NCBI GenBank assembly: GCA_964016885.1
Contig: OZ024740.1
Span: 177,134,001-177,198,000 of the forward strand
Source: Eledone cirrhosa
Taxonomy: Eukaryota
Direction of reading: 5' to 3'
Length of the DNA stretch: 64,000 bases
The notes under the pieces are model-generated. The model saw nothing but the letters and a program-made list of their open reading frames with translations. It was not told the DNA's origin and did no database searches. This document shows positions 1 to 64,000 of the stretch, piece after piece. The translations under genes were made by a program, and so were the position numbers. Positions within the stretch are counted from its first letter, which is position 1. Each line of letters begins with the position of its first letter.

Positions 1-29
1 TCAATAATATATGTAGTAATAATTATTTC

Positions 30-282
30 TATAATTGATCAGTCAGATCTGCATATTAGCAGATCCACTGATCAGCCAGATTTGCATATCAGCAGGCTGG
101 CCAGTCAGTTTCCTGTATACGAGCGATAAATGGCGGGCTTTGCCAAATTCAAATAAAAACACAAGAGCAAGAATGAAGTATTCATTCTACTGACATGGCT
201 ATAAAATTGAGCCTTGTTTGCAAAATTGCAAACGAATCGAATGTTATTATTAATGTTCGAAAAACTCAGATTACATTTATAT
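30..282. repeat. Dispersed repeat homologous to 2345-2705; first module in opposite orientation
   Basis: 158-280 matches 2584-2705 directly (aacacaagagcaagaatgaag...ctcagattacattta); 35-135 matches the reverse complement of 2350-2458. Confidence 0.75.
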
Positions 283-1743
283 ATATGAGATGTTACCAGT
301 CGGAGTTTAGCTTAAAGCTATCTCTGTTATTGTATTAAATATATATATATATATATACTATGTTACGGTATAAATACATATTTGATATGTATAATGATCA
401 TGTTTCTCAATAAATAAGCTAAATGGATCTTGGTTCAGAGCATTAATTATTCAAATTTAAAATTTATGTAGTGAGAGAAAGAACAATATATTGTGTGAGA
501 CACATAGTATTTTGTACAAAAATATAGTGTGTAAATAATATTCAGAAAAATAGACATAATTTCAGGCGGTAAAAAAGTAATTTCTTTCTTTACAGCGCTG
601 TTTTTTTAGACAAAATGAAGTAAAACTATCGATCTAAGTAATCAACTATCGATTATCAACTATCGATTTTTGTAAGGAAGACATAAAATCATCAGAGAAA
701 TTGACTTAATATACGTCCCACACTGTACAAAATACTTTTATATCTGTCGAGAGCATCGAGTATTTTCATTCTCTACTCCACATGGTGTCAAAAACGTTTA
801 ACGACCAGGGTATTTACATACAGGACTGGATGTTGAGGTGGCTAGAAAGAGCTCCAAAGTACCAGTCACGGTTGAAGCAACTCACCAAATTAATAAATTT
901 GATGTAGTTGTGTCCCGTATAAGAGGACACAGTAGAATTCTTCAGATCGAGGCATTGTAAACGGTCGTTCTACTTCACATGTATAGCTTGCTTGTTTGGA
1001 TGACTATAATTACCTTTGTACATTATGCAGGCGCATACTTACATATATGAATAATTGCAGGTAGAATTGTCCAAGCACAGGTGAACACTATATTGGTATT
1101 TGGCTACACATCTTTAAGTTAGTTTTACATCTTTTTACTTCCTTCTTTCGATAGATATATGTGCACGACAAATACAGGGGAGCAATAGAATCAAGCTAGT
1201 CTGAATCTGTTGTTTCAAAAACAATTGGGCTTTGTAAAGGTCGTACTAGGTTTCGTCAGCTTGTTGAATAAACAGTGTCGGTTGGTAGATTTGATCTGAC
1301 ACCCGGTTCTATACCACTTCCTAGACATTGAGTAAACTTTGCGGAGGCGATTCGGCGGCAATCATTCGAATCTCCAGTTGGGGACATATTCCTCTCTTAC
1401 ACTCTCTATCTCAGAAACCTGAAATTATTCATGGGCACTGTCTTTCCATCCGTCCTTAAACAGAAATGAGAAAAGATGTTTAAAAAGCCAGGTATCTATT
1501 TTAATAAACTGTGAAACACTCGATTAAAACTCTTAATGGATGTCCCCTGTGTGGCCTTAGATCTATGAGTGAGTTACAAATGGGTAAAATCAGAAATGTA
1601 AATAAAAATATAACGTAGATATAAAGATATATACAAAAATTTAGGAGAGCCCAACCTACCTCCCGAAATATTTAAGAGTTTGTTCAAATATATTAGAAGC
1701 TTTCTTCAGACACGCGAACAACTTAAAGAGGAGAAACTATGCG

Positions 1744-1827
<84 letters not shown>

Positions 1828-1889
1828 TGAATGAATATATATATATATATATACAAATATATATATATACAAGGATATATATATATATG

Positions 1890-2058
<169 letters not shown>

Positions 2059-2221
2059 CAGTGTGTGTGTGTGTGAGTCTTTAGTAAAGCGGGATAAAAC
2101 GTGTGGAACTGTCATTGGAACAAATACCTCGCCGTTGAAATCTTTACTATAACTACTGCTATCTCATCACTCTTCGATTACCTCTCTATTTTCTGTTTCT
2201 CGGGCCCGTGTATCCAAGACA

Positions 2222-2253
<32 letters not shown>

Positions 2254-2518
2254 TCACTCACTTACTTACACACTCGAATACCTATCTATCTACCTACCTA
2301 TCTATCTATATATATATAGTTTATATATATATCGGTTTTTGTCTCACACACGGCCATTTATCGCTCGTATGCAGGAAACTCTGACTGGCCAGTCTACTAA
2401 TATGCAGATATGACTGATCAGCCAGCCTGCTAATATCCAAATGAGGCTGATCAGTCACTGTGTATTTTACAAAATATATATTTTCACTAGTTCTGACAGT
2501 TGGCAGGTGAACAGTGAG

Positions 2519-2563
2519 CTGTACTGATGAAGGATATTTCCCCAGAAACATTAGTGTCAGCAG
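2519..2563 (+). ncRNA. Type I hammerhead ribozyme motif (degenerate) in PLE-like repeat
   Basis: ctgta-CTGATGA-aggatatttcccca-GAAACA-ttag-TGTC-agcag; core intact, stem III ACA/TGT, stem I imperfect. Confidence 0.6.
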
Positions 2564-3430
2564 TGCAGTTCTGCTTACATGCCAACACAAGAGCAAGAAT
2601 GAAGAGTTCATTCTACTGACATGGCTTTAAAAATTAGGCTTGTTTGCATAATTGCAAACGAATCGAATGTTATTATTAATATTCGAAAATCTCAGATTAC
2701 ATTTAATGTATTCAGCCATGTAGAGCGAAATATTAAAAAAAAAAAAAATTATTTTTATATATATCGCATGCCTATACACACGCATGTAGATTCACAAACA
2801 AATATATGTGCAAAGATAGATACAACCAAGACTAAATGGAAAATATTCGCACGGATACATGAGTACACGCGTGCAGGCAAATACAAGCGCATAAGTGGTA
2901 TATTTTTACAGGGGTTCTGATGGGCGTAGGCGGACATCATTGCTGTATCAGATTCCTACGTTATATGTTATACTGTTAGGCAAATATGTTATAGCGTTAC
3001 GCAAAGATGGTCGGTTGTGGATTTATGTGGATAGGTATATCTTGTTGCGCGGAGTGGGTGACCGAATCCGTGCATACATTTGGGTATAATGTGAACAGTG
3101 GTAAACATTTAACTTATGTATGACATGAACAGAGAGGTAATCATATAGGTAAAGTGTCGAAGGTAAAAACAAAACAATGGTGGAAAAAAGTGGGGCCAGG
3201 GTTTCTTTGAAGAGGGGAGCAGCTATATCAACGGGAATAGCCTCTGTCTGTTCATTGGTTTTGGCAGTTCGGCAGGCAGAACGTTTCTAGTATTCAGTTC
3301 GACATAGGGCCATCAGGTTACATACTGGTGCGAAGGGGAGTGTAGGTTCTCACTTATATCGCTCAATTCATTGAAATATCGATATGACTGAAGGATTCAA
3401 AGTTTTGTCTCATGTACGTCCATTATTTGT

Positions 3431-3620
3431 TGGATTGGCAGTATCGGTAGAGGGTCGGCCGCCATGCTTTGACGCATGGAGTTACGACGGCCCTTGCCAT
3501 TCTGAGTTCAAATTCCGCCGAGGTTAACTTTGCCTTTCATCCTTACGGGGTCGTTAAAATAAAGTACCAGTAATGCACTGGGTAATTGCTGGCCTTGTAC
3601 CAAAAGTAGAAACAATTATT
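3431..3620 (+). mobile_element. tRNA-derived SINE with MetaSINE-like core
   Basis: A box TGGCAGTATCGG, B box GAGTTCAAATTCC, core gcctttcatccttacggggtcg, ATT tail, flanked by repeated attatttgtt. Confidence 0.9.
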
Positions 3621-3924
3621 TGTTAAATTATTTGTTAGATTAATGTATAATTATGGTACTAATTGCGTAAACTGGCTCACATCTGTATGCGTTTGCGCAC
3701 ATATTTAGTGGTACTGGAATGGGTTGTAGTGTCTCATGAAGGGCAGTGCGCATATAGGGGTAGGCGTGCCTTAATAAGCTTATGAACTTGTTTAGTTAAT
3801 TTACTGGTTTATATGGAGTCCGCCTGGACCTCTCGGTGGTTCTCTGTGCTCAGACTGGGATGTGAAGTGTAATGCATGATAGTTGTGGGGTTGGCTTACT
3901 GAAGTTATGCTATTTCACATTCTC

Positions 3925-3960
3925 TCTACTGAGAAGGAATAGCATCCGAAACGTTGTCTC
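3925..3960 (+). ncRNA. Degenerate hammerhead-like motif at end of probable PLE relic
   Basis: CTGAGAA-GGA atagca TCC-GAAAC-gttgtc; core altered, no clear stem I. Confidence 0.35.
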
Positions 3961-4040
3961 TTTTCCTACAATACTAAGTATTAAACTAATATATTTCTTC
4001 ATTGTACTGTATTGTTTGCTTTGTTTACCCGTTTACTTTT

Positions 4041-4092
<52 letters not shown>

Positions 4093-5416
4093 AGTAACAA
4101 GACTCACTATTTAGCCTTAACAAAATGAATATATATACGATACGTATATACATACATACGTATGTGTGTGTTATGACTGTATGCGCGCGCTAATATAACT
4201 GTTATTACTAACCACCATTTCCTCCAGGTAGCTGCATGTGTATATGAGCATATTGTTTGTACATGTACGTTTGTAATAGTTTGTTCCTGTGTGGGGGTGC
4301 TTGTAAGCTTCAAAGACAAGCGATGCACCAGAGCGTAAAACACTCGACACACTATCTTATTTACGCATCAATAACGCCAGCGATGATTTACAACAGATCA
4401 CCACCTTATTTTTAATACCACTCACTCGGAGTGCCTTTTTTTATATTCTGTATTGAAATGAAATTTTAAAAAAGAAAAATATATCTGTATTTCCCATGGG
4501 AAGAGACCTTAACTGTAGTGAAATGAAGGTGTATTTGTTAATACTCATGTCATTTTAGATTTATGGCTCTCACCTATGTAGGTTTAACTAGCTTCTAACG
4601 AGGCTGCATCGCATGAGAGGATTCTTGGGTGTTTTAATGACGGGGAGTGGGGCACATGCGTATTAATGAAAGCAATGTGAAATAAAATATCTTACTCAAA
4701 AACACAACGAGACGTCCAGTACAGGAATTGAAACCATTACTGAATCTAATCACTAGATCAGAAATTTCCACATAATATTCCACGAACCCTAAGCCAAATA
4801 GGAAAAAAAAAATTACTTTTCAACTACGCGGCGCTCTACCTGCTAGAAATTGCAGTACATTTTCCATCTAATCATACGCTAAGCGTTATATGTATAAATA
4901 AATAAAAACACGTGTGTTGTGTGTAGACATGTACACATATATTTATGTAAATGTATGTTTATATTGACAGCTGATCAAGAGTTGTTTGATCCCAAAATGT
5001 CCACCTACTTTGTGTGGTCTCTGTACCAAACTATCTCCCGTATTTGATCGTTTCTGTACTTCTGTGTTTTTACCTTGTTTGTTACCAATTCTGCAATTAG
5101 TTATCCTGGAGATGTGATACAGTCCCATCCACTAGTTCGTGAAGTTGTTTACAACTATTACTGCTGTTACACCTACAATTACTACAGTGAACATACTCTA
5201 TCATAAAGATCTTCTTGTTCTATGTTACACAAAGTTCATTTTAACTATCACTTTGTCTTTGTCATATTCCTTCATGTAAGTTTTTTTTTTAATTTACATT
5301 TTCCGATCTTCTGCAAGACATGTTTACTCTATCGTTCCTGTCTGCGTTCTTGCACCTCTTTACGTTTCGTTTCTCGCCATTTAAAATACTAAAAAATTTT
5401 TTCCATACGCTGACGC

Positions 5417-5466
<50 letters not shown>

Positions 5467-5467
5467 G

Positions 5468-5510
<43 letters not shown>

Positions 5511-5624
5511 ATATGCATACATTTATATGTATGAGTATATAAATATAAACGTGCAAGCACAGACACGCTCCCCCTTCTTTCCTTTTACACACACATACAT
5601 TCACGCAGGCAGCAGACGTAAAGA

Positions 5625-5710
<86 letters not shown>

Positions 5711-6403
5711 TAGTATGAGGTAGTCAAACTATTCCTCTCTCTTTATGTGTTGTGACAGAATCGTAGAAATGTATATATAGATTACAGGACACTGTTTAAC
5801 TATCTTATTAGATATTGTGACCCCAAATGGACCAGCAGTGTTTTCAGCAGGGATTGAAACTGGGGATCCATTTCAGAAATTAATTTATCCAATCCACGTC
5901 GACTATGTACCATTCTAGGTGTGTAGTTTGAGTGGAAGCTAGAGGTGATAGGTAGATAGGTAAGCAAATAGCTGCATAGATAGGTAGATAGATGTAATAA
6001 CTGTGGTTAAAAGTAAAATGTCGTATGGCTCTCTAACAGATATCTTTCTTTATTGTTTATTTATAATCATAGAATTGGCCAGAGGAAAAATATGGCAAAT
6101 AGGTGAATATCAGAACTTTAAAAAAAAAGGAGACGTGAGTGATGTTAGAATTGTTGATCAGGGAGTGCCATAAAAACTTTTTCTGGAGACAAAATATTAG
6201 GATGAGGTTAAGTGTTTGGGTGTAATAGGAAACATGTAAAGGAGATATTGATAGACCTGCAGTCTGGTCGAAGGCAAACGGACTGATTTGAAGAATTGGG
6301 ATAGCGAATTAATGACTAGTATGTGAAGGTTTAGTGAGAAAGGATGAGTTGCTCTTCCTTCTAGAGGCGCGAATCCAGAGGTTTCGGTGCTGGAAACTTT
6401 GTA

Positions 6404-6460
6404 TTTTATCTGATGAGGGCGTTACAAAATTTTGGTACCTTTGAAATATATATAATAGAA
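6404..6460 (+). ncRNA. Type I hammerhead ribozyme motif (family A)
   Basis: ttttat-CTGATGA-stem II-GAA-ATATATAT-A-atagaa; same family as 9230-9286 and 56480-56540. Confidence 0.7.
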
Positions 6461-6501
6461 TAAATATGGTTTTATAAATATAGTTTCCATGTATTTAATA
6501 T

Positions 6502-6558
<57 letters not shown>

Positions 6559-6819
6559 TATGTATATATATACAGAGAGAGAGAGAGAGAGAGACACGCA
6601 CACACATATATATATATAAGTATGTATATGTATATACATATATGTATACAGACGTACAGTAGTATGTATATATACATACATGCGCACATATATATATGTA
6701 CGTATTGATTTACCGAACATTTATTATAATGCTCGGTGTGTTTGTAAACAAACATCCCGAATTAAGCCGTACAGTGTTTAGCAACGATCGTTGCCCTTTT
6801 GTTAAACACTGACAAAGGA

Positions 6820-6862
6820 ACGCTGAACTAGTTTCAAGCTTATTAGCTATCGTCAGCATCGT
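6820..6862 (-). ncRNA. Type I hammerhead ribozyme (family B, GUU site)
   Basis: reverse complement: acgatg-CTGACGA-tagctaataagctt-GAAAC-ta-GTT-cagcgt. Confidence 0.75.
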
Positions 6863-7173
6863 ATACCTTCCTGCCAGGTGATTATATATATATATATATA
6901 TATAAACGGAAAAAAATGAAGCAAAATTTCATTTCCCACTCTTAGTACGGCTGTTACTTAAATATAAGTATGTATATGTACATACATATATGTATACAGA
7001 CGTACAGTAGTATGTATACATATATACATACATGCACACATATATATATGTACGTATGGATTCACCGAACATTTATTATAATGCTCTGTGTGTTTGTAAA
7101 AAAACAAACATCCCGTATAAAGCCGCAGTGTCTAGCAACCACCGTTGCTCGTTTGTTCAACGCTGACAAAGGA

Positions 7174-7216
7174 ACGCTGTACTAGTTTCAAGCTTGTTAG
7201 CTATCGTCAGCAACGT
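7174..7216 (-). ncRNA. Type I hammerhead ribozyme (family B, intact)
   Basis: reverse complement: acgttg-CTGACGA-tAGCTaacaAGCTt-GAAAC-ta-GTA-cagcgt; 6-bp stem I, palindromic stem III ACTAGT. Confidence 0.9.
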
Positions 7217-7781
7217 ATACCTTCCTGCCAGATTGTTGAACGTCCGAAAGTATATACTTTCCTTATGCATTTTAACGGCTGAGTAGCCCAATTTGCATAT
7301 CGAGTGGGTTAATCGGTCGGGTGCACCGAAAACGATAAACGGAAAAAATGAAACGATAGCTAACAAACTTGAAACTAGTACAGCGTTCCTTTGTCAGTGT
7401 TGAACAAACGAGCAACGGTGGTTGCTAGACACTACGGCTTTATACGGGATGTTTGTTTACAAACACACCGAGCATTATAATAAATGTTTGGTGAATCCAT
7501 ACGTACATATATATATATATATATATATGTGCATGTATGTATATATGTATACATACTACTGTACGTCTGTATACATATATGTATGTACGTGTACATACTT
7601 ATATTTAAGTAACAGCCGTACTAAGAGTGGGAAATGAAATTTCGTTTCATTTTTTCCGTTTATCGTGTTCAGTGCACCCGGCCGATTAACCCACTCGATA
7701 TGCAAATTGGGCTACTCAGCCGTTAATATGCATAAGGAAAGTATATACTTTCGGATGTTCAACAATCTGGCAGGAAGGTAT

Positions 7782-7824
7782 ACGTTGCTGACGATAGTTA
7801 ACAAGCTTGAAACTAGTACAGCGT
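7782..7824 (+). ncRNA. Type I hammerhead ribozyme (family B, intact)
   Basis: acgttg-CTGACGA-tagttaacaagctt-GAAAC-ta-GTA-cagcgt; predicted cleavage after 7818. Confidence 0.9.
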
Positions 7825-8047
7825 TCCTTTGTCAGTGTTGAACAAATGAGCAACGGTGGTTGCTAGACACTGCGTTTTATACGGGATGTTTGTTTACAAA
7901 CACACCGAGCATTATAATAAATGTTTGGTGAATCCATACGTACATATATATATGTGTGCATGTATGTATATATGTATACATACTACTGTACGTCTGTATA
8001 CATATATGTATGTACGTATACATACTTATATATATATATATATATAT

Positions 8048-8150
<103 letters not shown>

Positions 8151-8514
8151 GACAGACACTGATATAAACATACAGATAGATGCATAAATAGAGAGTTTAC
8201 TGCTGCTAAGTAAATTTCTTCGATGAGTAGCAATGAGAAAAAATAGACACAAAAGTTACACATTGTAGATAAACACAGAAAACAGGCATGACAAAAGAAA
8301 ATCTTTGGTAGAGCATTTTTCAGACCTACTGAATCGAAGTAAGGGAGTTAATCATGCATGAACAATTAACACCCATTAGCTATTCAGATGAATTAAGCAA
8401 CATTATAGTAGTTTAGTATCTAAGTTTGGGAAAAATCAAATAAATAAGGAAAGCAAATATCCCCCTTTCTATTATTTTATTTCTTTTATCATTTCCACAC
8501 ATACACACACAACA

Positions 8515-8567
<53 letters not shown>

Positions 8568-8571
8568 TTAC

Positions 8572-8623
<52 letters not shown>

Positions 8624-8801
8624 CAAATATATATGTATACACACACATATATATATATATATACATATGATATACATCATATATATAAATGTGTGTGCGT
8701 GTGTGTGTGTAAAAATGTCCATGCACCTGTATGTTTATGCGCGTTTGATACAACCATATATTTAATTCTTATTGTGTTATATGTATGTGTGTGCGTGTAT
8801 A

Positions 8802-9045
<244 letters not shown>

Positions 9046-9046
9046 A

Positions 9047-9086
<40 letters not shown>

Positions 9087-9089
<3 letters not shown>

Positions 9090-9393
9090 AGCAAAAGGGA
9101 TATTTAATTTGTTGGTAATTCAACAAATATATATGTTTATACCTGATTCGAAGCACTCGACATATTTTCTGGAGTATATTATCGATGATATAAAAATAAA
9201 TGGAAACTATATTTATAAAACCATATTTATTCTATTATATATATTTCAAGGGTACCAAAACTTTGGTACGCACTCATCAGATAAAATACAAAGTTTGTTT
9301 TATAAATAGTGACATGTCCAGGAAGAAGATCTTAACGGTTCAAGTTTTTCAGGAAAAACCCGAACCGTTAAGATCTTCTTCCTGGATATGTCA

Positions 9394-9395
<2 letters not shown>
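9087..9395 (-). mobile_element. Family A hammerhead element with 5' fold-back hairpin, inserted in (TA)n
   Basis: HHR at 9230-9286; palindrome 9310-9393 with 41-bp arms and AG loop; homologous to 56405-56673. Confidence 0.8.
9230..9286 (-). ncRNA. Type I hammerhead ribozyme (family A)
   Basis: reverse complement: ttttat-CTGATGA-gtgcGTACCAAAgtTTTGGTACcctt-GAA-ATATATAT-A-atagaa. Confidence 0.8.
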
Positions 9396-9486
<91 letters not shown>

Positions 9487-9629
9487 TTTATCCCGGGTTC
9501 AATCGGGGGTAACCACAGTAAGTAAGGTACTCAATACAAAGCAGAGTATATATATTTAATATAGATAGACTTGTACAGGACTAGAACTGTTTCATTCGTA
9601 GACGTTACAATACAATAGGAGGCAGCATA

Positions 9630-9678
9630 ATAGTACCACTGATGATGTTGCAGATGTGCAACGAAAGAACGTTACTAT
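9630..9678 (+). ncRNA. Hammerhead-like motif
   Basis: CTGATGA-t-GTTGCA gatg TGCAAC-GAAAG-aacgtta-ctat; strong stem II, stems I and III irregular. Confidence 0.5.
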
Positions 9679-10140
9679 ATTTATATCAGTATTTTTAACC
9701 GCTGGTCAATCAATGATAAACATTGATTGCCAAATAAATTAACGGTGGAGATATAAAAGATACAGAAGTGAAAACCAACCAAACAGTGAGTGTCTTCTGT
9801 TATTATTTCTGGCAATATTACAACTATATGACCCTCCCCAAGTATAACAATATATAGTATAACGTTTTTTAATTTGTTTTGCAAGATTTCTTATTTGAAA
9901 ACGTGTTAAAATAGATATTGTTCACTTCAGTTTATCATAAGTTTCCGGGTGGTTGGTTGGTTCGATAACCGGAAGGTTGTTTATATATTGTCAAAGCTCT
10001 TTCGTCACGCATTCTGTGACCTCCTCAGTGACTAGGTTTTTATTTTGTTTCTCTGCTTTGATCTGTCCTACACCATCTTGTTTTTGTATGTTGTGTGTTG
10101 CGTGGTTAGTTTGCGCATGTGTGCGTGTGCGTGCGTGCGT

Positions 10141-10234
<94 letters not shown>

Positions 10235-10260
10235 GTGCGTGTGTGTGTGTGTGTGTGTGC

Positions 10261-10292
<32 letters not shown>

Positions 10293-10574
10293 TTATTTAT
10301 TTATGTGTTTATTTATCTGTCACTAGCTGGTTGTTTGTTCTAACTGTGTGTCTGATTTGTTTTGTTAGTTTGGTTTTTGTGTGTTGTTTTAACAGAAAAC
10401 ATGAGTGGAATAGCAACATCACAACTGGTAATTAAGGACAAAGTGCAAACATACAGATGTAAATAAACCATATATAATAATAAAGATTTAGTCAATATTG
10501 ATATTATTATTGGCGATGGATTTGCAGAATTGCTACAGTGTCGCACGAAACCTTTGCAATATTTCTACCAATTC

Positions 10575-11450
10575 TTTAAATCCTGAGTCAATACCCGCCA
10601 AATCCATCCAACTTTGCCTTTGATCATTCTAGGGTCGATAAAATAAAGTACTTGTCAATTGCTGGAGTTAATTTAATCAACTTTGCTGGCCTTGTGCATA
10701 AATTAGAAACTGGGTGGTGGATTGGGAGAATCGTTAGAGCATCGCATAATATAATTTGTGGCAATTATTCCGGCTCTTTACATTCTGTGTTCAAATTCCA
10801 CAGAGATCAACTTTGCCTTTCGTCCTTCCAGGCTCGATAAAAAAAAGTAGCAGCCAAATCCAGGGTTGATACAATATGCGTCACACATCCCCACAAATTA
10901 CAGGCCTTGTGCCTAGATTAGGAAAAATAAGCAAAATCCTTTCACCGTCAGACAAAATGTTTTGCACCTGAAGACGTTGAAATACCATTGAATACTGAAG
11001 TCGATTGAATCGCTTCCCCCTTCCACAAAATGCTGGCTTTTTTGTCTAAATTAGAAATCATTGGTGGATTGGCAGTATCGGTAGAAGGTCGGACACCATG
11101 CATTGCAGCAAAGAGTTACGGCCCTTTATGGTCTGAGTTCAAATCCCGCCGAGGTTAACTTTGCCTTTCATCCTTACGGGGTCGATAAAATAAAGTACCA
11201 GTAATACACTGGGATAATTGCTGGCCTGTGCCAAAAGTAGAAACAATTATTAAATAAAGAAATTATTGGGGGTGGTTTGGCTAAATCGTTAGACTGTGGT
11301 ATTTGTTCCGGCTCTTTAAATCCTGAATCAAAATTCATCAAATCCTTCCGGGTTCGATAAAATAAAGTACCAGGCCAGGACTGGTGTCAGTTTAACAAAC
11401 TTTCTTCTCCCTTCAAATTGCTAGCCTTGTGCCAAATTTTAAACTATTAA
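10575..11450 (+). mobile_element. Cluster of 4-5 tRNA/Meta-core SINE copies of differing divergence
   Basis: Repeated aactttgcctt...gtcgataaaataaagtac modules; best copy 11063-11250. Confidence 0.85.
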
Positions 11451-11889
11451 TATTATTAAAAAAATTTTTTTTACATTTAAATTATTCAATTTATACTATT
11501 CATGCGATACCCTTCATTTATTTATGTATTTATTCATTTACTTGCATTTGTTTGATTAATAGCGTGTAACGTAAACCTCGTGAGAGGTTTGTATCAGGTA
11601 AGTAGAAAGCAAAGTATATTATCTAGAGATTTACATCTAGTGTCTGCTTGTCAGCTTACCGGCTTGTGGCTCGTCAGCTCAGCATTAAAAAATAGGCTAA
11701 AAAGTAGAAAAAATATTATAAAAGCCCCCCCCCCCCCCACACACACACACACACCCCCGTTGATTGGGTGTGGTGGGTGAGGTTGGTGTAGTGATGTTTT
11801 AAGGAAATAAACTCAGAATAAATAAATGACTACATAGAGCGAAAGCAACGCCCCAATATATATATATATATACATACACACACACACAC

Positions 11890-11921
<32 letters not shown>

Positions 11922-12101
11922 TTATTTGATATTCATTGTTATGTTAGCATGTACCCATTACATCTATCGCTGATGTCAACATTGTTGACGTCATCGCAAC
12001 CACTAACAGAACAATCACTACCAGCATTTCCACACCTACTAACTGATACCTTTTTGTTGTTGTTGCTGTTCTCTTCCTCTTCCTCTTCTTCTTCTTCTTC
12101 T

Positions 12102-12302
12102 TTGGCAGTATCGCTAGAGCGTCGGACAATATGCGTTACGGCATAGAGTTACGGCCCTTTCCGTTCTAAGTTCAAATCCCGCTGAGATTAACCTTGCCTT
12201 TCATCCTTACGGGTTCGATAAAATAAAACACCAGTAATGAACAGGAGTCGATTTAATCGACTTTTCCCTCCCCCAGAATTGCTGGCCTATTATTATTATT
12301 AT
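12102..12302 (+). mobile_element. tRNA/Meta-core SINE
   Basis: tggcagtatcg head, gttcaaatccc B box, core, (ATT)n tail. Confidence 0.85.
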
Positions 12303-15300
12303 GAACAGTTGGCCCAGGCGTGGAGGCTAATTAAACGGGAGAAGTCCTGGGCAAACCTGACCATTGCGGACGGGGCAATAGCGGCCATGCAAAGGAGGAC
12401 GGTGTACTTTCGATGCATTTCGGTGCAGACACGAAAAGTGGAACTTGCCAGCCAAGCAGAGGTCGAGGCTGCTTTGGAGTAAATCGGAAGTGACATAGAG
12501 TATAAAGCGAGAGCCAAACAGTTCGGTACCATCTCGGTACTGTTCAAAACCGCGGAGCTTGCTATTAAGCACTCGGTGACCCCCTGCAGAACGGAACGCA
12601 TTATCATACAACCGTCCTACATGGGTAAAAGGACAGTAAAGGTCTGCCTTCCCAGCATCCCACCAGGAATGAACATATGGTGGCTGCTGGGATGCGTAAT
12701 TGAGGAGGGGACAGACACTACCCTCCTGGATATCAAAAGGACAGAGAGAGAAGACTGGTCCGGAATGGATTTGGAGATTCTTCTCCAAATGAAACCGGAG
12801 GACATGAACAACATCCCGGATTTTGCCCGCCTGCAGGACGGGACAACAATCCAACTAATCACTGAGGGAAGAAGGCCACACTGCTTCGTCTGCGGAGAAG
12901 CAACGCATCTACAAGCCTTCTGCCCTCAGCGCAAAATTGCAGGGCGTCGCAAACCTCCTTTGTTGCCAACGCCAGTGTCAGCACGGAAAGCTGCACCACC
13001 ACCACCAAAAACAACACCAACAAAGACACGGACACCAACATCAAAAACAGCCGGACCACCACCAGCACCGAAACCAATCCAAAGGGAAAACGAGAAAAGC
13101 TCCCCCCCCCCCCCCCCCACACCAATTATTCACATAGACAAAACAATAAACGCACACACAAACACAGAGACACTCTAAGCCACAGACCCTTTGTCTTCCA
13201 GCAGCGAAGATGAAGGAAAACCCAAAAGTGCAAAAAAACCCAGAAAACTCACCCCCCAAAAAAGCCCCAATAAAACACAAAAACAAACACAACAAAAAAT
13301 ACAGACACCAATAACGCAAATACTTCCCAAATAACATCAGCACCAACAGCAACACCGAGACCACCCCCACAATCCCCGAAAAGCAAACAACCTAAATAAA
13401 CACAAGTACAAATAAACACACAAATACAAATAAACACACAAATACCTGAAATTGCAGACACCACACCTACAACAAACACAGACATACCCGAAACAACACC
13501 ACCAAAACCATCACCACCACCACAGTCACCAAAACGAAAACAAATAAAACCAAACCAAAAAAATGTTAAAAACTTCGTACTTGTCAGAAGGGCCATCGAT
13601 AAATTGATGGCCCTCTTATCACGAAGCGCGCACATTCAAACAGAGGGGGAGATTTTTGAAATGAGCACATTTTGCGTGCCAGAAGATTTGCTTCTGGTCC
13701 GAATGTCACTCGATTCCTTCAAAGAAATTCGGGAGAGCTTTCCTCAAGACGTGGGAACCCCGAATGTGAAACCCACATCGAGACTTTTAAAGGGGTTCCC
13801 AAAATAAACCCCACCAACCATGGAGGTCGAACCACCCGACCTTCACAAGACCCCGGGAGGTAAGTAAACCTTCCCTCTCTCGGATGTGTGAGGCCTTTCG
13901 CCAAAACTTTGTTCGGTTGTTCGGGGAGAATGGCGAGTCAGAGAGAGTAGCGGATTTCAGGCCCTACCTTGACGGCTTGCCGCGCATCTCCACGGTCGAC
14001 GCTGAGCGCTGCGAAAGGCCGATTACTTCAGCCGAAATTCAGGACGCCCTTGTCGGCTGCATGAGGGGCAAGTCACCCGGTTTGGATGGCCTGCCCTACG
14101 AACTTTACGTAAATATGCCAGACTTGTTCTCCGATCTCCTCGAAGCACTATACTGCAACTGGCAACAGAATGGGAGTATTCCCAGTTCTGTGAGCAGGGG
14201 AGTGGTGACGCTGATAAGGAAAGACGAGAACAAGAGGAATACATTAGACAACTTCAGGCCAATAACTCTGCTCAACACAAAGTTTAAGATTTTGGCCAAG
14301 GTGTTAGCAAAGTGATTGGCGCTTTTCGTCGAGGATTTGGTTGGGGAGGCGCAAACTTGCGCAATCCCAGCCAGGTCCATACACGACAATCTCCACCTCA
14401 TGCGATACATTATAGAGAGGGTGGGTGTAAGCCTGGCTTCGGTGGGGCACTGAAGGAATATGAAAGGTTGACAGGAGCCAAACTTAACTCGGAATAGTCG
14501 GTGCGCTTGCAGTTCGGAACCTGCAGACGCAAGCCCATGCCGTCCAACAGCGTCGTGGGGCGCTGGACGGGCGGACCGGTAAAGTTGTTCGGAGTTTGGT
14601 TCGGACAAGACCTCCAGGTGGAAAAGAATTGGGACGTGGTAACGAGCAGAGTAGCCAGTCTCACCCAAAATGGGCTGGGAGGAAGCTATCACTGAAAGGT
14701 CGCGCGGAGATAGCGAATGCGTACATCTCGTCCGTCATCTACTACCGCCTGACTGTCGTGCCTTGCCCCCGTCCGCGCCTCATCAAGTTGGAACGGCTCC
14801 TCTTCAAATTCTTGTGGAGGGGACAAGTTCCGTTGGTGAGGCGGTCCATCTGCTGACAGCACGCTCTACGCGGAGAGCTGGGCATGCCGTGGCTAATGAT
14901 GCGCAGACATGCGCTGAGGCTGCGACATTTTCGGATATTCTGCCTAAACGGTGAACAGGTGTGGTCGCCGTTTATCAGACGGGCCTTTCCGCAGCGCGTT
15001 TCTCTGACTAAGCTGCAGTCCTGGGTCAAGAAGAGACCGAGACTGGGTGACTGGCACCTGGAATGTTTCCAGGCACTCATTGCCCTCTACCAAGCGGGCA
15101 ATGCGATCAGTGGAACTTCCACTCTCGAGTTCTATAGAGAATTAGTGGTGGGCAAGTGCGATGACGCACTCGGAGAAGCTTCGGGCCTCGACGAAGTCAA
15201 ACTGACCAGTCTGAACAGGAGGACTTTCGAGCCGAGGACGATGGACAATTTCCAGAAATCCCTCGCTTGGCAGTGCTACCGTGGGGCACTGCCAGTTCGG

Positions 15301-15770
15301 GATAAACTCTACAGGCATGGAAGTTCTGTCAGACGGACCTGCCCAAGATGCGCACAGAACGATGAAACCGTTCTGCACGCACTTGTCCAATGTCCGTGCA
15401 TTACTTACTTGTGGAGTTATGTCGAACAGCTACTGTCGCGTGTGGAACGAATCTGGCTTTCTGCCGAGTCCATAGTGAAGATTGACCCACCGCCCTCCTT
15501 AGGTCAGGAAGTGCAGGAAATTTTCCTGTCTGGTGGCAGTTGCGAAAGAAGTTAAATGGTGGACCAGGTTAAAAGGACTGAAGACAGACACTTTTCTCTT
15601 CGGCCAATCCCTCATCAACTTCTTCAAGTTTCAACTGGAAAGGAAGGTGAGGGTGGAGAGAGAAGTGCTGCCCCCCCCCCCCCCCCCGAACATTTGCTAA
15701 AAGGTAGATGAATGTGGCGAGAATGGCCCGTGTGAATGGTCCTACTCTGACCATGCGCCTTTAGGCTAGC
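12302..15770 (+). mobile_element. L1/Tx1-clade LINE, internally deleted and frameshifted
   Basis: ORF1 with CCHC knuckle CFVCGEATHLQAFC (~12880); ORF2 RT pieces KSPGLDGLPYELY, NFRPITLLNTKFKILAKVLA, LSLKGRAEIANAYI; zf-RVT CPRCAQNDETVLHALVQC; endonuclease and central RT motifs not seen. Confidence 0.9.
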
Positions 15771-15844
15771 TAACTTGAGGAGAGGGGTGCTCTCCCTGGG
15801 TGCCCTAGAAGCGCAGGGAGGTTCAAGATTCGTGGCGTACCCGA

Positions 15845-16645
15845 GCAATGCCTTCGTGGAAATTCCATGTCGGTGTTCTATAGAGAATTAGTGGTGGAGA
15901 AGAGCGGTGACATTATCGGGGAAACTTTAGTTGTAGACCAGAAGGAACTGATTAGTCTGTTCTTGTCAATGTCGCCGGGAGGCACTACTGGTTCGAGACA
16001 AACTCTTCAAGCACTGAAAAGCTGTCAGAGATGCATATCTGAGATTTGCGCACAGATAGGTGTCTCTACATTTCTGACATGAATCGTTTGTGGAACAGCT
16101 TTTGTCGCGTGTAGGACGGTTCTGGCTATCAGCCGACTTTATCGTGAAGAACAAGCCGTCGCCTTCTTTTTGTTTTGTAGGTCTAGTAATTTTGGTCTCC
16201 GGTGGCTATAGAGGAAGATGTTGTATGATGGACGACATTTATCCAAACCAGCATCGACCTTTTCAAGTCCCACTTAGAAAGGTAGGTGGGGATGGAGAGG
16301 GAAGTACTCCTCCCTAGAATATTTATTAAAAGTTAGGTCTATTTAACGAGAATGACACAAATTGAAGGGCCTATTCTAAGCGTGCTTTTGTAGGCTGGAA
16401 ATAAAAGTGGGGAGAGAAACACTTGCCTATGATGTCTTTGGTGATCAGAGTGATCATGTATCTGTGGGCTTCCATAATAACCCTTGTGAGTTGCTCCGCC
16501 CAATTAGGAAATTCTGTTGTTACAATTTTGTTACCTGTTTCACAAATTCGTTTCCTGTTTTCTTTCACTCTTTACACACTTATATTATATATATTCTCCT
16601 TGTCCCTTTTTATTCTATTTTCGGCCCCAGTGACCAATAAAAAAA
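15845..16645 (+). mobile_element. Second, older Tx1-like 3' fragment
   Basis: ttctatagagaattagtggtgg repeats 15130; EQLLSRVGRFWLSADFIVK; ends in aataaaaaaa. Confidence 0.7.
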
Positions 16646-17037
16646 TTATTGTATTTCGTGTTGTTGTTGTTATGGAGGTGGTGGTGGTTGCTGCCGCTGT
16701 TTTTTGTTCTTATTTTTGTTGTTGAGCATCGAATTATATGAGGCGTTGAGTCATATACAGTAGATAACCGGTAATAGCTTCCTCTTAGTGAAGAGACCCT
16801 TTATTTACACACACACACAAAATTATTGTCCCTTTCCATTTATCTCCCTCTCATTCTCTTTTTTCTCGTCCTTCTTTTCCCTTCATTTTTACTTTCATTT
16901 TTCTTTTTTCTTTTCTCTTTTTTTTTTGTTTGGTATTGCCTTGACATTTTTTGTTAAGTCCATTCACGTCAGCCATTTAAATACAAACCTACCTAACCAC
17001 CTAACACCCGCTATCAGTTTCCTTCAGCTAGCAGTAG

Positions 17038-17585
17038 GGCGGTCGATTGGCAGTACCGGTAGAGCGTCGGACAACATGCTACGTGACATAGAGTTATGGC
17101 CCTTTACGTTCTGAGTTCAAATCCCATTAAGGTTAACTTTGCCTTTCATCCTTACTGGGTCGATAAATAAAGCATCAGTAATGCACTGAGGTCGATTTGA
17201 TCGACTTTAAACTCCCCTTCAAATTGCTGACCTTGTGCCTAAAGTAGAAACAATTATTATTAGAGAGCGGTGGATTCGCCGTATCGGTAGAGCGTCAGAC
17301 ATGATTTATGGCATAAAGTTATGACCCTTTACGATCTGAGTTCAAATCCTGCTGAGGTTAACTTTGGCTTTTATCCTTAGGGGTCAATAAAATAAAGTAT
17401 CATTAACGCACTGGGGTCAATTTAATCGACTTCCCGCTTCCTCTAAAATGGTTGGTCTTGTGCCTAAATTTCAAATTCTGTCGATGCGTGCTTTACCATT
17501 CATCTTACGGGATCGATAAAATAGAGTAAGAGTAACGCAATAGGGTCAATTTAACCGACTTTCCCTTCGCTTTAAATTATTGCCC
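17038..17585 (+). mobile_element. Three tandem tRNA/Meta-core SINE copies
   Basis: Heads at 17038 and 17268, partial copy ~17485; shared core. Confidence 0.85.
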
Positions 17586-17589
17586 AACA

Positions 17590-19110
17590 TTTTCGACGAT
17601 CTTCCTGGACCTGGATGTAAGCAATAGTGAATGTAGTGCCTTTAGAGTGGTGGCCGTCAACGAGACGACCGGGGCCGGACGGCCAGTTATCTTCAAGCGT
17701 CTAGAAGCCTTCCTAGGAATATCTCGCGCTTTACTGTTAGCGGTTGACTGGCACAATGGACTCGTTCTAGGATTGAGTGAAAGTACCAGATAGAAGAGGG
17801 GTGTGCAGAATCCTCAAGAACCTAATAACGCAGTTCCATCTGTCTGGCAGGTGCCAACTAGAATTCTCGAATGCGCCAGTGTGGACCTAGACCAATCGCA
17901 TAGGTTCATATAGATCGTATATAGGTCGATTTTTCATTAGTTTAGCAGATAGGGATAGCATAGTGTCCACGATTTTAAGCGATCGTCCATGCAAACCACA
18001 AATGTGTGATCTGTATGGTAAAGCTTTATATTACACATAGGCCGGCACCGTTTATTGGAAGCTTAACTCGTCGTTTCCAACGCGTAAAGCCTCGAGAGAG
18101 CCGATTGGCACTTTAGTGAAGCGAAAGTTTACAGGGGCGGCTGTCATCGACATGTGGTGGAGTGCGCTCAAGATAGAGATTAGAGTAGAATCGATAAGAT
18201 CTAGTAAAGAAGAAGCGGGAGGAAAAAATCGAAAACAAGGCGCAATTAGTAGCTAAATTAGAAGAGGCGATTAGGAGTAGCATTGCAAATGACGTGCTAG
18301 CTGTGAGAATGGCATAAGACAAATTCTTCAATGCGAAACACAAAGGTTGCATTGTCAGAGCTCAGACGCGTTCTCAAAGAAAGCATTTCGATGGGCGCGA
18401 GTGACAGAGGCGCAGCATGGAAACGAAACCACAATTCGCTCTTTGATTGACCGAGCTGGACACGTGCGGGTCGATTCCAAGCAGATGTGTGCGGATTTTC
18501 GCCAAAATTTTGTACGATTGTACGGAGAGAGATAAACGTCAGAGATGGTGGCGAACTTCATTTCTTACCTCGACGGCCTGTCGCGACACTCGGCGACTGA
18601 TGAGCAGTGCTCCGAAAAGTCGATAACAGCAGCCGGTTTGTATGTCTTCCCTATGAATTTTACGAAGACATACCAGACATTTTCTCCGATCTTCTTCAAT
18701 GCGTCTACTCCAACTGGTAGCAGAACGGGAGAATTCCCGGGTCGGTCAGTCGGGACGTAGTACAACTGATGACGAAAGACATAAACAAGAGGGACCTCAT
18801 GCCCATAACTCTGCTAAACACAGAATTTAGGATTTGGGCCAAGGTGCTAGCAATGAGGTTGGTGCTTGTCGTCGATAGCCTGGTAGCGGCAGCGCAGATG
18901 TGCGCAATACCAGTTTGGCCCATACACAACAAGCGCCACCTCAAGTGATACATCATAGAGAAGGAAGGGAGTAAACTTACCTCGGGTGGGGTCCTGATCA
19001 ATTTTGATCAATAGAACGCTTTCAATAGGCTCGACCATCAATACCTGGACGCTGCCCTTCAGACAGTCGTATTCGACCGCGCTTTCAGTGGATGAATCCG
19101 GGGTCAATAC
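17590..19110 (+). mobile_element. Decayed Tx1-like LINE ORF2 (endonuclease to RT N-half)
   Basis: MCADFRQNFVRLYGE parallels MCEAFRQNFVRLFGE at 13884; cccataactctgctaaacacagaattt = PITLLNTEF; many stops. Confidence 0.8.
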
Positions 19111-19194
19111 CATCGACCACCAATTTGAACCGTTTCAGAAATGGAAAGAAATGCAGTGAGAAAACTATAGAGAGAAAGAATCAACCCTAGTACT

Positions 19195-19330
19195 AGACTG
19201 GTACTTTTTAATCGACCTCGGAAAGGTAAATTTGACCTCGGCCGGATTTGAACTCAGAGAGCTGACAGCCAGAACAAATACAGCAAAGCTTTCTATTCGA
19301 CATTCTAACGACTCTTCCAATTCGCCACCT
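19195..19330 (-). mobile_element. Diverged SINE
   Basis: ggatttgaactcag (B box, reverse complement) and core remnant. Confidence 0.65.
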
Positions 19331-19491
19331 AAATATTGTTTTTGTATATTCATTTATTTTTTTGCTACATTACATTTGTATGATTCCTTTTGTATATTAC
19401 GCATGAACGTGCTATTATGCTGTTGCTGGCTCTTCTCGATGTTGTTAATGGTAGGTGGGCTTTTAAGAAAAGAAAAGAGAGAGATAGAAAG

Positions 19492-19539
<48 letters not shown>

Positions 19540-19623
19540 TGTGTGTGTTACTTAAGAAATAGGTTGAAAGTAAAAAAAAGAAAAAAAGGGAAAATTAAAG
19601 GGAGAAAAAGAGAATAAGAAAAA

Positions 19624-19823
19624 NNNNNNNNNNNNNNNNNNNNNNNNNNNNNNNNNNNNNNNNNNNNNNNNNNNNNNNNNNNNNNNNNNNNNNNNNNNNN
19701 NNNNNNNNNNNNNNNNNNNNNNNNNNNNNNNNNNNNNNNNNNNNNNNNNNNNNNNNNNNNNNNNNNNNNNNNNNNNNNNNNNNNNNNNNNNNNNNNNNNN
19801 NNNNNNNNNNNNNNNNNNNNNNN
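19624..19823. other. Assembly gap (200 N)
   Basis: Run of N. Confidence 1.
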
Positions 19824-19954
19824 TGCGTGTGAGTGCGTTATATACTTATTTATGTGTGTATATATTTATATATATTTATATTCGTTTATATAATTATATG
19901 TATAGATGCGTGTATAGAATTGGGCCGATAGAATTTTACGTAGCAAATTTAATT

Positions 19955-19994
19955 ATCTTAAATATTTTCGGGTTTAAAAACCCATTATCAAGAG
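19955..19994 (-). ncRNA. Decayed hammerhead motif
   Basis: reverse complement: tctc-TTGATAA-tGGGTTTttAAACCC-GAA-AATATT-T-aaga; two core substitutions. Confidence 0.45.
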
Positions 19995-20091
19995 AGCATC
20001 CGTGAGTCGGTCTTCAAATTTCAGTCGGAGAAGAGTTGTTGTTTGGTCGGCAGATACACACACACACAGATAACACACACACACACACATA

Positions 20092-20224
<133 letters not shown>

Positions 20225-20267
20225 ATATGCGTGTGTGTGTATGTATGTATGTATGTATGTATGTTGT

Positions 20268-20877
20268 GTCAGGTCACCAGTTGGTGCTACTGGTAACATG
20301 TATCCCAGTACAACCTGTCTCATGGTCGAGTCGTTGGCGACTAAACTGGCAACCCCACCAAGATTTCTTGGTGAGGAGGGTGACTTTGGACATCCTGCAG
20401 GACTAAAAACAAAACCTGTCAAAGGGCAAAGGAGCTCTTAAGAGTCAATGGCCATCCAAAATCACCGGGAGAGATGACCCCTTAGCCTTTGTCAAGGCAG
20501 AATTCTAGGAGAAGGAAAACTCTGATATAACACCTGCAACCCTGATGGTATCCAATGATGTTGAAGTGTTCTTCTTTTTGGTAAATATCATCTTGGTTAA
20601 GAGAGTGGGACTGGCTTTGTGCAGTGCCTTTGCTCACTATAAAAGCTTCACGGCACAGGCATTGCTTTATATCTGGAGATCTCTCTGCACTTGTCGTCAC
20701 ATGGTACCATGGGCCCAGCACTATGTGTCAATAATTGTCACAAGTGTAGTGTTTGTACCAGAATTTTCAAGTCGCTGGCTGGACTAAAAAGTCACACTCG
20801 TTCAGCGCATCGGTAGGGGTTCTCCTACATGGATATAAAGTAGTGGCCGTACTCGAAAACGAGTTGGCAGCCACCAT
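20268..20877 (+). mobile_element. Short non-autonomous RTE-derived element (~610 bp)
   Basis: Near-identical to 35613-36219; 3' part encodes CSVCTRIFKSLAGLKSHTRSAHR* (RTE-type terminal zinc finger); (ATGT)n flanks. Confidence 0.75.
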
Positions 20878-21011
20878 GTATGTATGTAAATATATTATTT
20901 GTACAGATGAAAGATCAAGTAAAGAATTTCTGCTTTCACCCTATACAGGTTCTAATGAAACTGAGAAAAATGAATGTGTAGATGCAGAAGTACATATATA
21001 TATATTTCCGT

Positions 21012-21132
21012 AATAATAATTGTTTCTACTTTAGGCACAAGGCCAGCAATTACCCAGTGCATTACTTGTACTTTATTTTATCGAACCCGTAAGGATGAAA
21101 GGCAAAGACAACCTCGGCGGGATTTGAACTCA
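21012..21132 (-). mobile_element. 5'-truncated SINE with TSD atatttccgtaataataat
   Basis: SINE core on reverse strand; duplicated flank at ~21002 and ~21132. Confidence 0.85.
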
Positions 21133-21169
21133 TATTTCCGTAATAATAATGGTTTCTGATTTAGGTTCA

Positions 21170-22045
21170 AATTCAGCAGGTGGCCCTGGTAGTTTTCCAG
21201 CAATCCTTCTGAAAACTTGCAAGTGAACATTAGCAATACCACAGCAATCCTCTTCCACAGATCCCTTTCAATTGGTATACTACCCGGAAAACTAAAACAA
21301 GGCATAATATGTCCTATCCACAAAGGAAGAAACAGAGCAGATGTTAAAAATTATAGGCCTGACTCCTTGACATCATATATCAGTAAAGTCATGAAACAAA
21401 TCATCAGAATAAAACTGATCACTTTTCTAGAATAAAATGCTCTTCTATCTGATACCCAGCATGGCTTTCGCCCGAGTAAATGTTGTCTTACGCAGCTATT
21501 GCAGCATTATGACAGGATATTCAAATTGCTGCTAGACCGTTCGATTGTAGATGTGATATATCTCGATTTTGCGAAGGACTTCGACAAAATTTATCATGGA
21601 ATGATATGTCACTTTGGCATAGCTGGAAAACTAAGTGAATGGTTTGATGACTTCTGAAAAGACATAAGCCAGACTGTTGCAGCCAGCGGGGCCCTCTCAG
21701 TGGAAACGTCAATAACCAGCGCCGTCCCCCAGGAAACCGCCATGTGGCCACTACTGATTGTTGTGGCTCTCTCAGACATGCCATTTGTAATACGGACAGC
21801 CTCACTCACAAGCTATGTTGATGACACGAAAGTAGCACAGCCAATCAAGAAACCGGCTGATGATACTCGCTTACAACAAGATTTCGATGCCATATACGGA
21901 TCGGATGAAGAGAGGAATATGCAATTTAATGCAAGTAAGTTTCAAGACCACCGCTATTAACCCACAACAAAGATACACTGGACCAGGAGGAATCGAAATC
22001 CCCGAGTGAAAATCAATACGGGGCCTGGGTATTGTGATGAACGCT
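21170..22045 (+). mobile_element. CR1-type LINE reverse transcriptase pseudogene
   Basis: ICPIHKG..KNYRPDSLTS, QHGFR, VDVIYLDFAKDFDK, VPQET, YVDDTKV, MQFNASKFQ with stops and frameshifts. Confidence 0.85.
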
Positions 22046-22114
22046 GATGAGAGAGGGGAAGAGATTGGCATTAGTGGAGAGAGTGGATTGGAAGAGAGTG
22101 TTGTATATTGTAGA

Positions 22115-22692
22115 CTAGCTGACGTACCCAGCTCCGGCCGGGTAAACAGATGATGAGATGAGATAAGACAGAAGAGAAAATGACCGTATTGAATGTTTGT
22201 CTGGTTTACAGTATGAGGTGCGACCGTGGTATGTGTGTAACACCCCCCCCCCCCCCAACAAAAAAACAGTAAAAAATGTTCCAGCTACACCAGATTCTTT
22301 GTTTTACCGTTCGTGCACAGTATATGAAAATTTCCAGGTGTTTCCTCTCATGAACAAACGACACATGTTCATGAGTAAAAATCGATTCTCTTGTATTCAA
22401 TCCTAAAACTTTGAAACTCTGAGTCTGAGCTTTATTTATGGTCATAGCAAAATTAGCTCTAACAGGGAACTGAAGTCTTGAGAATTTGAAAGGCAGCTCG
22501 GTAGAGGAAGGGATAAGAGGAATCTCGGAAGTAAATGCATTTTCTCCTTAATTATTACCTCCAAGAATAGTGACCTCAAGGAGATGGTTTGTCTTCCGCC
22601 TGACTCTAAAGCGTGTGTCATTGCATAGACGTGGTTGGACTACGTTTCTCAAAAGGATGATGAAAGTTCCACTCTTTTATATTATATGTAGA
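22115..22692 (-). mobile_element. Internally deleted Helitron with both termini
   Basis: Minus strand begins A|TCTACATATAAT and ends hairpin...CTAG|T; helicase remnant LPFKFSRLQFPVRANFAMTINKAQ. Confidence 0.8.
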
Positions 22693-22718
22693 TATAAATA
22701 TAGATAATTACATATAGA

Positions 22719-22811
<93 letters not shown>

Positions 22812-23111
22812 AAACCAGCGTTCGAATCGGAATCGCTGGACGCGAAACACGATCATCACTCACAACGATCACGCAGAAATAATCTCTTATGGTTGATTCT
22901 CAGCCTGTTAGAAATAGCAGCCAGGCTGGTTAGCATACCCTGGATGGTTTTCTTCTTCTTTGATGTTATAAAATTAGTATCAATAAACCTTCCTGGATAT
23001 ACCCTTATTCCATTGCTCTACTTACTTTTCGATTGTCACTTTTCGTTTTTGTGTGATGCGCGAAGGAACCAACCAACAAACATCACTTTTTTATATTATA
23101 TATAACTGTAG

Positions 23112-23207
<96 letters not shown>

Positions 23208-23212
23208 GCACG

Positions 23213-23308
<96 letters not shown>

Positions 23309-23467
23309 ACTCACTCACAAATTTATATATATATATATTGTAGTAGTAGTAGTAGTAGTAGTAGTAAAAGACCGATAACAGTGTTTTAAAGCCAGTACAA
23401 GAAGCTAGAGAAATGATGACAAATGGAACAAAACAAAGCGAATTTTTGTTTTACCCAGTGTATTTTA

Positions 23468-23505
23468 GCATGATATTTCAGGGTTGATATCCTCTTTTCA
23501 GATGC
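23468..23505 (-). ncRNA. Minimal hammerhead motif (G8 mutated)
   Basis: reverse complement: gcat-CTGAAAA-gaggatatcaaccct-GAA-ATAT-C-atgc; perfect 4-bp stem I. Confidence 0.5.
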
Positions 23506-23840
23506 GATGCTGAAACAGTCCAAGACAAAACAAACGAATAATCAGAGGCGTCAAAGGAATATGGGAAATTTAAGGAATAAGAAGGCCATTTTCATCAGCC
23601 GAATAAAACTAGAGACAAACAATAGATCAGAAATGCACAAGGCAGGTTGGCTACCGTAATGAGGCCGCGCATACGTTTTCAAACTCATAGACAAGTTGCT
23701 CACGGGATCATCAGGCTAATTCTTTAACAAGCAGGTGAAACTCCAAATTAATAAAACTCACTGTTTAGCCTTAATTAAAAGAATATTTAAACTCTAATTC
23801 TATATCGAGTTCCTTTTCTCTCGTCCGTTAACTACGGATC

Positions 23841-23884
<44 letters not shown>

Positions 23885-24131
23885 GTGTGTTGTGTGCATT
23901 CGTGTGTGTGTGAGGACAAGAGTGTGTGTGCACGAGTGTATTTGTGTGTGTGTGCTATTTAACCACACAGACGTTTTCCTCTCATATATAACATGTATAC
24001 GTTATATAATTGTTATGCATTCAGGCTTGTTTTATTATTCAATCTCTTTCAAACACTATTTCTGTATGTCCTCCGTTTCTCCCTCTCTCCATCTCCCTCC
24101 TCTCTCTCTTTCTTTATGTATATATATATAT

Positions 24132-24325
24132 GTAGGAGGTGAGTTTTATTGTAGCACAATAAAGCAATGCAAATATCGGATAAGTAGCACTCAACCGTTT
24201 ATAGGACTGGAGTATAAATAATATAAAATCAAAAGATGGTTAAAAGAGTTCCATGTATTTTATTATGCGCATTTCAAAAACAAATATCATCATGGAACTC
24301 TTTTAACCATCTTTTGATTTTGTAT
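24132..24325 (-). mobile_element. Short fold-back PLE-like end with 3' part of a hammerhead
   Basis: 35-bp inverted arms 24221-24255 and 24291-24325; reverse complement (a)TGATGA..GAA-ATGCGCAT-A-ataaaa; flanked by (TA)n. Confidence 0.7.
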
Positions 24326-24339
24326 ATATATATATATAT

Positions 24340-26240
24340 CTAAAAGAAACCAAAGAACGCTTACATACTCAAACAGTCTTTATTTGCTTACAATGTTTCA
24401 TCCATACCTTTGGGTAGATATCATCAGAGCTTAATAAACACACTGCTGAGTATAAGCTCTACCAAGCTTAGTCACACGAACAATCAGAATACAATAGAGG
24501 GTAAAGATAGGGAGATCGGAGATGGCGAATAAGGAGAGAGTACATGCTGGGGTTGTTAAGCACCACAGCTCAATGCTAGGGCACAAGCAGATCTCATAAG
24601 ATGCAGATACAATTGATGGCACACAAAATCAAAAAATACAAACAATGCTTAAAACATAATTAAAAAATAATAAAAAAGTAAAAGTAAGATAATATAAAGA
24701 GATAAAAGTGAATAAAAAGGTAAAAGATTTTTTTTTTTTAATTTTAAAAGGGAAAGAAGTGAAAAAAGAAAGTAGAAAAAAGAAAAAAGAAAAAAGAAAG
24801 AGTTTTAAGCACATAAAAAAGCCAGAGAAATTTAAGCGATGGTCCCTATATAAGTGAAAAGGATCTCAGTAACTTATAGTTATATAAGCACTAATATGTT
24901 CTTAAGGTACATCCAGAAAGACCACAGTAATTAAAATCCTCGCCATTGTATACATATACAAGGTATACTGGTAGGTACTTGAATTACGTAGCCCAAGAGT
25001 GTTCCACAAGCATATAGACAGGCAACACATAAATGCAAGCCATACACAAGCGAAGTGGGGTTATTACAGGATAGAGCAGAGTATAACAAGTATATAGACA
25101 GGCACCACAAATAAAGCAAGCTATACACAAGCAAAGAGGGGCTACTATAAGATAGAGCTGCAGCAAAAGCCCCACAATATTATTTCAGTTACTGTAAAAC
25201 CAACTGGCAAAGAGTTACTACACATGTATATTAACCGTATAGGCTAGACCAATCGGCCACATATGTCCCGATTGTCTAGGGGTTATATAGAAATAGGATT
25301 GTCATTAGGCAACCAACCAGTCCAAATTATACAACATATGTAGATCGGCAAAAGTAAAAAATAGTTGGATTTATACTATCACTTAAACATAACACCACAT
25401 CTAGTAACAAGAATTACATGCTGGATATATACATAAAAAACCCCTTAGGTTTAAGATCCCATATCGTATAGCATAATGTGTTCAAGTTTCAGCTCCTGAT
25501 TTTATATAACGAAAGTCTCCACACACAATCCAGTCACGAACACGTCAAAAATAATTCCTGGTAAAAGCAGCAGCAATCCGGACAGCACGTGGGTAAACAA
25601 TCCCGTATTTATAAATCTGGCTCTAAATAACATGTTACCTCGTTCATCGCCTCTAAGGGTATATTGTGGGGCTATTGCTGCAACTCTATCTTATAGTAAC
25701 TCCGCTTTGCGTGTGTATAGCTTGCTTTATATGTGGTGCCTGTCTATATACTTGTTATACTCTGCTCTATCCTGTAATAACCCCACTTCGCTTGTGTATG
25801 GCTTGCATTTATGTGTTGCCTGTCTATATGCTTGTGGAACACTCTTGGGCTACGTAATTCAAGTACCTACCAGTATACCTTGTATATGTATACAATGGCG
25901 AGGATTTTAATTACTGTGGTCTTTCTGGATGTACCTTAAGAACATATTAGTGCTTATATAACTATAAGTTACTGAGATCCTCTTCACTTATATAGGGACC
26001 ATCGCTTAAATTTCTCTGGCTTTTTTATGTGCTTAAAACTCTTTCTTTTTTCTTTTTTCTTTTTTCTACTTTCTTTTTTCATTTCTTTTCTTTTTAAAAT
26101 TAAAAAAAAAAAATCTTTTACCTTGTTATTCTCTTTATATTATCTTCCTTTTACTTTTTTATTATTTTTTAATTGTTTTAACCATTGTTTGTATTTTTTG
26201 ATTTTGTGTGCCATCAATTTTATCTGCATCTTGTGAGATA
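24340..26240. mobile_element. Penelope-like insertion with ~580-bp inverted arms
   Basis: 24591-25180 is the reverse complement of 25661-26239; HHR in the extended left arm; possible GIY-YIG remnant (Y.IGKSK) at ~25337; (TA)n at both ends. Confidence 0.8.
24386..24430 (-). ncRNA. Type I hammerhead ribozyme motif
   Basis: reverse complement: gct-CTGATGA-tATCtacccaaaggtatgGAT-GAAAC-att-GTA-agc. Confidence 0.7.
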
Positions 26241-26585
26241 TATATATATATTTCTATCGATTTAACCACCCCCAATCACTCTCTCGCAAAAATTCACATA
26301 ATGTAAAGTTACAAAGTCTTCATGCTTTCCATGCTATATGGTCTGTAGTGTTCTAGTACTGTGATAATCAATATGTTGGTGTTATTGTTATTTGGTCCCA
26401 GGTTAGCACTGGTCATGCAAACCTATGATCGAAAGCTGTCCTCACGTGGTTATCTGTGGCCGCATTGTCCAATATGCCTTGCCCTTTTTTTGAACCGAAA
26501 ATGAGTAAACTGATGGAAGTTTGACTGCAATTTCTATCATATACGTCGACCGTGTAGGAGAGGCTCATTCAATGGTTCGTATAAG

Positions 26586-26770
26586 TAATTGTTTCTACTA
26601 TTCGCACAAGGACAGCAATTAACCAGTGCATTACTGGTACTTTATTTTATCGACCCGGTAAGGATGAAAGGCAAAGTTAACCTCGGCGGGATTTGAACTC
26701 AGAATGGCAAGGGCCGTAACTCTATACGTCAAAGCATGGTATCCGACCCTCTACCGATACTGCCAATGCA
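26586..26770 (-). mobile_element. tRNA/Meta-core SINE
   Basis: Near full-length reverse-strand copy. Confidence 0.9.
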
Positions 26771-26806
26771 CACAAATATGGCTTTTGTTTATGTTTTTGT
26801 GTATAC

Positions 26807-26861
<55 letters not shown>

Positions 26862-26872
26862 CGCGTGTGCCC

Positions 26873-26930
<58 letters not shown>

Positions 26931-26958
26931 TTATATATATGTATACATATACATACAC

Positions 26959-27018
<60 letters not shown>

Positions 27019-27063
27019 ATATGTATGTATATGTATATATATATATATATACATATATCTATA

Positions 27064-27115
<52 letters not shown>

Positions 27116-27372
27116 CTTATATATATATATATACACATATATATTGACTGATAATACTGACACTTATATTTTCAGAAAAAATACAATTGTATACATACAT
27201 CTACTGACATGCATAAACTTTCATACACATTTATTGTTGTTAAAGCTAATGCAGTCATACATATACATACACATACACTGACACACGTCTGTTATAAATG
27301 GGGTCATATATAAAAAGGGTGACGCACCTAAATAATACCCCTGTCTTATTTACACACACACACACACACACG

Positions 27373-27403
<31 letters not shown>

Positions 27404-27564
27404 ACACGCAACCACCAGTACAGGGTAGATAGGTTTCTCCCTCTCCCTAATGTTATATAATGTCAAAATGAGGCCATAAATACATTATAACAGAGTTTCA
27501 GCAACAGTCAGAGTCACAGCCATTAAAAATAATAACAATAAAAACAATAATAGTGATGATATAA

Positions 27565-28995
27565 TTCCTTTATTAACCACACAGGATTTACAAAAAGCGT
27601 ATTGAGGACGGTACAATATGGTAGTGTGGTTTTATGGAAACGTGTAAAAATAAGAAATAACAAAATTAAAAACAAAAAATATAATAAAATTAAAACAAAG
27701 AAAGTTCTCCACTAAAGGAAAGTTTCAGTGGGTTATTCGTGGAAAAAAACACAAAATGCCACGATCAACCTGACTACTAAAGCAAGTGCTTTCTCCCTGT
27801 TTCTTCCAGGAATTTACTTGTAGGCATGGTCACTCGGACCATGCTCGACCCTCTCATCCATTTGTCGAAATAAATACCGAAGGGCAGCAATTAACACTCC
27901 CGCCTCTAATTCTTTTTAAAGTTTTACTTGGAAAAGTCTATGCGCTTGGCCAAAGAGGAAAGTGTCTGTCTTCAACCCTTTTGAATCTCGTCCACCAGAC
28001 AATATCTTTCGCTGAAGTCACACGAAAGCCAAAGGAAAGCGACTGCGTGATCTCTTCACAATAGACTTCTCTGTTATCCGGATGCGTCTTACATGTGTTA
28101 GCAGCAGTTCAACACATCTCCATAAGTCATATGTGCTCGTGTACTAGACGAGTGATTGCAAGATGTATTCGTTGTCCAGCCTCTCTATGATTTATCGTCT
28201 GAGGTGATGAATCTATTTGGGACAGCGCATGTCTGCACCTCCTATATCAGAGCACTAACGACAAATACCAACGTTTTGAACTCTGTGTTTAGCAGACTTA
28301 TATGACGAAAATAAGCAATGTCTCCCTACTTTGGATCCTTTCTTAAAAGCGTCATCACATCTCAGCTCACATGACATCGATTTCACCCGTTCTGCTATCA
28401 ATTATGGTGGACATAGGCCAAGGGTTCACCGAATACGTTTGATAAAGCTCGCAGGGCAGACCGTCGAAACCAGGTGATTTTCTCCTCATCCAGTCATTGT
28501 ATTATGTATGTCAGTGATTGTCATCGGATTTTCGCAACAATCCGCTTCGATTGCTGTGAGTCGCGTCAAATCGTCGATGTAGGCATTACAATTTATGCTG
28601 CGATTGAGCAAAGTGTTGGAGAAATACAGCGCCCATCACTTACTAATCGACTAACAAGTGCTGATATGTTGCGCCTCTGCCACTCGGGTTCATCGAAAAT
28701 CTTTTGTTCATTCGTATCTGAGTACAGGCCTCAATTCTAAGCATGCAATCTTCATGCATGGCATTGATGAATTGGCAGAGAGCCAAACTCACCGCACATA
28801 CGTTTTTCCTCATACTTTTACTATTCATCATTTTCAGTACAAACCACCATTTGTTGATTGCGATTACACTCATCAACGCCCGCTCAACTTGATCATTAAT
28901 CCAGTCTGTACACTTTGTGCATCTAGAAGGACTCGTTCAGCTTCCTGTAGGTGGGCACCCGCCCAAGAAGCCTATCTAGATCAACAGTATAGACC
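27565..28995 (-). mobile_element. Decayed Tx1-like LINE
   Basis: Reverse complement gives ISLLNTEFK (~28280), PGFDGLPCELY (~28450) and a 3' region similar to 15540-15700. Confidence 0.65.
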
Positions 28996-31410
28996 ATAAT
29001 GTATCGACTGTGAGGGTGGCTATTTTAAATTGTGAGCAACCTACGCCTTTAGAATATATTTTAGGACACCATCTCTCTTTCTATATTTACTTTTCTCTCT
29101 CAAGTGTTACTTGAAGATGTTGATAAGGGTTTAGCCTAAGAAAAGTTCAGTCCTTTCGCTATACCATTTCCTTCACTCTAGCCATCAGAGTACTTGTTCT
29201 TCATTATTAAGTTCTGTATTAGCCACAAGGGTATAGGAATCGTTGGTAACAGTACATGAACGAAATAAAAAAAAATAGTATTTCATTTCCATCAAGTAAA
29301 AAAAATGACGAAATCACCAATAATAACAAAACAACAAGTAATTATGTAAAAGCATAACACATATATTGCGCAATTCTATTTTAAAGCACAGAAGACAAAT
29401 CTACTCTCCCAATAATTGTTGCTTGTTTACAGCCATGTAACTACATTGAACATATTTCTCCACACCAATTCTCGCCATTCTCACCCACCTTTTATAAAAT
29501 ATAATACTTTGTTACTTTCTTGTCTCATGTTCGATGGATAGAGGTTATTACGAAAACGTAATTATAAAACAGAACAAAAAAACTGAAGGAAATGTTGCCA
29601 TTAAATAGATCAATAACAGCAACGGAAATAACAATTAATAACGTGTTGAAAACCTCGACGTTTCCAGGGCATCCAATCGGTCTAGTTTTTTTCTTTTTTT
29701 GTAGTCTTTGTTAAGTTCTATGCTGGTCTTAATCAAACATTCTGTTTTTTTATTTCTCTAGGAGGCACTCGAGCAAGGATCACATCAACCAATGTTTCCT
29801 TTTCTAAGACGGTTAGATATGATTTTATTCATTTTCAAGTGCAGAGCGAATTTCGTTACAGTTTCACGAAGAAAAATCTTTGGATAAAACTAGCTACTAG
29901 TCGGCTGAATTCATCCTTCAGCAAGGCATGTCCGACGCTTTAATATTTATATGAATTCATCTCCTTAGTGAATTCTAGCCTTCAGGAATCTTATCTTTAT
30001 TTCTTCGCAGAGTAGCTAGAACTACATAATCCTATGTCTTGTTATCTGACAATGGGCTGTGATGTAACTGATACAGTTGTCTGTTAAGCTGAGTGACCAA
30101 GCATAATTTTATGTGATGTTAAGCGACTCGTAGTAGAAGACAGTCTATTGCAAATTTAACGCGATGATGCTGCTGGTGTCAGGATGACTGGAGCAATACG
30201 GAATGAAATATATTGCTCAACGACACAAGACGCCTGTACATGGGATCGAATCCATGAAGATATGGTTGTGAGATCAACATCCTGACCAATTCCATAGGTC
30301 GCACATCATCATTAGTAATTCGTAAGCTCAGAATTAAATACAATAAAATTATAATATACTACCATCCTTTCTAACGTATCTATTCTTACATCTTGCTTTT
30401 ATAAGACCCCATTATCAAGCCGTTAAATTTCCTTCGTGTAAGGTAATAGGTTTTGATTTAACTTAGATTTGGTTACTATTTCTAGCGTTTCGAGTGACCA
30501 AGTATCATCAGTGGCTTATACGCACAAAACTAAATAGTGTATAACTACTAGGTCCATCTACTACCACCCCTTCCATCGAATCTACTACTCCATCGCGCCA
30601 TTATAAGACCAAAGTATTAAGTCGTTAAATCCTCTTGATTCAGTCGCGTCTGTAAGATTATAACCTCCTGGGAGGTTTTCGTTAGAGGTGCCTCCAAATT
30701 ATATCAGCATCTATTCATAGCGTCAACGGAGTGAATAATAACCATGATGACACGGGTAAATGAATAGACGTAAAACGAAGCAGAAAGAGAACGGAAGAAA
30801 GATAGATATGGGGAACAAGAAAGAGAGAGAGAGAGAAAGGAGGAGAAAGAGAGTAAGAGAGAATAGATAGGTAGATAAATAGATAAATAAAGAGATATAT
30901 AAACAGATATATGATTACAAATGTCTGTATGTACGTATATATGTGAGTGTGTGTGTGTATGTGTCAAAAACAATTAAAGAGACTATAAGACGAAGTGGTG
31001 ATGGGGGTGTTGGTGGATGGTTGAGTGGGGGTTAGTTCGTAAATAAATAAATGTCCAAAGAAAAGTGGCATTATGTTACAATGAAGAGTTAGTTCCAAAA
31101 CAGTGAATGTATTTTTGATAATCATACGCATTGAAATAGCAAAGAGAATAGAATAATAGCAGAGTATTGGTTTGTGATAGAAAATGCGAGATAGTGAGAA
31201 AGGGATAGAGATGTATGCATGTATGTATGTATGTATGTATGTATGTATGTATGTATGTATGTATGTATCTATCTGTATGTATGTATGTGTGCATGTATGT
31301 ATGGATGTATCTATCTGTATGTAGATATACACATATACTGTATATATATAATATAGATGCATGCATGTATATATGTACTTATATATATATGTTTATATAT
31401 ATATATGTAT

Positions 31411-31499
<89 letters not shown>

Positions 31500-31590
31500 T
31501 ATATATATTATGTATATGTTTATATATATTATGTATATGTTTATATATATATTATGTATATGTTTATATATATATATGTATATATATATT

Positions 31591-31630
<40 letters not shown>

Positions 31631-31685
31631 CATATATATATATACATAAATATATATATACATAAATATATATATATATATACAT

Positions 31686-31767
<82 letters not shown>

Positions 31768-31873
31768 GTGTGTTTGTGTGAGTGTGTGTTTATATGTATG
31801 TATACATATATAGACGATATCTGGAAAAGAAAGGGAAACATAGGAGATAGAACTAAATAAAGACACACACGGT

Positions 31874-31907
<34 letters not shown>

Positions 31908-32918
31908 CGCACACATACATGCTCACGCAAGTACGCACACATACAAATAGACACAGAGAGAGTAGGAGACAGAAAGAGAGAGGAAGAGAGAGAGTGAAAG
32001 AGGGCGACAGAGGAGGAAGAGCAGTAGACAGAGAGACATTGACACATCTTCCACTTCAATAGACCTATATTCCAATCTCTCTTGGACAACCTTGATGAGT
32101 AACGACGAGTAACGCCCCTTGACACATTAAAAAAAGATTTCAAATGAAAAGAAAAAAAAAAGACACGGATAACAAAAATAAATGTATACGGACACGCATA
32201 CGCACAACTACGTACGTAGGTACGTATTCATATACGCATACAGACGTCAGTACTATTGATATACCTATACACACACATACGTGCTAACCTGTGTATATAC
32301 ATGAATACATCCGTATGTATATAAATACTATGGATATATACATGTTTGGATGCACGCGTGTATGTATGTGTAGGTATATACGTATATATTCACAGGCATG
32401 CGTATATACGTTTGCACATACATATTCATACATATATAAATACATGCATACAAATATATAAATGTACCTACTCATTTACCTCCCTTACCTACCTACCTAC
32501 CTATCTACCAACATACACACATACATACATGCATACATACATACATACATATATACATGCATACATACATACATAAATAAATACGTACATACAAACATAC
32601 CAGCTACATACATTGCATGTATACATACGTATTGGCATTATTACGCCCATAGAGTATCAAGGGTTTTGAATAAGGTACGGCGGAGGCTATGACAATATTG
32701 ATAGTTTTCACATCTATCTTACAGCGATTTGCTTGAACAATAGCTTAGCTTGTGATCAGTCCGCTTGGCTGTATTGTTCGCACAATGAATACCAAAATGC
32801 TTCCTCTTACAAGATATTTTAGGACACGCTGAATGGAGAAGCGAAGATATGGTGCACTGACCTACTTAGTTAAATGTTCTTATACGAAACTCTACACGTA
32901 CGCACATACTCACATACA

Positions 32919-32964
<46 letters not shown>

Positions 32965-33544
32965 CATATATATATATAAACACACACAAAGGTATATACG
33001 CATACACTTATTCCCGCCCACCTACATACACACTCAACCCCACAAACATATATACATACACCTACAAACACACGCATGTACACACAAACACACACACACA
33101 CACACATATATATATATGTATATATATGTATGTATATATATATATACATGCATACACATGCGTACGTACATATATACGTGTAAATAAACTTCCAAATTCA
33201 GATACATGCATAACTGTATATGTGAATGTGTGTATATTTAAGTATGTATGTATGTGTATGTGTACATAAATATATATATATACACACATATATATATATA
33301 TGTGTGTGTGTGTAATTTAAGAGCCAATGTACTGACTGATGTACTAAAATATTTCTCTATTATTTGTTTCTTAATTGAAATATCCTACTTAGTTGGAGAA
33401 ATTAAACAAAATCAAGTGATAATTGTTAGTGGCGCTCGAAGTAAAGGGGAGATAATTTCAAGAAATTAAGAACTGATTTCTCAAAATTCATTTACATCCT
33501 TAGGCTAAAATTAGATTTGATGTAGAAAACAATGACAGTGAGAA

Positions 33545-33622
<78 letters not shown>

Positions 33623-35058
33623 TACAAAGAGTTACACACAGACGATCAGTGACAGATGTGACAAAGGGAAAACCACAATCAATTAATTTAGCTTTAGTTA
33701 CCGCTATATGGTGTTGAGTTTTGTGTTCACATATTTTACTTTGAAATACCTATATAGAAATATTTATGCAATACAAAACGCGACTTCAGCTCAATGTCAT
33801 TTTGATGTGTTTATCAATGTTCTTTGATAAACGCCTGTGTTCGAAGGTGTTCAAGACGTGAAGGTCTAATTCCTGTTTATGGTTATAATGTATCCAGGAT
33901 TGTATTATCCTGGCCACAAGCATGCAAGGATGTGTGGCTAAGAACTTTGCTTTAGAAGCAAGCAATGGACTCGTATTTGGTTATGGTTGCGCTAATAATT
34001 AGCTAAGCTATAAGGAAGACTCTCTGTGATCGCTTGACTTGCTAGATACAGAATACACTTCTATCTTAAATCACACTATCAATTTAAAAACGAGTAGGAC
34101 ACTAGAGAATGTAATCATAGCTGATTTGGGACTAAAAACAACAATAACACAAATGCTACACTCATCACGAACAACAGTCAACAAAATAACCGCCAAACGG
34201 TTGTTGGCAATGCTAGAAATAGCAGCCAAATCTTCATTGAATCACACTATCTAGTAGGAAAACTTAAAGGACATGTTATAGAATATAACCTTAGATACAC
34301 TATGTAAAAATATAAATCGGGAAAATCATGGTTGTAAGATATTTGCTATTAATTTGGCTCAATCTGGTGTGGCATGGCGATAAAAAAACAAAACTGAGGA
34401 GGTCTTTTACTGGTTTGTTTACCTGCTAGATGGAAGAGCGCAATAACCTTTTGTCATACAATAAGGATTATAACGGCTTGAAAGATTTTAATAGCATGTC
34501 AGCTCAATTAGCATTTTGACTTGGGATTAAAGAACAATGAGATGATGTAGGCTTCATCCTGGACCTGTGAAAAATAGGGGCAAACTTCCTCCATATTCAC
34601 ACCGTAATCCCTTTCACAATGCTGAGGTTGTCGCGGCCAGAATCAATTTGGTCATTGGTCTTCTCAATAAAGTTTTGTGTCAGGTCAAACAACAATAATT
34701 TTCAAGTATGGATTTAACAAATGATTCTCGCACTTAGCTAAGATATTTACCCACTCAGCTAATTTCGATTCTACGTCATTATATAATTTAACAACTGTAA
34801 AATAAGAAAAGGAGCTCCTCTGTTCATGGGGTTAGGTTTGATTCTACTCATATGTTACAGACCCTGAAAGTGTCAGATGTGATTTACGTCATGTTCACAC
34901 TTTCTAGTCCCTTCTCACGTCAACTCATAATGCCTTGAAATTCTCACGCATAAATATTTATTTAAAATGTTTCCTTTTTCTCTCTAGCTTCCTCTTCTTC
35001 CACGTACATACATACCATACCACACATATATACATACCATACATACATACATGCATAC

Positions 35059-35094
<36 letters not shown>

Positions 35095-35100
<6 letters not shown>

Positions 35101-35335
35101 ATATGGGTGAGAAGAATACTGCTGGTTGCACATGGATAACATGTTATAAAATGAGTCCCTCATCAGTGATTTACCAAACGATCATGGGTATTTCATTGCA
35201 ATAAAAATCATATACCTCACGTTGGAGCGATAATAACTAAAATAAGTTATTAGGACAATAGAAACGCGTAAAGCGAGTGAGACAAGTAAACAACACAGGG
35301 GGAAGCTAACCGAAGATGGAAATAAACACAAGCAT
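35095..35335 (-). repeat. (TA)n-anchored repeat with CTGATGA half-core (family C)
   Basis: Homologous to 41566-41810 and 42094-42229. Confidence 0.75.
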
Positions 35336-35384
35336 ATATATATATTTATTTATTTATTTATTTATATATTTATTATTATTACTG

Positions 35385-35568
35385 CGGTATCGGTAGAGGG
35401 TCGGACGCCATGCTTTGACGCATAGAGTTACGGCCCTTGCCATTCTGAGTTCAAATCCCGCCGAAGTTAACTTTGCCTTTCTTCCTTACGGGGTCGATAA
35501 AATAAAGTACCAGTAATGCACTGTGGTAATTACTGGCCTTGTGCCAAAAGTAGAGACAATTATTATTA
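35385..35568 (+). mobile_element. tRNA/Meta-core SINE
   Basis: B box, core, ATT tail. Confidence 0.9.
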
Positions 35569-35612
35569 TATACAAATATATATGTAGGTATGTATGTATA
35601 TATGTAGACATG

Positions 35613-36219
35613 TCAGGTCATCAGATGGTGCTACTGGTAACATGTATCCCAGTACAACCTGTCTCATGGTCGGGTCGTTGGCGACTAAACTGGCAATCCC
35701 ACCAAGGTTTCTTGGTGAGGAGGGTGACTTTGGACATCCTGCAGGACTAAAAACAAAACCTGTCAAAGGGCAAAGGAGCTCTTAAGAGTCAATGGCCATC
35801 CAAAATCATCGGCAGAGATGACCCCTTAGCCTTTGTCAAGGCAGAATTCTAGGAGAAGGAAAACTCTGATATAACACCTGCAACCCTGATGGTATCCAAT
35901 GATGTTGACTTGTTGTTCTTTTTGGTAAATATCATCTTGGTTAAGAGAGTGGGACTGGCTTTGTGCAGTGCCTTTGCTCACTATAAAAGCTTCACGGCAC
36001 AGGCATCTCTTTGTATCTGGAGATCTCTCTGCACTTGTCGTCACATGGTACCATGGGCCCAGCACTATGTGTCAATAATTGTCACAAGTGTAGTGTTTGT
36101 ACCAGAGTTTCCAAGTCGCTGGGTGGACTAAAAAGTCACACTCGTTCAGCGCATCGGTGGGGGTTTTCCCACATGGATATAAAGTAGTGGCCGTACTCGA
36201 AAACGAGTTGGCAGCCACC
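35613..36219 (+). mobile_element. Short non-autonomous RTE-derived element with 11-bp TSD
   Basis: atgtagacatg at 35602-35612 and 36220-36230; near-identical to 20268-20877. Confidence 0.85.
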
Positions 36220-36296
36220 ATGTAGACATGAGTGTATGTATATTTGAGTCTACGTATGTAATATATGCATATTTTTCATTGTGGCTTTTCCTTGAT

Positions 36297-36344
<48 letters not shown>

Positions 36345-37514
36345 TAGCAGCCATACCCGGCGTTGACCGGGTGTAAGTCTACCATTAGTAAATATTTTTT
36401 TTAAAGAGAAAACAATATTTATTTTTAACAATAAGAAGTATGTGTTGTTCGATGTAAAAACGATAAAATGTTATGGCGTATGAAAGGTGAATGAGTATAA
36501 AAGTGTGATTGACGCGCTGAAGCTCCAAACGCGAACTATGCCACAAGGAAGTCAGCAGCCCAAGAGTGAGTCACGTGGAATTAATGACAATAATGTGGGA
36601 TGTTTGGCAATTCAGGGACTGAAGTCGTTGCGGAATGGCGGAGATAATGTATGTGACTTTGAGTGAAAGGTACAAATGAGGGGGGTCCCATACATTTGCT
36701 ACAGTAGAAACACGTAAATTTTTTGTTATGCATTGCGTATATGTAGGCATTCTAATGATTTATGTAGTTTGAAATGCTTACCATTCTGTATAGCTGTGGC
36801 TGCCAGTAGAAACTGTGACGTTGCTTTCCTTAGACTGATTGCAGTGACATAGACCAAACATGAAGGACGCTCAAAATTCCTTAACACAAATTCTGCACCA
36901 ACCTCGATTGCAAAAGTAACAGAGAATAACGAATAGCGATTATTAGGCCAAAAAAAAAATGCTGAAGCAACTTCTATTGCACGAGATGCAGAAAACGAAA
37001 CACAAAGTTCGATGCGACAGAAAATAAATGCTGAGGCAACTGCTGCTGCTTGAGGTGCAGAAAACTATTCTCAACCCTCACTGCGACAGAAAGCAAATAT
37101 TGAAGCAACGTCTATTGCAGAAGGTGCAGAGAACGAACCACAGCGTTCATTATTGCAGCAACTTCCGCAGCTCGAGCTGCATCAACCGAAGCAAAGCGTC
37201 AACTGCGGCAGCAAAGAACTGTGAGTCAACGTCTGCTGTTTGAGCTGTATCAACCGAAACGCAGCGTCAACTGCGGCAGCAAAGACATGTGAATCAACGT
37301 CTGCTGCGCGCGCTGGCGAATCCATTGAAAACTGGCTCAACCAACCAGAGGGGAACGTGCATTTCAATACCGTGCAGCTCAAAGTGGTCACAACGTTTAC
37401 AGTCGAAAAGTATGGTGTTATGAATTTCAAAAAGGCAGTATGTCTACAATTTGGTAATTATTGAAAGCAGCGAGTTATTTGATTGTTAGAAGATGGTTTG
37501 TGTCGCAGTGTTGA

Positions 37515-38305
37515 TTACAGAACTTCTTGGTCCACAATATTTGTGGTTTTAGCGTTTGGAGCAAATGCATAAAGGTTTCTTTTGCTTCCCACTCTGGAAC
37601 ATCCAACGTATAGCTGACCGGGCGAAAAGCATGGCTCTTCTATGTTTATACCCGCGACGGACAATGTTTGCCCCTGAGACTTATTTATCGTCATAGTGAA
37701 ACTACAATGAACTGGAAACTGGAGCCTCCTAAATGAAAAGGAGATCTCTGATGTTGACGGACAAAGGGGAATCCTTGGGATAAGAACATTTTCCCCCTTT
37801 CCACACCCCGAGAGAATCGTCGCCTCGATCAAGTTTTGCGTTACTTTATTTACTGTAAGGCGGGTGCCGTTGCAGAGTTTTGGTGGGTGTAGATTCCTCA
37901 AAAGCATAATTGGGCATCCTTGCTTAAGTTCCAATCGATGAGATGGCAACCCGGAGGGGTTCAATGAGTTAAGAAACTCAATTGGGTAGTTAATGGGGTC
38001 TGTGACTGTATCGATGGACTTGTATGTACACGAAGCTGTAGGAAGAGACTTAAGCAGTTGTACCTTGATTTTGTCGACAGTTTCAATTTTCGAAGCCACT
38101 ATTGCCCTTTCGCACAGCCAGTTTGGATTTTGGTAGTTAGTGCTCAACTCAGGGAATACTGCATCTGTCAAGTCGTCAGCACTGTCGACTAAAGTGCAGA
38201 CCCATTCGAGGGAGATTTTTTCATCTTCATAAAGTGGCACTTTGCCGTTCCCAAGTGTCAATAGGTTGGTAGCAAAATCTGATGACACTTGGTCACTAAG
38301 CGTCC
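37515..38305 (-). pseudogene. PIF1-like SF1B helicase C-terminal half of Helitron RepHel
   Basis: YPIEFLNSLNPSGLPSHRLELKQGCPIMLLRNL..LCNGTRL; LQFPV..FTMTINKSQGQTL; GQLYVGCSRV; Rep domain and Walker A absent. Confidence 0.92.
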
Positions 38306-38445
38306 GAGCTTTCGTGTTCGTACACACACACGTACACACACACGTACACACACACACACACAGACACACACACACACACTCACGCACGCAAACGCTCAAA
38401 CGCACGCAAACTCACGCACGCACGTGTGCACGTACACACACATAT

Positions 38446-38560
38446 TAATTATCTCTACTTTAAGCACAAGGCCAGCAATAACTCAGTGCATTACTGGTAC
38501 TTTATTTTATCGACCCCGTAAGGATGAAATGCAAAGTCAACCTCGGCGGGATTTGAACTC
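38446..38560 (-). mobile_element. 5'-truncated SINE inserted near the Helitron 5' end
   Basis: SINE core on reverse strand; TSD cacacatattaat. Confidence 0.85.
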
Positions 38561-39049
38561 ACACATATTAATAGATTTAACTCTTACTTGAACGCTGCAA
38601 GAACACACACACGCACACATGTTAATTAGTTATAGCTTTCCTTCCCCTCTTCCACTGTCATGTATCAAACACAGCGTTTGTCGCACTCTCTCTCTCTCTC
38701 CCGCTATCCTCCTCTTTTAGTCTGTCTGTTTCTTTCACTCTCACTCTTTCTTTTTCATTTATATAGATATAGAGATTTTTTTCTGTGCAAAGTCGTACCT
38801 ATAGTCAGTTTTATCGATTTTTTTACCTGGACAAAGGAGGAGTCGATCATTCGCAATGGCGTGCCGACCTGCCCTGATAAATGTGTGGTTGATTACCAAA
38901 AATATGTTGAAAATCGGCCTTGTGGATCAAAAGTTGCTGCGGAATAGACACACACACACACAGACAGACATTTTCATTTTTGGAACACTTTCCCTGTTTC
39001 ATAAAACATACAGTATGCACAGACATCCACCTATACATACATATATATA

Positions 39050-39081
<32 letters not shown>

Positions 39082-39185
39082 GCTTCACATGATATCTCAT
39101 CAACTGTTCCGCCAGAGATCTTGTTTCGTTGGTAGAGTTCACTTTTGTCCGTAAGTTGTATTGTTTAACATTATAAACAAAGAAT

Positions 39186-39366
39186 GGCGGTGAATTGGCA
39201 GTATCGGTAGAGGGTTGTACACCATGCTTTCTAGCATAGTTACGTCCCTTTACGGTCTGAGTTCAAATTCCGTCGAGGTTAACTTTGCCTTTCGGGGTCG
39301 ATAAGTTAAAGTACCAGTAATGTACTGGTTAATTGCTGGCCTTGTGCCAATTGTAGAAACAATTAT
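39186..39366 (+). mobile_element. tRNA/Meta-core SINE with TSD attataaacaaagaatg
   Basis: Full head ggcggtgaattggcagtatcgg; duplicated flank. Confidence 0.9.
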
Positions 39367-39811
39367 AAACAAAGAATGATGATGACGTCATTTTGTAGAC
39401 CCAGGTAAGCCATGGCTGGGCGCTCCTATGAGTGACAGCGTTTAGCCCAGCCCATCATATCATTTTAGTTTTTTTTTAGGTGATGCGGACTTTAGGAATA
39501 ATATATCTACTATTACATTATCTAATTTGTACAACCGCTTTTGTTTAAAGACACTAATAGTGTTGATGTTGTTGTTGGTATTGGCGTTGGTGTTGGTAAT
39601 TGGTTTTACAATTTGTTGTTAGTGGTGTGATGAAGATGCATGCATGTAGAGTAAATATAATTCACTGTTTGAAGATGAGTTTTAAATTCGCAAACACTCA
39701 ACATTGAGTATTAACAACTTTACCAGCTTCTTTATAATTGGTTTACTTATTTTAATAAATTTATTTAAACACATATTCACATTTGCACAGATATAGAACT
39801 ACTCCACCACA

Positions 39812-40010
39812 CTCTTCTTCTTCTTCTTCTTGCTAGAAACAACCGTTTCCATCTGGTCCGGTTGGATCCCCAAGCGAGACCAACCAAGCTCATGGATGTT
39901 AACCAACCGTCCTGCTCGGGGTCTTCCCTTTGGTCTCCTGCCGATTGGTTTTGCCCGTAAAATCTGTCCAGGAGAGTTCAGAGGGGGGAAAGCTAGTGTT
40001 CAGACACATC
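39812..40010 (-). mobile_element. RTE LINE 3' end with (AAG)n tail
   Basis: Reverse complement encodes GRRPKGRPRAGRLVNIHELGWSRLGIQP; ends in gaa repeats. Confidence 0.6.
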
Positions 40011-40123
40011 ATGACCAATACTCTTCACCATAGCGATGTAAGAAGTGCTTGCTTGTGATGCCGATAGTTTCTTCCATTCCTACGTATCAACAAGAGTGGC
40101 GTCGGGAGTCGGCTTTGTTCATA

Positions 40124-40620
40124 CTATTTTCGGGGCGATTCTGACTTTATTTCATCATCATCACTAATAGCTGTGATAGATCGCGAACTTTCAAGAGGTA
40201 CTTTCTCAGACATCTTCTTGACTTCTTCATTCTGTTTTCTCTTTCTTACTTTCATACCATGAATCTTCTTTTCCTTTTTCTGAATGGCTCTCACCTGTTC
40301 TGCATCAACACCAGCCAGGAATGACGACATCCAATCTTCCCGTTGTGTCTCAAGGAAAGTTTTCTCTTCAGATGGGTCATCCTTTTGTTCGAGATCTTCC
40401 TGGATTGCAATGTCAAAGCTTTCCCTGAGATCACCTTTCCATATCTCACGCTTTGTCAGTCATACTTGACTTTTTTCCGTCCTTCATATTACTTATACAA
40501 TATCTCGAATGATGTGCCGATGTTTTTTTCTTTCATTTTGGTAGGGCTCTTTGATTTTCCCCTCATTTCCTCGATCCTCTGGCTAGTGTTTTTTACGGCA
40601 ACTGAAATTGTATAACGAGT
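40124..40620 (-). pseudogene. Possible Sola2-like DNA transposase N-terminal relic
   Basis: ESFDIAIQED...EEKTFLETQREDWMSSFLAGVDAEQ resembles the LFDIA...FL..QR....AGVD motif as I recall it. Confidence 0.45.
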
Positions 40621-40786
40621 TCAACGGGATGGTAGAGAAAATACAAGAGCCCTTGTTTCATTTTCTAATTCTCCGTGAAAGATGAAAATCAAAATCAATC
40701 AATCAATTTTATTTTAACGAGCTTTTGACTTCTTACATTTCTGAAAACCATTTAGGCTATGAAAGGCAAGAAAGAAGAACATTATT

Positions 40787-40926
40787 TGGCAGTATCAGTA
40801 GAGGGACGGACGCCACGTTTTGACGCATAGAGTTACGGCCCTTGCCCTTCTGAGTTCAAATTCCGCCGAGGTTAACTTTGCCTTTCATCCTTATGGGGTC
40901 GATAAAATAAAGTAGAAACAATTATT
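40787..40926 (+). mobile_element. tRNA/Meta-core SINE (internal deletion)
   Basis: Head, B box, core. Confidence 0.85.
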
Positions 40927-41476
40927 TGTAACATCATAACAACGGATGGAACTTGACGAAAACCAGCGTGTTTACCTCTCACCAACAAAACCAGCATTGA
41001 ACCAACAATGCAATGAAACTTGCATTAGAAACGTGTTGTTAAATCATTATCTTGCTGAATTATCAAAACAAAACTCGAACAGTTCACATCACCAACGGGA
41101 TATCAAATATGTATATATTAGGGTGTTTCATATTTATTGAGAAATATTTTTGTTAGAATATCCTCATGTCAAGTGCGCTGTGAATCCATTTTACATCGAT
41201 GTGACTTTGAACACATTTGAGATGTCGAAGACGGGTAGGGCCCCGGTCATTAAGATTATACCATGAATGGATTGATATCGAGTCAATTGTAATATGCCAA
41301 TAACATTTGTACACATGCTGTAAAACTAACTTCAAATCGTCTTCCTCTATTTACACTCTGCGCATTACAGCCTCTTTAACTCTAGAATACAACCCAGCAC
41401 GAGACGGAGCACATAACAGCCTTGAGAGCTTCAGACGGCGCGCCAGCTGGAACAGCAGTTACACACCTAACACACG

Positions 41477-41525
<49 letters not shown>

Positions 41526-41559
41526 CAGAGAGGGAGGGTGAGGTGATACATATATATAT

Positions 41560-42230
41560 ATAAAATATGAGAAGAAAGAAGAATACTGCATGGTTTGCAC
41601 ATGGGTTACATATGATAAAAATAGTCCTTCGTCAGTGATTTTCCAACCATCATTGGTATTTCATCGCATTAAAAATCAGATACCTCGGGTTGGTGCGAGC
41701 AATAACTAAAAAAAGTTATTGGTACCAGAATTCGCGTAAGGCGAGGGGGACAAGTAAACAACATAGAAGGATAAAAGCAAACCGAAGATAGGAAAATAAA
41801 CAAGCAACATGGTTGTCAGGTCAGCATAAGCTGGGTGGATTTCATGAGCGAGAGAGGTACAGACCGTGTTGATGTGTGTGAGATTTGAGCAAGAAGAGAC
41901 CCACACAAGTCAAACGGGAGGAAGTGAGAAGGGGAGATACAGAGAGTGAGTGAGTGGAAGTGTGAGGAAGAGGTCAGTCGAGAGAAAGTGTAACTGACAG
42001 AGGGGGCGAAAGAAGGTGACAGAAACAGAGAGAGCGTGGAAGCAGTAAGAGAGAAACAGACAAACGCAGCCGAGGTAAATATATATAAAAAACATGAGAA
42101 GAAAGAAGAATACTGCGTGGTTTGCACATGGGTTACATATGATAAAAATAGTCCTTCGTCAGTGATTTTCCAACCATCATTGGTATTTCATCGCATTAAA
42201 AATCAGATACCTCAGGTTGGTGCGAGCAAT
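41560..42230 (-). mobile_element. Family C partial tandem (~528-bp unit) between (TA)n tracts
   Basis: ~135-bp direct repeat at 41566-41702 and 42094-42229. Confidence 0.75.
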
Positions 42231-42367
42231 TTGTATATATATATAGCTGTGTAATGGAAACCACATCCTATTGACATTGATTGCAATACTCTTAGCAGAG
42301 TTTGCAGTCATCATACATATTATACACGTATATGTATGTATATATATAAAAATATATATATAAGTGT

Positions 42368-42429
<62 letters not shown>

Positions 42430-42755
42430 ATGTATGTGTGTGTGTGTGTGTGTGGAGCCCGACCCACAGAGAGAGAGAAAGTAATGAATATGGATCACTG
42501 GTATTGCAAAAATGATAGTAAGCGGATATGAAAAAAATGAAAGCAATATAATTGATTACGTTAAATATAAGTGTTCGGCGTCAAATTTCAACTAATTGTG
42601 CTTTACATAACTAGATCCATCATGGCAGACGATGTTTTGTTTTCAACGTTGAACATACAATACATGTTGCAGACAATGGTAAATCGAGATTGTAATGTAT
42701 GCTATATGCGTGCTTTATATACATCCATATATCTATATGCTTACACCCCCACAGC

Positions 42756-42801
<46 letters not shown>

Positions 42802-42984
42802 GCATTTACGCATATACGCATTCACTAATATGTATTTTCTTTACAAACAGAAGAAAACATCAGTGGATGGTGCTGAATTTTTTAAAAACGTTTATCAGCT
42901 GTCTGTTGTTGGATACTACATAATCAGACAACTGGTGGATGGGCTATACTGTGGCAAAGTTATAGTCAAGGGCTGCTTGTTAAG

Positions 42985-43385
42985 ACGTTGAGTCAATGTT
43001 GCTGTATGGATCAGGTACGTGGACTCTGACAAATGCATTCGAGAAGAAACTAGATAAATTCTTAGATTGGTACATAACAATAAACTGACGCCAACATTTT
43101 ACAAATTAATATTTATATGGAAATTTGTCCAATATAACTACTACAATTACTAAAAGACGGTTACTATTTGCAGGACATTTCTGGAGATGTAAGCAGGTCG
43201 TTATACGCAAGCTAATATTGTGAGAGCCACCTCAGGGAAGACGCAGTAGAGGAAGACTTCTTCGAACCTTCATAAATCAGCTCTCAGATGATACAAATGT
43301 GAGCAGGGAGAAGTTACCCGGAGCAATGGAAAATAGTGAATTGTAGAGAGACTATATCAGCAATTTTCGATCGTGGCTATAAAGA
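42985..43385 (+). mobile_element. RTE LINE C-terminal fragment
   Basis: VESMLLYGSGTWTLTNAFEKKLD; RRLLFAGHFWR; PQGRRSRGR..TFINQLSDDT. Confidence 0.75.
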
Positions 43386-43683
43386 AGATGATGCTGGTTA
43401 GGATATATTTAAGGATCAAATTCAAGTTTTTTTTTTTTGGCAATGCCCCTAATATGACTGCTGATAGGTTTGGTTAAGAGACAATGACATTTCGGATGTG
43501 ATGTGTGGTTGTCATGTGTAGCTTTTCTGCAGCGAGTGAAGGTTCGTGGTTTAGTGGTCAGTGTTTGTGGCTAATGATGATATAAACGTTAGTTCCAATC
43601 TCGTTGTGTCCTTTAGCAAGACACTTTATTTCGAGTGCGCTTTACGCCACAGCTAACTTGCATCTTAATTCAAATGACACACG

Positions 43684-43769
<86 letters not shown>

Positions 43770-43864
43770 TAAAACAAATAAACTTCCTGTAGATTTGATT
43801 TTTGAGTGATTGTTACTAGCCACGGTCACTGAAATTAAATTCTATAGACTTAACTACTTTGTCT

Positions 43865-44412
43865 CTGCGGATCCACTGTAGACAATTTTGACCTCTACCC
43901 ACTGTCCGGTGGTTACAGTGCCGGCTGCTTTCCAAGCCAAGCTGCTCTCAACGAGGTCATAAAGCGTGCCTTGGATGCTACAGGCTTCCATTCCCAGCTC
44001 GAGCCGGCGGGGCGGGACCGAAGCGACGGCAAAAGGCCAGACGGCATGACTTTCTTCTCGTTCCGCGTCGGTAAAACTAGATGCCACATGCAGCGACACA
44101 TTATCCAGCGGCAACCTGGTGCAGTCCGTGACCAACCCAGGCTCTACTGAACCTCGCGCTGAGAAGGGTAAACGCTCCAAATATCGGTCGCTCTCCGACA
44201 GGTTTACGGTCGAGCCCGTAACAGTGGAGCCTTCTGGTGTCCTTGGATTTAGGGTCACCTCCTTACTCATCACGATCGGCACAGAGTTGGCTACCCGCAG
44301 GTGTGAGCCTCACGAACTGGAATGGCTTTTCCAGCGCGTCACTCTCACCATCTTCCGGTGAAACGCCTTCTCGATTCTGTCCGCCGGGGCCGCGGACGGC
44401 CAGCACGTGGGC
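43865..44412 (+). mobile_element. Decayed CRE-clade RLE domain fragment
   Basis: ALNEVIKRALDATGFHSQLEP..DGKRPDGMT; homologous to 47700-48170. Confidence 0.8.
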
Positions 44413-44424
44413 CCTCATTACTCA

Positions 44425-44700
44425 TAATAATTGTTTCTACTTTTGTCACAAGGCCAGCAATTATCCAGTGCATTACTGGTACTTTATTTTATCGACCCCG
44501 TAAGGATGAAAGGCAAAGTTAACCTCGGCGGGATTTGAACTCAGATCATACAGGTAGGCAACTCTATGCTTCAAAGCATGGCATCCGACCCTCTACCGAT
44601 ACTGCCAATCCACCGCCTTTACTCATAATAATTGTTTCTACTTTAGGCACAAGGCCAGCAATTACCCAGTACATAACTGGTACTTTATTTTATCGACCCC
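44425..44700 (-). mobile_element. Full-length SINE plus adjacent truncated SINE
   Basis: 44425-44617 and 44625-44700; ttactcataataat occurs three times. Confidence 0.9.
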
Positions 44701-44792
44701 TTTACTCATAATAATGAGAGATGGGTAGAGTTTGGTTCTTTTGTATTCAGACCGTACCACACACACATCAACAGTTAATACAGAATTTGTTT

Positions 44793-44920
44793 TAATGTAT
44801 TTTACTTTCCTATAGTCACTAAGATAATGTATTTTACTTTCCTATAGTCACTAAGATAATGTATTTTACTTTCCTATAGTCACTAAGATAATGTATTTTA
44901 CTTTCCTATAGTCACTAAGA
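44793..44920. repeat. Minisatellite, 4 exact copies of 32 bp
   Basis: taatgtattttactttcctatagtcactaaga x4, no spacers. Confidence 0.95.
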
Positions 44921-45158
44921 TTCGATGTAAATTTAGTTACATACATACTTCAATATAATTGAATTCCTTTTGGGATTGTTACTAGACACATTCACTGAAC
45001 CATGACATTCGCGATTTTTGGTGCAAAAACCACTGGGTAGATAAATCTTCTTAAAAACTCCAATTGCATTTTCAACGTTTTTTTCTTATAGTTTTAACCG
45101 TGTGGGATATAAAAAAAACCAGGTGTTTGTATATATATGTATATGTGTGTGTGCGTGT

Positions 45159-45202
<44 letters not shown>

Positions 45203-45241
45203 CTGTGTGTGTGTGTATGTATATATATATATATATATAAA

Positions 45242-45440
45242 TAGGAAAATGTTAGACCCCGACGGCAGAGCTCAAGCCGTTTCGACGGCTATTTCTGGAG
45301 TCCACAAATAGCCGTCGAAACGGCTTGAGCTCTGCCGTTGGGGTCTAACATTTTCCTAGTACCCACTCTGCTACCCTAATAATTGAGTACTCTGGTGCGT
45401 TATGGTTCATCTGGTTCCTTACCACACCTCCTTCGTTAAA
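45242..45440 (+). mobile_element. Fold-back PLE-like end in (TA)n
   Basis: 53-bp inverted arms 45242-45294 and 45306-45358; GAAAC next to the hairpin; ACTC..TTGAGTAC motif downstream. Confidence 0.7.
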
Positions 45441-45467
45441 TATATAAATATATATATATGTAACAAA

Positions 45468-46090
45468 GGGAGGACAAGACAACGAACAAAAACAAGGCAA
45501 AACGAAAAATAATTTTTTAAAGAGAAAGTTTAAAAAATATAAAAAAAAAAAAAATACAAACGAAAGACAGAACTTAGGGTCATCTGTCGTTGAGATGGAC
45601 GTTGGCAATTTTGACCACTACTAACGGTACTGCTGGTCTACCCAGGGTCACAGCGTCTGACACAAGCCAAACGTTGTCCAGTGGAGTAAGAGACGAGAGA
45701 AAAAACAATAATTTATAGCAATTAAGCTAATTCAAGTACACATAGAATTGTATGTGACGTCAAGGAAAAAGTTTGGTGCCTCGTATAGCACGAAAGTTTC
45801 ATGAAGGAAACATAGGGGAAAAAGGAAAGAAAGGAATAAGAAGGACGTAAGATGTCGTGTTAAAAAATGTAAGCCATAAAAATTAATGGGGTGGGAGGAG
45901 AAGAGCAAACACATTCGTCACGGGTTAGAAATGGTAAACTTAGTAAAGTGAAGAGGGGACAAGACAATGATCGAAAACAAGGCAAAACGAATAACTATTT
46001 TTTCAGGGGAAACCTTAAAAAAATATTTTTTCAAAAATAAAAATACAAACGAAAGACAGAACTCTAGGGTCATCGGCCGTTGAGATGGAC
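45468..46090. repeat. Partial tandem, ~490-bp period
   Basis: 45468-45600 resembles 45956-46090 (aaatacaaacgaaagacagaact..agggtcatc..cgttgagatggac). Confidence 0.75.
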
Positions 46091-46493
46091 TTTGTAATCA
46101 TTGTAATCACACACACACATACACACACACACACACAACACACACACGCGCGCGCGCGCGCACACATATATATATATATATATAATATATATCGCGCACA
46201 TATATATATATATAAATATATATAATATATATCGCTACAACAATTTCTATACTTTCAATTTATATATAATATATATATATATATATGTTTATGCAATATA
46301 ATAGTGTACGTTAATCAATCAAATGAGCCCCAACATTAAAAAGACACATATAGATGATAATAAACGCACCCATTCAAAGACATTCATACACGTATATACA
46401 TTCCACACTCACTCACACGCACCGACTCACCCACATACATATTGTATTCATATATAAATGTATGTGTACGTATGTATATAAAGTTTTATATTT

Positions 46494-46588
<95 letters not shown>

Positions 46589-46892
46589 TCTATATATATA
46601 TATGTATGTGTGTGTGTGTGTGTCTTTATATGGACACATGAATGTATATGATATATATCTGTATGTGTGTATACATACATACATACATACATACATGAAA
46701 TACTAATTAATTTCGCCTATCTTTGTGTCATGGCGTGTGTATCTTAGTGACGTATAACTGTTTGTTGTGTATTCATAAACACAGACTGCTGCACATTTTC
46801 TCATGAAAATTCATATAAATATATCAATTCACACCGGTTATTAACAATAGCCTCATTTGTTTTTTCTTATTTTCCCCTTTCGTTTCATATAC

Positions 46893-47026
46893 AGCCCTTG
46901 CCATTCTGAGTTCAAATCCCGCCGAGGTTAACTTTGCCTTTCATCCTTATGGGGGTCGATTAAATAAAGTATCAGTAATACACTGGGATAATTGCTGGCC
47001 TTGTGCCAAAAGTAGAAACAATTATT
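46893..47026 (+). mobile_element. 5'-truncated SINE
   Basis: B box, core, tail. Confidence 0.85.
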
Positions 47027-47158
47027 TTAAAGAGAAAAGAAAACAAAACCTTCGTCATTTTGCCCATGTGCAGAACTTTTGCTATCAACTTCTATTTCTA
47101 AATTTTTCTCCTTTATACTTGTTTTCAGACATTCTTTCTTGTATCTTCTAATGTATAA

Positions 47159-47208
<50 letters not shown>

Positions 47209-47212
<4 letters not shown>

Positions 47213-49270
47213 ATAAGACTAAAATCCGAAGAGGGCTCGAAGAGGATAATATTTATAAAAATATATAAAACCGTAGAGCAAATATTTATTAAAATAACAG
47301 ATTAAACTTTAAGCAAAGAATCGCTGCTTTCACCCTTAACGGGATCTTCTGAAACTAAATAAAATCAATGTGTGAACGCCGAGAATCATTCGGTTTCCTA
47401 AATAGAATATTAGTCTACGACTTCATTTATACCATAAACGTGGTTTTGTCTTTGCATGTAATTGTTCTCATCGTTCCACATAATGACGTATTTGCCTGTG
47501 TGAGTGTGGAGAAGAGAGAGCGAGAGAGATTTCGAGTTTCCAATTTAGTTCAGCTTTAAACTCAATTACTAAAGAATTAGGACAATGGGATTGATGAGTT
47601 AATATCTGTATACAACAACTACAACGGTACGCGATGGGGCCCACCAACAGCCCCGGCGGACAGAATGGAAAAGACGTTTCCTCGGAGGATGGCAAGGGAG
47701 ACGCGCTGGAACAGCCACTCCTACTCGCGGGGCTTACACCTGCGGCTGGCCAGCTCAGCGCCTATGGTAGTGAGTAAGGAGCTAGCCCTGGGGCCGAGGA
47801 CACCAGAAGTCTCCACTGCCAGGGTTACGACCGCAAACCTGTCGGAGAGCGACCGGTATTTGAGGAGTTTGGCCCCCTCAGCCCGACGTGCAGCAGAACC
47901 TGGGTCAGTCGCAGCCTGAACCAGGTTGCGGCTGCAGAAAGTGTCGGTGCAAGTGGCATCCCAGACGAGGGGTTTGCCACCACGGAACGGGAAGATGGTC
48001 ATGCCATCTGGCCTTTTGCCGTCCCCTCGATCCAGCCCCACCGGCTCGAGCTGGGAAGGGAAGCCTGCAGCGTCCAAGCCATACTTAATGACCTCGTTGA
48101 GTGCATCTTGGCGTGGAATGCGGCCGGCACTGTGATGACAGGAAAGCGGGTGGAGGCCGAAATAGTCCACGGTGGAACCGCAGCGACATTGGTGTGGCTG
48201 GCAGATCCGGAGGCCGGGCCTTAGGGAAACGCCGATGCGCAGGGTATGGTTGTCTAGCTGCGTGCAAGTGGAGAAGGAGGGCAGGGCGTGGAGCTAGGCA
48301 CCACTGTAGGGTTTGGAAGCCGCACGAAAACAAGCAAGGCGGTGCTGGTCCAGCTGGCGCGTGAGCCTGTCTGAGGCCAGGCTGCACTGGATGGCATCCC
48401 AAGTGCGTTGGGGGGACTTGATGTCAACAGGGTAAGAAGGAGGAGGGACATCTACTGAGCTAAGTCCCAGCCGGTCCCACGTCTCACAGGAGGCCTCACG
48501 TTCTCTGAACACAGAGGGTTCTGCTGTGTTTTTAAGAACCCTGCTGACGAGGACGCGGCCCGCGGTTACCGACGAAAGATACGCCGGCAAAGCTAGTGAG
48601 ATCGGAGACCGGAGGCCAAGGCCGCCATACCTGACAGGTAAAGTGGCCTGTGGTCACCCTATGTCGTCAAACTTGACGTTGTATATCTCCTCGGCTGCTG
48701 CTCGGATACAAGTATCGAGATCAGCGAGGAGAGATGTCTGGGTGTAGCACGGAGCGCTGCGAAGTGTATAGAGGAGCTTCGGCATGGCGAAGCAGTTCCT
48801 CAGTAGAAAGAGAGCTGGGTGGCCGTCAATCAAGCCCAGTCGGCTCGTGAGAGTCTGGAGTTGTTGAAGCCAGGGCCTGGTGGTGGAGCGGATGGCCGGC
48901 GGGAGGAGCGGTGACCCGAGGATGAGGACATCCTCTTTGGGGGTCACCTGAACCTGGCGGAGAATGGACTGCACGTCCAAGACGTATTATCTTCGTTTTT
49001 TTTTCGTTCATTGCCAGGGAACGTCTTCACGAACCAAAGTATCGTCTTCCTGTTTTCCTTCGGTTGCAACGTTTTTCGAAATATTTACTTCTGCGTTCAC
49101 AGATTGATTTTTTTTAGTTTCAGAAGATCCCGTTAAGGGTGAAAACAGCGATTCTTTGCTGAAACTTTAATATGTTATTTTAATAAATATTTGCTCTAGG
49201 GTTCTTATATATTTGATATATATTTATCCTTATCGAGCCTCTTTGAATTTTAGTCTTCAAATTTATTATT
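47209..49270. mobile_element. PLE-like inverted arms (~175 bp), each with a hammerhead motif, enclosing a CRE fragment
   Basis: 47209-47382 resembles the reverse complement of 49090-49270; HHR-like at 47306-47356(-) and 49116-49166(+); (TA)n outside. Confidence 0.7.
47628..48980 (-). mobile_element. CRE-clade non-LTR retrotransposon 3' part (RT thumb, zinc finger, restriction-like endonuclease)
   Basis: LLRNCFAMPKLLYTLRSAP; GGLGLR; HPLSC..GR..LEPVGLDRGDGKRPDG..VWDATCTDT..LAVETSG; GC-rich; frameshifted. Confidence 0.85.
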
Positions 49271-50729
49271 ATTACTATATATATATATATACACATATAT
49301 ATATATATGTATGTGTGAGTGTGTATGTGTGTATGTATGTGAGTGTGTGAGTGTGTGTGTGCGCGCGTGTGTGCTTGTGTGTGTGTGTAACATTTCGAAA
49401 ATAAAATATCGTAGTGTTTGAGTAGATTGAAATTCATAGAAAATGTAGAAATTTCAAACCCAGAAGACAAAAGTAACCAGAGTCTATTACTATAAATGAT
49501 AACTTACAAACACGGTAAAAATGTCCCTACAGGCAGCAAAAGCTGGCCAGCAGCCACTACGGAGAATCAAACTTCGAATCTCTCTTAGTATGGAGTTTGA
49601 TTCTTCGTAGCGGTTGCTGATCCTTTGCTTTTGTCTCTTGGAGTATTTTTGCTCGATTTTCTAAGCCTAATATTTATAGCAATCGATTTTGGTGACAGTT
49701 ATTTTCTTTTATTTATTTTTTTATGGGTAAGAGATCATTTGAAGATACTTTAATATACAAATCTATTTCAAATAACAATAACACTGCAGATATTTAAAAG
49801 TGAAGGGAAGGGCAAGAGCTCTGGGGTCACGGGAGAATGGGAGGGGAAGGGGTGATGGGCTGTAGGCCTATGGTGCTGCGGTATTGCGGCTTCTCCCCAC
49901 GGAAAATGGTCAGCGACACCCACTGCAACAATCACCCCACCTCGCAGGGCCCCTTCCTCAGACGGGCTGCTGATATTCTGATCTCGCGGAGGAGCTTGGC
50001 ATTTCGGGGTCCAAGTACGCTTGAAATCTCGACGATGACCAGTATGAAGAGGAAGCGGCTGGAGAATCCCCAGTATTGAGATTTTTACATTTTCTAAGGG
50101 TGTACCTATATATTATTATCTCTTTATAATACTATAGTATTATAAACATTCAAACATTTACTGATTGAGTACTCGAAAATGTTTGGTAGAATGTAAATTA
50201 TAAAACTGGTATTGTCTTAGAACTTTTGGGTTTGGTAGTTGTATTTTATGATATTCTTCATTGAGAAGTGGATATCATGTTACTGCCCACTTCCTTTTAG
50301 TGACAATCAAATTTTGGAAAACAATTACCTCATATGGTATTATTAGGGTATGTATTTTAGGGGTTCTTATAATTAAAACACCGAAGAAAATACCTGACAG
50401 GCAACCTTGTAGTTGGCCGGCTAACCCTTCATGGGTGGCAGCTGTTACATATTCTTATACACGATAATGGCTGCAACTCGATTTCGAGAAATGTTTGTTA
50501 CGGACCTGGCGTTTTAGTGCTGCTAGGCCAATCCCACTCTCTGAACATCGAATGCATTTACCCGCAAAATAGAACTGGTCTACATCAATGGATGCAAACG
50601 AAGTCGCAGGTTTTATATCGAAGTAATCTTCTCCTAGAGAGATGTCTTAATAAAGACTAGGAGTCTTTCGCTCCACAAAAAACAAAATTACGTACATACA
50701 CACACAATAACACAGGCCACCACACACAA

Positions 50730-50796
<67 letters not shown>

Positions 50797-51029
50797 TATA
50801 TAAACACGCACGTCGAAGCATACAATATATATGTAGTTTTTTTTCTGGTAACCTATTTCTTTATATGAAAATTATAATTGCCGTTGCCGATTGTCAGCCA
50901 TACTCAACGTTGAATCATAATAATCGATGACCACAAGGAATCTGAATAGGTTTATACAATACATTTCCTTTGTTTTCATATACGCGTTTACACACACTCA
51001 CACACCCACCACACACACACTAACACACA

Positions 51030-51173
<144 letters not shown>

Positions 51174-51667
51174 CTTTCAACATTTTCTAATCCAGTATAA
51201 TCTACAGATTTGGATACTGTAAACGTTTTTAACATTTACGTTTAAATATACGCCATGTATTGAGTTCTATATGGTTTAATTATGTATCTATATATATATA
51301 TTCCACTGTTCTATCTTCCAAAGACCAATTAACTTGCAGGCCCCTGCAAAAGGATTTTGTTGATTTCGGATTTACAGAAACCTAGTGGAGATGTTATATA
51401 ATATTATGTAATATAGCCACGATGGTCCAGGTAACTGTCAAATATTTCCCCGAGTCAGTTTTTTCGTTGTTCTGGTCCTAGTGGCTCGCATTTCGGTCGC
51501 TGGCTTCAATTTGCATATCTGTCTAAACGTAATGTTATAACTCTAAGGTAAAATTCCTTATTGAGTGCTTTCGGCTGCACTTCCCGACAGCATTCGTTAG
51601 CTTGCCAGCAACCAGAGCTTCTATTATGCTGTACTACTTTCTTATCTCTATATACTCGTATATATAC

Positions 51668-51718
<51 letters not shown>

Positions 51719-51863
51719 TATATATATATATACATTTATATATTTGTAAATATATTTCATTTTAATTTTTTTACCCTCTTTTTAATTTGTTTTCCTCCCC
51801 TTCCCATTTAATGTCTTTCCACCACTTCCCTTCACACCCTCGGAACTCTTTTCCTGCCCACTT

Positions 51864-51899
51864 TTCTCCAGATGAAGGGCTTATGCCCGAAACGTCGTC
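51864..51899 (+). ncRNA. Minimal PLE-type hammerhead motif (U4A)
   Basis: CAGATGA-aGGGC ttat GCCC-GAAAC-GTC; stem I weak. Confidence 0.6.
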
Positions 51900-52018
51900 C
51901 CGCACCCCACCATCACCCCCACTCTTAATCGTCAACCTAAAACTAACACTTTCTTTTTTTTCTGTTTTAACTATAATATATATAAATATATATACATACG
52001 TGTATACACACACACACA

Positions 52019-52074
<56 letters not shown>

Positions 52075-52222
52075 CACTCACACGCACGAATATACGCCCA
52101 TATTCATACACAAGAACAATTGCTATATGCAATGGTCGAACCGTATGTATATCATGTAAGTGTGGCAATGAAAGAATGAGACAAGTGATTTGATTTTATT
52201 ATACTTCATTTCATTTTCTAAT

Positions 52223-52327
<105 letters not shown>

Positions 52328-52761
52328 ACATACAGAGACTCCCCTTAAACGAACATTCAATCACACATAAATACTCACACACATAAACACAGTCATGAGC
52401 ATATATATTATTTCAACATCATTGAGAACCAAATTATTCAAATGAGAGTAATATATACAATATTTGAACAAAGATGTGTGCTTTAACTAACGAACTCTTT
52501 TATATTATATTATTCACACTTCCCATACATTTTTGTCTAGATATTTATTTTTGTACCTTTCACTTTTAACTGTTATTTCCCGCTAGTCTGAAGTATAAAC
52601 AAAGCGATTGTCATCCTCATCATCATCATCATCCTTATCGTCTTCAGCACTATCCTCATAATAATCATTGTCGTCTATTAGCGCCATCATCATTATGATC
52701 ATCATTATAACCGCTGCTACCACCAACAGCAACACCATAATCATAATGAGGATAATGATAA

Positions 52762-53272
52762 TAATAATAATTTCTACTATAGGAACAAGGCCAGCAATTT
52801 GTGAAGAGGGGAAAGTTGATTAAATCGATCCCAGTGCATTACTGGTGCTTTATTTTATCGACTCCGTAAGGATGAACGACAAAGCTAACCTTCGCGAGAT
52901 TTGAACTCAGAATATAAAGAGCCGTAACTCTATGTCGCTAAGCATAATGTCCGACGCTCTATCGATTCTGCCAATTCAATAATACAAAGAATACAATAGA
53001 AACAACAACGTCAAAAGCCACACTGCACATACTCAAGGAGCAGAGCTGCACTCGGTAATGAAATGATGATATGCAATAAAAAATAAAACTGATAATAATT
53101 GTTTCTACTTTTGGCAGAAGACCAGCAATTACCCAGTGTATTACTAGTACTTTATTTTATCAACCCCGTAACGATGAAAGGCAAAGTTAACCTCGGCGGG
53201 ATTTGAACTCAGAATGGCAAGGGCCGTAACTCTATGCATCAAAGCATGGCGTCCGACCCTCTACCGATACTA
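52762..53272 (-). mobile_element. Two SINE copies (52762-52978, 53093-53272)
   Basis: Head and core on reverse strand. Confidence 0.85.
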
Positions 53273-53955
53273 CCTCAGAGTACATTATCCAATACACCGT
53301 TGTTATAATTTTCTTCTGTAGATAGTATGATCTGCTTTTGTATTAGCTTTGTCTTTTTATGTAATGCTATTTAATCTAATCATTGTTATCATGACTATTA
53401 TTATCTCAATTATCATAATTATTATTGCTGTAGTTTAGTTTGTTGCTGATATTGTTGTTATTGTTCGATGTGAAGGGTAATGTTTCACAGGACTCCGAAG
53501 AGCCGATATATTCTTTTAGGTCTACCAAATTACCAACACCGAATATCGGAATATTTGAATATATACCTCATTACTTGTAGTAGAAAGAGGAAGAAGAAAA
53601 GTTTGTTTTTATAAATTTTAAACAGGTTTTAACTTTGACAATACAATAGTTGTAAGTGATAGATAATATCAGCAAAGGAAAGACCAATCAAAACAGTATT
53701 TTCTTGGTCAGATTTGACGTCCCACTCGGTAAGCGAATGAAGTCTGGGATCTTGTCAATCGAACTCTGTCTCTATCTATGGCAGTACTAAAACAACACAC
53801 AAAAGAATGATTTTGAAAATATTAAGTTGAATAATTAAAAAAAAAACAAAAAACAAGGCGCACAAATAACGGCATTGTGGTTTTTTAAAAAAAAGCATCA
53901 CGACTGCCAACATCACAAAGAAAAGGTGGAGTTGGCAAGTTGTGTCAGCCCCCAC

Positions 53956-53987
<32 letters not shown>

Positions 53988-54275
53988 CTTTCTGCTGTTG
54001 CAGGAATGTGGACGGGGAGAAATGTAACGTAATTTCTGATTTTCAAAACGTGGAGTGAGTATCCTGTGTTCTTGAACTAGGAACTGGAAAAAGCTATGGC
54101 TGATGTAAAGACGGATGTATGCTTCATTGACTAGTATAAGACGTTTGGAAGCGTTTACATCATCTTTAACACTTAAAACGAGATGAAGATAGAGGAAGAG
54201 TTGGGGTGCTATAAAATTGGTTACAGGCTTGTGTCAAAGAGAGAGGTATGAATGTAAACCATTATTTTGACATAA

Positions 54276-54570
54276 AGTTCAAATCCCGCCGAGGTTAACT
54301 TTGCCTTTCATCCTTATGGGGTCGATAAAATAAAGTACCAGTAATACACTGGATAATTGATGGCCTTGTGCCTATATAAGAAACAATTATTTTGACATAA
54401 AGTATCAGTAAACACTATGCTTTGCAGCATAGAGTTACAGCCCTTTACGTTCTGAGTTCAAATCCCACCGCGGTTAGCTTTGCCGTTCATGCGGACGGGG
54501 TCGATAAAATAAAGTATCAGTAATGCACTGTGGTAATTGGTGGCCCGGTGCCAAAAGTAAGAACAATTAT
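54276..54570 (+). mobile_element. Two tandem truncated SINEs
   Basis: attattttgacataa at ~54262, ~54385 and ~54566. Confidence 0.85.
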
Positions 54571-55211
54571 TTTGACATAAGATGAGCGCAGAGTTGAGAA
54601 GCTACAAAATATGGTCAAGTAGGGACTTTTAATTGATATAGAGATTGTTATAAAACACAAAGACCACAATGATAACATAGATCTGTATGCCATTGAAGAA
54701 GTGAAGAGAAGGTTAATTCAATGACATCTAACTGTAGAGGACACAAGACTATATTCTCGAGGACATTCTTCCCCCAAAAAGAAGGGGAAGAAATAAGAAA
54801 GTGGTACAACGCAGTAAACGCAGCAGGGACAACATCAGTGTCAACAATGGATGACTTTGCCTCCGTTTCAAGAGAACCGTAAGCCCTCGCTCAAAGAATG
54901 ACCATATATATATACGTATATATATATATAAACTTACAGTAAATATTGATGCAATTCAATTCAAGCATTCTACGTACTTTTCCCACCAAAAACATCATCT
55001 TTGTCAGTTCAATTGTCGTTTTAGTTTGGATTGCCTCGAAAATGTAACCTTACTGTGTAATGAAGCTGTTTGATGAAATCGTGGCACATGTTACGCAGAA
55101 TCGCGTGGCCACTGTCGTCATTGAAATATGTATCACAACCTTACCAATAAAGGACTTTAACAACTGCAACTACGTCGCTGTTTCTTATTCTATATACACA
55201 CATATATGGTA

Positions 55212-55245
<34 letters not shown>

Positions 55246-55251
55246 AGTGAC

Positions 55252-55412
55252 ATACACTATGCTTTGCAGCATAGAGCTGCGGCCCTTTACGTTCTGAGTT
55301 CAAATCCCGTCGAGGTTAGCTTTGCCTTTCATCCTTACGGGGTCGATAAAATAAAGGACCAGTAATGCACTGGGGTAATTGCTGGCCTTGTGCCAAAAAT
55401 AGAAATATTATT
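55252..55412 (+). mobile_element. SINE
   Basis: B box, core, ATT tail. Confidence 0.85.
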
Positions 55413-55462
55413 ACTATCATAATTGGTATCCATCGGTGTCTCCAAAGAGTATAGACCCCCTC

Positions 55463-55549
<87 letters not shown>

Positions 55550-56180
55550 ATATGTGTGTGTGTATTTACATACCCACAAGTTTCGTAACCCCATTTGTAT
55601 GACAGGATTTGTCTTGGACGCATGGGCCCTTTTAGCCAATAAATAAAGGATTGTTATTATTATTAATACTATTATTTAAAATATTCATTACTATTATTTT
55701 CCCATGGCAGACACAAACGAAATGTTATTTTCAAAAAGATGCAGGTATCCTTCGTGGGATTTTTACCGTATTAATTATGATTATAAAGACGCGCAATTTC
55801 ACACAAAAGCACCCACCCACATACAAACAGACACGCACATACACAGGCACACACAGGCATAAACACATACACACACAGATGAATGCACTCATTAATTTCA
55901 TGCTCACGAACTTATAAAATAGTCGAAAATATATACATGACTAGCCATAACCAGCCATATATGAAAAGTTTTTGTTTTGTACATATGAGTTGAATGACGG
56001 CACGTCAGTGTGGATGTCTATGCAAATACGTATGAGTGTATATGTAAGAGTTTATATGTATGCAAATATATATGTGTACATGTATGGGCAGATATGGAAT
56101 TTAATCATAATGACGAATATATATATGATGACGATGTGACTGCGTATTTGAGTATATACTAATATATACTTATAAATATG

Positions 56181-56220
<40 letters not shown>

Positions 56221-56225
<5 letters not shown>

Positions 56226-56670
56226 GATATTAACAAATGGAAACTATATTTATAAAACCATATCTATTTTATTATACATATTTCAAGGATACCATGTTAA
56301 ATTATGGTATGCTTTCATCAGACAAAATACAATATATACCAGTTTTATAAATAAATATTGACATAACCTTTCAAAATGCAACCGTTAGTTTTGGAAGACA
56401 TCAGGATGTCTTCCAAAACTAACGGTTGCATTTTGAAAGGGTATGTCAATATTTATTTATAAAACTGGTATATATTGTATTTTGTCTGATGAAAGCATAC
56501 CATAATTTAACATGGTATCCTTGAAATATGTATAATAAAATAGATATGGTTTTATAAATATAGTTTCCATTTGTTAATATCGTATATTTACTCCAAATAC
56601 TTGTCGAGTGCTTTATATCAGTTTATAAAAATATTTGCTTGTTGTATCCCAACAATTTAAATAGAACTTT

Positions 56671-56673
<3 letters not shown>
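56221..56673. mobile_element. Family A hammerhead element as a near-perfect palindrome with 182-bp arms, in (TA)n
   Basis: Arms 56221-56402 and 56405-56586, 2-nt AG loop, one mismatch seen; 3' extension to 56673. Confidence 0.9.
56480..56540 (+). ncRNA. Type I hammerhead ribozyme (mirror copy 56267-56327 on minus)
   Basis: ttttgt-CTGATGA-aagcATACCATaatttaacATGGTATcctt-GAA-ATATGTAT-A-ataaaa. Confidence 0.85.
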
Positions 56674-56764
<91 letters not shown>

Positions 56765-56765
56765 C

Positions 56766-57484
56766 ATGTCAGGTCGCTCTCGAGTGCTACTGGTAATATG
56801 TAACCCAGTACAACCTGTCTCACGGTCGGGTCGTCGGCGACCAAACCGGCAACCCCATCAAGCTTGCTTGGTGAGGAGAGTGATATTTGGACACCCTGCA
56901 GGATGAAATATAAGACCCGGCAACAGGGCAGAGGAACTCAGCAGTCAACGGCCATCCAAATATTACTGTTTTTTTTTTTCACTTGCGAGTGAAAGGCCCC
57001 CAGTTGTTGTCACAACACCTTTCTAGGAGAGGGAAATTTTGAAAAAAAAACCTGCGCCATCGGAAGCATCCGATGATGTTTACCAGTTATCCTTTTTCGG
57101 TTGTGTTTTCGATGTTCAGAGGGTGGGATTGGTCGATAGCAAGGCCTTTCCCCACTTAAAAACCTTCAAAGCACAAGCATTTCTTGTTCAGGATCTGTTA
57201 CAGGTTCGTGTGGCTGGCCGTAGCCTAAAAGTTCACCATTTTCTGTAATCTGACAAGCGATTGCAATACTCTTAACAGAGTTTGCAGTCATCATACATAT
57301 TATATACGTATATGTATGTATATATGTATATATATATTACTATATATATATATATATATATATAAGTATTGAAGTTTCCGTTGAAAATTGAAAAAGTCAT
57401 AGGAGTGAAGAGTGCTCTATGTAAGTACCAGAGCTAAATTTAATGTATAATATACAATACAATATAATTACCTCATTACCAGTA

Positions 57485-57517
<33 letters not shown>

Positions 57518-57765
57518 TCCCCTTTTCGGGTAGTATTTTCGATGCTCAGAGAGTGGGATTGGTCGGGTGCAAGGCCTTTCCCCACTTAAAAAACCTTCAA
57601 AGCTGAACTAGCATTGCTTGTTCAGGATATGTTGCAGGTTTATGTGACTGACCGTAGTTTAAAAGTGCACTAAACTCTATAATCCTCCAAGCAGTACTCT
57701 TAGCAGGGTTTGCAGCTATAATCCTCCAATTGCAGTACTCTTAGCAGGGTTTGCAGCTATCATAT
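56766..57765 (+). mobile_element. Diverged relatives of the short RTE-derived element (56766-57300, partial 57515-57765)
   Basis: Shares gtgctactggtaa..cccagtacaacctgtctca and agtcaacggccatcc; 3' end also at 42279-42315. Confidence 0.7.
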
Positions 57766-57971
57766 ATATATATATGATGGATTATCACGTCGTATCACGT
57801 CGTATATCGACGTGGGTTCAGCATTCCTCTCTGTTCAATTCTTTATTATGCCTTAAATGGCTACTGATTTACACATCAAGCCGCATTTAATGCAAGCGAC
57901 AAAATTTTGAGCGGAGCAAAATAGAATATTTGATCTAATCTTGAAAAGAAATCACCAGGAAAGCTTTCCTG

Positions 57972-58556
57972 ATTATTATAGTATATAATATTATATCATA
58001 TTATATTGTATAATATTATTATATTATATAATATTATATTATATTATATTATATTATTATATTATATTTTATTCTATTCTATTCTATTATATTATATTAT
58101 ATTATATTATATTATATTATATCATATTATATTATATTATACTATATTATATTATATTATATTATATTATATTATTATATTATATTATATTATATTATAT
58201 TATATTATATTTTATTCTATTCTATTCTATTCTATTCTATTCTATTCTATTCTATTATATTATATTATATTATATTATATTATATTATATTATATTATAT
58301 TATATTATATTATATTATTATATGATATTATATTATATTATATTATATTTTATTCTATTCTATTCTATTCTATTATATTATATTATATTATATTATATTA
58401 TATTATATTATATTATATTATATTATATTATATTATTTTATTATATTATTCTATTCTATTCTATTCTATTCTATTTTATTATATTATATTATATTATATT
58501 ATATTATATTATTTAATATTATATTATATTATATTATATTATTTATGTTATATTAT
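57972..58556. repeat. (ATATT)n/(ATTCT)n pentanucleotide microsatellite
   Basis: Direct reading. Confidence 0.95.
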
Positions 58557-58676
58557 ATGCATGTAGACAACCAGTTAGGCTATTGTAACTGGTAAACCTC
58601 GAAATATCCCGTGGTATGCACCAATCATCCTGAAGCATCCCAGATTACATCTGGTGGTCCAGGAAGAGAATATGCG

Positions 58677-59207
58677 GTGAAGAATAAGTATGCAAAATGG
58701 GTTTTTACAACAATTTATACAGAAATCTTCCATTACAAATGACCTGATCCCGTGTGGATGTAGTGGCTGAGTGAGATGGGGGTGTACAGCGACTGGGCTA
58801 CATGGAGAGATGCCAGTCTTGACCACTAATGTCACGTTGATATACATGATTAAAATATCATTGTCAATGGCCGTTGCGGGAATGCCACTGATAGGTGGGT
58901 ATTTGGGTGGTGTTAGTGGGGTAACATTCCTACAATGCTATAAATAGATATTGACGTGGTCGCTAGGTTATATGGTAGCGGATATTGAGAGAGGACAAAT
59001 TGAATTTTATCATTTTACCCTATCTCTCCACCCCGCGTTGTCCAGAGAACTAGGGGTGGATTATAATAATGTTCGGAAGACTATCTGAAGAGGCCGGATC
59101 GATAATATGGAACCAACACACGGCATAGTCGTCAAACACGTGGAAACATCTGTAATATCAAATTTCCGAATAAATTGTTGTAAAAACTCATTTTACATAT
59201 TTATTCT

Positions 59208-59212
<5 letters not shown>
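58677..59212. mobile_element. Old PLE-like end with inverted arms and hammerhead remnants
   Basis: 58677-58741 resembles the reverse complement of 59147-59211; gactat-CTGAAGA-ggccg at 59079, GAAAC-atct-GTA at 59143. Confidence 0.55.
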
Positions 59213-59270
<58 letters not shown>

Positions 59271-59464
59271 ATAAAGAATTTATATCTATTAACATATATA
59301 TACATACAAATGCATATCGATGCTAGCAAATATATAGGTTTTGTCTTAATAACGTTTCTCTACACCTTCTTCGGAAGATGTATCTACTCCATTCCAGAAA
59401 CTAATTAGTTGGAAGTGATATTTTAGTAAGTAAGTTAATTTTATAATTTTCTTATCTTACGTCT

Positions 59465-59547
<83 letters not shown>

Positions 59548-59599
59548 GTATATATTAAGACAATTCACAGGAGAAGCTATTTCTAGGGATTATTATTGC

Positions 59600-60280
59600 T
59601 GTTGCATTCTGTGATGTTGTCCAACACACTGTCTCCTTCACAGCTTTTCAAAACTTTAAAGAAGAAATCCAACACGTGTTGCAACTGGGTTTCTGATACA
59701 ACCATGACGGTTACCTTATGTTATCTGGAACCCTTCCGACCATATATCATTACGTATCCCTTCCACGCTTACCAGCAGCACATATTATACCATAAATGTG
59801 ACAATGAACCATGTATCAACGGCCATGTCAATGCACTTGCATAAAAACTTCCCATATACTGCGATACTAGAGCGTTGAGTAGCTGCCTCACCTTTTGCAA
59901 TTCATTGACTTCGACCTTAAAATACCAGTTTTACAGTTCCATACGCTACCTCCAGCTCAAAGGAGAACATACCGTGTCACATATGAGCATGGTTTCTTCG
60001 ATTGTTTTAAAAGCATATTACCACACTCTCTGTTTTTGAATGCACAGAGGTATGTCATTTACACCTTATAATATTCTCGATGAATTCCTAATGAAAGCGG
60101 CACTGTCTGTGGTACACCTTTCCCCGATTTCAACTGTGGACACAACCTGTTTCCAGAGTTTCTCTCTAGGTTGTAATGCTAGGAAAGCTGAAAAATTGTT
60201 TTTGTTTAGATATTAATTTCCATTTATATTCGTTAAACTGTTTGGACCTCTATCTGCGGGTTTAATTACCAACATATTTT
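59600..60280 (-). pseudogene. Highly decayed Penelope-type reverse transcriptase
   Basis: Reverse complement gives LVIKPADRG (DKG motif, ~60260) and a frameshifted WKGYV(D)DI (~59755). Confidence 0.5.
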
Positions 60281-61018
60281 ATATTTTGTCTTTTTTAATC
60301 TGATCATTTGATCTTTTAGAACAGGTGTATCCGTTATTCCTACTTTTGTGGCCACCACCTCTTTTTGGTGCTCCAGAGGAAGACATTAAATTATGAGTAA
60401 ACAAGGTTTGTCATAAATATTAGAGAAACTGAATGTTGCCACGAAAAATAATAGCTGGACACTCGACTATACCAATACTTTTGTTTGCATAATAAACCAA
60501 AAACCATTTTTTCACGAGTTGAGAGGTCTATAAGGGCGTTCGCTCAAAGTTGAACAAACAACATCACAGAGAAAAGGGTTAAACAAATATTATCCCACCC
60601 ACCCCCAAAAATTATTCAACAACAACGATAACGACAACCAAAGGTAACTGAAACAAAGCTTTAATTTTTTTAATTGCATTGCACTCGGTATGTATGGGAT
60701 CTTAACAGCGAGTGCACGCTTATATTTCCCACATAATCACCACATAACAATGTCAGCTGTGTGTTTATTACTGAGAAATACCAACCTTCTTTTTTACATA
60801 CTCATGACACACAATACACACTGGAAGATTTCATACTGTGTTTGTATACATACATAAGTATATATATATTATATATATATATATATATATAATTTCTACA
60901 CACATTCGCAATATACATACATATATAAACATATATACATATATATATACATAAAATATATATAATTTTTTGAATAATATATATATATATAATTACTTAT
61001 TTGTTTATATACTCACAC

Positions 61019-61100
<82 letters not shown>

Positions 61101-61376
61101 CAAAAAATTACTTTTAAATAATTTTTTATGTGCTGGTAAGTAAAGACGGAATAATCAAATTGCTTTTGAATACAATAAAATATATATTACAGGAAATGAA
61201 CTTACTCACAGAAAACACATTTAATGTGATGACATAATAATACGTGTATTAATATGAGATATATTTGCAGTTAGTTTTCAACTTTTCTCAAATTCCTGCT
61301 TGCATTCCACAGTTTTTTAATTCAGCCTTCAAAGAAAATGTGTCAGTTTTTTTGTTGTTTTTTTTTTGTATATTAG

Positions 61377-61530
61377 ATTTAAATTTGTTCGTGGGTTCGT
61401 TAAAAAAGCAAATGCACCAGCCATGACCGACAATACTGCAGAGATCCAAGACTGGTTAGCTAGATTAAGGAACACATCAGGATATGTTGGATATCCTTTG
61501 ACAAGGAACACACCTGGTCCGATTGCTTGA
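61377..61530 (+). CDS. Candidate terminal coding exon of an unidentified host gene
   Basis: Long T tract plus TAG acceptor, then 50 open codons FKFVRGFVKKANAPAMTDNTAEIQDWLARLRNTSGYVGYPLTRNTPGPIA*; no repeat similarity seen. Confidence 0.4.
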
Positions 61531-61764
61531 AACGGAATAGAGTTGACTCCGCTATAAATATTCGATTAGCATTTTGTCTATTTGTCATATTTAATCAAAT
61601 ACATTTTGAATTGTGTGATATATAAATATGCATTGTCTATTTCTCTTAATTATGCTTTATTTTGGAGTGGCTACATTTCTGGCGTTAAGATTGTAAATCA
61701 AATTTCCGTTCATGCTTTGACTATTAAGATTGTTTTGCGGATTTTGAATGTTCCTGATATCGTG

Positions 61765-61811
<47 letters not shown>

Positions 61812-62263
61812 TATTTTCCGTTGTGTTGTAATATAAATATTACACACAGTAGATTATCAGCTCACGTAGAGTTTGCTCGACGGTTCCAGTTGTAGTTCCA
61901 AAAGTAATCCGGAGAAAAATAGAAAGATTTGAATGGATACAGTTTAGTTGAAAGGAATTTATTGACACGTGTTTCTATAACAGTTACATAACCTAAAACA
62001 GCTATCTACAAACTTTTAGTTATGCAGACATTCAATATTTCAATGTTATTATTTACTGTCATTTCATCAGAATAATATTACTGAGGACCTATTTAGTTTT
62101 TATAGAGAATATTAGGAGGGAGGGGTGAAGTTGTTAGAAGAATAGTTGAAGGAGTGGTTTTTTGATAGCAGTGAGAATTCTTGGTGGCAGTGAGTAATTA
62201 GATTCCCATCTGTTGTTTTTACATTTTTTATAGAATATATTATTGGTTATTTTTCTAAATCTA

Positions 62264-62425
62264 AGCTTTTCCAGGAGCCAAAATTTCTGCAAATTGTGTA
62301 ATCTTGAGATTTATTACATAATCACACACAAGAAGAAACTGCTGAATAACAGAATTGAACGAACATTATTCTGCCGTCACAGAACTAAAACCCTTTTTTC
62401 CCACTACAAGCCGAATATTACATAA
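62264..62425 (+). pseudogene. C-terminal tail of a PLE GIY-YIG endonuclease
   Basis: CKLCNLEIYYI...LLNNRIE....CRHRTK matches the C.LC..EK..I..LN.R.E....CRH pattern of invertebrate PLEs as I recall it. Confidence 0.7.
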
Positions 62426-62694
62426 AAGAGGGACATCCCCCAACTATATAAACCTTAATCAAGTTAGAAAAATATAAAAACAATCTCTTCTCAACATATA
62501 TTAATAACCTTAAATTACCACACTAATAATGGAAAGATATGCTGATGAGAATAGGTGCAAATATGCGATAATGAATGTGTCTAAACACGTCCATAAGTAT
62601 GTATATATATGCGAAAATGTATATAAATAAGTAAATATATATATATGTTGGATGTGTATAGTTAGATGTAGGTGTATTCATGTATTAAAGTGCT

Positions 62695-62758
<64 letters not shown>

Positions 62759-63313
62759 ATATGTGTATATAGATGTGTATGTATGTGTATGTGTGTACAC
62801 ATGGACTAGAGTATGTATGTATATATGTGTGTGTCTATACGTGTGTATATAAAGATAAGTTGAGTATGAAAATGTATACACATGAGCGCGTATGTATGTA
62901 CATGAATACATGTGTGTATATATATGTGTATGCATGTGTATATATATGTAAGTATGAATATGTGAATTGTGAGTATATGTATTTTGTAGAGGTGTGCAAA
63001 TATATTTGTGTGTGAATGCGTGGGTGAAAGGATACGTACACTTGAAAGAAAAATTTAAGTCTGAATGTTAATTAAGTGCAAACACAAAACCAACCACGCA
63101 TATCTTTACTATCTCTAATCCTTCTATAGATTTATAAAATAACCAATAATATATTCTATAAAAAATGTCAAAACAACAGATGGGAATCTAATTACTCACT
63201 GCCACCAAGAATTCTCACTGCTATCAAAAAACCACTCCTTCAACTATTCTTCTAACAACTTCACCCCTCCCTCCTAATATTCTCTATAAAAACTAAATAG
63301 GTCCTCAGTAATA

Positions 63314-63431
63314 TTATTCTGATGAAATGACAGTAAATAATAACATTGAAATATTGAATGTCTGCATAACTAAAAAGTTTGTAGATAGCTGTTTTAGGTT
63401 ATGTAACTGTTATAGAAACACGTGTCAATAA
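63314..63431 (+). ncRNA. Type I hammerhead with ~90-nt extended stem II (mirror 61959-62075 on minus)
   Basis: ttatt-CTGATGA-aATGACAGT...ACTGTTATa-GAA-ACACGTGT-C-aataa. Confidence 0.8.
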
Positions 63432-63465
63432 ATTCCTTTCAACTAAACTGTATCCATTCAAATCT

Positions 63466-63547
<82 letters not shown>

Positions 63548-63556
63548 GTATGTATG

Positions 63557-63700
63557 CAGTGGCGGACTGGCCAGGTTGCCAGGTTGCCCAATGGCAAGTG
63601 GCCCACAGGGGAACAACGGTAGCATTGCAGGAGCCCACAGTAACATTGCAGGGCTCACTGTAGTATTATAGGGGCCATTGCTTTGCTTTCAAAATGTAAC
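63557..63700 (+). mobile_element. Possible left end of a hAT-type DNA transposon or MITE
   Basis: Begins CAGTGGCGGAC with short subterminal repeats; partner end not found in window. Confidence 0.35.
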
Positions 63701-64000
63701 CTGTAGCCTAAAACAGAGAATAAATTTAAAAAAAATAAATAAAACAATTAAGCAAAGCATTTGGCCAACTAATTCTCTACGGAATTAATAGAAAGCATGA
63801 TATATGATAGCACAAATAGCTGGAATCAGCGGTTGTACATTCTTCTAAATCTTAGTGTATTCATTCATGCAAACATACATATATAGACACACATATACAC
63901 GGTAATCATTTTCAGTTTTTTTCTATGGGATGTAAAAAAAAACTGAAAAAGATTACATGCATCTCTTGAACAGGATTGAAACCCAGGCCAGGATCTCAAC

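What the first reader, a model, noticed from the sequence alone, without database searches (positions are those of the whole stretch)
9153..9175. Shared ACTC-(variable loop)-YGAGTRC stem downstream of hammerheads in otherwise unrelated families
Seen: ACTCcagaaaatatgTCGAGTGC (9153-9175, -), ACTCtgctttgtaTTGAGTAC (9527-9547, -), ACTCcagtcctataaacggTTGAGTGC (24187-24213, -), ACTCtgctaccctaataaTTGAGTAC (45365-45390, +), ACTCtaaggtaaaattccttaTTGAGTGC (51540-51568, +), ACTCcaaatacttgTCGAGTGC (56590-56611, +); weaker cases near 1520, 49194-49237 and 61874-61904. Where an HHR or GAAAC remnant is present, the motif is on the same strand, between it and the (TA)n end. Inference: a conserved cis element (RT or endonuclease recognition, or a second structured RNA). 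I do not know a description of it.
Basis: partly seen in the sequence, partly recalled or inferred. Interest (0 to 1): 0.75.

Follow-up and report, generated by a model that had tools for sequence, protein, structure and literature searches.

The report
Start-site hairpin of Hydra-type Penelope retrotransposons
The shared motif is a small bulged hairpin at the tail end of Hydra-type Penelope-like retrotransposons and of many short non-coding repeats lodged in TA microsatellites; it is also present in coral and sea-cucumber relatives and likely tells the element's reverse transcriptase where to start copying.

Summary
All six sit at the stated coordinates: 8 pattern matches against 1.09 expected. 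In 464 kb around the window, 88 sites fit the widened pattern. Of these, 58 have a (TA)n run 20-160 nt downstream on the same strand, against a 16.5% baseline (p=5e-25).

The "variable loop" is really an upper stem that covaries. The structure is a lower stem ACUC/GAGU (or GCUC/GAGC, a compensatory swap), a 3' bulge U-Y, then an upper stem.

The carriers are Hydra-clade Penelope-like elements (PLEs) and at least 19 flank families of mostly short derivatives. The same hairpin appears by eye in published Hydra consensi from a coral and a sea cucumber. The papers I searched do not describe it.

Full-length copies carry two such hairpins. Inserted copies end a few bases 5' of one or the other. This parallels the two internal reverse-transcription start sites and the "tail" shown biochemically for Poseidon (PMC11167929).

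Inferred function: a recognition and start-site signal for the reverse transcriptase (RT). Earlier reports of this scan on other pieces of this genome reached the same reading.

The parts
56590..56611 (+). Hairpin hp1 of family A2: ACUC-CAA-AUAC-UUG-UC-GAGU-GC.
   Evidence: The minimum-free-energy fold gives the bulged hairpin.
56612..56674 (+). Tail of family A2, 63 nt here, running into (TA)n.
   Evidence: In 30 genomic copies the tail is 62 nt in 28, 63 nt in this copy and 68 nt in one. In full-length copies the same tail is followed by 'tatactct' and a second hairpin.
56486..56542 (+). Minimal type-I hammerhead-like motif of A2. By my hand fold the cut would lie between 56534 and 56535, 55 nt before the hairpin.
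   Evidence: The core was found. The fold is by hand from the sequence. Rfam gives no hammerhead hit at E<=10.
56225..56589 (.). Long palindrome of A2. The left arm is the reverse complement of the sequence that ends 2-7 nt before the hairpin. A hammerhead-like core lies on each arm (56281-56321 on the minus strand).
   Evidence: offset 2.
9153..9175 (-). Hairpin hp1 of family A1, the site of the finding.
9088..9152 (-). Tail of A1 (65 nt) up to (TA)n.
9244..9280 (-). Hammerhead-like core of A1, 68 nt upstream of its hairpin.
9527..9547 (-). Hairpin of family B: ACUC-UGC-UUU-GUA-UU-GAGU-AC. The tail is 42 nt.
24187..24213 (-). Hairpin of family C. The tail is 56 nt. The inverted arm ends 11 nt before the hairpin.
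45365..45390 (+). Hairpin of family D, which has no hammerhead core. A 113-nt palindrome ends 6-7 nt before the hairpin.
51540..51568 (+). Hairpin of family E: ACUC-UAAGG-..-CCUUA-UU-GAGU-GC.
   Evidence: z = -2.8.
47234..47279 (-). Variant hairpin (V type) with lower stem GCUC/GAGC. Its tail runs into (TA)n at 47154-47209.
49193..49239 (+). It is the inverted partner of the hairpin at 47234-47279.
   Evidence: (z = -2.4).
57412..57434 (-). Hairpin of the GCUC/GAGC class: GCUC-UGGUA-CU-UACA-UA-GAGC-AC.

Best explanation
The motif is a short bulged RNA hairpin belonging to the 3' 'tail' region of Hydra-clade Penelope-like retrotransposons (PLEs) and of their many non-coding derivatives in (TA)n microsatellites, and it likely acts as the signal that the element's reverse transcriptase (RT) binds so as to begin DNA synthesis a few bases upstream of it.

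Shown: the hairpin has a conserved lower stem ACUC/GAGU or GCUC/GAGC, a 3' bulge U-Y, a covarying upper stem and then R-C-U. Where a hammerhead-like core is present, the hairpin lies 41-70 nt downstream of it. It lies about 40-110 nt before the (TA)n junction. Full-length elements of two families carry two copies, hp1 and hp2, 42-70 nt apart just before the ORF. Inserted copies end either a few bases 5' of hp1 (no tail) or a few bases 5' of hp2 (tail containing hp1). At both places the element's last bases are followed by a UAUA-like run.

Inferred: the RT, bound to a hairpin, primes on the nicked (TA)n DNA at that UAUA run. Extension of both DNA strands would give the inverted arm that lacks the tail. 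Short repeats that keep hp1 would be copied in trans by the same enzyme.
For: 1. Structure. A covariance-model search gave 61 hits (E<=10) in 464 kb. On their alignment 94.1% of cells pair, against 79.3% in shuffles (0 of 500 shuffles reach it). The covariation score is 0.391 against 0.160 (0 of 500). 6 of 8 pairs show changes on both sides. The closing pair is A-U in 42 rows and G-C in 10. G.U cells number 19 against 4 A.C cells, which favours the sense strand. Upper-stem pairing exceeds loop shuffles: 37.9 against 16.0, sd 4.0, 0 of 5000.

2. Carrier. Long versions of family A encode an ORF of up to 749 aa with YRDD, DKT, RWR, a CxCX5C linker, GIY..YVG, CxxC and CxH, and only one Cys between GIY and YIG. 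These are the hallmarks listed for the Hydra clade in PMC8557442, section read. At least 101 copies have 91-100% amino-acid identity. The V-type hairpin flanks two diverged PLE ORFs as direct pseudo-LTRs.

3. End points. In L123 the order is hp1, a 62-nt tail ending ..cttttgca, 'tatactct', hp2, then ATG. Both hairpins are also found in L124, L107 and L111, and hp2 alone in L106. 28 of 30 A2 copies end exactly after the 62-nt tail. In the V family, copies end ..TTATTAC|(TA)n, which is 6 nt 5' of hp2 in the upstream pseudo-LTR. The right end of copy P3 stops no more than 4 nt before the hairpin position, while its inverted left arm carries the hairpin and tail. 26 of 59 sites have an inverted arm whose outer end lies no more than 25 nt 5' of the hairpin. 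5'-truncated copies L010, L011 and L027 point to target-primed reverse transcription.

4. Conservation. The hairpin is seen by eye in 3 of 6 published Hydra consensi: Hydra-2_Amil, Hydra-2_Ajap and, as a twin, Hydra-1_Ajap. Hydra-1_Crog has a near-variant.

5. Precedent. The Poseidon PAc enzyme starts reverse transcription at two adjacent internal sites in a stem-loop downstream of the hammerhead. The tail is the stretch between those sites, and both DNA strands are cut and extended (PMC11167929, main text up to the start of Methods read).
Against: There is no biochemical or RNA evidence here. No RNA run was listed.

Single hairpins are weak: -2 to -11 kcal/mol, z from -0.3 to -3.3. In 2 of the 13 intended sequences the minimum-free-energy fold was not the full bulged hairpin: family G folds another way and family B forms the lower stem only. 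Only 6 of 15 families show 3 or more consecutive upper-stem pairs in the copies used.

The pair counts were made on an alignment fitted to the model, and related copies inflate them.

Progeny that end 5' of hp2 lose hp2, so how tailed copies multiply is unexplained. Candidate answers are master copies or read-through into (UA)n.

Two of the 6 published Hydra consensi (Hydra-1_Obim, Hydra-1_Amil) and one related PLE copy here (P2) show no clear hairpin.

The Poseidon stem-loop is described as AC-rich. This hairpin is not.

45 of 59 sites have no hammerhead-like core within 250 nt.
Confidence: 0.6

Rival explanations
1. The conserved sequence is read as double-stranded DNA by the GIY-YIG endonuclease (tail recognition). 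This would guide cleavage or resolution of the insertion, and the hairpin potential would be secondary.
For: PMC11167929 reports earlier work in which the Drosophila virilis Penelope endonuclease needed the tail sequence for recognition and cleavage. PMC8557442 attributes tails to endonuclease-mediated resolution. The lower stem and the flanking R-C-U are conserved in sequence, not only in pairing.
Against: The upper stem changes sequence while keeping pairing. The closing pair switches A-U to G-C on both sides. G.U outnumbers A.C by 19 to 4. A duplex DNA site predicts neither. The insertion targets are (TA)n, not the hairpin sequence.
Confidence: 0.15
2. The hairpin serves the RNA in another way: helping the nearby hammerhead to fold or dimerise, stabilising or localising the transcript, or ending transcription. 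It would not act in RT start-site choice.
For: The spacing from hammerhead-like cores is fixed at 41-70 nt in 13 of 14 cases. In Poseidon the hammerhead cuts only with protein bound nearby.
Against: Family D and most sites (45 of 59) keep the hairpin without a hammerhead-like core. Copy ends coincide with hairpin positions in three families, which this reading does not explain.
Confidence: 0.12
3. It is the end hairpin of a rolling-circle or other DNA transposon (Helitron-like) that targets TA.
For: The insertions lie in TA-rich DNA. There is a hairpin near one end and an asymmetric inverted repeat. A Pif1-type helicase fragment lies in the window.
Against: The long versions encode RT plus GIY-YIG, not Rep/helicase. 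There are no TC..CTRR ends. The 5' truncation with a constant 3' end fits reverse transcription. Hammerhead-like cores accompany the hairpin.
Confidence: 0.02
4. The sharing is chance, or simple descent within one recent family.
For: Several sites belong to large young families: family D has 13 sites and family A has 9 of the 59.
Against: Enrichment in the window is 8 against 1.09 expected, and 58 of 88 sites have a downstream (TA)n against a 16.5% baseline. There are 19 flank clusters. The hairpin is present in consensi from other phyla.
Confidence: 0.02

Closest known systems
Internal RT-initiation stem-loop and 'tail' of the Poseidon PLE of Anolis (Frangieh et al. 2024, PMC11167929)
   Same: Both are stem-loops tens of bases downstream of the hammerhead cut site. 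Both have two adjacent start points, with the stretch between them forming an optional tail. The tail is typically present at only one end of an insertion. In Poseidon both target strands are extended, which fits the inverted arms seen here.
   Different: The PLE clade differs (Hydra, not Penelope/Poseidon). The Poseidon loop is described as AC-rich and lies inside the ORF. Here there are two copies of one conserved bulged hairpin before the ORF. The tail is about 60-135 nt including hp1, not 30-40 nt. Start points are inferred from genomic junctions, not measured. Poseidon starts need no homology to the target, whereas here a UAUA run could pair with (TA)n.
Hydra clade of C-terminal-endonuclease PLEs (Craig et al. 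2021, PMC8557442)
   Same: The protein hallmarks, insertion into (TA)n and hammerheads near the 3' end all match. The hairpin is visible in that paper's own consensus file.
   Different: The paper's main text contains neither 'hairpin' nor 'stem-loop', so the element is not described there. Here the clade is very abundant (85,228 first-look candidates for one family) and has many non-coding derivatives.
3' stem-loops that LINE reverse transcriptases recognise and that SINEs borrow, such as eel UnaL2/UnaSINE1 and the R2 3' UTR (the eel and SINE examples are recalled; for R2 only a search listing was seen, PMC11194090)
   Same: A short structured RNA near the 3' end is shared by autonomous elements and their non-coding parasites, followed by a microsatellite-like end.
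   Different: The enzyme class differs (PLE RT with GIY-YIG). The conserved module is only about 25 nt, occurs twice, and marks internal starts, not the RNA 3' end.
Animal non-LTR retrozymes (Cervera and de la Pena 2020, PMC7229834; Li et al. 2026 preprint, abstract only)
   Same: Both are short non-coding repeats with type-I hammerheads thought to be mobilised by PLEs.
   Different: Retrozymes are described as tandem repeats that give circular RNAs. The elements here are dispersed single or palindromic copies in (TA)n, many without a hammerhead. A text search of PMC7229834 found no 'hairpin', 'stem-loop' or 'microsatellite'.

Membership tests
Hydra-clade PLE (the autonomous partner of family A) | [quoted passage not shown] | tested here: met
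   The ORF reaches 743-749 aa, with YRDD, then ..VVY..YVGST.. at the C-terminal end. Pfam itself gave no hit on the two ORF pieces, so the motifs were read by eye.
Hydra-clade PLE (the autonomous partner of family A) | The linker Zn-finger is modified to CxCX5C, the CCHH motif is absent, and CxxC and CxH flank the conserved E and N. | tested here: met
   CNCRNKSNC is present. There is only one Cys between VVY and YVG. CDLCIEE and CCRH are present.
Hydra-clade PLE (the autonomous partner of family A) | DKG changed to DKT, and an RWK motif in the N-terminal part. | tested here: met
   P0002 has SDKTNNLY and RRIRWRAF, that is RWR and not RWK.
Hydra-clade PLE (the autonomous partner of family A) | Insertion into (TA)n and a hammerhead in the pseudo-LTR. 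| tested here: met
   (TA)n lies at both ends in most of the 30 copies. A hammerhead-like core lies 63 nt before hp1, but Rfam gives no hit.
Hydra-clade PLE (the autonomous partner of family A) | Placement inside the Hydra clade in an RT/EN phylogeny. | not tested
   No tree was built. The published protein sequences could not be brought into the tools.
PLE tail / internal RT-initiation stem-loop (Poseidon type) | It lies downstream of the hammerhead cut site in the repeated end region. | tested here: met
   By hand fold the hairpin is 55 nt after the predicted cut in A2. It is 41-70 nt after the GAAA of the core in 13 of 14 sites.
PLE tail / internal RT-initiation stem-loop (Poseidon type) | There are two adjacent start sites, and the tail is the sequence between them, often present at one end only. 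| tested here: met
   Genomic ends lie 5' of hp1 or 5' of hp2. Inverted arms lack the tail in 26 of 59 sites. These are junction positions, not measured starts.
PLE tail / internal RT-initiation stem-loop (Poseidon type) | The RT binds the RNA there and starts cDNA synthesis there. | not testable with these tools
   This needs purified protein and RNA templates.
PLE tail / internal RT-initiation stem-loop (Poseidon type) | The stem-loop is AC-rich. | tested here: not met
   The hairpins are U/A-rich, with the conserved ACUC/GAGU or GCUC/GAGC stem.
Hammerhead or other Rfam ribozyme (for the hairpin itself) | A match to a curated covariance model, or the CUGANGA and GAAA cores. | tested here: not met
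   There are 0 gathering-score hits in the window and no relevant hit on 56440-56690 at E<=10. The hairpin lacks the cores.
Helitron / Helentron 3' end | A Rep/helicase partner, 5' TC and 3' CTRR ends, and a hairpin about 10 nt from the end. | tested here: not met
   The partner encodes RT plus GIY-YIG. The 3' ends vary and none is CTRR. The hairpin lies 24-110 nt from the end.

The most novel reading that the evidence does not exclude
A hairpin of about 25 nt is a portable 'start here' tag for Hydra-clade Penelope reverse transcriptases. The enzyme, a sister of telomerase RT, anchors on the hairpin and begins copying at the UAUA box just 5' of it. This would resemble the way telomerase RNA helices next to the template position the enzyme. 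Two tags in tandem would create the enigmatic PLE tail. A single tag would be enough to turn any transcript lying in a TA microsatellite into a parasite. The tag has been kept since before cnidarians, echinoderms and molluscs diverged.
Probability: 0.3. Interest if true: 0.8.

Novelty: new variant of a known kind. Interest (0 to 1): 0.6.

Why it matters
How Penelope-like elements are copied is the least understood mechanism among the major retrotransposon classes. So far only one enzyme, Poseidon of Anolis, has given in vitro data, and those data showed internal initiation in a stem-loop and explained the 'tail'.

A short hairpin with a defined sequence and structure, present twice and coinciding with the two alternative ends of inserted copies, gives the Hydra clade a concrete RNA signal that can be mutated and tested. 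It would explain three things: why tails occur at one end only, why inverted arms stop where they do, and why one enzyme family can support a swarm of unrelated-looking non-coding repeats that fill TA microsatellites in this 3-Gb genome.

It is also a practical marker for annotating such repeats, which Rfam-based scans miss.

Tried and rejected
- Rfam. There were 0 hits at gathering score. At E<=10 the 150 rows listed of 337 were low-complexity microRNA-like matches in the microsatellites and palindromes. Nothing relevant was found on the A2 3' region.
- Pfam on the two pieces of the family-A ORF gave no family. The RT and endonuclease motifs were read by eye.
- Other PLE clades. In the 30 best GIY-YIG loci of the genome the motif is absent between the ORF stop and the microsatellite (0 of 30). 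Two incidental hits lie elsewhere in those loci. The hairpin is therefore not universal to PLEs here.
- MAFFT could not align the hairpins. I built a covariance model from four equal-length sequences instead. That model missed family C and the V type.
- A tetramer-descriptor scan around (TA)n arrays was too noisy to serve as a control.
- Tails. No common second structure was found (z from -3.1 to +0.9 in 18 tails).
- One blastn link between an ACUC family and GCUC families looked like low complexity. I did not use it as evidence of a within-lineage swap.
- Sequencing runs. No RNA holder was listed, and no reads were laid.
- The supplements of PMC11167929 held no text on the stem-loop.
- Notes of this scan for the place itself were empty.
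- The Helitron reading was considered because of the TA target, the end hairpin and a Pif1 fragment. I rejected it once the long copies showed RT plus GIY-YIG.
- The seventh sequence folded was a mistyped reference to unrelated DNA and is ignored.

Full report
**Observation**

The pattern ACTC-N8-25-YGAGTRC occurs 8 times in the window, against 1.09 expected from shuffles; 0 of 100 shuffles reach 8. The other two are the two strands of one palindrome at 60681-60715. It has no microsatellite 10-160 nt downstream, and I treat it as unrelated.

Read on the motif's strand, every true site shows one architecture:
- (TA)n
- often a long perfect palindrome
- sometimes a CUGAUGA..GAAA core
- the motif
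- 40-110 nt of family-specific tail
- (TA)n again

**Wider sample**

The window lies in a 3.0-Gb genome. I fetched 200 kb on each side. They reduce to 45 distinct sites with (TA)5+ within 160 nt downstream.

With the pattern widened to allow a G-C closing pair there are 88 sites. 58 of the 88 have (TA)5+ 20-160 nt downstream on the same strand, against 16.5% of random positions (p=5e-25). Two families end in (CA)n instead.

With the hairpin masked, the flanks of 59 microsatellite-linked sites form 19 blastn clusters. The sharing is therefore not one recent family.

**It is a bulged hairpin, not a stem with a free loop**

In many families the bases next to ACUC pair with the bases before a conserved U-Y:
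- UAAGG/CCUUA
- CAA/UUG
- UACU/AGUA
- GUCC/GGAC
- UGGGG/CUCUA
- UGAG/CUUA
- CGGA/UUCG

Consecutive upper-stem pairs sum to 37.9 over 15 families, against 16.0 (sd 4.0) for shuffled loops; 0 of 5000 shuffles reach the observed value. Only 6 of the 15 families reach 3 or more consecutive pairs in the copies I used.

MAFFT could not align the hairpins. I therefore built a covariance model from four equal-length sequences and searched the 464 kb. This gave 61 hits at E<=10.

The search revealed a second class with lower stem GCUC/GAGC, that is A-U replaced by G-C on both sides. Its upper stems also covary (UGGU/ACUA, UGAU/AUUA, UGUA/UACA, UGGU/ACCA and others).

On that alignment:
- 94.1% of cells pair, against 79.3% in shuffles (0 of 500 reach it).
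- The covariation score is 0.391, against 0.160 (0 of 500).
- 6 of 8 pairs change on both sides.
- The closing pair is A-U in 42 rows and G-C in 10.

G.U cells outnumber A.C cells 19 to 4, which points to the sense strand.

Three caveats apply. The alignment was fitted to the model. Copies are related by descent. Single hairpins are weak (-2 to -11 kcal/mol, z from -0.3 to -3.3), and in 2 of the 13 intended sequences the minimum-free-energy fold was not the full bulged hairpin.

**What carries it**

The 211-nt 3' part of family A2 has at least 29 further copies listed at 100% identity, and 1323 first-look candidates. In the 30 loci examined:
- The tail is 62 nt in 28, 63 nt in the window copy and 68 nt in one.
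- 16 copies start right after (TA)n with the reverse complement of the sequence that ends 7 nt before ACUC, and 3 more start with close variants of it.
- 3 copies (L010, L011, L027) are 5'-truncated in the right arm.
- 1 copy (L019) starts with other sequence.
- 7 copies have no (TA)n run within 520 nt upstream of the hairpin.

Three of those seven share 1.6 kb or more of upstream homology. They encode an ORF with YRDD, SDKT, RWR, the linker CNCRNKSNC, VVY..YVGST, CDLCIEE and CCRH. The ORF is intact at 743-749 aa in several copies. At least 101 copies have 91-100% amino-acid identity.

These are the hallmarks that Craig et al. 2021 give for their Hydra clade: CxCX5C, no CCHH, DKT, RWK, CxxC and CxH, insertion into (TA)n and hammerheads (PMC8557442, section read). 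Pfam gave no hit on the two ORF pieces, and I built no tree.

tblastn found five diverged relatives (35-63% identity) in the 464 kb. Two of them are flanked on both sides by the V-type hairpin as direct pseudo-LTRs.

By contrast, the 30 best GIY-YIG loci of the genome belong to other PLE lineages. None has the motif between the ORF stop and the microsatellite (0 of 30). One related copy (P2) has only a degenerate version.

**Conservation outside this genome**

The supplement of PMC8557442 holds six Hydra consensi. I read them by eye, because they could not be loaded into the tools.
- Hydra-2_Amil carries GCUC-UACAC-..-GUGUA-UU-GAGC-A-CU downstream of its hammerhead, about 30 nt before the consensus end.
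- Hydra-2_Ajap carries GCUC-UGCU-..-AGCA-UA-GAGC-A-CU.
- Hydra-1_Ajap begins with two such hairpins about 32 nt apart.
- Hydra-1_Crog has a near-variant with a U.U in the lower stem.
- I saw none in Hydra-1_Obim or Hydra-1_Amil.

The paper names Acropora millepora and Apostichopus japonicus among its species. The hairpin therefore spans Cnidaria, Echinodermata and this genome.

The main text of that paper contains 'hairpin' and 'stem-loop' zero times. The metazoan retrozyme paper also has neither word. Three further literature searches found no description. That is the extent of my claim that the element is undescribed.

**Where copies end**

A note of this scan on another piece of the genome spoke of twin hairpins behind the points where copies end. 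I tested this.

In a full-length family-A copy (L123) the order is hp1, the 62-nt tail ending ..cttttgca, 'tatactct', a second hairpin GCUC-C..G-UU-GAGC-GC, 19 nt, then ATG. Both hairpins are also found in L124, L107 and L111, and hp2 alone in L106. Inserted A2 copies end exactly at ..cttttgca|(TA)n.

In the V family the upstream pseudo-LTR reads hp1, 42 nt, hp2, ORF. Inserted copies end ..TTATTAC|(TA)n, which is 6 nt 5' of hp2.

The other kind of end lies just 5' of hp1:
- The right end of copy P3 stops no more than 4 nt before the hairpin position, while its inverted left arm carries hairpin and tail.
- The left arm of the long family-A element ends at the A of ACUC.
- 26 of 59 sites have an inverted arm whose outer end lies no more than 25 nt 5' of the hairpin, usually abutting (TA)n.

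All three layouts occur: tail on the right only, tail on the left only, and tail on both sides (window 47234-49239). This is what PMC8557442 describes for PLE tails and inverted 5' copies.

**Mechanism**

For Poseidon of Anolis, Frangieh et al. 2024 showed the following (PMC11167929):
- Reverse transcription starts at two adjacent internal sites in a stem-loop downstream of the hammerhead.
- The tail is the stretch between the two sites.
- Both DNA strands are cut and extended.

The twin hairpins here give the same picture for the Hydra clade, with a defined signal. The inferred steps are these:
1. The RT binds hp1 or hp2.
2. The nicked (TA)n end primes at the UAUA run just 5' of the bound hairpin.
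3. A start at hp2 gives tailed copies that contain hp1. A start at hp1 gives tail-less ends.
4. Extension of both strands gives a palindrome with one tailed end and one tail-less end.
5. Short repeats that keep hp1 would be copied in trans.

Shown: the structure, the positions, the carriers and the junctions. Not shown: binding, the start sites themselves, and how tailed progeny, which lack hp2, go on multiplying.

**The hammerheads**

14 of 59 sites have a CUGANGA..GAAA core upstream on the same strand. 13 of those lie 41-70 nt from the hairpin, and helix II differs between families. By hand, the A2 motif folds as a minimal type-I hammerhead with a 2-bp helix III and an 8-bp helix I. Rfam reports no hammerhead in the window or on that stretch. 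Family D and most other sites keep the hairpin without such a core.

**Verdict**

The element belongs to a known kind of system (the PLE tail and internal initiation), but as a conserved, twinned, cross-phylum RNA motif it appears undescribed in the papers I searched.

Noticed in passing
window 37515-38411 (-) and 36193-36233: An ORF piece matches the Pif1 helicase 2B domain (E=1e-17). About 1.3 kb downstream on the same strand lies a perfect short hairpin ACTCG-TTTT-CGAGT-AC, preceded by tggtggctgcca. That hairpin recurs 9 times in the 464 kb. It may be a Helitron-like 3' end.
   Followed up: partly
window 14857-15555 (+): An ORF piece carries a zf-RVT domain (E=1e-9). With the neighbouring ORFs from 12483 onward on the same strand, it is likely a decayed non-LTR retrotransposon.
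   Followed up: no
window 47248-47382 and 49090-49224: 135-nt inverted arms (87% complementary) of V-type pseudo-LTR ends, each with hairpin and tail facing outward into microsatellites, enclose 1.7 kb that has no Pfam or PLE protein match.
   Followed up: partly
L042:484-522 (-) and L070:9508-9540 (-): Two related elements with the same hairpin end in (CA)n and not (TA)n. This suggests a sub-lineage with another microsatellite target.
   Followed up: no
L102:2844-4637 (-): A 598-aa ORF with RVT_1 and a PHD finger lies next to a family-A PLE copy. A second copy occurs elsewhere in inverted orientation. It is a separate retroelement.
   Followed up: no
L001-L030 and L104-L133: Family A is very young and very abundant. 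At least 29 further copies of a 211-nt stretch are listed at 100% identity. Its PLE protein, rich in Asn runs, gave 85,228 first-look candidates, and several ORFs are intact.
   Followed up: partly
window 79404-79650 in sample coordinates (L051, about 5400-5650): Another family has twin hairpins 56 nt apart on one strand and an inverted copy beside them. No ORF was found nearby by tblastn.
   Followed up: no
window, whole: The window is packed with dinucleotide microsatellites (98 Tandem Repeats Finder rows). These produce hundreds of spurious microRNA-like Rfam matches at lenient thresholds. The window also holds 200 N, which I did not locate.
   Followed up: no

Follow-up and report, generated by a model that had tools for sequence, protein, structure and literature searches.

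A recognized hallmark of Penelope-like elements (PLEs) is the inverted, palindromic arrangement of their 5' ends, and in the excerpts consulted of Craig et al. 2021 (PMC8557442) the way in which these ends form is named as an open question. The same source provides the diagnostics of the Hydra clade of PLEs, comprising sequence motifs, a CxCX5C linker, a CxxC motif and a CxH motif. For Poseidon of Anolis (PAc), the consulted text of Frangieh et al. 2024 (PMC11167929) describes nicking and extension of both target strands in vitro; two internal start sites bound the tail, and the protein is modelled as a dimer. In Penelope elements, the promoter has been placed within the pseudo-LTR (pLTR) (PMC2377424), and a TCACT initiator-like motif has been reported in the pLTRs (PMC3846280), again according to the parts of these papers that were consulted.

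Here, we analyzed two hairpins in a microsatellite-rich window of animal DNA (the whole stretch of 64,000 nt analyzed, G000:C1:177134001-177198000, in a 3.0-Gb genome). An initial annotation had reported that two diverged copies of a repeat, family A, fold back at an equivalent position with the same C-AG-G apex. The coordinates and sequences it gave for both hairpins are correct. The first copy (c1) has an AG loop at 9351-9352 closed by the pair C9350-G9353, with 38 of 41 arm positions complementary, and the second (c2) has an AG loop at 56403-56404, with 182 of 183 arm positions complementary. The distances given also hold, the loops lying 41 and 44 nt from a tgacat box and 71 and 82 nt from a CTGATGA motif. 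A hairpin scan of the window (loops of up to 30 nt, simple repeats excluded) returned c1, c2 and one unrelated hairpin only. The latter, at 45242-45358, has 53-bp arms and an 11-nt loop and adjoins (TA)n; it may represent the same junction type in another family.

Both c1 and c2 sit within (TA)n (Table 1) and are members of two different subfamilies, A1 and A2, respectively. Their long arms match at 78% on opposite strands (BLAST), c1 being in minus and c2 in plus orientation. When the family was aligned, the direct arms of both copies were found to begin at one homologous base, 9 nt past the A of ACTATCC, which bears out the equivalent fold position; this first direct-arm base is coordinate 0 below. 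Because the two copies lie on opposite strands, however, the loops on the element strand read C-CT-G in c1 and C-AG-G in c2, and the apex is not the same one. The motif ACTATCC lies at -9 in both subfamilies and is followed by AG in A1 or CT in A2, the native bases there being CC-AG-G in A1 and CC-CT-G in A2. In each window copy, the loop reads as the reverse complement of the two bases native to that position, so the loop bases are extra, templated bases belonging to the inverted arm. The inverted arm of c1 is short, with an outer end at about +45, off the usual internal site, and stops at a conserved TGTCA box next to (TA)n. In the third family copy (c3), no inverted arm was seen, and the copy lacks a tail, stopping at the internal site.

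Table 1. Family A copies and flanking (TA)n tracts in the window
Feature	Position	Strand	Remarks
c3, third family copy, A1 type	6394..6506	+	5'-truncated; hammerhead core at 6410
Target (TA)n tract at tail side of c1	8514..9087		
c1 direct arm	9088..9350	-	Subfamily A1 3' end: pLTR from position 0, hammerhead, tail
c1 hammerhead motif, type I, predicted	9228..9288	-	Predicted cleavage between 9236 and 9235
c1 inverted arm	9351..9393	+	41 bp plus 2-nt loop (complement of native AG)
(TA)n tract beside c1 inverted arm	9394..9484		
(TA)n tract beside c2 inverted arm	56153..56224		
c2 inverted arm	56220..56404	-	Internal site (+182/185) to apex, AG loop (complement of native CT) included
Mirror hammerhead in c2 inverted arm	56265-56329		
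c2 direct arm	56405..56673	+	Subfamily A2: pLTR from position 0 to tail
c2 hammerhead motif, type I, predicted	56478..56542	+	Predicted cleavage after 56534
c2 85-nt tail	56587..56673	+	Between inferred RT start sites +182/185 and +270; direct arm only
Target (TA)n tract at tail side of c2	56674..56764		

Family A represents the 3' end of an endonuclease-bearing (EN+) Penelope-like retrotransposon, with its pseudo-LTR, hammerhead ribozyme and 85-nt tail, and the c1 and c2 hairpins are 5'-truncated, head-to-head insertions of this element in (TA)n. In genomic copies the element sequence extends upstream of the apex, and longer copies include an ORF. Of 150 scored RT matches, 20 were fetched, picked for long open frames. 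In these loci, a pLTR and a tail were followed by an ORF of up to 742 aa, a 3' UTR and a further pLTR with its end at +185 or +270, many of the loci also having inverted copies; the pseudo-LTRs thus show the partial tandem or inverted arrangement, with optional tail, of EN+ Penelope-like elements. The element is about 4 kb long with a 3' UTR of 1.3-1.6 kb, and its near-full copies, located outside the window, code for an RT/GIY-YIG protein of 742 aa. This single ORF carries YRDD in a telomerase-like RT, and the top three Foldseek matches of its predicted structure (pLDDT 87.8) are TERT. The GIY-YIG endonuclease is C-terminal, with a conserved Y..YiG, R, E, N pattern at residues 620-720. Among the ESM Atlas neighbours (0.96-0.97), PF01541 is found in 31-50% of members; PF26215 is common among homologs of the protein, and PF00078 occurs in one homolog row. 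Sequence searches of Pfam and PDB, started from the ORF or from an alignment of it, gave no RT or GIY-YIG match, and the RT/GIY-YIG identity is drawn instead from motifs, neighbours and the predicted fold.

On its motifs, the element is assigned to the Hydra clade: RWR is present at residues 38-40 (RWK in homologs) and DKT at 118-120, the CxCX5C linker is C601-C603-C609, and CxxC (C699-C702) and CxH (C727-H729) are present, flanking E and N. Insertion into (TA)n, as in the Hydra clade, was seen in the window flanks and at most sampled loci. The Neptune and Nematis clades (CX2-5CxxC linker, CCHH motif) were rejected on the linker, which is CxCX5C here, and the Naiad clade (N-terminal endonuclease, no hammerhead) because the endonuclease is C-terminal and a hammerhead is present. 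Exact matches to the tail motif occur at no fewer than 1,522 places genome-wide for A2 and at least 364 for A1. Similarity between the subfamilies starts at ACTATCC, and A1 copies retain ORF remnants 40-56% identical to the endonuclease end of A2. The element itself is a high-copy, ordinary member of a described clade, with an inverted end of known type. Family A copies often cluster within one microsatellite; at L259 (G000:C1:376086641-376089666), for example, an A2 hairpin copy lies beside an A1 tail with a short (TA)n run between them. One ORF (L192:1975-4200) has a low-confidence Asn-rich insert at residues 480-512, between the RT thumb and the linker, which recalls the N-rich inserts of Adineta Penelope ORFs described in the consulted part of PMC3846280.

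The CTGATGA motif is the core of a type I hammerhead motif with an 8-bp stem I, stem II, GAAA and a tiny palindromic stem III, in line with the small palindromic helix III described in the excerpt consulted of PMC4209133. Across 397 hammerhead matches in the fetched loci, the eight stem I pairs were kept in 97-99%, with G-U/A-U swaps between subfamilies. An Rfam scan of the window gave no match at gathering score, and z-scores for hammerhead folding (MFE) were not significant. Hammerhead-like cores also occur in the window outside family A. A second inverted-repeat family at 7124-7874, probably another Penelope-like pLTR, has CTGACGA...GAAA cores at 6856(-), 7210(-) and 7788(+), and a 240-bp perfect inverted repeat at 62014-63375 has a CTGATGA...GAAA core in each arm, at 62070(-) and 63319(+). 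A loose pattern found others at 9639(+), 10028(-), 18597(+), 23714(-), 24427(-) and 30511(-). At 24705-26136 lies a 476-bp inverted repeat (97%) with an internal 81-nt tandem.

For the distribution of arm ends, 157 copies (89 A2 and 68 A1) were picked by the tail motif alone, so the sampling was blind to the apex. The A2 sample was drawn from the first 100 of 1,522 tail matches listed, all on contig C1; with the window copy, L017 and the last 7 rows left out and two adjacent rows merged into one locus, it comprised 90 loci, or 89 after a duplicate (L109) was dropped. The A1 sample was drawn from the first 71 of 364 tail matches, one of which had already been fetched and was skipped, giving 70 loci and, after two duplicates were dropped, 68. 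Arm ends were called by BLAST and are uncertain by a few bases, and inverted arms shorter than 18 nt are missed. An inverted arm was present in 58 of the 89 A2 copies and 40 of the 68 A1 copies. Junction positions across the 157 copies ranged from beyond -1300 to +185, and both arms ended within -12 to +10 in 8/58 A2 and 11/40 A1 copies, leaving 19/98 near-symmetric at this hotspot. With junctions spread and few copies symmetric, the apex is not fixed. Nevertheless, when the ends of both arms were pooled, 31 A2 and 39 A1 ends fell within -10 to 0 (70 ends in 11 nt), compared with 4 and 2 within -40 to -11 (6 in the 30 nt upstream; P values of the pile-up, 3e-14 for A2 and 2e-20 for A1); 52 A2 and 33 A1 ends fell within +11 to +150. 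The distribution of arm ends is thus clearly non-random, with a hotspot at one boundary. The arms were joined through microhomology in 28 A2 and 15 A1 copies, bluntly in 9 and 4, and with inserts in 21 and 21. Whether one arm ended in the hotspot showed no significant link to whether the other did (Fisher P values, 0.35 and 0.32), which speaks neither for nor against a single-cDNA snap-back.

In both subfamilies, the upstream edge of the pile-up is the A of the conserved ACTATCC (-9), and genome-wide A2 ends gave 249 matches at -9 versus 96 at -8. This A, which falls on an initiator-like YYACT conserved across subfamilies, is likely the 5' end of the element RNA, as judged from the DNA ends. 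Direct arms starting beyond -300 were found in 20/157 copies, which need RNAs reading through from an upstream unit. We think it improbable that the arms are joined in the same manner while the -9 edge reflects RNA processing or a strong stop of RT rather than a transcription start. Such a reading draws on the fact that the RNA start is read only from DNA ends and that the counts of an extra C past the end, as might derive from a cap, are alike at -9 and -8 in A2: among 100 listed ends at -9, the next base was C in 36, A in 38 and T in 26, and C was found in 31/96 of the -8 controls. In A1, C outnumbered T by 28 to 8 among 100 listed, the remaining 64 G rows being mostly native read-through of another subfamily; the cap-base count is weakened in that most inspected Cs after -9 could derive from the partner arm. 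The A1 pyrimidine tract with CAG/G at position 0 also resembles a splice acceptor, but the edge is at -9 and not at 0, AG is absent in most A2 subfamilies, and the initiator-like motif at the edge is the part that is kept. A splice acceptor at position 0 was accordingly rejected as the edge, being unconserved and 9 nt away. The predicted hammerhead cleavage site lies about 130-140 nt downstream, so ribozyme cleavage is not the source of the -9 end and was rejected as what sets the apex. About 20-30 nt downstream of the putative RNA start, an 8-mer, AACCGTTA, is found at 9332-9339 and 56420-56427, in opposite orientations in the two subfamilies. We take the 8-mer to resemble a Myb-type site and, in copies with an ACGTCA variant, the tgacat box to resemble a CRE half-site; both are possible candidates for downstream promoter elements.

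The loop sequences at symmetric apexes were then compared between subfamilies. In the first 50 of 80 A2 loci, a 2-nt AG/CT loop was found in 19 (window copy included) and a perfect GATATC-centred palindrome in 6. In the first 50 of 92 A1 loci, the modal apex was CC-A/T-GG, with a 3-nt CAG/CTG centre (24 loci), and the 2-nt AG/CT loop was found in none. The favoured apexes fall on small native palindromes within the initial 12 nt of the putative RNA, namely ATC-CT-GAT, GATATC or ATCCGGAT in A2 and TCC-A-GGA in A1; c2 is the commonest A2 outcome, and c1 is a variant of the commonest A1 outcome, one base shorter. On the element strand, seven fetched AG/CT loci read AG in 3 and CT in 3, the other being ambiguous. 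These loci carry differing subfamily variants, and the apex therefore arose more than once. A genome-wide search for the c1 core, with one mismatch allowed, found 4 places, only 1 of them with the exact core. Given this loop spectrum and the occurrence of both orientations, the match between c1 and c2 is real in position, and their shared AG loop is largely a coincidence of sequence.

These findings bear on the proposal that the hairpin end is programmed. Non-random truncation, possibly at a fixed RNA 5' end, gains from the pile-up of ends just downstream of a sparse region, whereas a programmed hairpin with a fixed apex does not agree with the few copies in which both arms end near this place, nor with the varying loops. 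Tabulating the apexes over family A, as the initial annotation had suggested, therefore upheld a common boundary for the ends and not a constant junction or loop. A sequence-specific C-AG-G hairpin end, made in the manner of a resolvase or hairpin telomere, with the unit spreading as a whole palindrome, would account for the homologous junction base of the two window copies and for C-AG-G being the modal A2 apex. However, the window loops lie on opposite element strands as the complement of native bases, the loop is missing from the listed A1 apexes, the c1 core is exact only once in the genome, both orientations occur in different subfamily variants, and most junctions lie elsewhere; we give this explanation next to no credence. 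A hairpin-ended replicon and a fixed-structure fold-back element were likewise rejected because the apex varies across copies.

In contrast to the apex, the outer end of the inverted arm was well defined. It lay at +182 (+185 under default scoring) in 49/58 A2 copies and at +169 in 18/40 A1 copies, with 7 more at +160/+165 (25/40 at +160 to +169). Direct copies without a tail, c3 among them, end at the same internal site. The inverted arm extended further 5' than the direct arm in 36/58 A2 and 32/40 A1 copies (68/98 overall), and the direct arm extended further in 17/58 and 7/40 (24/98 overall). Later arm-arm recombination that flipped the centre could blur which arm was longer; three loci (L096, L071 and L070), however, consist of almost nothing but a tail joined to a long inverted arm, and with so little common sequence they cannot have come from later flipping. 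At L167 (G000:C1:162387368-162390393), a palindrome of two tails joined at a TA run was observed, and both arms can therefore start from the outer site.

The two arms of a copy were 98.8% alike in A2, compared with 94.1% to the median other copy, and pairs less alike than the median other copy numbered 0/38 in A2 and 3/18 in A1. An origin of the arms from two templates is thus not supported in A2. Arms from one source subfamily fit one RNA copied twice. The sequence comparison also speaks to two trivial origins, a fold-back artefact of reads or assembly and an inverted duplication arising after insertion. Repeat-rich assemblies can contain artefactual palindromes, but the arms here differ at 1/183 sites in c2 and 3/41 in c1, and dozens of distinct loci with differing flanks share these outer and inner ends, so that an artefact or duplication of this kind seems extremely improbable.

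Collectively, these findings make it probable that the inverted ends arise by twin priming, in which both nicked (TA)n strands prime RT on one RNA and the 3' ends of the two cDNAs are joined. To the observed element anatomy, end distributions, loop spectra and same-source arms, this model adds an RNA start, a priming order and a joining step that we infer as follows. The element RNA would start at the A of ACTATCC, an initiator-like site. RT would be primed at +185 by one target strand and at +270 by its partner, with a TA match of a few bases assisting. Each cDNA would extend as far as the RNA 5' end or stop before it, the tail-primed cDNA stopping early more often, and the two cDNA ends would anneal by microhomology, each templating the second strand of the other. 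Where both cDNAs reach the 5' end, annealing at the tiny native palindromes would give the recurrent near-perfect hairpin.

Two other routes to the inverted arm start from a single cDNA or from an antisense template. It is unlikely, though deserving of more weight than the other alternatives, that a single cDNA copied to the RNA 5' end folds on a native palindrome and self-primes, the resulting hairpin DNA intermediate being integrated. The modal apexes do lie exactly on native mini-palindromes (among the loci listed, 19/50 AG/CT and 6/50 perfect in A2 and 24/50 in A1), and the common source of the arms fits such a snap-back equally well. Yet snap-back of a tail-primed cDNA cannot make the inverted arm reach further 5' than the direct arm, as in 68/98 copies, and snap-back of a +185-primed cDNA can supply neither the tail nor the 24/98 opposite cases; no single snap-back therefore yields both, and near-symmetric copies at the hotspot are only 19/98. 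The hairpin DNA intermediate that had been proposed still fits this symmetric minority and leaves the asymmetric majority unexplained. For Adineta Penelope elements, self-priming with antisense RNA as the template has been proposed, and in the consulted part of PMC3846280 it explains the palindromes at inverted junctions. It predicts neither two fixed outer ends on (TA)n nor many asymmetric joins, and in vitro sense RNA is copied from internal starts on both strands (PMC11167929, excerpts consulted); we regard it as very unlikely here.

Twin priming on one sense RNA therefore remains our preferred explanation. Whether it holds more widely is, in our view, evenly balanced: fixed-site twin priming would build the inverted pseudo-LTRs of PLEs, a dimeric RT making two copies of a single RNA, each from its own set internal site and on a different target strand, back to the capped start, with cross-templating of the cDNAs replacing second-strand synthesis. 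The apex would then mark the transcription start in the genome, so that any high-copy PLE family could be read for it from DNA alone. In a literature search covering sources other than subscription journals and supplements, we found no paper giving a twin-priming junction model for the inverted junction. The pattern of fold points suggests how Penelope-like elements build inverted ends, and the value of the finding lies in the junction counts more than in the element itself. Family A has enough young copies for junctions to be counted, which makes the question of PLE inverted ends testable. By these counts, tail, inverted arm and apex are linked to three fixed positions on the RNA; the counts also speak against the published idea of antisense self-priming. 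The 742-aa ORFs are nearly intact and the target, (TA)n, is simple, so the twin-priming model can be tested in the existing in vitro system.

In twin priming of LINE-1, both target strands prime on one RNA and the cDNAs join by microhomology, the inverted part being an adjacent, non-overlapping segment from a variable internal site. Unlike in LINE-1, the two cDNAs of family A would span one and the same stretch, starting from two fixed sites, and so form a palindrome. The Hydra clade, as described in the excerpts of PMC8557442, resembles family A in having a single ORF with RT followed by GIY-YIG, RWK-type, DKT, CxCX5C, CxxC and CxH motifs, a hammerhead, (TA)n insertion, partial tandems, an inverted 5'-truncated copy and a one-sided tail. 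It differs in being "generally <3 kb" (about 4 kb here), in a tail of 30-40 nt (85 nt here) and in RWK, which is RWR in family A; copy number also sets family A apart, with two subfamilies of at least 1,522 and at least 364 exact tail matches, and no junction map was found in these excerpts. PAc likewise has two internal RT starts bounding the tail, extension of both strands, an AT-rich target and a hammerhead that does not mark insertion ends, but its start sites are inside the ORF, whereas those of family A lie upstream of the ATG (the outer one by about 43 nt) and end in a few TA bases that match the target; the inverted junction is not modelled for PAc in the consulted text of PMC11167929. 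The Penelope elements of Adineta vaga and Drosophila virilis share with family A the inverted pLTRs, junction palindromes, a TCACT initiator-like motif, a promoter inside the pLTR and microhomology at 5' junctions (PMC3846280 and PMC2377424, in the parts consulted). Those accounts treat few copies and offer antisense self-priming or no mechanism, whereas the counts presented here favour two cDNAs made from sense RNA.
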